DNA of 64,000 bases. It comes from Sphagnum compactum. Its lineage: Eukaryota. Where the stretch lies: assembly GCA_965153455.1 (NCBI GenBank), contig OZ234493.1:32354213-32418212 (forward strand). The letters are read 5' to 3'. The position numbers and the translations under genes are program-made. The notes below the pieces were generated by a model. It ran no database searches and was not told the origin of the DNA. It saw only the letters and a program-made list of their open reading frames with translations. Positions 1 to 64,000 of the stretch are shown here, piece after piece; position 1 is the first letter of the stretch, and every line of letters begins with the position of its first letter.

Positions 1-3000
1 GCTACTATCGGTCGGCATTCGTATGTATGTATGTAAGAGCCTCTTCACCAAAGGCTACTACTGGACGGCATTTTTACACAAGAGCCTCTCCACCATAAGG
101 CTACTACCTGTTGCCCCCAGTGAGCTCTATGTCAGTCATTTCAAAGTAAACCTTGGGTAGTGTAAGGTAGCTGTTCGGGGAGTTGGGAAAAAGAGAAGAA
201 GGGAAGGCTTTTGAAAGGGGGGGGGACATTCCCCAAATGTGAACTTGTCCACGTTACCACCTTGTCCTGGGCCCATATAGACATAATTCCCATGCACAAA
301 GAAGAAAATTGAAAGAGAAGAAAAGAGATTGAGAGGGAGGGGGGACCCCATGGCCTTCCTTGCACCTTTGTATTATAAAGGAAGGCGTTGTCGGGGTTAC
401 TTTTCTCCACACCTAAATATGCTCAGCATGTGAAAGGGAGACTAAAAAGAAAAGAAAAGAAAAGAAAACAAAACAAAACAAATGAAAGGAAGCAAAGGAG
501 TGCACACCACCATAACTTTGCAAATTTGTTTGTCGGATACGTCAAAGAAAGGGGCTTCCAATTTCCAAAAGCTTCCACCAAATTAGGTCACCTTGTTCTA
601 GCTGACTTGTCCCTAATAGTGGTACCACCATGGCTCAAAGTTCAAACCCTCTTGATAAGCTAAACAACACCTCAGCCAACGAGAACTCCTCGGTACATAC
701 ATGGAGGCAGGGAATTTCTCTAGAGTTCAGTCAGGTGTATTTTTGGTCAGAAAGGCCATAAGCTAATAACAAGGTTTTTTCCACCAGAAGACGCTTACCT
801 GACTGACTAACTGACACTCACAGAATCTCAAGCTGGTGCAAATGTGGCCCTTAGGTTTTAACAGATGGATGATGGCACCTTAACTAAACCCTAAAGCCCT
901 CAAAGGAGTTTTCCTTTGTATTTGAAAGCACCTCCCAGCACCCAAGATTCCTTCTTCAGTTGAAGGACCCTTTTGTTGATCACATGATGCAGACCTTCCA
1001 CCATTTGAATACAAAACCTTTCATGCTTCAGGCTGGGGAACGAACACCTACTCCCACCCACCAGCCTCCCCTAACTCTCGGACCTACACCCTTGGGCTGC
1101 TGCCCTTGATACCCGGTGGATATGTGCTGAGTATCACATGAATTTTTTTCTTTAAAAAATTAAGCCTGTGCTTTATGTTGGGTAAATGCCCTCATAGTAG
1201 GGTGCTCCGAAAATTTAAACCCCCCCCCCCTTTCCCCCTTCAAACTCTACCTCGAGTGGAGACTAATTTTGGCATACCCTGCTCCTTGGTTGTTCTGAAT
1301 GTTGGCCAATTATTGATTTTTTCCATAACTTGTCAGCAGGTAGTTTATTTTTAGAAAACAATTTGGGTGCCAGTTAGGTTATCAAATACCCAGCTGATAA
1401 CCGCCAATTCACCTGCTGGCTATACATTGGTTACATGGTTTTTAATAATTAATTAATTAATTAATTATTATCATTAATTATTATTTTCTGTTTTCTTGTC
1501 TTCTATCATAAAAATCTTTAGAATTGATAACCTACCTGGATGATAACCAGGTTGTCATCCTCGCCATCTGGGCAGGTTGTTAGATTTTGGAAAATTCAAT
1601 ACAAAGGGCTTATGTTAATATCTGGGTATCAAAAAACAAAGAACCGGCTGGTAGGTTATTGAAAACCCGGGAATATATCCGGATCGATTATCTTACATGG
1701 AAAAGCACCGAGGCCTAATCCGGGGTCTGTTATTTTGACTGACCGTTCTCAACCCACCAAATGGCTCCTCCCAATTATCCATCCAGAATGCCGACGCCAC
1801 GTGTAACGGCCACGCTAATTATGGGAGAGAGCAGGTCAGCCTGGTTCTGACACAGCTGGCTGTACTGGCCGTGCTGAATAGGATTCAGGTTCTGCCCCTT
1901 CCGGTCGCGTGAGAATATAATAAAAAGCTAGCGTGTGAAAACGGCCCAGCTACTACTGACGGTTCCTACCTATGTGATTCAATTATCATCCAGCTAGGTT
2001 ATCATCTGTAAACACTAATAATTTTTAAAAAAAATTAAAATTAAAGATAATAACACAAACAGGACAACAGGAGATTATCAACCAATTATTTGATAACCAA
2101 TTTTCCAATTATATATATATATAACCTGTGTGGTCCAAAAAACCTACCCTGTAGTTATTATAATGAAATAAAATAACCAGCCAATGTTAGTAAAAACCTC
2201 CAAATGTTTTTTTTGTGTAGTTACACAAGACTTAAGGTGTGGGCATTCCCAAATTAAGGGGCCTAGGGATGAGGTGGTATTACACACCCAGCCCCACATT
2301 TTGGGAATATCCCTCACATGTGAGTTTAATTTGGTAAGGCGAACATTATTATGAAACCTAAACACATACCTAAATCACAAGGCCTAGGAGGGGAGGGTTC
2401 CTATGCCTATGTATAGGCATAAGTACCATACATACACTCTTCATGAGTAGGCATATATAACATCCCTCCTCCCTCTTTTTAGGAGGGTTACTCGGCAATA
2501 TAAGTGTGCCTCCAAATGAATCCAGTAAGTATCCCACCATCCTAAGATTAAAATCAGGGTATCTGAGGTCAAATTGAACATTTCATCCGTTATGTAGACC
2601 TCACTGAAGGGACCTCACGATTTTACAAGATGAGCATCTGATGTAAGCCCAAGGAAGATTGTGCGCATTTGAAATTTTTCGAATTAAAAAACCCCAAATG
2701 TCTAATTAAGAAACTGAAGTCAAATTAATTAATTATTCGACATTCTTCTTCTTTGTCGAAATTTTCATAATTAAAAATCCAAAATGTATAATCAAGAAAC
2801 TAGAGTTAAATTAATTATTCGACACATTCGTGGGCTGAATCCGTCAAAATATATTAGGATTATATCTATCTATCTATCTATCTCTATATATATATAATTA
2901 ATTTAAATTAACTCATTGGAAGCAATATTTTATGACCATTAAATATATGTAAATTGAATGGATAATCAGACGTAGTACTATATAGTACGTTTGGGTGAGT

Positions 3001-3167
3001 ATTGTCGTGGGCTCTTGGCAGAATACACGTGTCAAAACCTGTTATGGTCGGTCCAGTACAGCACAACCCTTGCCTTCACTTGCTGAGTCCTCACTTCTCA
3101 CCTTATTAGGTAGGCTCTCAGTGGTGACCACATTCTAGGGTTTTCTCAAATCAAGTCGTGTCAGATT

Positions 3168-3315
3168 AAAAAAATCATGCAAATCTTTGGGAACCAAAAA
3201 TAGGCCTACCCCCAGTTTCGTTGAAATGGTAGCCAGTTTCACTCACCTTCTTTTAGGCTACACTAAAATCGGGGATGAAACAGGGATTAGGGGTGGGTCA
3301 AACTAGGGCCCAAAT
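3168..3315 (+). repeat. Dispersed repeat (MITE-like), second copy at ~12446-12584
   Basis: aaaaatcatgcaaatctt..cccagtttc..gaaa..tttcactca..ggggatgaaacagggatta..gggtcaaactagg.cccaaa is present at both loci. Confidence 0.7.
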
Positions 3316-4949
3316 ACATGGTGACTTCGGGGATAACTTAGGTATTGAAGAATTATATTGATTTAATTTCATATCGTGAAACTGAAATTTAGAGAACACT
3401 CCCTTTTCCACAATTGCACACCCTCCACCTTTGTGTTGGGCAGTTCTTTACTCTAATAAAGAAGAGCCTATGATTCGAGTTCTCAAAAATAAATTAAAAT
3501 TATCTTGGTTCCGGTTCCACAAATAAATGGAACCAGGAATCTAGTTTTGGGTCCTAGTCTTTTTTTTTAAAAATTTGGTTCTGGTTCTAAAAAATCAGAT
3601 CTGGATCTGGTCTAGTTCTTATCAACTCAAACTGGAACCCATGGTTAATTGGAATTAATGGTTAATTGCAAGTTAACCTCTGGTTAACCTCCAATTCCAG
3701 TCACTTTTCTTTTTGTTAAACCTTTTTTTTTTTTGGTGAAAAATATCGATTCTAGTTTCGATTTTGGTTTCACACCTAAATAGAGTCGGCAACCTGATTT
3801 CGGATCTGGTTATTTAAGAACATAAAAATCAAAGTTCTGGTTTATTAAACCAGTTTTGGAAATCAAACCTCATTGGCGTTAGGTTCTTACTAGGTACTCA
3901 GAAGAACTGAAACTGGCAGTTATTTCCAGTGTTGGGCAATTTTTTGAAGTTTTAGATTCACAATATATAAAATAGGAAAATCTTGTTTTGACATGAACTT
4001 ATCTAAGCTTTAATGATAGTGAGTCAATGGGGCTTTCCTCTCTTGGCAGTTCTATCACAATTTGGCTATGCATAGAAATGAATGTGTGCATGTGCACTAC
4101 TAAACCAAGAATGTGTGTGCATGTGCGTTACTAAATCAAGAAATAAGAGCTGGAGATTCTGTTATTGGAACCAAATTTATTTATTTTGATAATCTAATAG
4201 ATACTTACTTTTAAATGCAAATTGTTACCTATTTGGATCACCCCTTGTCAAAAAACAACTTAAACCCTAATAATAATACCCAAGAAGCCCATCATTGATG
4301 AAATGAACATTAACCTTGATTGAAGGTTTTTGGTATACTAAAAAACATTCAAAACCTTCCCCCCCCCACCACCCAAAGGTTCTAGAAAAAACTTCTAATA
4401 AATGGGAACTGACAATAGAGGTTCCTTCAAAAACAAAGAATCACACAACATTGGTTATCACTCCCATCAAAATTGGCTACCTACCCAACATTGCTCCACA
4501 TGCACCAAACATTTAAAACATTGGGTCACCCCCACTATCTCTGTCCCTTCCTCTAGCACTCTTGTAAATTGTTTGATTAGACGAAGAAAATCTTCTGACA
4601 CTTGTGGCATTAGTTATCAGCAAATCAATTAATGTGTTGTTCTTAATTTTAAAACCATGATACCTGCCTCTGTGGGTGTTTCACTTTTTGAATATGTCTG
4701 CTCACTCCTGATGCCTTATATGCTGTGAATGTTTCGTAGTGTTTCCAAATGCCCGGTCATTGCTGACACCTGATTATGGGGTATAATGCATTCTCCTTGT
4801 CCACTGCTGCAAATTGCAGAGGTTTGAGGGATCTTAAGGAATATGAATAATAGTAGAGTTTTCTTCAGTGTCTTCACCTTGTCTTTTGGGCCTCCTTTCA
4901 CCCCTATATCCTCAAGTGAGATCCGCAAAGTAATGAAATTTTATTAAAT

Positions 4950-5120
4950 CTGGGTATGAAATGCTGAAACTCAGCATTTAATGCACCACGTTTGAGGTAA
5001 TTTAGTAGTTGTACAGGTAGGAGCAGTGAAAATATTTATGTAGCAGCAGTGGAGGCAGGCGCTCATGGATGAGGAAGGAGGTGGTCAAAACAGGATGAAA
5101 CTCACTTCACCACCCCCAAA
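4950..5120 (+). repeat. Dispersed repeat, second copy at ~36878-37035
   Basis: gggtatgaaatgct..actcag.atttaa..gtttgag..gtag..gtacaggtaggagc.gtgaaaatat.tatgta.cagcagtg..caggcgctca..caggatgaaactca..caccacc is shared by both loci. Confidence 0.7.
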
Positions 5121-6602
5121 AAAATGGTGCATTTCTGAGTTTCACCCCCATTGAAGAAGGCTACTGTACATTTTTTGCAGGTTTCTTTTTTAGATTCTCA
5201 CGCAGGTTTGGACCAAACTCAGGGTTCTAGTGCTGTGTTTTCCTGACTTTACGGAAAACTCTATTATTCGCTTTTTGTTTTAGGGTTAGATATTAACAGA
5301 TAGAGGGCTATAGGGGGGGGTAGTCTATAGACAGTTGGAAATGTTTGGAGTGCTTTGAGTGAGAGAGAGAGAGAATTTTGTCCTCTTTAGACCTTTCCCC
5401 CACTATCCATGTGAAGTTTGCGGATCCAGATTCTGGATAACCCACCTACGGGACCCGTAGTAGTAGTGGTGGCCCGGTGCACAGTGGGGCCGGGGAACCT
5501 TGTTGATCAGCTGAAAGACAAAATAAATCCCATTGGCTAGACCACCGTATTCTAGTAACTTGAAGTGACCGACACGGTTTTTGTAGCTGTCAAAAGCTTG
5601 AAATTCCACTACTAAAAGAAGGGAGAATTGGAGTGAAGACACTTGCCCTAGGAATCATCTTTTTCTTCATTTTATCCTCTTTTCGTTGATTCATTCATAT
5701 ATACAATTACTTCCCCCCCCCCACCCAATCCCCCACACCCTACTACTCCCAACTCTTCCAAAAGAAATTGGAAAGAAAAACTCAAGCAGCAAGGATTCCT
5801 TGTGTGACCTATACGGTCGATTATTTGGGTATGGATTGCAAAGTTGGTGAAATCATTCTTTATACACAAAAAAGAAGTAGTTATATGAAAAAACAAAAAA
5901 TAAATTCACAAGCTTCTTTTTCCTTTGGTATTTTGAGGGTGCTTATTCCAATGAACCTGCCTGGAGTTTGGGCCTAGCAATGCATTTACATAGAGTGTAA
6001 ATAGCACAGCAATGTGTATATGACCCAGGACTACTATCGTGGTAGAGTGAATTGCACTCCAATAGCATCCTTGTATTTGAAGAAAGAACAATTTCTAAAA
6101 AATCCCTTCAAGAAAGTGTAGGGTAAGGCCCGAAGGTCAAGGGCATTACCAAAACAAGTGCTCACACAACATTAGGCAAGAGTTCAAGAGTCAAGAGTCT
6201 TCGAGTGTGAGCAAGCTCGATTTTGGTAAAGCCGACACCAACAAGGAATTTACAGAGTATAAGTGAAATGCCCACTATAATAGGGATTCCATTTTCCAAT
6301 ACACCTAGCAAATAGGGCTTGAAAAGATACATCAGATTAAGGTACCCTCGAATTACACTAAAATAATCAGCCCAGGTCTTTGTGAAAAGTTTAGGGGACT
6401 CATAATTGTGGGGCCTAGGAGGGAGGTCACACACACCTAGCCTTGGGCCTTACAACAAGTTCTCACCCCCTTTTGACTAGGACTCCCACCCTATTTTCTT
6501 CTTCATTGGGGTGGGGTGGGCCCAAACCTTGTGGAGCCCCCTTGTGCTTGCGCTTGGGTACCTTTTCTTTCCCTACACTGATTTAGAGCCTTTCCTTTGC
6601 TA

Positions 6603-7200
6603 GCTATATATATGTCCAAAATAGCCATATTAAAAATTAAAAGTGCTAAAATCGAGTGTGTTTTAAGGATTTTCAATAGCCAGAATTAGAGATCAATTTA
6701 AGAAAATTCACCAGATTTCTATACATGGTTCAAGTATGTAGCAAAAGAATATAGTAAGATGTTTTTTTTAAAATAAATTTCATACTGAGATTGTAGCCAA
6801 ATTTTGCTAAATCTTCCTATGGATCATCTCCATTTTGGCTACATCACAAAATTGACAAAACAAACACTGAAATTTGCCACTTTGGCTAAATCACAAAAAT
6901 TAACCTCAAAAAAAAAACACAGACACTAAATGTGTTTTGGTCAGTTTTGTGTTGTAGCCAAAGTGGCGATGGTCCACAGGAATATTTAGCCAGATTTGGC
7001 TACAAGCTAAATATGAAAGTAATTTTTTGAAAACATCCTGCTATATTTTTGGCTACCCACTTGAAACAAGTATAGGAATCTGGGGATTTTTCTTAAAATT
7101 TTATCGAATTATGGCTATTTAAAAACTCTAAAAGCACATGATTCTAGCACTTTTAGTTTTTAATATATCTTTTTGGCTATATATATATATATATATAGTC
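6603..7200. repeat. Foldback: two ~270-bp imperfect inverted copies (6603-6869 and ~6925-7200), MITE-like
   Basis: Left arm aaaagtgctaaaatc..ccagatttctatacatggttcaagt..gtagccaaattttgctaaatcttcctatggatcatctccattttggctacatcacaaaattgac matches the reverse complement of the right arm throughout; both outer ends finish in (TA)n. Confidence 0.8.
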
Positions 7201-8162
7201 AGCCAAACATAGGGGAGGGGTCCCGCGGGGGGGCGCGGGGGAACTAAAGTGTATTAATGGTAGTTTTCCATTAATAGGGCTAAGGCTCAAATACGCTCTC
7301 CTGGCACAGCTAGCAACTGGCGTGCTCGCTTTGCTTTTGCTCCTCTGGCCCTCGTGCTTTCGAGCGCTAGCTAGATACGTCCTGTTTTTGTCCATTCCTC
7401 AAGTCTCGCAATTTCTTTCATTTGCTTCAACGCCTGCCTGCCTGCCTGCCTTCTTCTTCTTCATCGTCTTCTTCCACGCAGCGTGAACATTCCGCTTCTC
7501 CATCTCACTTTCTTTCCAAGTATTTCCCTCCTTTCTCTTCTTCATTCCTTCCAGCAGCTTCTGAACGCCGGCCTCTTCATCATCGCATTCCCTCTACGTG
7601 CAAGTACATCGGTTCCGGAGCTGCTGCTTCTGCTGGTGTAAGTATTTTTCTCCCGTTACTCTTCTAGCCGTTGCGTCCATTTCTTTGTTTTTTTTCTTTG
7701 GCTTCTTATTTTTGTTTTTTTTTTTTTTGGGTGTTTCTTCTCGTCGTTTCTGTCTATGTCTCTGTTGTCTGTGCCTCTCCATGCCTGTGTCTGTGTGTGT
7801 GTATTGTTGTGTTCTTATTCTCTGCTTTGACAGGTTTTTTTCCCCCTTTGTTTAGCTCTGTTTGAAGTCATCATTGTTGTACTGGTCCTCAGTCTTGACG
7901 TTGTGTGCAAGCTGGGGGACGCTGCAGGTTTAAGAGAGTTTTTGTCTCATGTCTGTCTCAGGGCTGTCCATCCAGAGAGTTCCAGGAGTGTGTGTGTGTG
8001 TGTGGTTTTATTTTTCGTTTTCGCGGTTTTAGCAATGTCCTCATCCAGGCTTGGCCCCTGTTCGCAATTCGTTCGTTGATTGTGATTTGTGACTAGTGAA
8101 AAAGGAGGTTTGTCTTACATTCGAAACTATTTTTCAGCGCGGCGTTGATGATGTTGATGAGT

Positions 8163-8193
<31 letters not shown>

Positions 8194-8376
8194 TTGGCTC
8201 GTGTTTTTTGTAGCTGGATCTGCAGTGCGGAATCTAAGTTGGAAATTCCTAACTATCCTAATTCTGAATCTGTGACCTTACGGCTGCTGCAGAACGGGAG
8301 GGGTTACGTCCGGGATCTGTGCTGCGTTCTCTGAGCAGCTGTAGGGAGACTTGCACGTTTTTTTTTTCCCGGGGTA

Positions 8377-11273
8377 ATGGCAGAGGTCGAAGCGAAGGCA
8401 CCGGAAGATAAGGTAGCTGATGTCCCTGCTCCGGAGTCCGCTGTGGAAGAGACTGCAGGTAAGTTTACAGCTTGCTTGTCCGCGTCTTTTTTTCCGCATA
8501 ACTTTGGAGCAAACGGTGGCAATGTTGCATTACTTGAAAATGTCAAAATATACTGTTGAGAGAGATTTTCTTGGTTACCTTGCGTGCTCCTTTTGCGGTG
8601 TCTCGCGACGAAAGGAAGTATGCTGTCGAAAGAGTGTTCTGTATTGACTGAAGTCTGAACGGGACAATATTTGAGGAGACGTTTTTTAATTCTTTTTTTG
8701 GCGGTCAGAGCGCGATATTATGCCATGGTAATAGTAGTGCTATCCCTGCTTGCCTGCTTTCATCACGTGGCGCGTGCAAATCAGACCTCGAGCAAGCTGG
8801 AAAACAGTTCTGAAATTCAAGGAAAAGAGCTTTCTTCAGCGTCATACTCAAAAGTTTTCGCCTGTTTCAGTGCGGAGTCTGCTTCATTACTAGATTCTGG
8901 AATGTTTTCAAGGATGCCCAGTAAGTCTGGGGGATCTATTATTGAAAGTGAAGTGTTAGACAGGCGCAAGTCAGATGGTTGGTTCCCCTAGCTATCTCAG
9001 CAAAGCGACTTTTGAATGTTGGGGCACGAAGTACCGCTCTTTCCTTAAGGGAGTAGTCATTTCCAGTCAGGCCCAGGGAGTAGTACATCATACCTATCGA
9101 TTCTTCCAAGCTGAGACAGTTCTGCGCAGGAAATGCTTCCAGTTTTATGGCACAGCCTTCATAAAACAAACCATCAGCTGTCCTATTTTCAGAGCTGTGT
9201 CAAAACTCTCAGCATTTTCACATGGCCCTGTGAGAAGAATGGACAGAAAACCATGCAGCTTGAGGTCTGATCTACATGTGCTCTCAAAATACATACACAG
9301 TTTTGCCAGCGTGTGCCGCTTCACTCATGAAGAAGCTTATTGCAGCTTGATGAGGACACTGCAGACATTCTGTAATACCTGCGTCGCTCGAGTGCACTAG
9401 TGAACATGACTGAGTCTGCTTCCTGTTGCTTTTGTCAATGTGACAAGAGCTCATGTAATTTGAATGGCTACTCTATGTGTACATGGCTGACGGGCTTCTG
9501 AAGTTTAAGATGGTGGTGGTACCTGTTTGCTTTTTGCAGGGGAGACAATAATCCCACCATCTGTGCCCGAAACTACAGCTCCTCCCACTGCTGAGGAGAG
9601 TAAGGATGTTGCGGTGGAGAGTACCGAAGAAACACCTGCAGGTCAGTAACAAATGTCAAAGGGATGAAAAATTGAACTTAAGACGGCCATAATTTTCTGC
9701 CCTTTGTGTGATCTCTTTTGTTGACACTATAGCATCTACAGATTTATGCGCAGTTCTGATTTGGCTTGTTTGTGCAGCATTCTTGCATGATCTTCAATCA
9801 ATTATAATATTTGCTTGAGCACATTCTATAGTAGTTGTACTCAATTGGTTTGGCTTTGTCTTCTTATTGCATCAAGTCCTTGCTTTTGTTCCAGATATCA
9901 TGAAGCAGATGTGCTCTGCAGTTGGCTATGGAAGGTCTAGCATTATTGTGCACCCATTTTGCTATTGTTGGAATTGCACTGTCCAGAATTCTTCTCTCAC
10001 CTTATAAACCAATTTTAATGCTAGGGAGGACTTCTTAGTTGCCGGTTGCACAGCTTGTGTTGTGTTTCATTTACTGACTGCCAGACCATGACTGCTATGT
10101 GGTTTTTGTCAGGAAATCCATTTAGCTGTATGATCTGAGTTTGTGTCTGTTGTCCCTGGTTTGTTTGTATCTTTCATACTGTAGAAGTGTACTAATATTA
10201 GTGATTGCATGCTGCATTCAACAGTGGCTGCTACTGAGGGTGTTGTGCCAGAGCCTGAGGCCAAGCCTGCAGCAACTCCCAGTACTACTCTCTATCAGAA
10301 GCTGAAAGGAAGGTTCTTGCGCTCTGAAAGCAAAATAAAGGGAAAGATAATTGCAGCTAAGGAGGAACTTCAGCCAACTGCTGCAGAGTCAGCATCTGTC
10401 CCTGAGGCAAAGCCAGAGAAGAAGGAAAGTAAAGCTGGAATCCTCTCCAAGGTCAAAAAGTCAATCTGGCAGAGTCGGGAAGCAAAACCTGGGGAATCTG
10501 CATCAGCCCCAGTTGAAGAGCCGCCAAAATTGCCAGAAACTGGGGAATCTTCCACTCTGGCAACTGAGGTGTGCAAGTGTATTTTGTGTCTCTACTGGAG
10601 TCAACTTTCCATTTTTGTGATGTTTACAGCCTGTTATATAGATTGCGAAAGCATTTCTACCTTGCTTGTGCCTTTCTTTTGTGCATAGGGTTCCCCAAGT
10701 GACTGTAATGTGCTGTCTGTTGCATTCCTCCAGAATTTTGGTTACCTGATGCTTAAGATCATATGATGTTCTTTGCTGACACTATGCTGCTGTCTTTCAT
10801 GTACTCAGGAAGCTGTATCAGAGCCAGTAGTCACAGAACCAGTCAGCACTGAAGAAGCTGCCATTGACCCACCTGTCACAGAAACAGTCAGTACTGATGC
10901 AGCCCCTGTGGACGCAGCAGTTCCTGAGAAAGCCCCAGAGCCTGTTGAGGCAGCAGCAACTGAGCCAGCTCCTACTACTACATCAACACCAAAGTCAAAT
11001 ATCACTTTATTTTTCCAGAAACTTGTGAAGAGGATAATTAACAAGAGCCCTAGTGCATCAGCACCTGCTGCTGAAACTGCCAAAGAAGCTCCCTCAGCAG
11101 CTGCTGAGACTGCCAAAGAAGCTCCCTCAGCAGCTGCTGAGGAAACCAGTTCTGCACCTGCTGAAGTAACCATGAACCCTCACAAAGAACCTCCAGCTGA
11201 TGCCACAGAAGAGCCTGCCTCAGCAGCTGCTGTCTCAGAACCTGTTGCAGAACCTCCTGCTGCTAGCACCTGA
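8377..11273 (+). CDS. Ala/Glu/Pro-rich acidic, probably intrinsically disordered protein (~330 aa, 4 coding exons) with three basic amphipathic segments
   Basis: Exons 8377-8458, 9540-9641, 10225-10568 and 10809-11273 join in frame through canonical GT..AG sites (GCAG|gtaag, ttgcag|G, GCAG|gtcag, aacag|TG, GAG|gtgtg, ctcag|GAA); total 993 nt. A pyrimidine-rich 5' leader at ~7400-7636 is followed by a probable UTR intron donor (gtaagt, 7638). AATAAA-like signals lie at ~11502 and ~11554. Confidence 0.85.
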
Positions 11274-11759
11274 AAGAGGTTTGTGGTATCCAACATTAAT
11301 ATGTAGATAGTGTATCATAGGGTTTTCTTTTTTTTACCTACATGTCCAGCACACCCCTAGTCAGTCACTTCTTTTGGGTGGATGTTCTCATGTAGGTCAT
11401 AAATTGAGGGGATAATCCTCCATTTTTTAGCAAGCTAGCTAGTTCCCATTTGCCCAGATTTGGCACCAAGACTAGTCACTCCTTGCTAGGTCCATAAGTT
11501 CAATAAACAGTATGTTTCTATCCTGTTCTATGACTGTCTGTATGATCTTGTAGCAATAAAAAAATTCGTTCATGTGGTCAAATGTTTCTTCAATTCGTTC
11601 TTAATGTGTTACTCTATCAAATGTGCTAAAGAATGAAATAACATTGTTACTCTATATTTCATCCATTATGGTCATAATTTAAATCCCATGGTCTGGTCCC
11701 CAACATAAGGAGTGTTATATCCCTCGATTATTGACATGTCATAATGCAGCAACTAGTTC

Positions 11760-12200
11760 CTTCCATTGTGTTTGGAAGGGCCTCATGGAAGAAGAAAAGG
11801 TGCCAAGAGGAAGGCACCAAATGTGTTATTTCATTGACGTAACAATTTGAGATCTTGAAAAAAAGATTTGGCAATCACCTTTGCATGCTAGAAAAGGAGA
11901 TGTTTTCATTGTTTTCAATTTCATGAACCACCTCTTGTGTTTTTGGCACATTGTTGACAAGCTTGATATGTATGGTCTTATGACAGCCTACTATGTGTAT
12001 TACATAAACTTAGAGATGCACAAGGTCATGAAAGGGTATATAGTACATATACCTTGAGACGCGTATGGGCAAAGGTTATGGAATGAAAAAATGTTTCATA
12101 ATTTGATAGTCTACATGCAATACTTGTGTGATGTACCTCATAAATTGTGAATCCGTACTTCAAAGGACACAAAACAAGTGTGATACTTCCAGAACTTCAA
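11760..12200 (+). mobile_element. Possible highly degenerate MULE transposase remnant
   Basis: Only a short motif, HLLCFWHIV (~11929), resembling the MULE CxWH signature; no long ORF. Confidence 0.25.
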
Positions 12201-13014
12201 CAAAGAAGATATAAGAGTTAATCCCTAAAAGTACCTCAAACTGGGGTAATGGGCCCAAGTTTTGTGGAAACTGGGGATGAAATGATAACACAGGATGAAA
12301 ACTGTTCACAAGAATTAAGAATGGGACCAAACCAGTTGTCTCACCTCAATTGGTGCTCATACGAATTCAACCCCAGTTTTGAGTTTGCCTTACCTGTGCA
12401 TTCACTGCCTGTATTCTTTGTGAAATGGAAGCCCTTGTGAGGGACAAAAAAAATTCATGCAAATCTTCTGAACTGTTTGATACCCAGTTTCATGAAACAG
12501 TACCCTATTTCACTCATTTTTCAACTAGGCACCACTCAAATTGGGGGTGAAACAGGGATTACAGGGTCAAACTAGGACCCAAAAGTGAAGACCTCTCAAA
12601 CCAAAAGAAGGTGCCTTTTTTTGGCTATGTAAGTGACTTTAAGGGAACAATAGTGAGTGGGCATAGGAGTTAGAGAGAAGAGTTTAATGGATAAGGTTTG
12701 ATTATAAGTTCACTATTGACTAATCTATTGTATTAAGAAAAAAAACCATGGATAAAAGATGCATGAATGGATGAAATATGAAGGATGGATGACAAGGTTG
12801 TTAAATATGACGTGACGTGTCATTTCTATTAATCAAAATATTCATGATGGAAAGGTGAATCTATCTTTCAACCCTTCATGACAAGTAATAATTCAAATCT
12901 TCAATGGGTTCTCAATGTGTTGATTGAAAACATTTGGTTGTTGAGATTGTTAACTAAATTAGGTTGTTATTTTTTTTAAACCTAGATTTATTTTCAATTT
13001 TATATTATTCTATT

Positions 13015-14275
13015 TTGGCAAGTGATTGGATTTTGGTCGCCAAACTTTGACCAAGGTGTGGATAGGTTGATTAAAAAAAATTTAGCCATTGAGATGGTGA
13101 CTGAAACTAGGTCGTTATTTTTAATGGTCCAAAAAAAAATTTAAGGCTTTTTTTAAGGGTTTTTTTTTCTCTTGCTAGCAACTGAATTTAGGTCATTGGA
13201 CTATGATCAAGGTGTGGATAGGTCAACCAAAAAATCTTGGCTATTGAGATGGCGATTGAAATCAAGTCGTTACTTTTAAACGTGCAAATTTTTTTTTCAA
13301 TTTTTTTTTCTTTGGCAACCAAATTTAAGTCACTAAACTGCGACTAGGGTGTGGACAAGTCAACCGAAAAATCTTGGCCATTTGAGATGGCAATTGAAAT
13401 CAGGTCGTTAATTTTTACAATCTAATTTTTTTTGTTGGTGATTGAATTTAGGTCTTAGGATTGCGATCGAAGTGTGGACAAGTCGATCAAAAAATATTGG
13501 CCATTGAGATGGCAACTGAAATCAAGTTGCTAGTTTTAATGATCCAAATTTATTTTTTTAGTTTTTTTTCACAAGCAACTGAATTTAGGTTACAAGACTA
13601 TGACCAGGGCGTGGACATCTCGACCAAAAAATCTTGGTTGTTGAGATGATGACCGAAATCAAGTCGCTAGTTTTAATGGTCCAAAATTTGTTTCAGTTTT
13701 TGTGTTCTTTTTCTTTTTTTTCATTGGTGACTAAATTTAAGTTGCGGGACTACGACTAGGGTGTGAATATTACAACCAAAATATTTTGGTTGTTGAGATC
13801 GCGATTGAAATCAGGTCATTGGTTTTAATAGTCCATTTTATTTTTTTATTTTTTAAAAAATTCATTGGCAACCGAATTTAGGTCATAGGACTGCAATTGA
13901 AGTGTTAATAGGTCGATTGAAAAATCTTGGCCTTTGAAATGGTGACCGAAATCATGTTGTTGTTTTCAACGGTCCAATTTTATTTTTTTAATTTTCTTTT
14001 TGATGGCAACTAAATTTAAGTCATGGGATTACGACCTAATGACCGAATTTAAGTTGAGGGATTGCGACTGATCTGTGGACAAGTCGACCAAAAAATCTTG
14101 GCTGTTGAGATGCAACCAAAATTAGGTCATTATTTTTTAACGATCCAAATTTAATTTCTATTTTTTCTTCTAGCTTACGATTGAATTTAAGTTATTGGAC
14201 TACAATAGGGGTGTTGACAGATCGATCGAAAAATCTTTGCCTTGGAGATGCTGACTAATTAATCTAGTCATCTTT
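13015..14275 (+). repeat. Tandem array of ~9 units (~120-170 bp; conserved ~105-bp core plus variable T-rich linker)
   Basis: Recurring core ggcaactgaatttaggtc..gactatgatcaaggtgtggataggtcaaccaaaaaatcttggccattgagatggcgattgaaatcaagtcg, with GTGTGGA-type anchors near 13055, 13211, 13348, 13471, 13608, 13759, 13901, 14073 and 14210. Confidence 0.85.
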
Positions 14276-15970
14276 TTCACAACCCATTAAATATACCTTG
14301 GTTTTATACAATTTATTGGCATAAACATTCCATTTACTATCTTTGATTTCTCCTTGTAACCTAATAAATTTTCATCTCTCTATATTGTTCTTTGTATTTT
14401 TTTCATTTTCTTTTTTCGCTTCATCTTCACCTTGAATGGTCAAAGAATGGTTTTCCTACAAGTGATGTGTAGTTCATGCGTAGGTGTTTATAGCTTATAG
14501 TGAGGTAAGTTCTTCTAATTTTCATCTTTTATAATGTTGTCATCTACTGTCGTTGCCCAAAAAGGTAGAAGAGTTATTGGTGTTGATGATTTAGATATGA
14601 ATTTTTGTGATGTGGTTTTTGAGGGGTTGGTGTCAAATCAGTATGGTACGTTTGATCGCATAACCAAAAAAACCATGGATGATTTAGGTTATGCTTACAT
14701 CTATTCTGAGTTACTAGATTGGATAGGCTTGACTATGATCACCTTGCGGGTTAAATCCCCCACATTCAAATGCATGAAAATGTGTTTCAAAAATGGTTGT
14801 ATGTCAAGGTTAAGAATTTTGAAATTGAGGTTAGGTCTCAAAGGGGGTTTGAAAAAGAAAACATGCCAATTATTCTTACAATGGAATCCACCATTATTGT
14901 GTTGTCCATTACAACATTTGAACTTGCTTTGATTCCAATGTTTTTCCATTTGATTCTTTCAAAGAATTCAAATCTAGGTCATTACGATCCAAATTTTCCA
15001 CCGCTATTATTGTTATCATTGTTACCACAATAAGAGGTGGAGAGACAGCCATGAAAAACAACTTATGATTGTGGATGGTGAAGGTCAATTCAATCAAGAT
15101 GTTCTTGCTTTTGGCAATCAATTCAAGATAGAATATGACCAATTGGTTGAAGCCAAAAATTATAGTCAATGTGCTATGGTATTGGTGAAAAATGTGACAA
15201 TAATAACAATCAGCAACCGGTTTCTCCAAGCACAACCTTATACTATATTGTCCAAAGGGGTTGATGACAATGTGAAAACACAATTGCTTCAACTCCACAC
15301 CAAATCAATAGGCCACCAACCTCCTATGAGAGAAGTAATTTATTCTTGTTATTTTTCAATCCATTTTGAAAATTATATGTTTCTCTTACCACTGGTTCAT
15401 TAATGATTTTTTTCTTTCTTTCAAGTTATTAGAGGTATTATCTAAACTCAATCTAGTAGCCCTTCCTTTGCAAAAAAATGTGCAAAATGTCATGTGTCGA
15501 ATATTGTTGTTGTAGCTACGAATGGCGATGTGCATTGTAATGTGTGGTGTGAAAACGACCATCAAGAAGGTTGGTTTCTCATGAGCTTCAATTGCACCAA
15601 CAATTGGAAATCTTGTTAATTTTACCATAGAGGGAAAATGGTTGGAAGTTGTGGTGGGTATGTTGGAAGCTAATTTCCTTGTTTAGCCAGGTGCAAAAAC
15701 AAATTCATATTTGAATCAAAACCAAATTACGAGGTAAATTTTAGTTGATTCCTTCTCACCTTGTCGGTTTTGACAAACACATTGAGCCTCCATTTGATTT
15801 GGTGTCTTTTCTTCCATCCTCATTAGATTTTCCAATTGATGTGGGGCCCACATCAACAAAACAAAAACTTGATTTTGATGTTCACAAACTTAATCCAAAA
15901 ATAACAAAGTTGTGATTTTAGTAGTTAGTGTTGGAATTTTAATAACCACTTTTTGAGTTTTTTTATTTTT

Positions 15971-16242
15971 CATAGTTATTTAAAACTTCAAGAGCTAAAT
16001 TTTGAATTCTCTAGAATTTTCATAGTTGCTTAGAATTCCAAGAGCTAAGTTTTGAATTTCTTGGAATTTTCATAGTTGTTTAAAATTCCAAGAGCTAAAT
16101 TTTTTATTTTCTGAAATTTTCATAGTTGTCTAAAATTCCAAGAGCTAAGTTTTGAGTTTTCTCGAATTCTCATAGTTTAAAAAAAATTTCAAAACCTAAG
16201 TTTTGAATTCTCTAGAATTTTCATAATCATTTAGAATTTCAA
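15971..16242. repeat. 50-bp minisatellite, ~5.4 copies
   Basis: catagttg.ttaaaattccaagagctaa.ttttgaatt..ctagaatttt starts at 15971, 16021, 16071, 16121 and 16171, with a partial copy at 16222. Confidence 0.9.
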
Positions 16243-16574
16243 TTTTAGATGCCAATGATGCTTATGATTTGAAACACTTCAATATCCTCAAAATATGCAT
16301 ATCCAAAATTTTCTTTTTAAACATTTCAATATCTACAAAATATCAATATCCACAATTTTCTTTTTAAACCTTTTAATATCTATAAAATATCAAAATCCAC
16401 AATTTTTGAACATTTCATTACTTATGAAATATCAACATACACAATTCTTGGAGCAAAATCACAATATTTATAAATTTGTGTGATAAAAAAACTTGAAAAC
16501 ATTTCGTTTTGAATTTGGTGTGTTGTTTTCATGTTCAATTTATCTTTCACCTAATTTTAAGGTGACTTTAATCA

Positions 16575-17268
16575 TTCACACCTTGATCACAATCCGGTGA
16601 CCCAAATCTTACTAGTGCAAAAATAAAATAAATAAATAAAATCTAGATTTAAAAAAAAATAGTGATCTAATTTGGGTCACCATCTCAACGGTCAAGATTT
16701 TTCAATCGACCTGTCCACATCTAGTTGCATTCCAATGACCAAAATTCGGTTGCCAATGCAAAAAAAATTCAAAAAAGAAATTAAATTGTTAAAAAATAAT
16801 GACCTGATTTCGATTGCATATCAATGGACAAGATTTTTTGATCAACTTATCCACACCTTGGTCGTAGTCCAACAACCTAAGTTTGGTCTTTAATGTAAAA
16901 AGAAAAGGATTCTTAAAAAATCACAACCTTATTTCGATCACCATCTCAATGCCCAAGATATTGCGATCAACCCCTCCACACCCCGATCAAAGTTCAACGA
17001 CTTAAATTCAGTCATCGACATAAAAAGAAAAAAAATGGATTGTTAAAAAATAACAACTTGATTTCAATCGCCATGTCAACAGCCAAGATTGTTTGGTCGA
17101 TCTATCCACACCCTAGCCATAGTTCGTAAATTTGTCAACCATTGACTGCCAACTTAATTCAGTTGTTGGCGCAAAAAATTTAAAATAAATAAATGCATTG
17201 TTAAAGTTGTGACCTAATTTCAGTTGCATTTCAATGGCCAAGATTTTTTTATTGACTTGTCCACACCC
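16575..17268 (-). repeat. Reverse-complement array (~6 units) of the same ~140-bp repeat as 13015-14275
   Basis: Units read catctcaa..gccaagatttttt..tcgac..tccacacc..gtcc..gacc.aaattc.gttgcc, the reverse complement of the left array; TCCACAC-type anchors near 16577, 16714, 16850, 16975, 17105 and 17260. Confidence 0.85.
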
Positions 17269-17362
17269 TAAAATATATTATCATAATTAAAAATGGCTAA
17301 CATGCAATCATTTGATGATGATTTGATTAAGTAATCTTTGTTTAGTTTCAACATATGAGTAT

Positions 17363-20300
17363 GATGTTGGCAATTGTCTATTTGATTCCATATCTTATTT
17401 ATTGAAGTGTTCATCAACATCCCTTCAAATAAAACAAAATAGTATGCAATACTTAAAACAATGTTTGACATTGAATACACAAAAAACAAAAGAATGTCAT
17501 TTTAAGGAGTTCAACCCAAGTTTTCTATATGATTTATATCATGGTGAAGTTTCCAATGAATAACAATACATTGAAAAAATGTCCCAAAGTGCTACAATTG
17601 GTGGCTTATGGGGGGATTTTACAGCAATTTTTTAAATAACAAAATATAATATAATGACCAATCTATGTTTGGAATAAAGATTCAAATAGAATTATGTGTA
17701 AATGTGGATTAAATTACCAAATGGACACTTTACACATTGCTTATAGTAATCAACATTTTGAACCAAATTGAATATACATGTGATGTTAGAAATATTCAAT
17801 TGCAATTTGAGACACCTAATTCTAAATCATTTATAAATTTGGATGACTACCCAATGCTTTCAAAAACAATCAAATAAGAAGTGTAAACACTTGCCAAAAA
17901 TATATATTTTCATTGGAATGATGATTTGGATTGTGATTTGATAAAACTTTTGGAAACTTATTCAAATGTACTTTTAGAATACATTGTCCAATTATTTAAT
18001 TCGTCATGTAATACCAATGTTACTAAAAGTCAAGTACATAATCATATTCAATACATGAAGGAAAGAAAACAACCAAAGGAAAATTTGTTAATTATATTAG
18101 TTTAACAATTTCAATGTCCATGTCCAACAACATCCCAATATCTCCAATAACTGAAAATAATCTATCAATAATTAAAAAATAACCAATAATTGAAAATATA
18201 TTAATGATTGAAAATATTCCAATGGTTGAGAATGTCCCATTCATTGATGATGTCCCAACAATTATAGGGATGCCAATAGGTGAAGATGTTCACATAATTA
18301 AAGAATTATCTAATTGCAAATCATAGAAAAATCACATAAAAGGGAAAGATTGATTTTCGATTGGACACCTTATGATGAAACTATTTAAATAACAAAATCT
18401 CATTCTAGTGTAACTTTCTCTACAAAAGCTATGATTTTACTAGATAAATTTCCACATATCAAAAGCACGAAATCACAAATTATTTCTCATGTAAAGTACA
18501 CAAATGGTAAAATCTCACAAGTTTGTAATAATCCCAATACAAAATAAATATGCATTGTTAACCCAAAATGTAATATGCAATTTTTAAAATATCCAAAAAA
18601 TACACAATATTAAATATCATATTAATTCAAAAGAAAACACATGTGAATCAAAACATGTTAATACATATAGGCAAAAAATTCAAGATGTTCTAATAACACG
18701 ATGTTTTTGTTGTGAAAGATTATGTTTTTTGAAACAACTTCAAACTGTTACAAATAAATTAGCACATTTTTACAAATTAAAATGGTAAACCATAAAATAA
18801 CAACACACATATGTTCAAATTGTTTAAATAATATCAACAAAGGCAAAAAACCCCAATATCAAGTTCCATATAATATATCAAGAAATAAAATGATATCATC
18901 AATCACAAAGTTAACACATTTATAAGAATGACTTATTCGTTCACGGTTAGATTTTGCTCAAATATATAAATTTCATGGTTATGGTCAATATAAAATGAAA
19001 GGTAGTATTATTAATGTCCCTTCAAATATTAATCAAACGCAATTAATCTTACCACGTTTACCATATGATGTGGCAACAATGGGTGTATTTTTAATGACGA
19101 CTTGAATACAAATCACTTTACATGTCTAGAAATGTACATTTTAATTTAGTCATGTCTGCACAAAATGATTTAATTTTCAACACCATTATGTTCAAATTTA
19201 AATGTTACCATGGACCTTCAATGGAACAATTTGTTTTTTATGCATACAACCTTGTCTAATCAAACAAATGACCAAAATATATCATCATTTGATGATTTTG
19301 ACTTTGAAAATGAAAACCACGTAATTTGTGCACTAACAAACTCCATGATACATAACTTTTTAGATGCATGGTTCAAAATTAATGATTACGAAAACGTTAT
19401 ATATTCTATTGCTTCAAGTCAAAATTTTCATCCTTTAGGTTTGTTTAGAGAATCATTCGGAAGAATTAAATTTTCCAACATTATTTTATGAACATCCACG
19501 AGACCTAACTATTTCTAAAACATTATCATATCAACGAATAGCACAATGGGAATTGTTTCACAAATCTAATGATTTTTCAACTAATATTTTAAACCTTTTC
19601 TTTAAAGGTGTTAAAATTTCTATCCAAAACGTTATAAGCTCTAGATGGGCACATAAATGTGGAAAACTAAATGGTGGATCATTAAAGGCTTTTGAAGTAC
19701 GAGATAAACCAAATTTAAATAAGATTTTCAAATCATACTTAGGAAATTGTGATTTAAAAGGGCTACATACTTCATTAGATTATTTAGAAAGTCTACAAAA
19801 AACATTATTTGCTATGATAAGACAAATTTGGCCCTCCAACATTCTTTGTAATTTTTATGTCTACAAAAAAATTATGGGATCTTCCAAACAAAAAACCTTA
19901 CATACCTTGCATGCTGAAAAATTAAATCTTCCAAACAAAATTGAAAACTTTCAATTTATTCGTATAACATAATTGATACTCAACGATCCTATAACATGTG
20001 CAAGATATTATGATCATAAAACATCATATTTTGCACATTATTCAACAAAGAATCATCTATTTTTGGACAAGTTTGTGATTTTTTTTGGGTCACATAATTT
20101 CAAAATCATGGTAGTGAACATGACCATGGCCTTTTATGGATTAAAGATGCACCAATATATGAAATTTATATAAATGAATTAATTAAAATTTTTGTTGATA
20201 AATACATTTCATGCAATGTATCATTATTACCAATTACACTACAAAATGCACAACAACATCAACGCATTCAAACATGTAAGAAAAAAAATCATGTTGTTTG

Positions 20301-23300
20301 TAGATTCCATTATCCATTACCTCCCATGAATAAAACAACAATATTAAAACCACTTGAATTAAAAGAAGACTTACCTTTTAGCAAAACCATTTGCAACAAC
20401 AAGTAACAATTTTTTTTTAATTTTTAAAAGACTTTAAAACTGATGAAAACATTACATTCTTTGAATTTTTAAATTTACTACATCTTGATGAAGGAACAAA
20501 CATATTAAGTTTAAGAAGTAAACTAATGAAACCAAACATTTTTAAAAAACAAACACCATCAAACATTAAAACCAATGCATTTAACATATGTTTGCAAATA
20601 CAAATATTCAATTGATTTTAGATCCATATGTAACTGCATCATATTGTCCATCATACATAACTAAAATTGAAAAATTTGTAAGCTCATAATTTCATTCAAT
20701 AATAAAAAAATTCATTTAAAATAAACCTGATGCCAACATAAAAATCCAAAAATTAGATAATGTTTTTCTTAATGTTCAACAAATGTCTGCCCAACTTGTT
20801 GTTTATTTAGTTCTTTTTTATATCATTCATCACAAACATTTAAATTTATCAATACTTCTCCATGCCAAGAACGTGTTTTTGTATTAAAACCCTAGTCCTC
20901 ACTAAATCAATTAAAACTTGATTCCATTGACATATTGTCTGCATCAATTATAGACAAATATTTAAATCAAAAAAATATTTATGAATATTTATCATTAGGA
21001 GAATTTGCCTCCTATTAGAACATTAGAAATAAAAAATTATCAAAATGTTGTAAACAAAAAATCATTAGGTTTGTAAACTACAGTAAACATAAAGATATGA
21101 AAAATTGGTCAAGAAAACAATTGCTTTTATATTCACGATTTAAATTTTTCGAAAGTTCATTATTAGGAACACATGTTACTTGACATGATACCTATTATCA
21201 AGTAAAAGAAAATATATTCACAGTTAAATCCAAATTCAATTATAACATGCAAAACAAACATACAAATGAAAAAAATGATGATATGAATTTAAAATCAAAT
21301 CCTCGCATCCATAGAAATATGGAATGATGACATTGATGATGACCTTGGTAATATGTCCTTTAATCCCATCACAAATACGTTAAATATTGAAAAATATGAT
21401 TTGAAAAATGATCTCATCATTCAATCATGCAATACATTTTATCATAAAACACAAAATTTTCAAGATGATGGTTTCACAATATCATTAAACTCAATGATAA
21501 TGGATGAATCAAAATATCATAATATGTTCAGATAATTAAATGAAGAACAAAGATTAATATTTGATAATATAATGTATAAATTTTTATTATTATAATATTC
21601 CAATACATACATATTTGACAAAAGGTGCTAGAACTGGTAAAATTTTTACTTTAAAATTAATAATTCAAGGATTATTACAAATATATAATAAAACTTTATC
21701 ATTTAACCTAACAAAAATAAAACATTACTTATGGCATTTACATGTAAAGTTGCATTTAATATTGATGGTCAAACAATACATTCAACATTGAACATACATG
21801 TTTAACAAACATTAACAAATCTATCAAATTTATCATCAAATTTTTTAAATAGATTCACATGTTGATGCGAACAATTGCAACTAGTTGTAATAGATGGATT
21901 GTGTCTTGTAGGTACTAAAATGTTTAATGTTATAGACCACCGATTAAGGGCAATAAAACATATTCAAAATGAATTCTTCAATGGTCTAGATGACATCATG
22001 TCAAGTGACTTTCATCAAATACCCCTCGTTAAAGTTTGTTGGATTTTTTATTCCCTTAATGATAGTATAAGTGCATTAGCACCAAACTTTTGGAAAAAAA
22101 ATGTTAAATGTTATGAATTAATTTTAATTATGTAATAAACTGATACAAAATTTATAAAATTTTAAAATGAATCTTGCACTTGCACACAAACTTTAGAAAA
22201 CATTCAATATATTAATTCAAATTGTTGTTGAAAAATACCAAACAATTTAATTACACCACATTATTTTATACAAATATTTCAATGTAAAAACATAATAAAT
22301 TTGTGTTTAACAAAACAATTGGCCCAACATTCAATTTTCAGGCTATAGACATTCATCATCATTCATGCCCATCATCATATAAACTTCCAAATGATCCAAG
22401 TAAAATTGTAAACTTCTATACTACAATTTGTATCGAACAAAATATGGTAGTTGAATTGTTTGTTAGAAATTATGCAACATATGATGGCCTTGTTAATGGA
22501 GTTGATGGTGTATTCAAAACATCAACATCTTATCATACAAAACCATAGTTTGGATATTGTTCCCAAATCCAAAAATAGGGATGTTAGTTAAAGAAAAGTC
22601 TACCCACCTTTATACAAACAATATTAAACCAAATTGGACACCAATTGAACCAATTATCAAAGACATATGAATTGGAAAAAATCAATCTCATATTATAACA
22701 AGAATCTAATTTCCAATTCAATTAGCAATAGCAAGAACCATTTATCGATCACAAGGATTATTGTTAGATGAATTAGCTATTGATCCTACCAATGTTAGGA
22801 AACATGGACTATCATATGCTGTTTTTTTTCAAATTTGAACAAAGAAGGATTATACTTGTTAACTCCACTCCAACATCAAAACTTTCACATTGATCGATGT
22901 GCAGTTGAAGAAATGAATAGCTTAAAATCTTTTACAAATTGGACAACTTTTGTTCCTCAATTAAAAAACTTTTATCATTCACATGTTATTATACTAGCTC
23001 TCAACACAAATTCTTAAAAGCAACATTACCAAGATATAAATCATGACCCCAACCTACAAGTATCACACGTTCTTTGCATTTTGGAAACTAGAATACAATC
23101 ATCAAATGATGTACAAAATTTCGTAAATACATCAAAATATTCATATATTTCAATTTATGATGGTCATGGTTTGATAATGATGTACAATGCACAAATGCTC
23201 TTACATTCTTACTACACAACAACATGTAATGAATTAGAATATATATCAGCTATATTTAACATAAGAACTCAAAGAGCGATTCATATAATATGTGTTTATA

Positions 23301-23675
23301 AAAATCATTTTTCTTTGATTTCTATGTTCCTCAACACATTAGAAGCATTGATTCAAAAGTCCCCAAATGATTGCCCATTCATTGTCTTAGGAGATTTTAA
23401 TATTGACATTTTAGATGATAATAATCATAAAAAATAAAATAACGACTAATAGACTTGATGAATAAATTAGAATTAAAATCCCAATTCTAAAATATCATAA
23501 CAAAAGTTGAATCACAATCAGACCATATATGATAAAATATGTCAAGGAATGAATCCATATTAGGTGTTTCAGAAGCATATTGGCTAAATTTTCACAAACC
23601 AATTATATCGCATTCAAATTACCAAACACACTTCCAATTTATAGTAACAAACTAATAGAATCTCCATTCATTTAA
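17363..23675 (+). mobile_element. Degenerate Helitron-superfamily (Helentron/Helitron2-like) coding region: OTU protease - Zn finger/DUF6570-like - HUH Rep - PIF1 helicase - AP endonuclease
   Basis: Motifs read across stops and frameshifts: DVGNCLFDSISYLL (17363), GLWGDF, LHIAYSNQHFEP (OTU); CFCCERLCF (~18700), GQYKMKGSIINVP; SLDYL..LFAMIRQ (~19770), FQNHGSEHDHGLLWIKDAP (~20098-20154, HUH), DPYVTASYCPSYITK (20621); GARTGK (21624, Walker A), LVVIDG, SDFHQIPLV, TIYRSQG (22737); LCILETR, IVLGDFNID (~23381), SDHI. Confidence 0.88.
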
Positions 23676-24390
23676 TGTCATTTTACTTTTTTGATTTTTA
23701 TAAAAAATAAAACTTGTCATGGCATGGTCATATGGGAGAGATGGAAAAAGACAACAAAATATGGGAAAAGCATGTGGGAAAAGTTAGAAAGATATGCTAA
23801 AATGAAAAAATGATTGGGAAGAGATACCAATGAAAACGACGTATTGAGATACCAAAATATGATAAAATGAAAAGTGATGCCAAAATATGCAATTGTAGGC
23901 ATGTAAAAAAATGTGAAAAAAATACAAAATATCCAAAATTTCCAATAGGATTTTAGTCCCCAAGGATTGTCACATCATGAGGATAAAAAGGTTTGAAGTT
24001 GCCATATTTACATAATAGGCTCCAACAAGTCATTGTTTTATAGGGGGGAAAGCCCAAACTTTTTTCCTTCCCTTTTTCACCTCTCACCAAATTTGGCTAA
24101 GTCTTATTGTGGGAGATCACCAACCCACCTACTTCACAAATTTGAAAAAAAACACTTTGGCTGAAACTAGTAAAACTTTTACTTTAAAATTAGTAATTCA
24201 AAATATTATAACGACCATATCATAAAAACATATAATCTTAAACCAATATTAATTTCCAAATGTCATCTTAAAATTCTTTAAATTTTTATAAAAGACAAGA
24301 GTCTCTCGTGGCAAAGCCTCTTGTTATACACTCTTGGTACCATTTGGAAAGCCTTTGACAAACAAGTAGGGTGCGGTGACTTTGGTTTTT

Positions 24391-24597
24391 CATAATGTTT
24401 GATCTATGGTGGAGAAGTTATGGAATTTTAAACAAAATTTTCCATTAGAAAATGTGTTCTTAAAATTTATAGAGGAATTTGGCCGCGCTCTCATAATAAT
24501 GTTTGATCTATGGTGAAGAAGTTATGGAATTTTAAACAATTTTTTCCATTAGAAATGTGTTCTTAAAAAAATTATAGAGGAATTTGGCCGCGCTCTC
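24391..24597. repeat. Tandem duplication of ~104 bp
   Basis: taatgtttgatctatggtg.agaagttatggaattttaaacaa..ttccattagaaa.tgtgttcttaaaa..tatagaggaatttggccgcgctctc occurs twice in tandem. Confidence 0.85.
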
Positions 24598-24817
24598 TCG
24601 GTATTGTTGCTCTTGGTATTGTTGGAAAGCCCTTAGTGAGTAGGATTTACTGAAGATGATTTGGAAAATTTTAGAGCTAAGGTGTGACAAATAATGAATT
24701 TCCAGTAGTTTGTGTCATTGGAAATTCAATTAAATTACAAAAAAATGGTTTTTGAACCAAAAAAAGCAGTTTATTAACGAGTCAAGGTAATAGGCAATAT
24801 AACTATTCACGTTTATT

Positions 24818-24886
24818 GTCTTGGTAGCTCAACGGTAAGGATGGTGGTTTGGCAACTGTGAGGTCAGGAGTTCGAACCCCGAGGCC
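24818..24886 (+). pseudogene. tRNA-like sequence (tRNA pseudogene or SINE head)
   Basis: A-box-like TAGCTCAACGG, B-box-like GAGTTCGAACC and possible acceptor stem GTCTTGG/CCGAGGC; D, anticodon and T stems pair poorly. Confidence 0.5.
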
Positions 24887-26388
24887 GCTGAATTCTCCCC
24901 CTCTTCTGATGAAAGAATTCCCTCCGGTCGTTGCGGACTACAAAATCCAAAAAGACTCCTTTGTTTTGTCTCTTGTGTTTTTTCTCTCGTATTTTGAGCA
25001 CAAATTATGAGAGTTTCTTGAATAGGATTCTTCATCTTCGTTTGTTTGTCGCTAAGATTTGGATGCACCTAGCTAGCTAGCTAGCTCATGTAGGAAATTG
25101 TGCAAAGAGTCTTGAGAGCGTTGTGAATGGTTGCGTGTCTGCGTTCTTTGGAGGTATGTTTTGATTACAGGAATCAATCAATCAGTGAGCGAGCGGAGCT
25201 TGCTTTTACCAGGATTGCGTATGAGCGACGGCTTTGCAACTGTACTCGCCTGGCCGGAAATCCGCGGTGTGTAATTCCTGCGGCTTCTTCTTGCGCTTGT
25301 CGTCTTTGCAGCAACTGTGATTTGATCACTTCTACGATTAGGGTTTGTGGGTTTGAAAGTTAATCCGTGATCACTGAGGAGGAGGATCTTCTTGGAGAAG
25401 GTTCCCTCTTGCCATGCGTATGGCACATACATGCGATTTGATTACGAGTTCTAGATGCGATATGTCGCAGAGTGACATAGTTTTTGGGCTTACGAGTTAG
25501 GGTTTCAGTTGCAGGAGGAAAGTTTTAGGGTTAGACATTCTTTGTTGTTTCCTTGGCGAGTCGTAAGAAAAAGACAGGAATATCAGGAAGAAGAAGAAGC
25601 TAGAAGCGTTGGAGGGACGGAAGGAAGGACTGCTGCTGCTGCAAATCCCTGGGGAATTGGACTAGTTCAACTTTTTGTTGAGGAACAGGAATCACTGTGC
25701 TGCACTTTCTTGCACACAGGAATTGAGGGTTAGGTTAGACATCGTCATTGATTGAGGAGTTCAGCAATTTCTTTCAGCCATGTGGCGTGAATCTGGTGCA
25801 GAAGGCACTTCGGTTTGACAAGGTTTCCACCAAGGTAATATTCACTTTCTCATCAACTTTCAACACACACTTAAGTACAATCAAATGGTTTTGAGAGGGG
25901 CAGTCAAGTTCAAGATATGTGGAAACTGTAGTTCCAATTTGCACCAAATGTCCGATATACTTGGAAACTGTGCATCTGATTTCATGAACAACCTTTGCAA
26001 ACATCTCAGAGAGAATTTAGGTGAAGTGAAGTGACTCTTTTGCCGGTCTAAGATTGTGACAATTGGTGAAACATTTGAAGTGAAAATGTGAGCGGTGTGC
26101 ATTTTTCCTCTCATGCACTGGTTTTTTTCAGATGGTATCTGTGGTGTAGTTTAGAAAGAGTGTTATGCTGTGACTACTGAGTATCTCATATCACCCCCTC
26201 AAGATGAGAGTAATGAGAAATCGTTTGTTTGGCAAGTTATATAAGTCAGGTTTTATGAAATGTTTATTTCTTGATTGGGTAGCACTTGTTCCCCTGAGGG
26301 TAGTGTAAATTTTGCCACTTATAATTGATTGCTGCAGGAGAAAGCGTGGTGTAAATTTTTCCTCTTATGATTGATTGCTGCAGGAGAA

Positions 26389-28176
26389 ATGGCCCATGGG
26401 GATGGCTACCTGGCAACACTTTTGATTGAGGAAGTTTCACCAGAGGACTCAGATGAAGGGAATGAAGATTCAGAAAGTGATAAATTGGTTCTGATTCCAG
26501 GCTTGCCAAATGACTTGGCATTGCAATGCCTGGCACGTGTACCTCGTCGCCACCATCTTAATTTACGCTGTGTGTGCACCAAGTGGAGAGATATGGTGGC
26601 TAGTGAGTCTTACTACTTTCTTCGGAAATGCTTAGGCCTAAGTGAGGGTTGGATTTATGCCTTCAGCCGTGACTATTCTGAGTGCTTGCACTGGCACATT
26701 CTTGACCCTGTTGCTCGCACTTGGAAGGAGCTGCCAGGGATGCCTGGTGATTGTTTGCGGAGGTACAATGTTCCACAAACCTTCTAATCTATGCATATCC
26801 TAGGTCTTACAACCATATAGAGCTTAGGACTTGATCCAAATGGGACTCAAAAAGTGGCTCTCTACTTATTTTCAACATCGATTTGTGTTTGGAGTTTGAC
26901 TTGACTTGAATTTTTGTCATTCTACACATGGTCCTAATGATTTTGGGGAATTCCTCTGCCCACTTTCATATTTCCTGAGTTCCCATCAGGCAGGAACATG
27001 TACAGCCTAAGCTCTGAGCTCACAATTGTCTGTTTTTCTCCACTTTTTGGTCCTAATCAGATACCGATTCTGTTTGGGTTATAGGTACGGAGTGACATGC
27101 TCAGTTGTGGAAAGGGAGCTATATGTGATGGGTGGGGGTGCACAATTTCGCAACCCAACCTCAGAAGTCTACAAATTTGACCCGATCAAGAATGAGTGGA
27201 GTGAAGCTGCCCCAATGGAAATGGCCCGTTGCCATTTTGTTAGCAGTGCCCTTAGTGGCCGTTTGTATGCAGTTGGTGGAATGGGTGCATCCTCTGGCCC
27301 CCTAACTTCATGGGAGGTTTTCAACCCAGAGACAAATCAATGGTTTGTGCGTGAGGATCCAAATGTTGTGCCAGATTTAGGGGAGTCACTAGTAACTGAT
27401 GGAAAAATATATGTCCGGCATGTAACTCCTGGATACATGGGCTCATATGCAGCTGTATTTGACCCTGTTGAGAGTGCATGGGCTTCTGTTGATAATGAAT
27501 TGATGAAGACATGGTGTGGACCAACTGCTGTTACAGAAAGTGATGTTTATATGCTTGACCAAACTTTTGGCATCAAGCTTATGGTACTAGATAAGGAATC
27601 AGGCCAGTGGAGCCGAGTGGGTCGCTTCTCTCCTCAGTCCATTCGCCTGCCTTGTCGGTATGACTCTTATACTCAATCTGCCTCATTCAACCGAAAATTG
27701 AGCAAATTGTTGGGGATGTGCATTCAAGTGTTGAATTTGAGTTGATCACATTAAAGTCTTAGATAATGTTTGGGTCCTACTGCATTCATAATTTGTGAAT
27801 TTGCAGCTACTGGTAAGGAAGGAGAGCATAATGAGCAAGCAAATTAGAGACACCTCCCCAGTGTCAAGAACAATAATCCAAAGTAAACTACTTCAAGTTT
27901 TCCTGAGGAGCGGTGAAAACAAAATTTGATAAATTAAATGTGTTCCACTCTTTCTAGGAGTTTTGGCTCCAAAGGGATGTTAACTTTAAGCCTATTGGGT
28001 GCAGGCTGGCAGCAATTGGGAAACACTTGTATGTGGTTGGCAGGGGCCTCAAGACTCTCGTTTTAAACACAGAGAAAGCTTGGAGTGGAAGTGAGGGCTT
28101 GCTTGTGACCTCGTCAATCAATGGACTGCCAGAATGTGAGGATGTTGTATTAAGCTGCCATGTCATTGAACTCTAG
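26389..28176 (+). CDS. F-box/kelch-repeat protein (SKIP4-like), 3 coding exons
   Basis: Exons 26389-26762, 27085-27657 and 28005-28176 are in frame. F-box motif LIPGLPNDLALQCLARVP; kelch repeats LYVMGG..YKFDPIKNEWSEAAPM, LYAVGG..WEVFNPETNQW and LYVVG. Confidence 0.92.
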
Positions 28177-29390
28177 TTGTAGCCAAAGTTGTGATATAAC
28201 TGAACTTGGTGGCATGAATCTGTTTAAGGCTATTGTGTACAAGCATTTGGCGGTTTATGAGAGTTTAATGTCTTCAAAGGAAGGGGCAGGGACAGTCCAT
28301 TTTTTGAAGGGAGCACTCTGGCTATGGTTGAACCAGCCCTGCCCTCTCTTTATGCTCATTCCTTTCCTGTTTCCTATGTGAAGATTACTTTTGGTATTAG
28401 CCCCAGTCTGAAACTCTATTGCTTTTCTGCTGAGTTACAAGGATGAAGAAGCACAAAAGGTAAACATATCTCAGCAGATCTATTTGGGGTCTAATTCATC
28501 TATGTGAATCCCATATTGCTGTGTCATCATTTCCTGCAGTTTTGTTTACTGTTTTGGCATCCATCTTAATTTGGAGACTACAGATCTAGATTATACATAC
28601 CTACTGGTACAGACTAGTGGGAAATCTGTACACAGTCAAGTTGTGTCGGATGCCTGAAGATGGCAGGCATCTGACAGATATGCTACAACAATATAGTGGC
28701 CAGAGCATTTGAGAGTTAAAAGTGACAGGATTAATAAATAAAAGAAGTAGTGGACTTTAGTTAGCTAAACTGTACAACTCTGATATTTGAATTGGTGCCA
28801 AAAGCTTGGATTGTGTTTTTGATTGACTGGTCAGAAGTTGTAACAGGCTAGGTGAAAAATCAATGTTATTCAGGGGAACCGTCCCAAGTGCAATTTCCCA
28901 CTCCAGGCTCTGCAAGGATGGTTCCCATAAGTTCTCTCTGGTGGGGTTGTTTAGTTGGCAGGGAACCTTGACCATTGGTTTTAATCAATCTTAGCCATAG
29001 ATTGCTTTCTGACTAGTCATCTTTGTTCCATGGATGTCAAGGCAGTATGCCTTGGACCTTGGGCTGACCCTTGGTTCCCAGAGCATAATGCCCTGACAGC
29101 AGGGCCTTCCCTAATATAGAAATTTCTGTCAAGCATGAAAATCAGGGGGAGAGTTAGACCTTCATAAAAAATAAGGTTTGGTAGTGTTGGTGTTCTTTAG
29201 TTTAAATATGCTTCAACTTTTGAACCCAATTAGGAGTGCAGTTGGGCTGAAACAACACTGTTCCATGCACCACTATTGTTATAAAACATGTTCACAAAAT
29301 CATATATATTATTTCACTAAGTCTGTCTGTGTGTCTGTCGAGGTGCCAATTTGAGGGGTCAATTTCGAAGTACCAATTCGAGGAGACAAA

Positions 29391-29512
29391 AACCCAAATC
29401 TCGTCTGTCCGTCTGTCAATGTCCTGAAACTCAGATCCCGTCTGTTTGTCTGTCGAGGTCCTGAAACCCAGATCTCGTCTGTTCGTCTGTCGAGGTCTTG
29501 AAACACAGATCC
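29391..29512. repeat. ~37-bp minisatellite, ~3 copies
   Basis: aaacccagatctcgtctgttcgtctgtcgaggtcctg repeated. Confidence 0.75.
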
Positions 29513-32308
29513 CAAATTGTAAAAGTAAAATAACCGCCCAAAAACCTGCCTGGCTCCTCTTTTCCGGGTTTTCGTGAAACCCGGCAGTTTTGTGAGGTGT
29601 TTTTGAAATAACCAGAACCGGCAGCGGTTCTTTGATTCTGATTTTTTTTTTTCAAATACCTGGAACTTGTGATTCTTTGACTCCGAGTTTTAATTCTTTT
29701 AATTCCCATTTTACAAATACCCAGACGTGGAAGTTATTCAACATATCAAATACTCGCCCAACACTACTTATATAGTACACAGACAGAACAACAACAAGAG
29801 TTATTAATTGATTGAAACAATTAACGGGTACCCACAAAGTTTGAAATTAATCCAATGAATATGGAATACGAAAAGCACTTTGAAAATGGTGTAGATTGCA
29901 AAATGCAAATTTTAAGTGATGGTGCAGAGTCCTGACATCAGAAAATCAGGACAATGACATTGTACATAGATGTGCATTCATCTTGTCAAAGATTACTTTA
30001 TGTGGACACCATACATGTTACTGGCACTTATGGAGAATCGCGTGATGGTGGCAAATGGATCAAGGATGTCAAATGAATTGGTTCAACAAAAACAGTGTTC
30101 CAAAGCTTGTCAAATCAACTTGTGCATCAAGATATTCTAAAACTTAGTTGCAAAAAGAATTGATTTATGAGAACTAGTGACTAAAAATGGCCATTGATGC
30201 AGAATTGAATATTGTTTGAAAACGTATATTATTGTGTCCTAGCTCCTTGGATGCATACTTTCTGAAAACATTGATCACAAAACACTTGACATATAATTGG
30301 CAAAAGTTAATGATATCTAAGGTGGTAATCCTTGATATGGCACAGGAGAAAGAGGGGCATGTAATAATCTAAACTCTCGCTTCTGAGAATTTTGTGCGTC
30401 AACAGCTTTCCCAATGACACAACCATGTTGGAGATGATCCCATCTATTGTTCATCCATTAAGTTCAACCTACAATGGTAAAAGTCACTATTTTGAATTGT
30501 GTGGAATTGCAACTCAGAAAATTGCAACTTGTTTCATGGATAGGGATTAGTTTTCAGTGATGTCCAAAAGTCTTGAAGTGGTGGAATTTTATGGATCCAT
30601 AAAATAGATAAGAATGGAGCCTACAATTTCCTCAACCATAGGTCTCAACTGACCTAATGAAAATTTAAAGATCATGATAGTGCGCACCTTTGTCATTGTG
30701 CACCTTTGTCATCTTGGACATTGTAAGCTTTTACCCCATTCCAAGAATTGTTCCATGATGATGTCCACAACCCACTTAAAATAGTGTACGAGAACATTGG
30801 AATTCACTTCAATAATGTTTTTCTCTTTTTGTGTTGAGATATTTGATTAAGGTTTCATAGATTATCATCACAAAAGTGTCTTAGAGATTATGACAAGAGT
30901 GCAAGTTTCAATAATTCCTAACAAAAAGGGTTGTGAAGAAAACTTGAGATCACCTTAGGGGGAAACAATTGGCGATACTATGATATGTGCATCAAATCAT
31001 ATTCTTCATTGGGAGCTTGAGTACAAGGAAAACCGAACAAGGACACCATTTCACTTGGAAATAACCTTCAAGACTTGGCTTTTTTCAAGCATTTGGTGCC
31101 ATTTCACTGTACATAACATAGGAGGAATTTGAGTTGGCCCTATTAATCCTTGAAACCCAATTAAGATGTTGGTCAGATGTCCAACCAGGTCAAATTGTCA
31201 AGTGCAAGACAGAACAAGGAAAGCATGCATGTCAAGTCTGTGGATTATGCAAGTTTCTCCAAGTCACCAAAGAAACAAATGCTTCTTCAAACCATCAAAT
31301 TAGGATGTCTGAGCACATAATTCTTCTTTTTCAATACTGACTTCACATCACTGTAAGTGTCAAAAAGCTGCTATCCTTCTTGTGTCAACTCAGGGATCCC
31401 TTGAGTATCAGTTCTACTGGTATGGATCTGAGGCATTGTAGTTAGGAACTTGGAAAAATGCAGCACATCAGCAGACATCTCCAGCCAACTAATCCAGGGC
31501 TGGCATAAGTTGCACTTAAAGGAAAAGATTGGTTGATCTAGTTGCCTTGGCTCTAAATCAAAGGGATAACCACTTTAAATCATAGGAGATGTATGTACAC
31601 CCATTACTTCAACAGGTAGCATTCACTCAACTTATTCTTCAATTTTAGAGAAACCTATGTACGAAATTGTGGAGAAATCTCCACAGCAACAATCTGAAGA
31701 TTGTCAACAATGTGTGCAGTCATAAGCTTATAAGAGTTACTCCCAAAATGTCAGACCACCAACTTCAGCATGAATAGCAGTGACAAGCTAGCATGACTAC
31801 CCACTGACTTCATCAGCTCCCAACAGTGGGTGTAGATCATACAAAATCTGTGTCCTGAGTTTCTGTCACATTTCCACAACAAGAAATAGAAAGATTCAGT
31901 CACAATGTTGGCCAGGAATCGAGACATAGCTAATAAAAAAAAGTCAATAGCATCCTCATTCAACAACAAGTTTGTGAGGGTAAGCTTCACTTCATTATAG
32001 CTTGTCCCTGTAAAAGCAAGCATTGAAGCTAAAAGCAATAGAGGCCTACATAGAGAGTAATCGTTGTAGCAATAAACCAGAAGTATAATTCAATCTACAC
32101 CCTTGCAGGGACAAGCAAGATTCCAATTGCAAGAGACAAGCTGGTATTAATTTGAACTTAAAGTAAAGAAGGCAAATGTAAAACTCAATGTACAAACTGC
32201 CAATGCCACATTCTGAGGCTATAGTTAATTATCAATAAAGATATCTGCTTATCAAAACCATGAATATGAAGAGGAAAGGAATGATTTGATACATAGAGAG
32301 GCCAAACC

Positions 32309-33202
32309 CTAGAAGATGTCAGGGTGGAATCGGCCAGGCATGGAACTTCCTTCCTGAGCTTTTTGGAGATGCAGACTTAAAGAATAATTAGTCAATTCGA
32401 GTGTCCGGACTTGCTCCTGATACTGAGACAAAAGTTTTTTCACTTGTTGAAGCTCTCGTGTTCGCCCCTCATGCTCCATTTGCCTCTCATGCTGTATTGC
32501 AACAGCTCTTTTCAAAATGTAGTTGTCACGGACAAATCCCTGAAGCTGCTCTTTCAATGCATTGTTTTCCTTCTGCTGCACTTTGACAATGGCTGCAGAC
32601 TGGGATGCTACTGTCTTCTCAAAAGCTTTAAGGGTGTGGGTTGCCCTGGATCTGGCATCATTCAAATCTGCAGCGTTCATCATCTCTCTCACCAGAAGTT
32701 CCACCCATTCCTCACCCTCCAATTGTTGCAGCGATGCAGCTGCTGCATCCACTTCCTCCCCATGAGAACTAGTCGAGGGGGATGGAGACTCCATACCTCC
32801 AAGACTGGAACAATGGGCAACAGCACCAGAAACAACATCCTGGCTAGAAGAACCAGCTAGTCCTGAAGAAGACAATCGCAGACTAGTTAAGCTCTTGATT
32901 GCATGATCCAGGTTGTTACTGCAAGACTCCAGCACTTTCTCTATAAGCTTTTCTTCCATCTCAGGGAAGAGGGCATAGAGCTGCAGCAGAACCGAGCCCT
33001 CCGTGTGATGCCTGGAGGACCCGGCCTCCAGGCAGGCTTCAAAAGGAGTGCCACTTATGGTGCTAGGCAGGGGGGAAGCTGCTGCACTGGGAAAACGGAT
33101 GGCAGAATTGGTGGCCTGAGCAAAGCGCAGCCGCTTGGCTACAGGCGGGGAACTGTGCAAATCCTCAAACACAGACCGCTTCCCACAAACTGCAGCAGAC
33201 AT
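32309..33202 (-). CDS. CUE-domain (ubiquitin-binding) protein with C-terminal coiled coil; plant 'MSAAVCGKRS...FHPDIF' family
   Basis: Uninterrupted ORF (301 aa from 33214; family-typical start MSAAVCGKRS at 33202). CUE motif LYALFPEMEEKLIEKVLESCSNNLDHAIKSL; EWVELLVREM; ILKRAVAIQHERQ; C-terminus NYSLSLHL..PGRFHPDIF. Probable 5'UTR intron 33285-33710. Confidence 0.9.
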   Translation of the reverse strand: MSAAVCGKRSVFEDLHSSPPVAKRLRFAQATNSAIRFPSAAASPLPSTISGTPFEACLEAGSSRHHTEGSVLLQLYALFPEMEEKLIEKVLESCSNNLDHAIKSLTSLRLSSSGLAGSSSQDVVSGAVAHCSSLGGMESPSPSTSSHGEEVDAAAASLQQLEGEEWVELLVREMMNAADLNDARSRATHTLKAFEKTVASQSAAIVKVQQKENNALKEQLQGFVRDNYILKRAVAIQHERQMEHEGRTRELQQVKKLLSQYQEQVRTLELTNYSLSLHLQKAQEGSSMPGRFHPDIF

Positions 33203-33318
33203 TGCATCCAGCAATTCCCTGTTCTCTCTCCCTTTGTCTATCTGTGAACCCTTGCCCTCTCCCTCTTCTCTTCCTTCTCCTCACCTGAAACCCTTCCAAG
33301 AGCTAAGCTCCTCCTCCG

Positions 33319-33710
33319 CATTCCACCCAAAACCACAGCATGTAAACCGCACATCTGACCACATTTCTAACCTTCCCAGAAACCCCCAGCAGACCAGAAA
33401 CAAAATTCAACTCCGCAACAAGCAGATCCTCAACCCTAAAAACCAGAACCCTCCCAAACACGCCAAACTCGGGCGAACAAGAGAGGGTACATACAAGAGA
33501 GAGAATTTTACACATTCCACCCAAAACCACAACATATAAAGCGCACATCTGACTACATTTCTAACCTTCCCAAAACCCCCCAGCAGACCAGCAACCAAAT
33601 TCAACTCCACAACAATCAGATCCTCAACCCTAAAAACCAGAAGCCTCACAGAAACGCCAAACTCGGCAGAACAAGAGAGTGTTACATACAAGAGACGGTA
33701 TTTTACGCAC
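33319..33710. repeat. Tandem duplication of ~194 bp inside the 5'UTR intron of the CUE gene
   Basis: cattccacccaaaaccac..gcacatctgac.acatttctaaccttccc..aaattcaactcc..gatcctcaaccctaaaaaccag..acatacaagaga starts at 33319 and again at 33513. Confidence 0.9.
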
Positions 33711-35004
33711 CTTTCAAAACTCTGAGAATCTGGAGCCGTTTGAAGCTCAAGCCAGTCGACGACAAGAGCAGCGCCTTGGGAAGATTTTCCAGACGAACTT
33801 CTTCACAAATTGTTGGTTCATGAGAGTTCCTAGGATGGTCTACAAAGACTGGGGGGACGGGGAGACGATAGAAGAGAAGCTGTACGGAGGAAGGAGGAGC
33901 AAAGTGGGCATGGAAGAAGCGTAAGATTTTTTATTGTGTGTGTGGGCACAAAAAGCCAAAGACTTTTCTCCCTTGTGCGCCTCTAGGGTTTGAACGCCGT
34001 GTGCATTTGCATGCCCGTCCATGTTCCCCAGCCACACTCTACCCTAAATACTCTCGTGAAAAGGGAGGGGAGGCTTATTCTGGTACTCTTGCTATCTCAC
34101 TGAGGGGCAGAATGGCCTATTCTGCCATTTGTGCCCTCAACCGATTCTGCCGATTCTGCCGGCCTTTTCCGCAGGAGTGCTCATTTTGGGCGCGACTGAA
34201 CCAGCAGCACCCACCCCAGCTACCATGAACTATGGGAAGCTAGGAGGTCAGGAAACAGTCTTGTAAGTAGGTAGGTAGGTAGGTAGGTAGGTTTGTTAGT
34301 AGGTAGGTAGTTAAGACCAGTGTGGGCCAAAAATGGGTCCAAAAAACCTACCCTAAATTGCAGGTTCTTTCATAAAAACTGCCGGTTCTTTGAAAATTTT
34401 AAAAAACCTGAAACCAGAGTCTTTCAATTCTTTTTTTCAAAATTAAAATCCAGAACATTTGAGTCTGAATATTTTCAAAGAACCCCAAATGCGGGTTCTT
34501 TCATTTCTAAAATTTTAGAAGACCAGAACTGGAGGTTATTAACAAAATGAAAGAACCACACAACATTGGTTATTTCCATTGTTGTGTGGGTATTAGAGCC
34601 AGCTCCAAGATACTCACATGTTATCAACCCAGGTATGTATATATGCTCTCACCCAGCGGGAGTGAAAAAATATTTTAAAAAACCAGTTTTTATATAGAAC
34701 CTGGGTTCTCAACTTTTTTGTGAAAAATTCAAAAACCCGCCTTTTCTAACCACCAATTCTTTCATGAAAACTGCTGATTCGTTGATGTTTCTGAAATACC
34801 CATAACGAATGAATCTCCAATTCTGATTTTCTCTCAAAAAACAGGAACCAGTGGTTCTTTGATTCTGAAATTTGTAAAGAACCAGAACCGCCGGGTATTT
34901 TTAAAAAATTATCAAATAACCACACACAACATTTGTTACTTTCCTGTTTCACAACTTGTTGGGTAAGATGAAGTTTGAAAGTTGGGAACTCTTGGAGGCT
35001 AGAT

Positions 35005-36517
35005 CAGGCCTCATAAAATTAGGCGTTCTAAAAATAGACGCCTAATTAGCCTAATTTAAAATGAGCCAAACGCCTAAAATAATCGATCGCCACTCGGCCG
35101 TAAACATCTGCAAGATGATTTGCAAGCTGCTCGACCAGCTCTACAGTTCTTAGCGGCACAAGCTGTTGTCGGTCAGCACGGACGGTGAGAACACCATGAC
35201 CGGATGGAAAGGCGGATTTGTGACGTTCATGGACAAGGAGTCTACCAACGAGGTCCTGCGTGTATGGTGTCCCGTGCACCAGATGGACCTCGTCATTCAG
35301 GACGCGACGGTCATGATCAGCGACGATGCATTCACCAAAACGACACACAGCTTCACGGTGCATCTCCGCCAACAGGCCAATTTACAGCTCGTGATGGGCA
35401 GCAAGTGCCCAAAGGACACGAATCGCTGGGCACACTTCCAAGGCCAATTGCAGTGGCTGCTGACACACCGCATTAAGTTGCTGGAGTGGATAGAGCAGCG
35501 GCAGCACGCCTCGTCGTCGACTGTCGAGTACTGGATCATTGCCTGCGCCATCAACCCTCTCGCCAAGGCGTGCAATGTCACGCTCGTCAATTTGCAACAA
35601 CGCAACCTCTGCCTGTCGCAGCAAACCGAGTACATTGAGCAACTGGTCTAGAACATTTTCCTAATGGTCGACATCCAGCATGAAGACGACAATGAGGCGA
35701 TGCAGTGGGGTGATCGTGAGGAGAACAGTTACCTTGAACTCGGCGTGTGGTGGGTCACGTTCAAGGATGTCTACGTGCATGTCAAGGATCAGGGGACCTG
35801 GGTCAAGGACCTGTTCCTATTACTGACCGATGAAGACCAGATCGGCGTGTTGCGCGAGATCGCCGGGTACGCGTTGCACCTTGTCAAGGGCCTGTCACTC
35901 GTGCAGGGAGAGCACGACTGCCGCAACAACACGGCAGCACAGCTCGCGCCGCCCATCTTCCCTCAACATCTCTACAAGATGCGGACAAGTTATTTCATTG
36001 AACACGTCCTGGGTCCCCACCGCGAGATGATGATCAAGGCTTGGGGCGAGGAGCTGGTCGATCTTATTGAGCAGGAGCATCGTGCGCTCGTCAAGGTGGT
36101 TCGTGGCTCTGCTCCTCTAAAGCGTATTGTTGACAGTCATAGCTTCCAAACAATGTTCAACGACGCCTGGGACGCCCTGCTGGCCCAGCCCGCCCTGAAC
36201 CATCTCCGATTGTTCTGCGATGGCTTGGCGAGCGCCTTTGCCAACACGACGTGCGTGGAAAGCGACTTCTCAATCTTAAAGTGCGAGAAGGACGCCTACC
36301 GTACGTGCCTGATGGCACTGTCGCTGGAGGGCGTGTTCCAGACGAAACAGATGGGCACCATCGACGAAATGCTTGGCTTACTCAATCCGGTCGAGTAATT
36401 CGACAAAATGACCACAAAAGGGCCTTTTTTAGAAAATGCCTAATTTGCCGGCACAGGAAACGCCTAATTTAGCTTATTTTGTTTAAATTAGGCGTTCGCC
36501 TAATTTTATGAGGCCTG
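35005..36517 (+). mobile_element. hAT-superfamily DNA transposon, internally deleted, carrying the C-terminal part of a transposase
   Basis: Perfect 21-bp TIR CAGGCCTCATAAAATTAGGCG (35005-35025 / 36497-36517) and perfect 8-bp TSD GGCTAGAT (34997-35004 / 36518-36525). Transposase remnant ~35150-36398 with STDGENTMTG, WCPVHQMDL (CxxH), TNRW and NTTCVESDFSILK (hAT C-terminal E motif); one in-frame stop at 35649-35651. Confidence 0.93.
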
Positions 36518-38739
36518 GGCTAGATGCTCGAACTTAGTCAATCATGGAGTGTGATGTAATATAATATGTATCTGGTAGACTGTAGGGGTGTGCTCACTTG
36601 ATATTGGTGTGCAATGTGCACTATGCACTTGAGCCCTGAATATCTTATGAGGTTAAGGTTTAGGGTTTAGGGCAAATTTTTGTGTGCGATGTATAAAAGG
36701 GTGCAGAAAATAAGATGCAACTTAAAAGTGCCCAATCTTTCCTCAAATCTAGATCTCATGACAATTTAATTAACCATGTTGATATATTAGAGTTATCCTA
36801 GAAGTCACCCTCTATTTTGCCCCCTATCTCCTCTGCTTTCTCCCCCTATCCCCTCTTTCAGTGGTATCGGCAAAGTAAGGGTATGAAATGCTAAAAAAAA
36901 CTCAGTATTTAACACATAAGGTTTGAGAGTAAGTCTGGTAGTCGTACAGGTAGGAGCCGTGAAAATATATGTAACAGCAGTGCAGGCGCTCAAGAAAAAA
37001 TAAGGAAACACAGGATGAAACTCAGTTTACCACCAAAATTGGCCGAAAAAACTAGTTTGGGTCCCAGTTATTTCCTTTTGTAAATTTTTCCATTCCCAGT
37101 TAAGTGTTTGATGTCCTGTTATGCCAAAACTGGCCGTTCTTGCCCCCTAATAGCTTGACTTTAAAGATAACTCTATTGGCCAAAAGGTTTTCATTTTAAA
37201 AATGTTTCCCTCATGATGACACTCTCTTGTCATGAACAACAGTTGAAAAGTAATAGACACAATGTGCATGAAAGTACTGTATTTTGTACAACATTAGCAA
37301 AAGTTTGCTCATTTGGCAGTCCCAACTCTTTGATTTTTGTTGTGCACATGTTTCTGCCAATTGTGTTTATTTTCCTAAACTCGATGTGGATTGTTCATGA
37401 AACGATTTGTCACATAGTGTCAATTTGAAGGCCCACAAGTTGGGTCAAATTCAATTCATTTGGGGTAGATTAACATGTTAATGTGTGTGTGTGTGGTAGG
37501 GTGAATTATGGGTGCAACTGCTTTCATTGAATAATGGCTACAAAGTCCATATGAACTAGCTTCAAACGCCCCCCAAAAATCACTCTATGTTTGAATTTGT
37601 TCATTGGATATATTAGCATGCATTATGCATTACTTGTAATCTTCAAAGTTCTATTCTAAATCCCGATACTTCAGAAATTGAACTCCCCTTTCAACATTTG
37701 GGAAGTATTGTTCACATGCAGCCAAGGCCAAATTGTCACACACGCACAATAACATTTCAATTAGCCTTGGGCCTCTAAACATTATGTTCATTTTCCTTAA
37801 AGTGAATTGTCTCTTTAACTTTTGGCCATCTCTTGAACTCTAGGGTACGAGAATTCCAAAGCTTCCTTGTTGTTTTAAGGCCATTACTATGAAGCTGCTC
37901 TAATCTCTATTTATAGATATCCAAAATTCTTGGCCTTTGAATTCAGTAGACCACTAAAACCTTCACATTGCAAATTTCTTTAGCAAGAGTCAACAATTTT
38001 TTCTTAGGAATTTTGGAATATCAAAAGGGTGGCTTTTATTAGTTCACTTTTGGTATTTTTATGGTGATATTACAAATGTCAAAACGTGAAGCCTCTCCTT
38101 AATTAAAGCTTAAATAAGTTGAAATTTAATTACGTGCAACAAAAAGGTTTCATGGAGTGTTGGTAAACACTCTTATTTTTAAGCAACAAAAGCTACTTAC
38201 ATCTACAAAATGAAAGTATAAGTTTACAACCTCTCTATATTGTAAGCATGGTAATAAAACTTTTAGGTTGTTGTGAAAGTAATGGCAAATGTGTACAACA
38301 AATTTGGTGGGTATTGGCAATTATTATTTATCGATGGGAAGCAACGTGACAAAATTTAAGTTGTCACACTTATGATTTTATTATAGGCATTTGTTAGTCC
38401 CTTTTCTATGGTGTAATCTAGTTATATATTGCCAATAAAACAAAGGCAAGCTAAATTGTTTTGCACTAGTACAAAAACATGATTTTTCAAGTTGTCCAAG
38501 TTGATTAATTTGTTTTCTTAACTTGTGAAATGTCCATTTTTACTAGAGGTTCACTTTATGAATGGATATTACAATTACTGATTGATCAATTTGACTAGAG
38601 ATGATCCATTTGACTATATCGTCAAATGGGACATTTAGTCAAGTTGAACCAAGAAACAAAAATCCCTAGTCAAGATGGCCAAAGGGTTTCTCGTCAAATA
38701 AGACATTTCATCAAGTTGAACGAACAAAAATAACATCCA

Positions 38740-39200
38740 ACCTACCTACCCACCTGCAATACCTAAGTACTAAGTAGGTAAGTAGGTAGGTACTTATTAT
38801 GGTACCTAGGTAGGTAGTAGGTATCTAAATACCATAGTAAGTAAGAAGGTAAGTAAATACTTACATACCTACCCACCTACCCAACCTAAACTAGGTAGGT
38901 AAAAAGGTAGGTACCTACTATGGTACCTAGGTAGTAGATAAATATCTAGGTACCATAGTAGGTAGGTAGGTAAATAGATGCTTACATACCTACTCACCTA
39001 CCTTACCTAAGTACTACGTAGGTAAGTAAGTACCTAGGTATTGTAGTACCTACTTACCTACCTACTATGGTATTTAAATACCTATTTATTACATGTACCT
39101 AGTTATTGTGGTACTTACTACTTATTTACTTATTTATTATGATACTTAAACTTACCATAGTAATTAATTACCTAGGTCATTTTAAACTAACTACTATGGT
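38740..39200. repeat. Degenerate (GGTA/TACC)n low-complexity tract; a similar tract lies at ~43290-43530
   Basis: Dense ctacctacc / gtaggtagg motifs with local palindromes such as ggtacctaggtagg. Confidence 0.7.
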
Positions 39201-40189
39201 GGGTGGGTGGATAAGCTAAGTTTAGGTTAAATTGATAATTAAAGTTAGATGGTCAACACACATTCACCTATTATGTTACCTACTTAATTATTTTTTAATT
39301 ACCATCTTATCTATTTACATAAATCTATTATATACACTGTAAGATGTCAAATAATTTTTTTGATAAAAGTTAACAATTTAATTATGAAGTTGTAATCCAT
39401 TGGTAAGAACTTTCATCATGGAGGTGAGGGGTTCAATTTTTAATACTTGCAGGTCGATGCAAAGTTGGGTGGACCAATTTGGATGTCACATAAGTTAATT
39501 TTGACATGGTCCATTGATTGATGTTGTGTGTGTTAGGGGCTTGAAATTAATTAGATATCATATCAAGGAAGTTAAGGGGGGGAAATTTCATGATAACAAT
39601 GGTAGGGTTATACTTATGAACTTTTGAGTAGGTTAAACAATAGGGTTTCCCAAAAAGTTTATATTATATTGAAGGAAGATGTGTTTTAGGAAATTTTTGT
39701 AAACTTGTTTAAAGGAAGAGAAACTTAATGGGTGCCACTGATGGCATGGAAAAAATACATGCAACCTGTTTATAATCTTAGACTAAGAAAGTAAAAATGA
39801 TCCAATTTTGGGCTTTTTCAAAGATAATCATGTGTGGCAAATTGGTTCACCCAACCATGCATTGACCCTTGCCATTTATGTTCATGTTTAGGGGGTTATG
39901 TTAGGTAGGTTAGGTTGGGTAGCTAGGTTAAACTACATCCTAACTACCTAACTTTCTCAACTTACCTATCACTATAATTTTAACTTTATATATAAATTAT
40001 TTTAATTTGATTAATTAAATGATCCATTGCCCCATTAGTCAAAATGGTTAATAAAAGTGATTGATAAAAAATGACCACTAGGTCACAACTATAAACATGT
40101 TAAAATTAACTTGTCCAAAATGATGGGGTTTTTTTTTAATGAATGTCAAATAGGGTCATTTTTTACTATCCAAGTTTTCTTCACAACTA

Positions 40190-41310
40190 ATCAATGTGAA
40201 AGAGGTATCATTAATGTCTTATGTTAAAATTTGCACTTTTTTGGTTCCAAATAATAAAATGCCCTTGACATTTCCATTTCCAATAGTTCATTTAACCATG
40301 ATATTAAACACTTCTCCCATTATGAGGAAAAGGTAAGGAGTGAGTAGGCATCCCTACTTCATTCCCCTCTCGATTAGGGATGATGGAGTCATGGAGCCAT
40401 TTAAGCAAGTAGTTATTTTTGCATTAAAAAAAATAATATGACCATATCTATAAATTTTGTGGCCATCCCAAGCTTTTTCATAGCAAGACCCAAAATTTTC
40501 CCAAGCAACCTTATCATAGGCTTTTGCAAAATCAAGTTTAAGAAAAATTATGCATTGTTTAAAACATTTGACCTAATCTTATTTTTCATGTGTCAAGAAC
40601 ACATATTCAAAAATATATCTTAAAGGAAGAAAGGCAATTGGATTACAATTAATCATGTCATAACAAATTAGTTGTAATCAAAGTTGGAACACCTTTGTAT
40701 AAATTTTGTAAGTTGTATTTAGGAAGGAAATATGTTTCCAATTTCTTAATTGCTCATCACCTCCAACTTTGAATGTCAAAGTTATTAGGCTTTTCATAAC
40801 ACTTTTAGGAAATCTATAAATAGTAATAAAACTTTGGACCATTTTGAAGAAATCATTGTCAATAATATGTCAAAATCTAACATAATATTCAACAATAATC
40901 CCATTAGGGCTTAATGTTTCACCCTTAGCTAAGGTAAGGGTTGCCTTATGGAGGTCATTTTTTGAGAAAGGAACAACCAACTTGGAGTTCAAATTTTGAT
41001 TGAACTTCACCAACAAAGACTTTAACGTTTCTTCCTTCAATGGTTCTATTGTTGTCAACTTACAACCCTTGTCATATAGGTTGTTTTAGAAGGTGTAATA
41101 AGTGTCTTTGAACTCTTCTATTGTTTCCACAATACTACCATCATGTTTCCATATAGCTATTAAGGTTGTCCTTCAACTTCATTAAGGCTCCCCAACGACT
41201 TTGAAAAATTGCATGCATGCCCCAATTGCCTTTTTCCCATCTTCTTAAGTTTGGCCCTTAATTTCTTTCCCTCCACCTTCACATCCTTTAGCATTTTGAT
41301 TCATTCCCTT
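40190..41310 (-). mobile_element. Degenerate LINE (L1/Tx1-like) ORF2 reverse-transcriptase fragment
   Basis: Minus-strand remnants PFSKNDLHKATLTLAKGETLSPNGIIVEYY, WKHISFLNTTYKI, LDFAKAYDKV and RGMK*GCLLTPYLF correspond to non-LTR RT subdomains. Confidence 0.75.
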
Positions 41311-41321
41311 AAATCCCCTAT

Positions 41322-43246
41322 CACTAGTAAAAATCTTCTAATATATGTCTGAGTTTATAATTAGTATTCCAATCATAAAGGACAAAAATGATTAATAGCT
41401 TTAAAGTTATTATGGACGAGTTGTTTATGACAATATTTTTTTAGGACATGACATGGCACAATGATGCGACGAATATCATCCATTGGTCATAAAGGACATA
41501 TGTGAAGTCATTAGTGATAGTTTAATGATAGTTTAATTCTTTATTATTATTATAAATTGGACCCAAAAAATTGGAGAACATTATTATTTAAATTCATAAT
41601 ATTGATTATTATAAATTTATTGTGTATAATATAAATAATAATATATATTTTTATTTCAAATTTTTAATACCATTATTTTTCATTTTATCAATTGGTGACA
41701 CATGTCACCACCCAAGCTATGTTGAAATCCTAATATAAGTGGATAAATAAACCACTTAATTTACCAATTTAGACTTGATTAAATAACAACCTAACCTAAG
41801 TAGTCTAAATAAGTACGAAATATTTGATTAATATTCCAATGTTGACCACAACACATGTCATTTGTGAAGTTTGATCCTTAGACCTCAAGGATGGAATCTA
41901 GTTCCTTTACCACCAAGCCACCCGACTTGTTGTGTACATAATCTAATGTTTATTTTAATTTAAACCATACTTCATTTAAACATTACACAACACTTCAAAT
42001 TTAATAATTCATATCTTATTGATAATTTGTCCAAATGAAAAATTGAAAAGTTTATTCATAAATTTTCTTCAATAATGTATACAACTATATAATTTATTTT
42101 TTATAAATATAAATTCAGTTCAAAAGAAAATTATTTGAATTTTGTTATTGAATAATTTTTCAATGACCATACTTTGGAAAAACTAAATTCAAACACATGA
42201 TTTGTAAATGAAAAAACCTTTATGGTTAATGCATGAATAAATAAAATATATCCTTCATGTTTTAAACCTTCATTTGGTTTAAAAACTTATATTATACAAT
42301 TTTGCTTCCAATATATCATAATTTTACTAATAACTTTAAAAGTTATACGTATGAATCCATATAATTTATCCACATAAATTTTTTATTAATGAATCATAAA
42401 TCACTTATATCTACATATATATTAAATGTTTTCATATCAGTCATATTTAATATGATGTATAAGTTTAATATAAATATTTTTATTTTATTTTAATATTAAT
42501 TAAATTTCTGAAATTATAAAATTTATTCATCTTTACACATGTAAAATAAATAAATATATTTATACACATATATTATATAGGTTTATCATAAAATATTAAT
42601 TAAATTTTTTTTCCACATCTTACATTTTTATTTTTAAATGAAAATATAAAAATTATTTATTATATATCATACTTTTACCATTAAAATTTATTTCATTGTA
42701 TAAATTTAATTTGGTTGCATTGAATATTTAAAATGGATTATATATCAAATATATTTAAGAAAAATTTAATAATTTTTTAATATTACATATTTGTATAATA
42801 ATAATCAAAATCAATTCCATACATATTGTAGTTTATTAAGTCCATTTGTAAATTATTAATAGTCATTTTTGAATCATTGTAAAATCATTATATGACCATA
42901 TTGTTTTTGTAATGACACATCATTTTGTTCACGTCATTTTCATAGTTATTTTTTAGTCTATTTGAAATGATTTTATCCTAGTCACATTTTCAAATGATAT
43001 TTTGAACATCCATGTCATTTTGTCATCAATCATGGATGATATATGGATGAAAACGTGCAATGAAAAATGATGTCATTTTCCTATTTTCACATTATCATTT
43101 ACTAGTCAAATGCACCATTAATGTATGACTATAACTTTTTCCACATAGGATTTGAAGTAATATCTTATTACTATAGTCAATTATGTAGTTGCTTAGGACA
43201 TAAAATCATTGATTTTGGGTTGCAAAGGACAAAATTCCTTTTAGTG
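41322..43246. mobile_element. Putative non-autonomous CACTA element (very AT-rich interior)
   Basis: Begins CACTAGTAAAAAT and ends TTTTAGTG, flanked by identical 3-bp TAT on both sides (41319-41321, 43247-43249); AAGGACA motifs near both ends. TIRs are short and degenerate. Confidence 0.5.
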
Positions 43247-45469
43247 TATTATCTATCATAAGTGCATATCATATATTATATTGTGCAGCTTAACCTAGGT
43301 AATAGATAGGTAGGAATAGACTTCCTACCTAGCTTATATAATAACTAGGTAGGTAAGTAGGTAAACTTAGGTTACTTATTTAACCTATGTAATAGCTAGG
43401 TAGGTAGATAGGCCTTGGCTACTTATTTATTTAGGTCTACCTACCTAGCATAAATAGTAGGCAAGTAGGTAGGTAGGCCTATCTATATAAATAGGTAGGT
43501 AAATTTAAATTATCTACCTAGCCTAGATAATAATTAGTTAGCTTGGTTTATCAATTAACATAGAATGTTCAATTTGACTTTAAAATCATTCATCATTTTG
43601 ACCAAGCATATCATTTTACTTTGTCCAACTTGACTAAATGTCCATTTTCATTTACAACTTTCTTTCCACATTGTTTGTTTTTCATAATTCAAATTTGATA
43701 AAACAAGAACTATATCCCGTGACACTTCCTTGGTGTCTTAATCATAAGCAACGCTAACGAGAAAGTCAATACCCTTGGACCTTCGTTTCACGAGTCACCC
43801 ACTACTAGTTCACACAAGGTACCAACATTGGTTCTCACCGGCCCAATGAACCCATAACCTTTCTCTTCTTCTTGGATGAAAATGAATGTCATAGTCACTC
43901 TCTTTGTGGATGAAATGAAGGAATCTTGCTTGAATTTTCATTATGGTTTAGTATGCTTGGGTAATTTGGCTTGAAGCCCACAATTACGAGAAATAGCCTG
44001 CCATGTCTTGACTTTAAGTATTTCCAACAATTGGGCCATTGTGTAATTTTCTTGATCACATTAGATGACATAATCTTTTGATGTTGATCATACATTTGTA
44101 ATATTGACCATGTAAATTTGTTTGTTAAATATAATTTTTTTTTCGAAATGGTTGAATCTGCCATCACAAACCTTAAATGTCATGGAATGGCCTCACCATG
44201 GAAGTGCTTGTTATGATGGGTGCGTTGCTTAGGTTGCTGGCGAATGGGGTTCTTGACACCTTACCCAATATAGTATAGGAGAAGGGCCTGTACTCAGGTC
44301 CTTTTCTTATGTAAAGCAGAGCTGGGATTTTTTCACTTTTTAACTTTTAATCACATTACAACAACTCAAAGTCAAAATGGCAAAACTCACCCAAACTAGA
44401 CCTAACCCATTTGGGCATGGGGTACTTGAATACTCTTGGTGGTATTGGTTTACGCATAAACATCTAGAATTTTCAATCAAGCTTACATAGGAGTAAAGGT
44501 CTACAAAACACTTTTAAAACACAAGGTCTAACTAACAATGCATGCAACTCATTCTACCAAAACCTTGCAACATTGTACACGCAACATAAGTATACATCAA
44601 ATTACATATAGAAATATGATGAAACAAGAATTCAAATAGGGCGACAATAGGGACAAGAGTTTTAGGGAAAAACAATTCACAAAAAATGTATAACAAATAG
44701 CGACAAGCTGGCTGGTGGTACCTTCAGCTGGTCAGAAGACCCCAGTACAGCCTGGCTGGTACATGAAAATAGGTTTCTTCAGGCAGCTAATGGAGGTCTT
44801 GACAATTCTGTAGTACATAATAATGACCTTGCTAGGATTTTGCAGTGTAATAGGAGGGTGCCCTAAATCCATAAAGCACTGTTCCAAATTTTGCAGTGTA
44901 TTTGGAGAGTACATTATAAAATGTAATAACAGGGTGAACATTTTGGTAAAATGGAATGTTTGTCACTCACCCTCGTTTAAAAAAAATTAAAAATTAAAAT
45001 AAAAATTGGTTGTGCTTTACATTGGGCAGCGCCCACAGAGCGAGGGCACTACTGAAATAAGAACCCCCTTGGCTCCGCCTTGAGAGGGTCCTTATTTCAG
45101 TAATGCCCAGCTCATGGGGCGTTACCCTACACATAATCCTCAGGTTACTACTAATGACCACCCCTTGGCCAATGCATGTTTGTACCAAAAGGAGGCCCTT
45201 GTGGGGGGGCTCCACTGATACGCAAAGTACTTGCTGCAAGGCCCTTCCCACTGCCCAGTAGGATTAGGGACACGACTGCATCGAGCTTCACGCCCGGTAA
45301 ATGGCTCTTCCGTACCGGGATGCCTCGTGATTTACGCCAGATAAGGGCCTACTGTCAGGGCCTTACTATAATACGTATTGCTCTCTATTCTGTTGCTGCT
45401 GCTGCTGCCAACAACAACAACAGCGTTCAAAACAACTCTGCACTTTGCACCTCTTCTTCAGGAGTCGTC

Positions 45470-48112
45470 ATGCGTGCAGCTGCTGCTTGTGACGGGCTCT
45501 CGATCCCGCGTCTGCTTCTTCCCGCATCTCGCGGGTCGGTGTCTGGAAACCATGTAGCCGCCTGCTGCTGCTGCCCGTCGTCGCCGTCGTCGTCGTCGTC
45601 ATCCTCATCCTCCTCCTTATGGCTGTCAGCTCATTCGAGACGTAGGGTTGATGCAGTAGTGGTTGGAGGGAGAAATGGTGGGGGAGTTGCAAAGGGGAGG
45701 CAGTTTCTGAGCAGCGGCTCAAGTTCGGCAGGCGACAGACGGAAGTGCTGCTCCAGGACGAATTTATGGAGTAAGCCTGGAGAAGGGATTCCTGTCGGGG
45801 AGTTTGGACAGAGAATAGTGGTGCCGGAGTATGATGAGGATGAAGATGTTGATGGAGAGGGGGAAATCAAGCTGGAGTGCGACGAGAGTGGCTGCGTCAT
45901 TGTCATGGAGAAGTTCAAAACGCTCGCGGAGGAAGCCGGGGGAGACGGGTACTTGCGCTGCGACCTCACTGGTTAGTGACTGAGAAGACAGAGACGGAGA
46001 CGGAGAGTTATAGAGTGTGTGTTTGTAATGCGTGCCTCATGGATTCCTCAGTTATAGCATTTGTCACATAGCCAGAGAGAGTGCAACCACATCTCCATGG
46101 GTTTCGGATTTTAGGGTTTAGGGTTTAGGGTATGCAGAGCATCATCAAGCTGATGGCTTGTTGGATTGGCTTCTGGTGACATTGCAAGTAGTTGCAATTG
46201 TCACATTGCAATGCTGACATGCAATGGTGGTGATATTGTGAGGTACACTGTCACATATTTGGTGCAGAGTCAGGCAATGGAAATGAAATGCTGCTGAACA
46301 TAAGTAGCTGGTTTTTGGGTAGGTTGCTACTTTGCGGACGAGCCGGCCCCTGTCAAAAGCTTTGAAGTGATTGAGGGCGAGGGGTGGCGATTAGGCTATG
46401 AAACAGCTCCAGAATCAGAAGAAAGTTTTTGTGCAATTGTGAGGATAAACCCTTCCTTCTTCCCCCTGGTCCCTGCTGCTCATTTCCCAATGGCAATGCA
46501 TCTTGTTGCAAGATTACTTCTACCTTAGATGAAGGCTGTTTGTGGTTTTTCCAAAGATCACCTCAGCACTTTGTTTCCCTGTTGCTGCCAGTCAAGTTTT
46601 CATTGCATGAGGTTCTGAGGGGTGACCTCCATGTGTATGTCAGTTGATCATTGTACATTTTTACATTATAGAGTAGAGGATGAGACCACATGATGTTTTA
46701 CAGCTTAAATGCTTGTCACTGGTGCCTGGGCTGGATTAGATTGGAGCAGGTGGATGGAGTGTTGCCTTGACAGCTTCAGAGTTCAATGACTTCTGTAATC
46801 TTATACAGGTGTGACATTGTGCATGGCAAGCATATGATTACAATTTGTGTTGTTGGAAATTGAAAATTGTTGTCAAAATTTATCACACTGTATACACCTA
46901 ATATGAGTAATTTTCACAAGATCCAGTGAGTTTTTCTGTCCTGATATGAAAATGTTATTGAAGCTTGTTAACCTTCTGCAACTTTATGTTCTTCTATTGT
47001 TGCAACATGACCATGCATTTGACAAATGATTGCCAAATTGTTACAGACATTAAGAAAGGCCATCTCAACAATGGATGAAGATGGGGTCATTGGCAAGGAT
47101 GAAGTGGTGATGCAGGTGTGTATGGACTGCCATCTTTTCAATTTGCTACTTCCTGCTACACTGTTAAGTTTTTTGAGAACTTGTTATTTCTTGGGCATGT
47201 ACATCAAAGCCATAGCTGATTTGAAAGGCTGGTGCCCTTCCTCTCAGGTCCTTGAGAGGAGAGGGCTGTAATCTTCAATTCAGGAAGGTGTTTCTCGTTT
47301 CAGACAACTCAAGGCTTTGTTTGTGGGGTGTTTCTAGGTAGAAAGAGGAAGTGTATGGATGGAGTGCAGTATTCCCAAGAAACAAGTGGCTATTTTCCAG
47401 AATCTTTGGAAGGTTTGTAGACATTTATTTGAATTTTCTCAGATCCTACTTTGCTCAAGTTATTCTAGACAAATGATAAGGCATAAACGCTTGATGCATT
47501 CATGGGAAGTGGAGTAAGATATAGATGTTGCTTGTTTTGTTTCTGTATGGTAACTTTCTTGTATTTTGGCAGCGTGGTAGCAGAGCACTCATTGACAGCC
47601 AGCAGAAAACTGCATTTGAGCTTCGATTCATCTTGTCTGGTGCTTCAGGCAGGCGGCAGGTATGTTTTTGAGCTTACATCTGGGCATTCATTTATACTGT
47701 TTTACCCCCAGTTGAGGTCTAGTCCCTTATGGTGCAGTAAACAATCAAGTGCCAGAAAGCCATCCCAAGTTTTTCATGCAAAGCATTACCCTTGCCCTAG
47801 TAGTTCAGAGACATGACCAGGGCCAGAGAAAGTTGGCCATGTCCATGAAATTGATCACACCATTGTGTAAGGTAGCTGTTAATTTGTACATAGAGTTTGT
47901 ATTGGCTAATGCAGAAAAGGGTGGCCAAAGATTTTACTTGTATAGTTTTAATATCTGAAATCTTGCCATGAATATGGTCTGATTTTCTGCTGGTTGTTCA
48001 GGCTGAAGGCTTCTGGCCTCCTGAGGCAGTCATGGATATGCTGAAGAAGGTGGATGCTGCAACATTGGAATTGCAGTATAAGGCTCAGAAAGCTGCAGCA
48101 GCAAGTGCATGA
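45470..48112 (+). CDS. Probable plastid-targeted DUF1818-like protein (~342 aa, 7 exons)
   Basis: Exons 45470-45971, 46323-46438, 46740-46808, 47047-47115, 47338-47412, 47573-47659 and 48002-48112 all join in frame with GT-AG (1029 nt). The Ser/Arg/Ala-rich N-terminus resembles a transit peptide. The C-terminal part EGEGWRLGY..CAIIGAGGWSVALTASEFNDFCNLIQTL..VWME..FELRFIL..GRRQAEGFWPPEAV matches my recollection of cyanobacterial DUF1818 motifs. Confidence 0.8.
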
Positions 48113-48859
48113 TAACTGTTTGCTCCTGTGATGATGTGCACATAGATTGCAACTCTAATTTGCTCTATCATCTTGTTGCATTATTTTGCTTATGGAATGT
48201 GCCAAGCTTCAATGATCTACGCCCATCCTCCTGCTGTCCACCAGTGTGCAAAGCTGTCATTCATCTTGAGGAAATTGTCCATTGTGGCAGAAACCTGGGA
48301 CCCCTTTGTTTGCTCAAACTTGTGACTTGTAGAAAGGTGCAGATCTTGAGTACTTGAATTTCACAAACCAGTCAGACAATCCACTTGGCACTATTCCCTT
48401 CACTGTGGATGCTAGAGCCATCTGCCAAATTTATGTCATGGATCAACAGCACTGTCATGCTGCTACTTGCTCTGTCTGATCTTTGAGAAAACAGAGAATG
48501 AAATTGTGTAGAATTGTCAGTTTGAGCCATCATGTGCACAAGTAAGGGGCATTGGAATGATGTTTCTCCAACTTTCAGACTCAATTCAACTCATCTCCTC
48601 TCCTTTCCTCTCCCTTCTCACCTTCTACACCCTAGCCTTAAAACATGGAACAAAGAAGACAATAAAGTCTTATGGCCTTTGTCTTTTTCATGGCCATCAA
48701 ACACGCAAAGAACAAGCATTTTGGCATTGAAGCAACATGTCATATGAGTGATGTGTTACATTAATGCTGATGGTTTTATTCATGATGGAAAGAGGAATCC
48801 AAAAAGATGAAATAGTGTCAAGCTATGAGAGACCTCGGGGACTAAGCAGTGATCTTTTG

Positions 48860-49260
48860 TGCTAGTTTCTTGAAAAGGTGTTTAAATTACTTTCGATCAA
48901 CTTTGGCTCTTACAATTAAAATAAATGATACGAATATGAGGACCATGTATTCTAATATAAACTGAATGTGCAGGTACACTTCGAAGGAGGGATATTACTT
49001 TATTGACTTGTGATGAAATCTATGGGGTAGACGGTGGTACAATGTCAAATTTTGTCAAAGAGTGTTGCACAACAATTAAAACCATTTTGAAACTCCTACT
49101 ACTTGAAAAGCCAAATAGTGACAACAAAGGCAATCGTGAAACTTTGAATGAAAGACCTTACATATTTGGAGCTATTGACGACAACAACCACATATTGATC
49201 ATTAACTTTAGTGGATTTTAAATTTCTGAGCATTGTTGAAAAGGATACACTATATGTTCT
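48860..49260 (+). mobile_element. PIF/Harbinger transposase (DDE_Tnp_4-like) remnant
   Basis: LTCDEIYGVDGGTMSNFVKECCTTIK and PYIFGAIDDNNHILI resemble the Harbinger HTH region and the GAIDGxHI motif. Confidence 0.6.
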
Positions 49261-52200
49261 TGTTCATTTCCATTGTGTTAACTCTATTTTTATCATTGGT
49301 TTTGTTTACACAGTCTATAGATTGTCATTCAACCTTGATTAATTCATCTTTTATTTAAAGTTGGAAAATGTGGTTCAAAGTTGTTTTGTTGCTATCCTTC
49401 ATTTGAGCTTAAAAGAAAGCATGAAAGTTGATCCCAAAAAAGTTGAAAGCACATCTTCAACTTTGTGGGATTTTAAACATAGGGTTTTAAACAAAATCCC
49501 ATAGACTTCAATGAGGGTATTGATTTGTTTTACAAGTAGGGGACATAGTTTAAACCATTTTTCCAATGTTCAATCAGCTCCCAAGATGAGCAATGAACGC
49601 ACTTTCACATGGCATGGAAATGTGTGTGAGTTAAAGCGAGACTCCCATGACCCTCGAGCCAAGTTTTCATGTCCTAAGGTGCTTCAAATCTTGAGATCAA
49701 GTTCCAAACAATGTTCAATCAATTACTCATGTTTGTAAATTTAACTTGGCAAGCTTGTCTTAGTCCCATCCTAAAACTCTTACATGACTTTCTTATCCCA
49801 TTATGTGGAGGCAGGAGGACATACAAATTTCCAAAAACACCATGAAAATTGGAATATTATTCACAAATAAAATATTTCCTTGATTTTTTTTACTTTAAAT
49901 GTTATCAACTCTCATAGTGTTATGTCCCAAAATTTTAAAAACATTTTATAAACACACTATGAGATAATATTTCATATTCAAATTTAGAAGGACCAATATA
50001 ATCTTTACTAAAATCCATATAAAATTGATCATTCATTATTTTCTTTTTTCATTGTTGAATTTTTTTAATGTGTTAGCTTCATGTAAATGAATATCTTTTT
50101 GCGATATCCAACAAAAGTTTTAAATTATATGCAACAATGACTAAAAATTATCATTTGGATAATCCATGTCATCCTATGTAATTTGCAACTACCCTATTTG
50201 TCGATAGCTCAAGCAAATAAATACCTTATGTGAGTGGGTAGGTAGTAATACATTGAGTAGGTGGATATGTTATTCAAGTATTTTCAGCCCAAAGAAAAGA
50301 AAAAAGATGTTTGCATAAAGATAAAATTAATTTTGAGCAATTTGACTTTAACATCAAATCACATGTGGATTGTTCCAAATGGTTTGGTAGTCAAATATTG
50401 GAAAATAATAAAAAAATAGTAAAATAACATTCACATGTGCCATGAACCACTAGGTCACCATTTTATCTATGAATAATAAATTGTAAAAGGTCCTAGCCCT
50501 TGGTAATCGAAATGAAAAAACTTATAATAGATCCACAACAATAGCTATTTTCATGACAAAATTTATTATTTTTGCTCATTCAATTAAATTAATTATGGGA
50601 ATCTTTCATTTTATTTATAATATTTATGATATTAAATTTCAATAACTAACATTGACAAGTTTAATTTAGGTATAGTTGTTTTGTTCATATAATATGGCCA
50701 ATTCCATAGTAAATGGTAAGTCCCCAAGCACTTACCCCCATTTCCAAGGAGGTCATAGTGATAAGTTTCTAAGGTTTTAATGGCAACACTATTTTAGTAG
50801 GCGACCCTTTTTTTTTGTTGTAGAATATTCATTTTTCATTGAATAATGGAAGTTGAACATGAGAAAAAAATAGCATTAATCTTATTGAACATGGATTACA
50901 AAGAAACTAGAAGGGACAATTCATTTTTTAAGGAACTACATGGGGAACTAACATGTGTTAAAAAATTCATTCAATATAACCCCATTTTTAGGGGAAAGAA
51001 TATGTGTATTAATAATAGATCTTAAGGCCCAACGATGAATACCCAAATAGAAAGAAAAAAACTTTAATGAAGGGTGCAGGAGTGCATGCATAATAATTTA
51101 GTTAATGTATTAATTATTCATTAAAATTTCATATAAAACACTACAAGGAGTTTTCTATTAGCGAATTACTATTTTTGGGTCATAAATGCCACATGTGGTT
51201 ACAAAATTGTTTAATTGCATTAAACAAGTTACAATATTTTTTAGTTGCAAAAGACATGATGTAACATTTAGTTGAAAAATGATAATTGCATTGAGTTGCA
51301 AATAATACAAATTTTCATCGAACTAACATCCAGCCAAGATTGCACGATCATTTATGGGGTGCAAACCGGATATCATGAGCTACACCTACCCTTTTGGGTG
51401 ATTGCTTATTGGGTGTTTATTTTGAAATATTTTTGGAATATTTTGTACAAATGTTTTAAAAAAATCTTGAAAAATCTTGAAAATTTTCATCACATTATTA
51501 TGTTATGGTTTACATAAAAAATTTGCTAAAATATGTCATTTTCAAAAAAATTCAAATCCATTTATAAATCTTTTTCTTGTTTAAAAACCCTGGTTATAAT
51601 GTTTTCAAAGTGCTTTTGGGTATTTTAGATTGATTTCAAACTTTTAAAGTATATATATCAATACATTGAAAATAACATTATTTAAAAGCAATTCTATTTG
51701 GAGTACACAAAACTAAGCACTAGTTACAACTGCTGGTGTATGTGTTTGAAGTATTAAAAGACATGACAATTTTTATATTGATAAAACAAATGATTGGTAG
51801 ATTGATGGAGCTACTTGTATGAATTGCTAATTGTTCACTTCTTGATGGATGGTGATCATTTCAATCTTATTTTCATAATCTTATGGGATTCTGGTGTTTC
51901 TTTTTTTTAATAACATACATGTAAACCTCCCTTATTATTTCAAAATTGCTTATTGTCATTTGTAGTATGTGTGCTAGGGGTGAATGTGTAATGATGTCCT
52001 AATAAAAAATGATATTTAATTAAAAAATATCAATTTGGTCAAGTCAAATTAAGATCCACTATTATCTAGATACACACTTGGATGAATAAAAATTGTTATC
52101 ACAAAACATGTTTTTCAAAAGAATTGTGTGTCTTTGAACTTGAACAAAGTCAATATTAAATTTTGTTTCCCCCAAGCTATACACATAATATTATGGTAGT

Positions 52201-54525
52201 TTAAAACCCAAAAAATTAAATTATCAAATGAAATACTATTTTTTGATTACTCACTAATTAAAGAATATATTTGTGTAATTATGATAGTTTTCACAATAAA
52301 TTGAAAATGAATAATTCCAAAAAAAATTTAAATGATCAACAAGCTCCATGATATTTATTTTAAATAATATACTAATGTATCAATATGGTTTTGTCTGGTG
52401 TGACTTTGGGTTTCAGTGTTGTGGATTGAGTTTCACATGACTAGTTTATTTGCAATAACTGATATCTACTATTAGATACCATGACATCTTAGCAGCTTTG
52501 ACATTAATTATATTATTTGTAGAAATTTTTGTTTCAAAGAAAGAAAAATAAATTATTTTTCAAAGAATTGTTTTTTTTGGTGAAAGAATTTTTTTTTGGG
52601 GAAATATTCAAGAATATTAAAAATTTTGACATGAAAATTTCAAAACTCTAGTGATGATAATTTGGTGGAGCTAATTTAAGGAGGACATTTATAAGGTCCC
52701 ATATTATTTTCTCCTACCAAATTCCAACCCAAAATCGATTTAGCCCATTCTCAAGTAAAGGCATGGAAATGTGTCTTTTGGATCTGGGTCTCTTTAAAGT
52801 TTCATTTTTACAACACCATATTCACGAACAAATGTTCAATATCTTTTCGAACAATTTACATCCAATTTTTTTCAAATTAAATTTGAATTGAACTGAATCT
52901 AGTTAAATTGAAATTCAATTCAATTCAATTCAAATTCAAATTCCCCTTAATGAGTTCTATCTACTATATTTTGGGGTTTGTCTTGTTGTGCCATTATGCA
53001 ATTCCTATCCTAAATTGTGTTGTGCGATGTTTCATGTTTTGATGTTTTGTTAAAAGAACATTAGTTAATTTGTTGGCCTTGCATACCAAGGCAAGGATAT
53101 TGTGTTTAAATTCATTGTAGAGTATAGTAGTTTAAGGGATTTTGGCCCCCTAGGTAATAATAGGTCTATTTTTATATGGGGATTTTTGAAAGATGATATT
53201 TTGGCTTGTGTTGAAACTTGAGATTAGTTATAGAGTTATCATACCTTGAAGGATTTTGGTTTCTTTTAGAGGATGTTTTTGAAGATTATGTTTTTGCATG
53301 GTGAAATATTTGAATTTCCATAATTCTTCTTTTGCCTTAAGATACTTTTTAATGTAAATGGCAAGGCCATAGTGTGACATACCCCTTGTTTTACATGTTT
53401 TGTTATCTCAAGTCAAATTTGAACCCAACATCTTTCTTTTTAAAGACAAAGTACTACTAACAAGTAGCATAGATTATAACATTGAACATGATGACAATTT
53501 TTAAAAAAAATAACAAATGTGTAACATCAAAATAATCAAACCAAAATTTGTCAAACCCTAAACTCTGGTACAGAAAAACCAGCTGGCTTAAACAGTGCCA
53601 AACAATGATCATTAGGGTTTAAGGTTTAGCCTATTTCATCACCTAATGGCTTTGCCATTTTTGGCAAGTTCAAACTTCAAATTAAGAACGTCCCCTTATG
53701 GGATCTCAGTAGAGCTTCTTAGCTAAATGCATGCACTTCCATTGAACATGCCCATCCATCATCGCATACGCACACATAATACTCCAAATATCACTCACAC
53801 ATTGGGTCAAGTTCAAGCCAAAATGTTATGCCCCAAATCTTCCACCAATGGGAAGTCTAATCACTTCCCTATGGGAAGAGCCAATAAACCGATACACCCC
53901 TCTCCCCCCCTTCAAGCTATGAGGGTAAACTCAATCCTGAATAATTGAGAGGATCCTCCTCAAGGGCCCACAAGAATTATGGATCTACAACTGTTTGGGT
54001 TGGTGGGTCCTTGTCTAAAGAGCCATGGTTAAATGATTTTGGTAAGTCTAGAGGCTCCAAAAGAGGAGTGTGGTTCGTGTTTGGTTTTATTCACGACAAT
54101 GAAGATGATGACATGTGCCACTCTTGGTGCCCCACATGATTGCTTGGGAATAAATAATCTATAAAAATAATTAAAATAATATTTATTTAAAAAATATTTA
54201 TATTAAAAAAAAAAAACACCTCTTGTCTTCATCTAGAGCCTACAACCAAACAATCAGTTAGTTGTGTGACAAATTAAAATAATGATTAATTATGTATGTA
54301 TTGGTGCAAATTCTCTATCTTAAGGATCAAGTGTACGAATTCCTTCCTCTTGCACCTTACAAATCTATAAATTCTATTCGATTCATAATAACATTTGCTT
54401 TGTGCTTTTATTCCCGACATAAAGGGACCTTGGGATGAGTTGATACCCTAAAAGTTTTCACCTAAAATCATAAATTTTTTCAAATACACAAACATCCCAC
54501 ATTGCCACGATGTATGTTTGTGGGA

Positions 54526-54570
54526 AGGGTTTAGGGTTTAAGGTTTAGGGTTTAAACCCTAAACCCTAAA
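54526..54570. repeat. Short interstitial telomeric repeats in inverted (TTTAGGG)n-(CCCTAAA)n arrangement
   Basis: agggtttagggtttaaggtttagggtttaaaccctaaaccctaaa. Confidence 0.7.
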
Positions 54571-57067
54571 TCCCCTATCACCTAAGAAACTGAGAACCTT
54601 TTGGGTAGTTTGTGGAAATAGATCACGATACTACGTGGCATGGAATAAATAATTACATTATCTGTTATGTGGGTGGTGGGAACTATCAAATCTTGTACGA
54701 GGGAGATTTGGTTGGAGCTCCCTTTCCCTCAATTCACTAGACCAAATTGAATTTTTCTTTAGTTTTTGGTGCACAGAACTTGATTGACCCCTGAATGAAA
54801 TGATTGATTGCATAGCAAGTCTGGAGGTCTTTGCAACTCTCTCTTTCAATTGGGGGTGAGAGAGTAGGTGCATGAGTACATTGTGACAAAGATCATAATG
54901 TGGGTTGTTGGACAAGGCTCTCTACCATACATACAACTAGAAAGGGAACTTCCCAAGGTTTATTAGAACATGACCCTAGCCACCCTATCCGACACACAAA
55001 GAGCACGGGGGGGGGGGGGGGGTATGGATGAAAATTTCACATACTCATTATGCGGTTGTTACAGTAGAAGTTTGCATGATGATATGGGTGGTTTTCCGTA
55101 CTATGGAATGGACTCGGTAGGGTGAGACGCCATTCCATGAGACACCAGGTTAACTGCTGGTTCTAGTCTGGGTTACCAATTCTCAGATTTCTGAGGAACA
55201 AGGTAACCCAGACTAAACCCTAAACCCTTAAAGAACCACCCCCAAGATTAATTTGGGAAATCAATTTACTTTAGGCACCAGCAGAGCGTGTTGGCCAGCT
55301 GATTTTCACATCCTCAATTTAGGGGAAATATTTTTAGTACATATATATGGCCATCAATTCAAGAACCACCCAAGTTTGCTAGGCTTTTCAATTTTACAAT
55401 CATTAATTCAAGGCCAAATTCCAATAATAAGAAAAAGGAAAAGGAAAAAGAGATTAATATTATAATCACAGAATATAATCATATAATAATAATAATAATA
55501 ATAATATCATAATAATAAGTAAGACTCAAGAGTCAAGAGATATAATATAAAATAATGGTAAAATAAATCTAGAATCTATAGAGAGAGAGAAAGGGGGGGG
55601 CGGGGGGGGGGGGAGCTATGTGTGGATATTTTAGACAATGTCGAAAAGTGTGCAATAATTGACAAGCTTCCGGAAATCGGCCTTTCATCCCCCTCCCCCC
55701 CTTCTTCCCCCTCCTCCTAATTAGCCCCTTTTGGGGCACGACCTGCCTAGTTAACGTTACGTAAGACTCCTGCTAATTAGCCACTTTACATAGTTACCTT
55801 GCTAATTAGCCCCTTTCCATAGCAACCCTGCATTCGCGCGAAGAGGACGAGAGCGTTGGCCCAGCTCCTTGAGCGTTGTTTCGCTCGCTCCCGCGCGCGC
55901 GCGCGCGCCCGCGCATGGACGGTGTTGTCGCGCGCTTGTCTCGATTCTTCTTCTTCGATTAACCAGCCAGCGACGATAGATACATGTGGATCAGGCCGTT
56001 CTGCGCTGGTCGCCTCGTTCTTGTGCGCCTGTTGTTGTTGTTGTTTTGCTTTCATTATCCTGAATATGACTTGGTAAAAGAATCCGGTTGTGTCAATTAG
56101 GCAGTCTGGCAGCAAGATCAACATCTACAGCTAATCTTCTACTACAGCTAACTAATAATTTTCTTGTTTTCTGTTTTCTTGTTTGCTCTGCATGATGCTG
56201 CGCGCAGCTTCGTCTCATTTCTTCCAGCCTGTGATCGTCGTCGGCCGTGGCTACTTTTGTTTTCTGGAACTTCTTCTGGTAAATTTCCTGATTCCTCCGC
56301 TGAAATTTTCTTTCTCCAAGGTAGGCGCTAGTTAACATTGTTGTGAAGAACAGTAGAATAATATAGACTCTAGATTCATGATGATGATGATGATGGGATC
56401 ATGATGCGATGATCCATCCGATCATCATGATGTGAAGATATAAACAGCAGGTGGTGCTTGATCATCTTCTACCTGAGGTATTTCGTTTCTTTTGTTACAG
56501 TAGTTTAGTTGACGAGAGCAGATTGCACGATCCGCGAGTGTCTCATTTGCGAGAATTTCACATGTCTGTAGAAATATATCTATAGACTGTACTCCACGGA
56601 CGTGATTCATTCATTTCACGGGTTTTTAATTTGTCCCCGAATTTGGTCATTGCATGATTCTGGACATCATCGGGAATCCACTTCGCTGTAATAATATTCA
56701 ACGAGGGTGCTCAGAGACTGAGAGGTATTCTCGGACTCGGTTGAATATTTTTGAGACCTGTGTTTGTAGAATTGAGTGCATAGCTGGTCTGCACTTTGAA
56801 GAGGTTCAAGCCGTTGCTACTAGTTTTTTTTTTCCCGTTATAAGGTAGCTGACGATCAAAGTATGTGCCGCTGCCTTTGGCGGTGATCATGTTCCTTAGA
56901 GGAGGGACGGATCAGAATTCAAGGGATAGTAGTACTGGAGAAGCACTAGTTTAGAGATCTGCTGCGGTGATCAGGATTGGGGTCCTGCAGGAGGCTGGAG
57001 TTTTCGCAGCGGTCTTTGAAAGGTGCTGCTAGTACACGTACTTGTTGTCCGCGGAAAGTTTTCTATC

Positions 57068-58573
57068 ATGCAGATGCTGCAACAACTCCTGTCGTCGCCG
57101 CAAGGGCGGCGCATACAAAGAGCACTTAATAACATGAAGATCACCGTAATGTGCGGCCTGATGACGATTCTAGTATTGCGGGGAACAATCGGGGCTGGCT
57201 ATTTTGGAACCCCGGTGCAGGATTACGAGGAAATCCGGGCGCATCTGCAGTCGTCCACCAGAGGAGCTGCGCACGCGAAACGAGCTCTAGCTGAAGTCGA
57301 AGAGAAATCAGGTTTCAAGAGCAGCAGCGGTCGAACGATGCCTGTAGCAGAAATCCAGCAAGAAGAAGTCTACAACGTGACGAAGAACAACGTTTGGAAC
57401 GCTGGGCTCCAGGGCTTCTCAGCAGCAGCAGTCACAGAAGACTGGGATGCGCAACGCAGTCAGTGGAAGCTCCAGAATGATCCTAATGTCAGCACGAGTA
57501 CGGTTGTCCCGCGATCAGGGTTGCAGCTGCAGCCTCGCATGCTCCTGGTCACAGGATCGCAGCCACAACACTGCGAGAATCCCGTGGGCGATCACTATCT
57601 GTTGAAATCGTTCAAGAACAAACTAGATTACTGCCGCTTGCATAGTATGGAAATGTTCTACAACACGGCAGATCTGGATCATCTCATGACAGGGTTTTGG
57701 ACCAAGCTCCCGTTGCTGCGCAACTTGATGCTGGGCCACCCGGAGGTGGAGTGGCTATGGTGGATGGACAGCGATGCCATGTTCACCGACATGTCGTTCC
57801 AGGTTCCATTGGAGAAGTACCAGAGCTACAACCTGGTCTTGCATGGCTTCAACGATTCTGTCTACAAGAACAAAAGCTGGACAGGTCTCAACACGGGAAG
57901 CTTCCTCATCCGCAACTGTCAGTGGTCCCTGGATCTGCTCGACGCCTGGTCACCCATGGGACCTAAAGGCAGCATTCGAGACAAAGCGGGTACGTCGTGT
58001 CGTCTGTCACGATTCCCTAGCTCTCTTAAGATGTTCCCTAGAACTCGGGTTGTTTCTTTTTCTGGAGACTGCGGATCACTGAATTAGGGATGATGATGCG
58101 TGATCATGACTCATCTTGTTGGCCGGCTGCCTGCAGGTGAGTTGTTGTCACAGAGTCTGGTAGGAAGGCCCAGTTTTGAAGCTGACGATCAGTCCGCGCT
58201 CGTGTACTTGTTGATCACACAAACGGCCAAGTGGGCCAACAAAGTTTTTCTGGAAAGTACGTACTTCTTGCACGGATACTGGGTAGAATTGGTAGAGAAA
58301 TACGAAGCGATGATGGAGAAGTACCATCCGGGTTTGGGAGATGAGCGGTGGCCCTTGGTGACACACTTTGTGGGCTGCAAGCCCTGCAGTCAAAACTCGG
58401 GCGATTACCCTATGGAAAAATGCGTGAAGCAAATGGAGAGGGCTTTCAATTTTGGTGATAACCAAATCCTTGACATCTATGGCTACCAGCACAAATCTCT
58501 TGAACAACCGGACGTCAAGCGCATCTTGAGAAGTACCGACACATCTGATTCAGACCCTTTGAAGCTCTCGTAG
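57068..58573 (+). CDS. Glycosyltransferase family 34 (xyloglucan 6-xylosyltransferase / galactomannan galactosyltransferase-like), type II Golgi membrane protein, 2 exons
   Basis: Exons 57068-57989 and 58137-58573 (~452 aa). TM segment KITVMCGLMTILVLRGTIG; motifs LLVTGSQP, GDHYLLKSFKNKLDYCRLH, EWLWWMDSDAMFTD (DxD), GLNTGSFLIRNCQWSLDLLDAW, FEADDQSAL, RWPLVTHFVGCKPC. Probable 5'UTR intron ~56321-56990. Confidence 0.95.
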
Positions 58574-61500
58574 GAACGTCTACAGTGGCTTATAAAGAAG
58601 TATGCTACATTTGCCTTTCATGCTCTGGAGGGTGGGTGGTCATGTAGATTTCAGCTGAGAAAATACACATGTCCCTTGGACATCTTTTGACTGATCTGAA
58701 CCCAAGTTTTTCCCCGCAGCTGCAGCAGGGACTGACCCAAAGTGAGTTTCACCCCAATACTAGTATACAAACAAAACATACTGCAAATCTTAACAGGTAA
58801 ATGGGCCAGTGGCTACCCTGCAGCCTGCTTCTCCTATGTAAGAGTCTGCAGATAGATGCAAGAGACGTAGCGGTCTCAGTGATGTCCATTTTCTTTTAAA
58901 CTCTAGATCCTGTATCTAATGCAGACTCTTTTTTTGGTGTACTATATAGACAGCAATCTTCTCCATCCTGCCCCAAGTTTCAGTCAGTGATGACACGGTA
59001 TATGATCTCAAGACAAATTACTGCTTTGTATATGTCTTTTTTGGTGTTCATATCTTGCTGCCACGTTGTTTCATGGGGGCTTCATGCTTCATCTATGTTG
59101 TGTTCCTTTTCTCACTTGCCAATCGCATGTTGCATCTGTGATATCAATGAGAGAGAGAAAGAGAGAGAGAGAGAGCCTTCGGAGTAGCTTACAGTGGGTG
59201 GGATTGTTCTCTGCCACTGCAATGATTACAATGTTGCTTAATTGCATGTTTACTTTGAGGGGTCTGCTAACTAACTAGTGAACAAAGAACTTTGAGATTC
59301 TTGTCAGGGTTGTTGCACATTCAGTAGTTAGAAAGTCTGCTTATCTTTTTGGTTCTCGGATTTTCTTTTCTCTGTTGCTAGTCATTGCCGTGACTTAGAA
59401 CTTGCTAATTGCTGCTACCATTCATCTTCTCTAGTTCATGATTGCAACCCGATTGCAAGGAGATTTATTTCTTTCCTCAATGATATCTGACATTTGTTAG
59501 TACCCAAGAAGATGGGTACAATGACTCTATTGCCCCTGAAGCAGATGGAAACCTGCTGCACCTGAAGAAGGAGAATCTCTTCATCAGTTTTTGAATACCT
59601 TGAACTTTGAAGCAGCTGGGCTCTGGTAACCCTTTTCAATCTTTAGAGACAACAAGGACTTGCTCTTACAAAACACAAAGTGTGGTGTAATTCGAGCTTT
59701 TTTGCACAACATGAGCAGCCCAGTGGTGAAAAATATAAAAATCTGTTTGTCTTCGTGCTTGCATAGTTTGTGAGGTTTCTCTGGATTGTGAAAAACTGGC
59801 TAATATTGTTTCCAGAGATATTGTGAGCCATTTCAGGGTGTCGCATGTAGGTTTTCTGAAATCCTTTCCTGGGCCTACTGCTGCTCTGTCTACTCATAGG
59901 TAAGACAACCTTCTCACTCTTGCTCCATCCTCCTCTCCCAGGTGTTGATCACATTATATTGTTTGGGTGAGAGAGCAATGGATGTCACTAAAAGCCTTGA
60001 CAAGCTATAATGTGTGGAAATGATATTAGCTTAGAGAGACTCTTTAAGTTTTAGCTTTACTTTTCCTGCATATATGTTTGGATTGAATTCATGTGCAGAT
60101 CACTTTAGAGACAGAAAAAGATAGATCCCAGAAACACTTGCATATAAGGCTCCAGCTTCATTGTATGAGTTTGACATGCAATTTTGCTGTGCGCCTAACT
60201 ACCATTTGTCAAAAGCACCCCTTGGAGTAGGTGTAAGGTACCGTCATGCACCTAAAGAGTAGGCACAAGGTCTCCTCCACACCATTCCTTTTTGAAGTTG
60301 ATGCAATTGTGCATATTCGTTTTGCACTCACAACCAATAATATGCCTATTGTACTGGTTGAATGCACTTGGGGTTCAAACAAAACCACTAAAATGATCAT
60401 GTAACATGGTTAGGTCATTTGAAAATAAAAATGAAACTCTCATTACACCATCTCACTAGAAATGTCAATATGGCTTTTAACCAACCATCAATTGATATTA
60501 TTGTCCTTGTCTGAATAATATTATGTTATTTTGGGAAAAAATTAACCAATTTGTAAGTTTCATTCCTGATGGGGGAGTGTGATCCATATGCTTTTTAATT
60601 GTTGATTTCTAGTCAAACTAAAAAAAATGGATGAAAGTTTGGGTAATTTTTTTGTACAAAGTCTCAAAATGATACCTATACAAAGTTGGCCTGATTTCAA
60701 ATATGGCCTTTTTGGTTCATTTTTTGTCCTTTGAAAACAGAGTAGTACTTGTAAGGTTGTACACTTTATTCTGCCAGTTTCTTGGGAAAATGGAAATCAA
60801 TCTTCGTCGTTAGATATAATTTCCAATAATTGGAAATGGAAGTTCCAAACAAAGTTCATTTGCATCTCACATATCAAAATGGAATTCATGGGATTTGTCA
60901 AATTCATCTATAGACAAAAACACACTCAAGAATGGGAGAAAATTTTCAAAAATCTTTACATGCAGTAGATACTCAAGTTGGCAAATGGGATCACCAAACC
61001 AAAAGCAAAAGAAAGGTAATAATTGGACAACAACACATTGGACCTTGTAGGAGGAAATGAATGTCCAAATTATGGTTTTATTCAATTTTTGTGATATCTA
61101 AAATTTGGCGAAATTTTCCAATAAAGAGAAAAATTAGTCCAATTTACACTTGAAAAACAAATGTTTGTGAAAAAAATTCCAATTTTTGGAAAAAAATCAT
61201 TGGTCAAAAACCTAGTAAAAGTTAAAATATGCACAATTAATAGATGAACTAATCTTAAACCCTAAACCCTACACAAACGCTGGATATTGTACTCTTACTC
61301 AATTGATGCCAAGCTTTATGGGACCATGCCTTTAGTCAGGGATTACACATTCACTTGCGTTTACAACACCTCATTAGAGTATAACACTATAAGTACCTTC
61401 GACCTTCCAATGGTAATTTTTAAAATTTTAGACAAATAATTTCTTAAAAAATCAACATTTTGCAAAAAAATTTACTTATTGCCAAACATGAAAAAGTTAC

Positions 61501-61727
61501 TATGATAATTGTTTTTGTGTAGGATAAAGCCTCAAAGTGGGGTTGCATTCTTAGAAGAAGAGACCTACTAGGATGAGGCCATAGTCGAGTTTGGCCCAAC
61601 ATTTTGGGCATGTTCCATCTCCATGGGCTTTACCCATCGGAAAGCAAAAGCAAAGACTATATCATGAACCTAAACATATATACATCGCGAGGCTCAAGGA
61701 GTCACGGACGTCACACTTATGAGTGAT

Positions 61728-61767
61728 AGGGATCTTACACCTACTTATAAGTAGGTGTAAGATCCCT
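61728..61767. repeat. Perfect 40-bp palindrome
   Basis: AGGGATCTTACACCTACTTA|TAAGTAGGTGTAAGATCCCT. Confidence 0.9.
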
Positions 61768-63642
61768 CCTACCTTATAGGTATACGATCCTTGCCAACTC
61801 ATAAGGAGTAGGCATAATAATATTCCTTGTTTTTTGTAAGAATGATCTTCATGAATATATAAGGCACGTAATTCCAAACTAGTGTGAACCCGGTGCATAA
61901 TGCACCCGTCGAGCTCCCCTCTGCTCAGTCCTTCCCATTGCCCACTCCGGTTTTTTATCCCGTCGACCCCCTCTGTCCTTCGCATTTTTCACTCCGATTC
62001 TTTAACCCGTTGATCCTCCCCCCCCCCAGTTCCCTGTTATATATAATTAATTTCTCGCCCCGTGCTGGCCCCCCCTCGCCCCGTTACTAAGCCCTGTCAT
62101 AGAAAATGCACTGCTCGGTTCTGCCATAGAAAATGCAGAGGGGGGTTCTGTCATAGAATTGCAGCAGAATTGTCGTGTCAGACGCACAAACAGACTTGCT
62201 GAATTAATATATAAGATATACATAAGAATTTTCTCCAAGTGCTTTATGAAGTTTTTTAAAAGGCTCCATCCAAAGGGAGGTAAGAAGGAGGCAAATGAAT
62301 TGAGATTGGACACTTATGTCAAAAGATCTCCTCCATTTATAATATTTATCTCATTTTATTTCATTGATGAGCAATTTCAGTATATTTCTTAAAATTTCAC
62401 ATTAAAAGATAAAAATTTGTTATGCATATAACATGAATGAGTTAGTTTGAAGTGCTATATTATGTTTAATATAAAATAAATTTATTTGAAATATGATGGC
62501 GTGGGTTTTTGTGTAATTTAACATCTTTACTAGTAACGAGAAAGCTCACCACAACAGTCACAAATAAGAAAAGTGGAAATAAAGAAAGAAAAGACTTCTA
62601 CTTTGCTTTTATTACCAAATGCCAATTTTTGATACAAAAAGGCTGATAAATTTTTTAAATAGTGATTATCGTTGACGAATAACAATCAAACATTTGGACA
62701 ATGGTTTTTTTTTTTTTGTTGGCAAATTTTCGCATCCTGGCTAAAAAGGAAAAGAAGGAAATTGGAATTTTTTCCATTTATTCCCTTTTAAAAAAAATTT
62801 AAATCGCCAACTTTCAAATAATTTGGTAATTTGTGAACATTGCAAAAAAAGAAGAAGAAGTAATTACTATGAAATTTTATTTTTTTTGAATGAATTTTAT
62901 TTTAAAAATAAAATAAAACAAACTAAATCTAGGAAAATAATAAAATATTTATAAAATTAAATAATTTAAAAGTCAAAATACAAATGATTGAAAATAATAA
63001 AATAACAATAATAATGTTTTTTCTAAGAACAGGACTTCCACGAAAAACCATGCAACACGAGAATTTGACAGTAGTTACGCAGAAAGCTTGAATTACCCCG
63101 ACAGCTCATTGTCACTTGATCTAGCGGTTGAGATTTGCCTACACGATGAGACCAGGGTCCGCAGATGATCATCCGGCAGTCGAGAACGTGCCACGTAGTG
63201 GAAGTTACCGCGGCTTCTATACCCGCGCATCCCTATCCCTGCTCTTCCCTTCCCTTCCGCGTTGCCGGCTTCCTTGCTGTGTGTAGGGTGGGTCTCTCGC
63301 TCGCCATCGCTGCCGCTGCTGTTGCCGTTGTAGAACACACCACGACCACCACGACGTCGTTGCGGCGGAGCTCGTGTTTTTTTGCCTCCCGCATTCCATT
63401 CTCGTTTGCACATCGCACGAGAACGTCTCTACATTTTTCGGCTTCCAATAAGTCTTTTTAGATTTTTTGTTTAATAGATTCTTTTTTAGTGGTTTTTTTT
63501 TTTTTTTTTTTTTTTTTGTTTTCATCTGTTCTTCGGGGCTATCAAGAATTTCTTCGGGCTCAGTTAGCAGAGTGTCCTTCTCAGAGAGAGTGAGAGAAGA
63601 AGTCGGGTGGGGTGCTAGGGGGAGTGGGAAGAACAAGTCGTG

Positions 63643-63699
63643 ATGGCAGAACGAGCATGCGTGCAGCGACTCCAAAAGGAATTCAGGGCGATGTGTAAG
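63643..63699 (+). CDS. UBC34: First exon of a ubiquitin-conjugating enzyme E2, UBC33/UBC34 (Ubc6/UBE2J2) type; gene continues beyond the window
   Basis: MAERACVQRLQKEFRAMCK followed by donor AAG|gtgaag closely matches the plant UBC33/34 N-terminus (MAEKACIKRLQKEYRALCK). Confidence 0.75.
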
Positions 63700-64000
63700 G
63701 TGAAGGAAGAATCTGTGCCCCTTTTCTTTCTTTTTCTGGTCTTGTTTTCCTTCTTTGAAAGAACTCTTTTTTTTTTATGGAACACGAAGGTTCGGATCAT
63801 CATCCTGTGGAAGTTTAGAGTCCCGACCGGAACTATAGCTTCCAACTTTGATAGGATTGTTATACAAAAACAACGAATGTTGAACACTCGTCCTCCTCAG
63901 CTGTGGTGGTGATGATGTTCCTGCAACAACGGTGAACCCTAATTCTGGGGTTTGTACTGCAAGATGTTTGCCCTAGTTTAGGGCAATAGACGGCGAATCT

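Follow-up and report, generated by a model that had tools for sequence, protein, structure and literature searches.

The DNA studied here contains an expressed nuclear moss gene with seven exons that encodes a 342-amino-acid protein of the DUF1818 family (Pfam PF08848). This family is small, ancient and single-copy, and it is known but uncharacterised. The new feature is the set of cysteine hairpins carried by its eukaryotic members.

Gene structure and expression

The gene lies on the plus strand of Sphagnum compactum between positions 45470 and 48112 of the window, by which we mean the whole stretch of 64,000 nucleotides that was analysed. Its seven exons join into an open frame of 342 codons (1029 nt including the stop) that contains no internal stops, and GT...AG is found at the ends of all six introns. 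In the window sequence, no ATG occurs upstream of 45470 from bin 45404-45507 onward. The positions of the individual features are as follows.

45404..45469, plus strand: 5' UTR, start approximate (RNA depth from bin 45404-45507; contigs begin at 45425-45436)
45470..45971, plus strand: coding part of exon 1, aa 1-167 and base 1 of codon 168 (ATG at 45470, GT donor at 45972; joint 45971/46323 with 14 spliced reads)
45470..45787, plus strand: transit-peptide-like N-terminus, aa 1-106 (composition, variability among homologs, pLDDT <50)
45827..45865, plus strand: acidic linker, aa 120-132 (read from the sequence; homologs acidic at the equivalent position)
45878..45895, plus strand: cysteine motif 1, C-D-E-S-G-C, aa 137-142 (tip of predicted beta-hairpin 1)
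45959..45971, plus strand: cysteine motif 2, part 1, C-D-L-T and base 1 of the Gly codon, aa 164-168 (end of exon 1)
46323..46327, plus strand: cysteine motif 2, part 2, remainder of the Gly codon and Cys169 (start of exon 2)
46323..46438, plus strand: exon 2 (AG acceptor, GT donor; flanking joints with 14 and 11 reads)
46373..48073, plus strand: DUF1818 domain, aa ~185-330, exons 2-7 (Pfam PF08848 on P0001; structural matches)
46740..46808, plus strand: exon 3 (flanking joints with 11 and 15 reads; its own DUF1818 match)
47047..47115, plus strand: exon 4 (flanking joints with 15 and 10 reads)
47338..47412, plus strand: exon 5, most of the helical insertion (flanking joints with 10 and 10 reads)
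47573..47659, plus strand: exon 6 (flanking joints with 10 and 6 reads)
48002..48112, plus strand: coding part of exon 7 with the TGA stop (frame and spliced reads)
48113..>48400, plus strand: 3' UTR (RNA depth reaches 48400 in all four runs)

Raw RNA-seq data (run X24) contained 14, 11, 15, 10, 10 and 6 spliced poly(A) reads across introns 1 to 6, respectively, with a single orientation throughout, and the identical six joints were also present in contigs from three other RNA runs. A database protein (P0001, 279 aa) aligns with residues 64-342 of the gene model as a single block without gaps and with 276 of 279 positions identical, so that all six junctions are crossed. The seven-exon splice product of about 342 aa that the original prediction had assembled is thereby confirmed in frame, intron ends and protein sequence, and RNA-seq backs each of the six introns. 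That the locus is a pseudogene, or that its frame is open by chance, was ruled out by the intact frame, the match to P0001 and the spliced reads. No point in favor of such a reading was found, the exactness of the six GT-AG junctions and the conservation of orthologs from red algae to ferns also speak against it, and we regard its probability as negligible.

DUF1818 membership and predicted fold

The family assignment of the original prediction was upheld by Pfam, where P0001 matched PF08848 with 68.8 bits (E 5.3e-19), the cut-off being 25, and the domain was located to aa ~185-330. The match is split in two, and a helix of the predicted model (residues 203-215) lies in the insertion of the green lineage. 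Exon 3 alone, which encodes 23 aa, gave both a Pfam DUF1818 match (E 5e-4, 20.5 bits) and a match to chain 2nvn_A in the PDB (E 0.005). Searched singly, exons 1, 2, 4, 5, 6 and 7 had no relevant match in Pfam and exon 2 had none in the PDB, while a word search of exon 1 against longer proteins returned no match, the low-complexity leader probably having crowded the search. NCBIfam had no family for the moss-like protein, a cyanobacterial DUF1818 protein or the neighbor X208. When four full-length homologs were scanned against Pfam at E <= 1, DUF1818 was the only family returned, along with one irrelevant weak row, and the PUR and Whirly models gave no match. Over 44 cyanobacterial and eukaryotic rows, the signature residues G123, E157 and R242 were present in 44/44, W149 in 42/44 and W248 in 40/44, and the family signature, which consists of a G-W-R turn, a second Trp, a Glu that opens the helix and R..G.W close to the C-terminus, is complete in the protein of the window.

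The moss protein and the cyanobacterial DUF1818 proteins, two of which have crystal structures (2NVN from Synechococcus PCC 7942 and 2IT9 from Prochlorococcus NATL2A), are homologous over the entire core. A profile search reached 2nvn_A with an E value of 1.9e-15, Foldseek returned the DUF1818 crystal structures at E 1.1e-7 and 5.3e-6, and VIA-align placed the predicted core on 2it9_A and 2nvn_A with a Z of 11.4 over 120 aligned residues and an rmsd of 2.9-3.2 A. Thus 120 of 120-121 residues superpose, with G123, W149, E157, R242 and W248 shared, and the cyanobacterial proteins are acidic too. They differ in having only 120-130 aa and in being without the leader, the cysteine hairpin (0/56) and the helical insertion of ~24 aa found in the green lineage; compared with them, the moss protein has ~185 extra residues ahead of the domain.

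The core is, as modelled, a PUR-alpha-like domain whose two beta-beta-beta-beta-alpha halves lie on a single chain and follow each other in PUR-like order. The top fold outside the family was PUR-alpha/PURA, a binder of ssDNA and RNA, with five entries that stand above the following rows at Z 5.4-6.9, a range that is middling by the scale of the tool, over 113-126 residues and with an rmsd of 4.1-5.3 A; in 3k44_A, 125 of 145 residues were aligned at Z 6.9. PUR-alpha has the same two halves per chain as the moss model, but the sequence identity is 7-11%, there is no Pfam PUR match, both the moss protein and its cyanobacterial counterparts have a strongly acidic character, and we know of no PUR protein with cysteine hairpins. 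The Whirly proteins (WHY1-3, PBF-2/p24), which are ssDNA binders of plastids and mitochondria, share the broad fold class, and plastid localisation is known for some of them. They form tetramers, and they occur in seed plants (Arabidopsis and potato are the sources of the matched entries), where DUF1818 was not seen among the named matches. Whirly entries were matched at Z 2.8-3.5 and Foldseek E 0.01-0.05, with no Pfam Whirly match. Of the PC4/Whirly fold that had been proposed, the broad PUR/Whirly-like class is retained, but PUR-alpha is nearest, Whirly is a weak match and no PC4 entry was listed in the fold searches.

Cysteine hairpins

Both C-x-x-x-G-C motifs form the tips of predicted beta-hairpins, the predicted strands in P0001 being 70-75/78-83 around motif 1 and 98-102/105-109 around motif 2. 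The acidic stretch at aa 120-132 and the motifs CDESGC (aa 137-142) and CDLTG/C (aa 164-169) are all present as first described, and intron 1, which splits the second motif, is read through at its joint in both the spliced reads and P0001. Among 22 aligned homologs, C74/C79 of P0001 (motif 1) are invariant and C101/C106 (motif 2) are found in at least 90%, in keeping with the CDxxGC conservation that had been expected; in motif 1, the Asp and the Gly are invariant as well. Within the turn, Asp was present in 48/49 and Gly in 49/49. The two Cys of a motif are spaced C-x4-C, except in one trebouxiophyte cluster, which has C-x5-C. A single moss transcript cluster, P0006, has lost the leading Cys of motif 1.

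At least one C-x-x-x-G-C motif is carried by 84 of the 94 N-extended members (one motif in 51, two motifs in 33), compared to none of the 56 cyanobacterial-type members. Motif 1 occurs in both the red and the green lineages and motif 2 is confined to the green lineage, where streptophytes retain all four Cys; most non-streptophyte members lack motif 2 and retain motif 1. It is most likely, judging from this distribution, that hairpin 1 is older than the separation of the red and green lineages and that hairpin 2 arose later within the green lineage. The idea of a gained cysteine module therefore holds with respect to the cyanobacterial-type proteins, but the two motifs were not acquired together.

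Since 51 members carry a single motif, against 33 with two, each Cys pair appears to be an independent unit, and a disulfide therefore fits better than a single metal site with four Cys. The alternative is that the hairpins bind metal (Zn, Fe or an Fe-S cluster) instead of forming disulfides, and the site would then consist of four Cys of one chain in streptophytes and of two Cys from each of two chains in the lineages with one hairpin. With four conserved Cys distributed over two hairpin tips that are separated by 23-31 residues, the arrangement resembles that of zinc ribbons and rubredoxin knuckles, and a dimer of one-hairpin members could supply the site, related fold classes often forming oligomers. 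However, the usual metal knuckle is C-x2-C, as opposed to C-x4-C here, where Gly precedes the second Cys, and a zinc ribbon was ranked below a disulfide because motif 1 stands alone in most non-streptophyte members. Nor was there any significant match to a metal-binding family, as a PDB profile search with the cysteine-module region returned only Ikaros-type zinc fingers (E 0.45 and 1.8, not significant) and Pfam had no match there. The ESM Atlas gave no usable match to the module (P0001 residues 64-116), and the prediction of a homodimer with two Zn, which scored 0.47 and thus below an unrelated control (0.65), was counted neither for nor against dimerisation or metal binding. On balance, we find metal binding rather unlikely.

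Cysteine-pair inserts with a redox function are known from plastids, as in the redox loop of the ATP synthase gamma subunit, CP12 and the tail of GAPDH-B. Like the DUF1818 hairpins, these are short cysteine-pair elements on plastid versions of proteins of cyanobacterial origin, and the gamma loop is, like the hairpins, a short turn closed by Cys. They share no sequence homology with the DUF1818 hairpins, which have the C-x4-C spacing. A hairpin found only in eukaryotes is a clear and datable addition after endosymbiosis and could be another instance in which a cyanobacterial protein came under thiol control.

Distribution and descent

The named DUF1818 matches come from cyanobacteria, red and green algae, bryophytes and ferns, and no seed-plant member is found among them, which is in line with the suggestion that the gene was perhaps lost in seed plants. 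At E <= 0.001, the family accounted for 210 representatives out of 1.84 billion. The branching of the tree agrees with that of the species, and SH-aLRT values are 97 for the green clade and 98 for the red clade. Because the family is present in cyanobacteria, both algal lineages, bryophytes and ferns, the gene is most simply read as a vertically inherited endosymbiont gene, and the endosymbiont origin claimed earlier is consistent with the tree in terms of both cyanobacterial descent and vertical inheritance.

One homolog is labelled Polytomella parva, an alga whose plastid is without DNA (PMC7027753 and PMC9598040). This sequence is Pfam-positive (36.7 bits) and sits with the chlorophycean members. 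Contamination was considered and judged unlikely, because the sequence pairs with Chlamydomonas leiostraca (SH-aLRT 84) inside the chlorophycean clade (97) and can be aligned from the extreme N-terminus with another chlorophycean member. A further match is labelled as a predatory amoeba; its sequence resembles Closterium.

N-terminal leader and localisation

Residues 1-100 have a net charge of +10, three acidic residues and a Ser+Thr content of 25%. Ser, Arg and Ala are abundant in the leader as a whole (aa 1-106), which has a run of Ser, is unaligned and variable among homologs, and has a pLDDT of <50 in the predicted model. All 30 full-length eukaryotic members that were checked have basic N-termini with no more than three acidic residues in the first 40 aa. 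The acidic linker lies in a strongly acidic stretch of sequence. From the N-terminal composition and the organisms that carry DUF1818, we infer that the leader directs the protein to the plastid. Plastid and mitochondrial leaders are indistinguishable by composition alone and a homolog is retained in the non-photosynthetic Polytomella, and both observations would be compatible with a protein that is not in the plastid (e.g., mitochondrial, dual-targeted or cytosolic) and that has a role outside plastid redox and gene expression. We nevertheless consider this improbable given that the named matches are confined to cyanobacteria and plastid-bearing eukaryotes and that a plastid is still present in Polytomella (PMC7027753).

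Gene neighborhood in cyanobacteria

The cyanobacterial loci were searched with a five-sequence cyanobacterial alignment, a 12-sequence version being too diverse. In 71 of the 80 loci, many of which derive from related cyanobacteria, the rpoZ gene (confirmed at 133 bits, with 98 as the cut-off) was located upstream of the DUF1818 gene and in the same orientation. The linkage was found in 25 of 30 evenly drawn cyanobacterial genomes and in 8 of the 20 most divergent ones, the other 12 having no rpoZ within 3 kb. For the neighbor X208, the ESM Atlas returned cyanobacterial hypothetical proteins only. The adjacency to rpoZ need not mean interaction, but the linkage is a concrete starting point for studies of function.

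Possible function

Our best guess, which is a tentative one, is that the protein is a plastid thiol-switched adaptor in which an acidic DUF1818 core docks on a conserved partner and the hairpins respond to redox. The leader would mediate import into the plastid, and the acidic core would retain the job that it has in cyanobacteria, where its gene is usually located just downstream of rpoZ, which encodes RNA polymerase omega. This job would most likely be docking on a conserved partner, a protein being likelier than bare nucleic acid. The eukaryote-specific hairpins, acquired in the order proposed above with hairpin 1 before the red/green split and hairpin 2 afterwards in the green lineage, would most likely be thiol switches, as the paired cysteines, predicted to lie opposite each other across the strands, could form a disulfide, and the N-terminal module would shift with the stromal redox state.

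A protein partner is favored over nucleic acid because the moss and cyanobacterial members are acidic and because SsgA/SsgB, found in the same fold class in the fold searches and to our knowledge not nucleic-acid binders, share the fold class. The mature moss protein has a pI of 4.4 and a net charge of -18, and the pI is 4.2-5.1 in cyanobacterial members (n=13) and 4.3-6.1 in the green lineage (n=17), with 16/17 at 5.2 or below. Red-algal members are neutral to basic (pI 5.2-9.5) and have a basic insertion, and the argument from acidity is for this reason not valid for the family as a whole.

The competing possibility is a plastid ssDNA or RNA binder that would act via the beta-sheet face of the PUR/Whirly-like core, with the cysteine module giving redox dependence. 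The nearest folds outside the family do bind nucleic acid (PUR-alpha at Z 6.9, with one entry solved with DNA), and WHY1-3, PBF-2 and MRP1/2 are matched at Z 3.3-3.5, although such Whirly values are common among unrelated folds and the PUR and Whirly models of Pfam gave no match at E <= 1. The linkage to rpoZ in cyanobacteria and the charge and basic insertion of the red-algal members would also agree with binding, as would the conservation of W149, R242 and W248, residues that would suit a nucleotide as well as a nucleic-acid ligand. In contrast, the moss protein, 13/13 cyanobacterial proteins and most green-lineage members are acidic, and the homolog labelled Polytomella parva comes from an alga whose plastid is described as DNA-less (PMC7027753 and PMC9598040). 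These two observations weaken the nucleic-acid-binding role that the original prediction had put forward, and we consider it unlikely.

A bolder idea, and in our view a long shot, is that DUF1818 is an unrecognised accessory factor of cyanobacterial and plastid transcription and that the C-D-x-x-G-C hairpins, the first added by the host as the endosymbiont turned into a plastid and the second later in the green lineage, couple this factor to stromal thiol redox. If true, this would account for the way in which the order rpoZ-(X)-DUF1818 has been conserved and would mean that plastid gene expression in algae, bryophytes and ferns has a light/redox input that was later replaced in seed plants.

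As no seed-plant member was found among the named matches, plastid biology centered on Arabidopsis would have overlooked DUF1818. No functional study of the family was found in the literature searched, although the two crystal structures exist. Tractable hosts for such work are at hand in Synechococcus elongatus, Cyanidioschyzon merolae, mosses and liverworts. The only mention of cyanobacterial DUF1818 that was found is as a stress-induced transcript (PMC12727749).

Gene structure and transcription

The gene proposed at 45470-48112 of the window, with seven exons on the forward strand and a second cysteine motif split by the first intron, was confirmed in every detail. Region 45000-48600 was read, and a scripted splice joined the exons into an uninterrupted frame of 1029 nt (342 codons followed by the TGA stop); all six introns start with GT and end with AG.

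Exons of the DUF1818 gene (window coordinates, strand, feature)
45470-45971, +, exon 1 (coding), GT-AG model
46323-46438, +, exon 2, GT-AG model
46740-46808, +, exon 3, GT-AG model
47047-47115, +, exon 4, GT-AG model
47338-47412, +, exon 5, GT-AG model
47573-47659, +, exon 6, GT-AG model
48002-48112, +, exon 7 (coding, to stop), GT-AG model

The G+C content is 52.7% in the exons, 40.5% in the introns and 37.2% in the entire window. Several RNA runs that contain the transcript are labelled as moss or plant metagenome. Four public RNA runs were mapped over 45300-48400. Reads of the raw poly(A) run X24 spanned introns 1 to 6 in a single orientation (14, 11, 15, 10, 10 and 6 reads), and the same six joints were present in contigs from the three other runs. 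Coverage begins in the bin 45404-45507 and extends beyond the stop to 48400; since the window sequence lacks an ATG from where coverage begins up to 45470, the transcript has no earlier start codon than the proposed one. The database protein P0001 (279 aa) aligns with model residues 64-342 in a single ungapped block with 276/279 identities, the differences being K75N, A234G and S263N (model numbering), and it is this match that, together with the spliced reads and the open frame, confirms the gene.

Some minor features of the locus were also seen. Unspliced contigs of low depth (8-9, versus 43-164 on the exons) covered the intron 2 region 46409-46769 in two metatranscriptome runs, indicating some intron retention or DNA carry-over. 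Intron 1 contains three perfect TTTAGGG heptamers of the plant telomere type (46110-46131), probably an interstitial telomere-like repeat with no known consequence here. A CTG triplet repeat lies at 45390-45408, within or just ahead of the 5' UTR, and in exon 1 the CGT and TCATCC repeats at 45576-45617 code for the serine run of the leader; 45557-45624 was left out of read mapping as a repeat. Antisense to exon 1 is an open frame of 132 aa (45468-45866, - strand). All stranded reads have one orientation, so this frame is most likely a side effect of a coding sequence that is repetitive and rich in G+C.

The surroundings look like ordinary plant nuclear DNA. No tRNA genes were found in the window, and three other open frames gave family matches; they belong to ordinary plant nuclear genes that show no obvious relation to the DUF1818 gene.

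Other family matches in the window (coordinates, strand, feature)
26371-27745, +, open frame, F-box plus Kelch protein match
32312-33280, -, open frame, CUE-domain protein match
57020-58573, +, open frame, GT34 glycosyltransferase match

Family membership and predicted fold

Exon 3 alone (23 aa) matched Pfam DUF1818 (E 5e-4) and PDB chain 2nvn_A (E 0.005), and none of the other six exons, queried singly against Pfam, gave a relevant match. With P0001 scoring 68.8 bits on Pfam DUF1818 (E 5.3e-19, cut-off 25), the predicted membership holds, and three further bryophyte homologs scored 60-65 bits. The bryophyte proteins match the family model in two stretches because green-lineage proteins carry an extra helix of ~24 residues within the second half of the domain.

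AlphaFold2, run on P0001 with a 22-sequence alignment, gave a mean pLDDT of 74 and a pTM of 0.68, with residues 1-66 disordered and the remainder mostly at pLDDT 75-94. The predicted elements are a hairpin (70-75/78-83), a short helix and a second hairpin (98-102/105-109), then four strands and a long helix (118-174), then two strands, helices, two strands and a long C-terminal helix (185-278). The top Foldseek matches of this model were 2nvn (E 1.1e-7) and 2it9 (E 5.3e-6), followed by PUR-alpha and PURA (E 5.5e-3 to 8.4e-3) and by a third tier of WHY1, PBF-2, WHY2 and MRP1/2 (E 0.01-0.07). An independent structure search ranked 2it9_A and 2nvn_A highest (both Z 11.4), then PUR-alpha 3k44_A (Z 6.9), with SsgA (4.0), MRP (3.4), PBF-2 (2.9) and StWhy2 (2.8) lower down, and a second comparison placed five PUR entries at Z 5.4-6.9, with SsgB (3.6) and WHY1-3 (3.4-3.5) below them, the Whirly scores lying in the range that the search tool rates as common. 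Judged from the predicted model, the nearest solved fold outside DUF1818 is the two-repeat PUR domain. The PC4/Whirly class originally assigned to the domain was thus roughly right as to a PUR/Whirly-type class, but the closeness to Whirly is weak and no PC4 entry appeared among the structure matches.

Cysteine motifs

Both motifs, CDESGC (residues 137-142) and CDLTGC (residues 164-169), had been expected to be conserved, and among the 22 aligned homologs motif 1 keeps its C, D, G and C without exception and the two cysteines of motif 2 occur in at least 90% of the rows. A wider census covered 204 proteins, in which the domain was located by a local HMM built from cyanobacterial members; 163 matched, 150 of them with the N-terminal end of the domain included. 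Fifty-six of these 150 are of the cyanobacterial type, their domain beginning no later than residue 40, and none of the 56 has an upstream C-x-x-x-G-C. The other 94, a number that includes near-identical cluster members such as one Cyanidioschyzon protein 15 times over, have a longer N-terminal extension, and 84 of them carry at least one C-x-x-x-G-C (51 one motif, 33 two); three, from one trebouxiophyte cluster, have a C-x5-C version, and seven, mostly fragments, are free of the motif. The three are P0051, P0178 and P0180 of the Stichococcus cluster, with one added residue in motif 1 (C-x5-C versus C-x4-C).

Over 49 distinct sequence contexts the motif 1 consensus is I-(K/R)-L-E-C-D-(E/V)-(S/N)-G-C-V-(I/L)-V, with Asp in 48/49 and Gly in 49/49. 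The red-algal members (Cyanidioschyzon, Chondrus and Hildenbrandia) have motif 1 only, 19-22 residues ahead of the domain. Motif 2 occurs in streptophytes as well as in some sequences of chlorophyte or prasinophyte type, Nephroselmis being one example. This distribution suggests that motif 1 is an old, eukaryote-specific gain and motif 2 a later one in the green lineage. As motif 1 survives alone in many lineages, each cysteine pair can be read as a self-contained unit, which a cross-strand disulfide would suit better than a single four-cysteine metal site. In P0006, a moss transcript cluster of 10 members, Tyr replaces the first Cys of motif 1 and the C-terminus runs into an apparent retained intron; either decay of a gene copy or aberrant transcription may explain this.

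Distribution, descent and targeting

Among 1.84 billion representatives, an exhaustive profile search returned 210 with E <= 0.001, of which 70 reached E <= 1e-10 and 26 reached E <= 1e-30.

Named eukaryotic DUF1818 matches
Mosses and liverworts: Ceratodon, Riccia, Calypogeia
Ferns: Adiantum (two species), Ceratopteris
Streptophyte algae: Mesotaenium, Closterium, Netrium, Coleochaete, Chlorokybus
Chlorophytes: Nephroselmis, Stichococcus, Botryococcus, Coccomyxa, Ostreobium, Chlamydomonas leiostraca, Polytomella parva
Red algae: Hildenbrandia, Cyanidioschyzon, Chondrus

The window protein has its closest named relatives in mosses (Ceratodon, 191/261 aligned residues identical), and this, the tree and the labels of the RNA runs point to a moss as the source. 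A loss in seed plants had been suggested, and no seed-plant name was seen among the 31 matches of one homolog search or the 30 clusters whose names were looked up; Physcomitrium, Marchantia and Selaginella likewise have no row among the named matches, and all of these are absences from the searches and not proof of loss. Of 579 pattern matches in prokaryote genomes, 512 proved to encode a relative, and the 80 best are labelled as cyanobacteria or unnamed bacterial MAGs, with one exception labelled Sericytochromatia. The Pfam model was found in 76 of 201 genomes of unspecified class, sampled evenly across the phylum, nearly always in one copy each.

In a quick maximum-likelihood tree built from 44 sequences of the domain, SH-aLRT supports were 97 for the green clade, 98 for the red clade, 84 for streptophytes, 96 for Coleochaete plus land plants, 96 for ferns and 99 for liverworts, and P0001 groups with Ceratodon, beside the liverworts. 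This pattern is one of vertical descent from the endosymbiont, and the proposed cyanobacterial origin holds, though support for the split between cyanobacteria and eukaryotes is weak (41).

Over its first 100 residues the window protein carries a net charge of +10, with three acidic residues and 25% Ser+Thr, and all 30 full-length eukaryotic members checked have at most three acidic residues in their first 40; the leader sequences fail to align across members. Such a composition fits an organellar targeting peptide and, combined with the restriction of the family to cyanobacteria and plastid-bearing lineages, makes a plastid the most likely predicted location.

Some database entries are unusual. 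P0015, filed under the predatory, alga-eating amoeba Leptophrys vorax, resembles Closterium proteins, which suggests prey RNA within that transcriptome. Closterium itself has a second, divergent paralog (P0033), and its predicted proteins P0046, P0202 and P0203 (648-1269 aa), with the DUF1818 part first and motif 2 only, may be fused gene models.

Possible function

The original prediction mostly stands as regards membership, cysteines, cyanobacterial descent and the lack of a visible seed-plant member. Its weakest part is the idea of a redox-regulated protein that simply binds nucleic acid, against which the acidic charge of the moss, cyanobacterial and green-lineage members counts. The mature moss protein has a pI of 4.4 and a net charge of -18, and the pI is 4.2-5.1 in 13 cyanobacterial and 4.3-6.1 in 17 green-lineage members; red-algal members are neutral to basic (5.2-9.5) owing to a basic insertion. 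A homolog labelled Polytomella parva also argues against such binding, as the plastid of this colourless alga is described as having no DNA (PMC7027753, PMC9598040). This protein, P0113, scores 36.7 bits, above the Pfam cut-off, carries motif 1, lines up with another chlorophycean member starting at the N-terminus (31% identity, E 2e-35) and groups with Chlamydomonas leiostraca in the tree. The chlorophycean clade is divergent, with a long branch and an altered G-W-R turn, and its function may therefore have shifted.

With modest confidence, we instead favor a plastid protein whose acidic PUR-like core would dock onto a conserved partner, with the eukaryote-specific hairpins acting as thiol switches. 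G123, E157 and R242 occur in 44/44 domain rows, W149 in 42/44 and W248 in 40/44 (P0001 numbering; +63 for the window protein), and these residues stand out as candidate ligand-site positions. The literature searched gave no account of what the protein does in either branch, cyanobacterial or eukaryotic; in Synechococcus elongatus, six genes are named as being induced by heavy metals as well as by produced water, and a DUF1818 gene is one of them (PMC12727749). Rather than a new kind of system, this is a previously known, uncharacterized family, and the moss protein is a well-defined unknown that can be approached experimentally.

Gene order in cyanobacteria

In cyanobacteria, rpoZ lies upstream of DUF1818 on the same strand in 71 of 80 loci, a gene that we call X208 lies between the two in 71 of 80, and both are found together in 69. 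The same arrangement, both genes upstream and on the same strand, was present in 25 of 30 genomes drawn evenly from the phylum, and the 20 lowest-scoring, most divergent genomes had rpoZ upstream in eight, directly adjacent in five, and X208 in three; the three locus sets overlap partly (L024 and L088, for instance, are the same place). The rpoZ assignment rests on an NCBIfam score of 133 bits (cut-off 98). X208 encodes a protein of ~200 aa that starts with a membrane or signal segment and has a tail rich in Pro; it belongs to no Pfam or NCBIfam family, and has look-alikes in cyanobacteria only. The rpoZ linkage hints at a connection of DUF1818 with transcription, but such an arrangement of genes offers a lead and does not show binding. 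The conserved order rpoZ, X208, DUF1818 on one strand is exemplified by L008:2939-4360 among loci L001-L130, and in small-genome cyanobacteria DUF1818 directly adjoins rpoZ.
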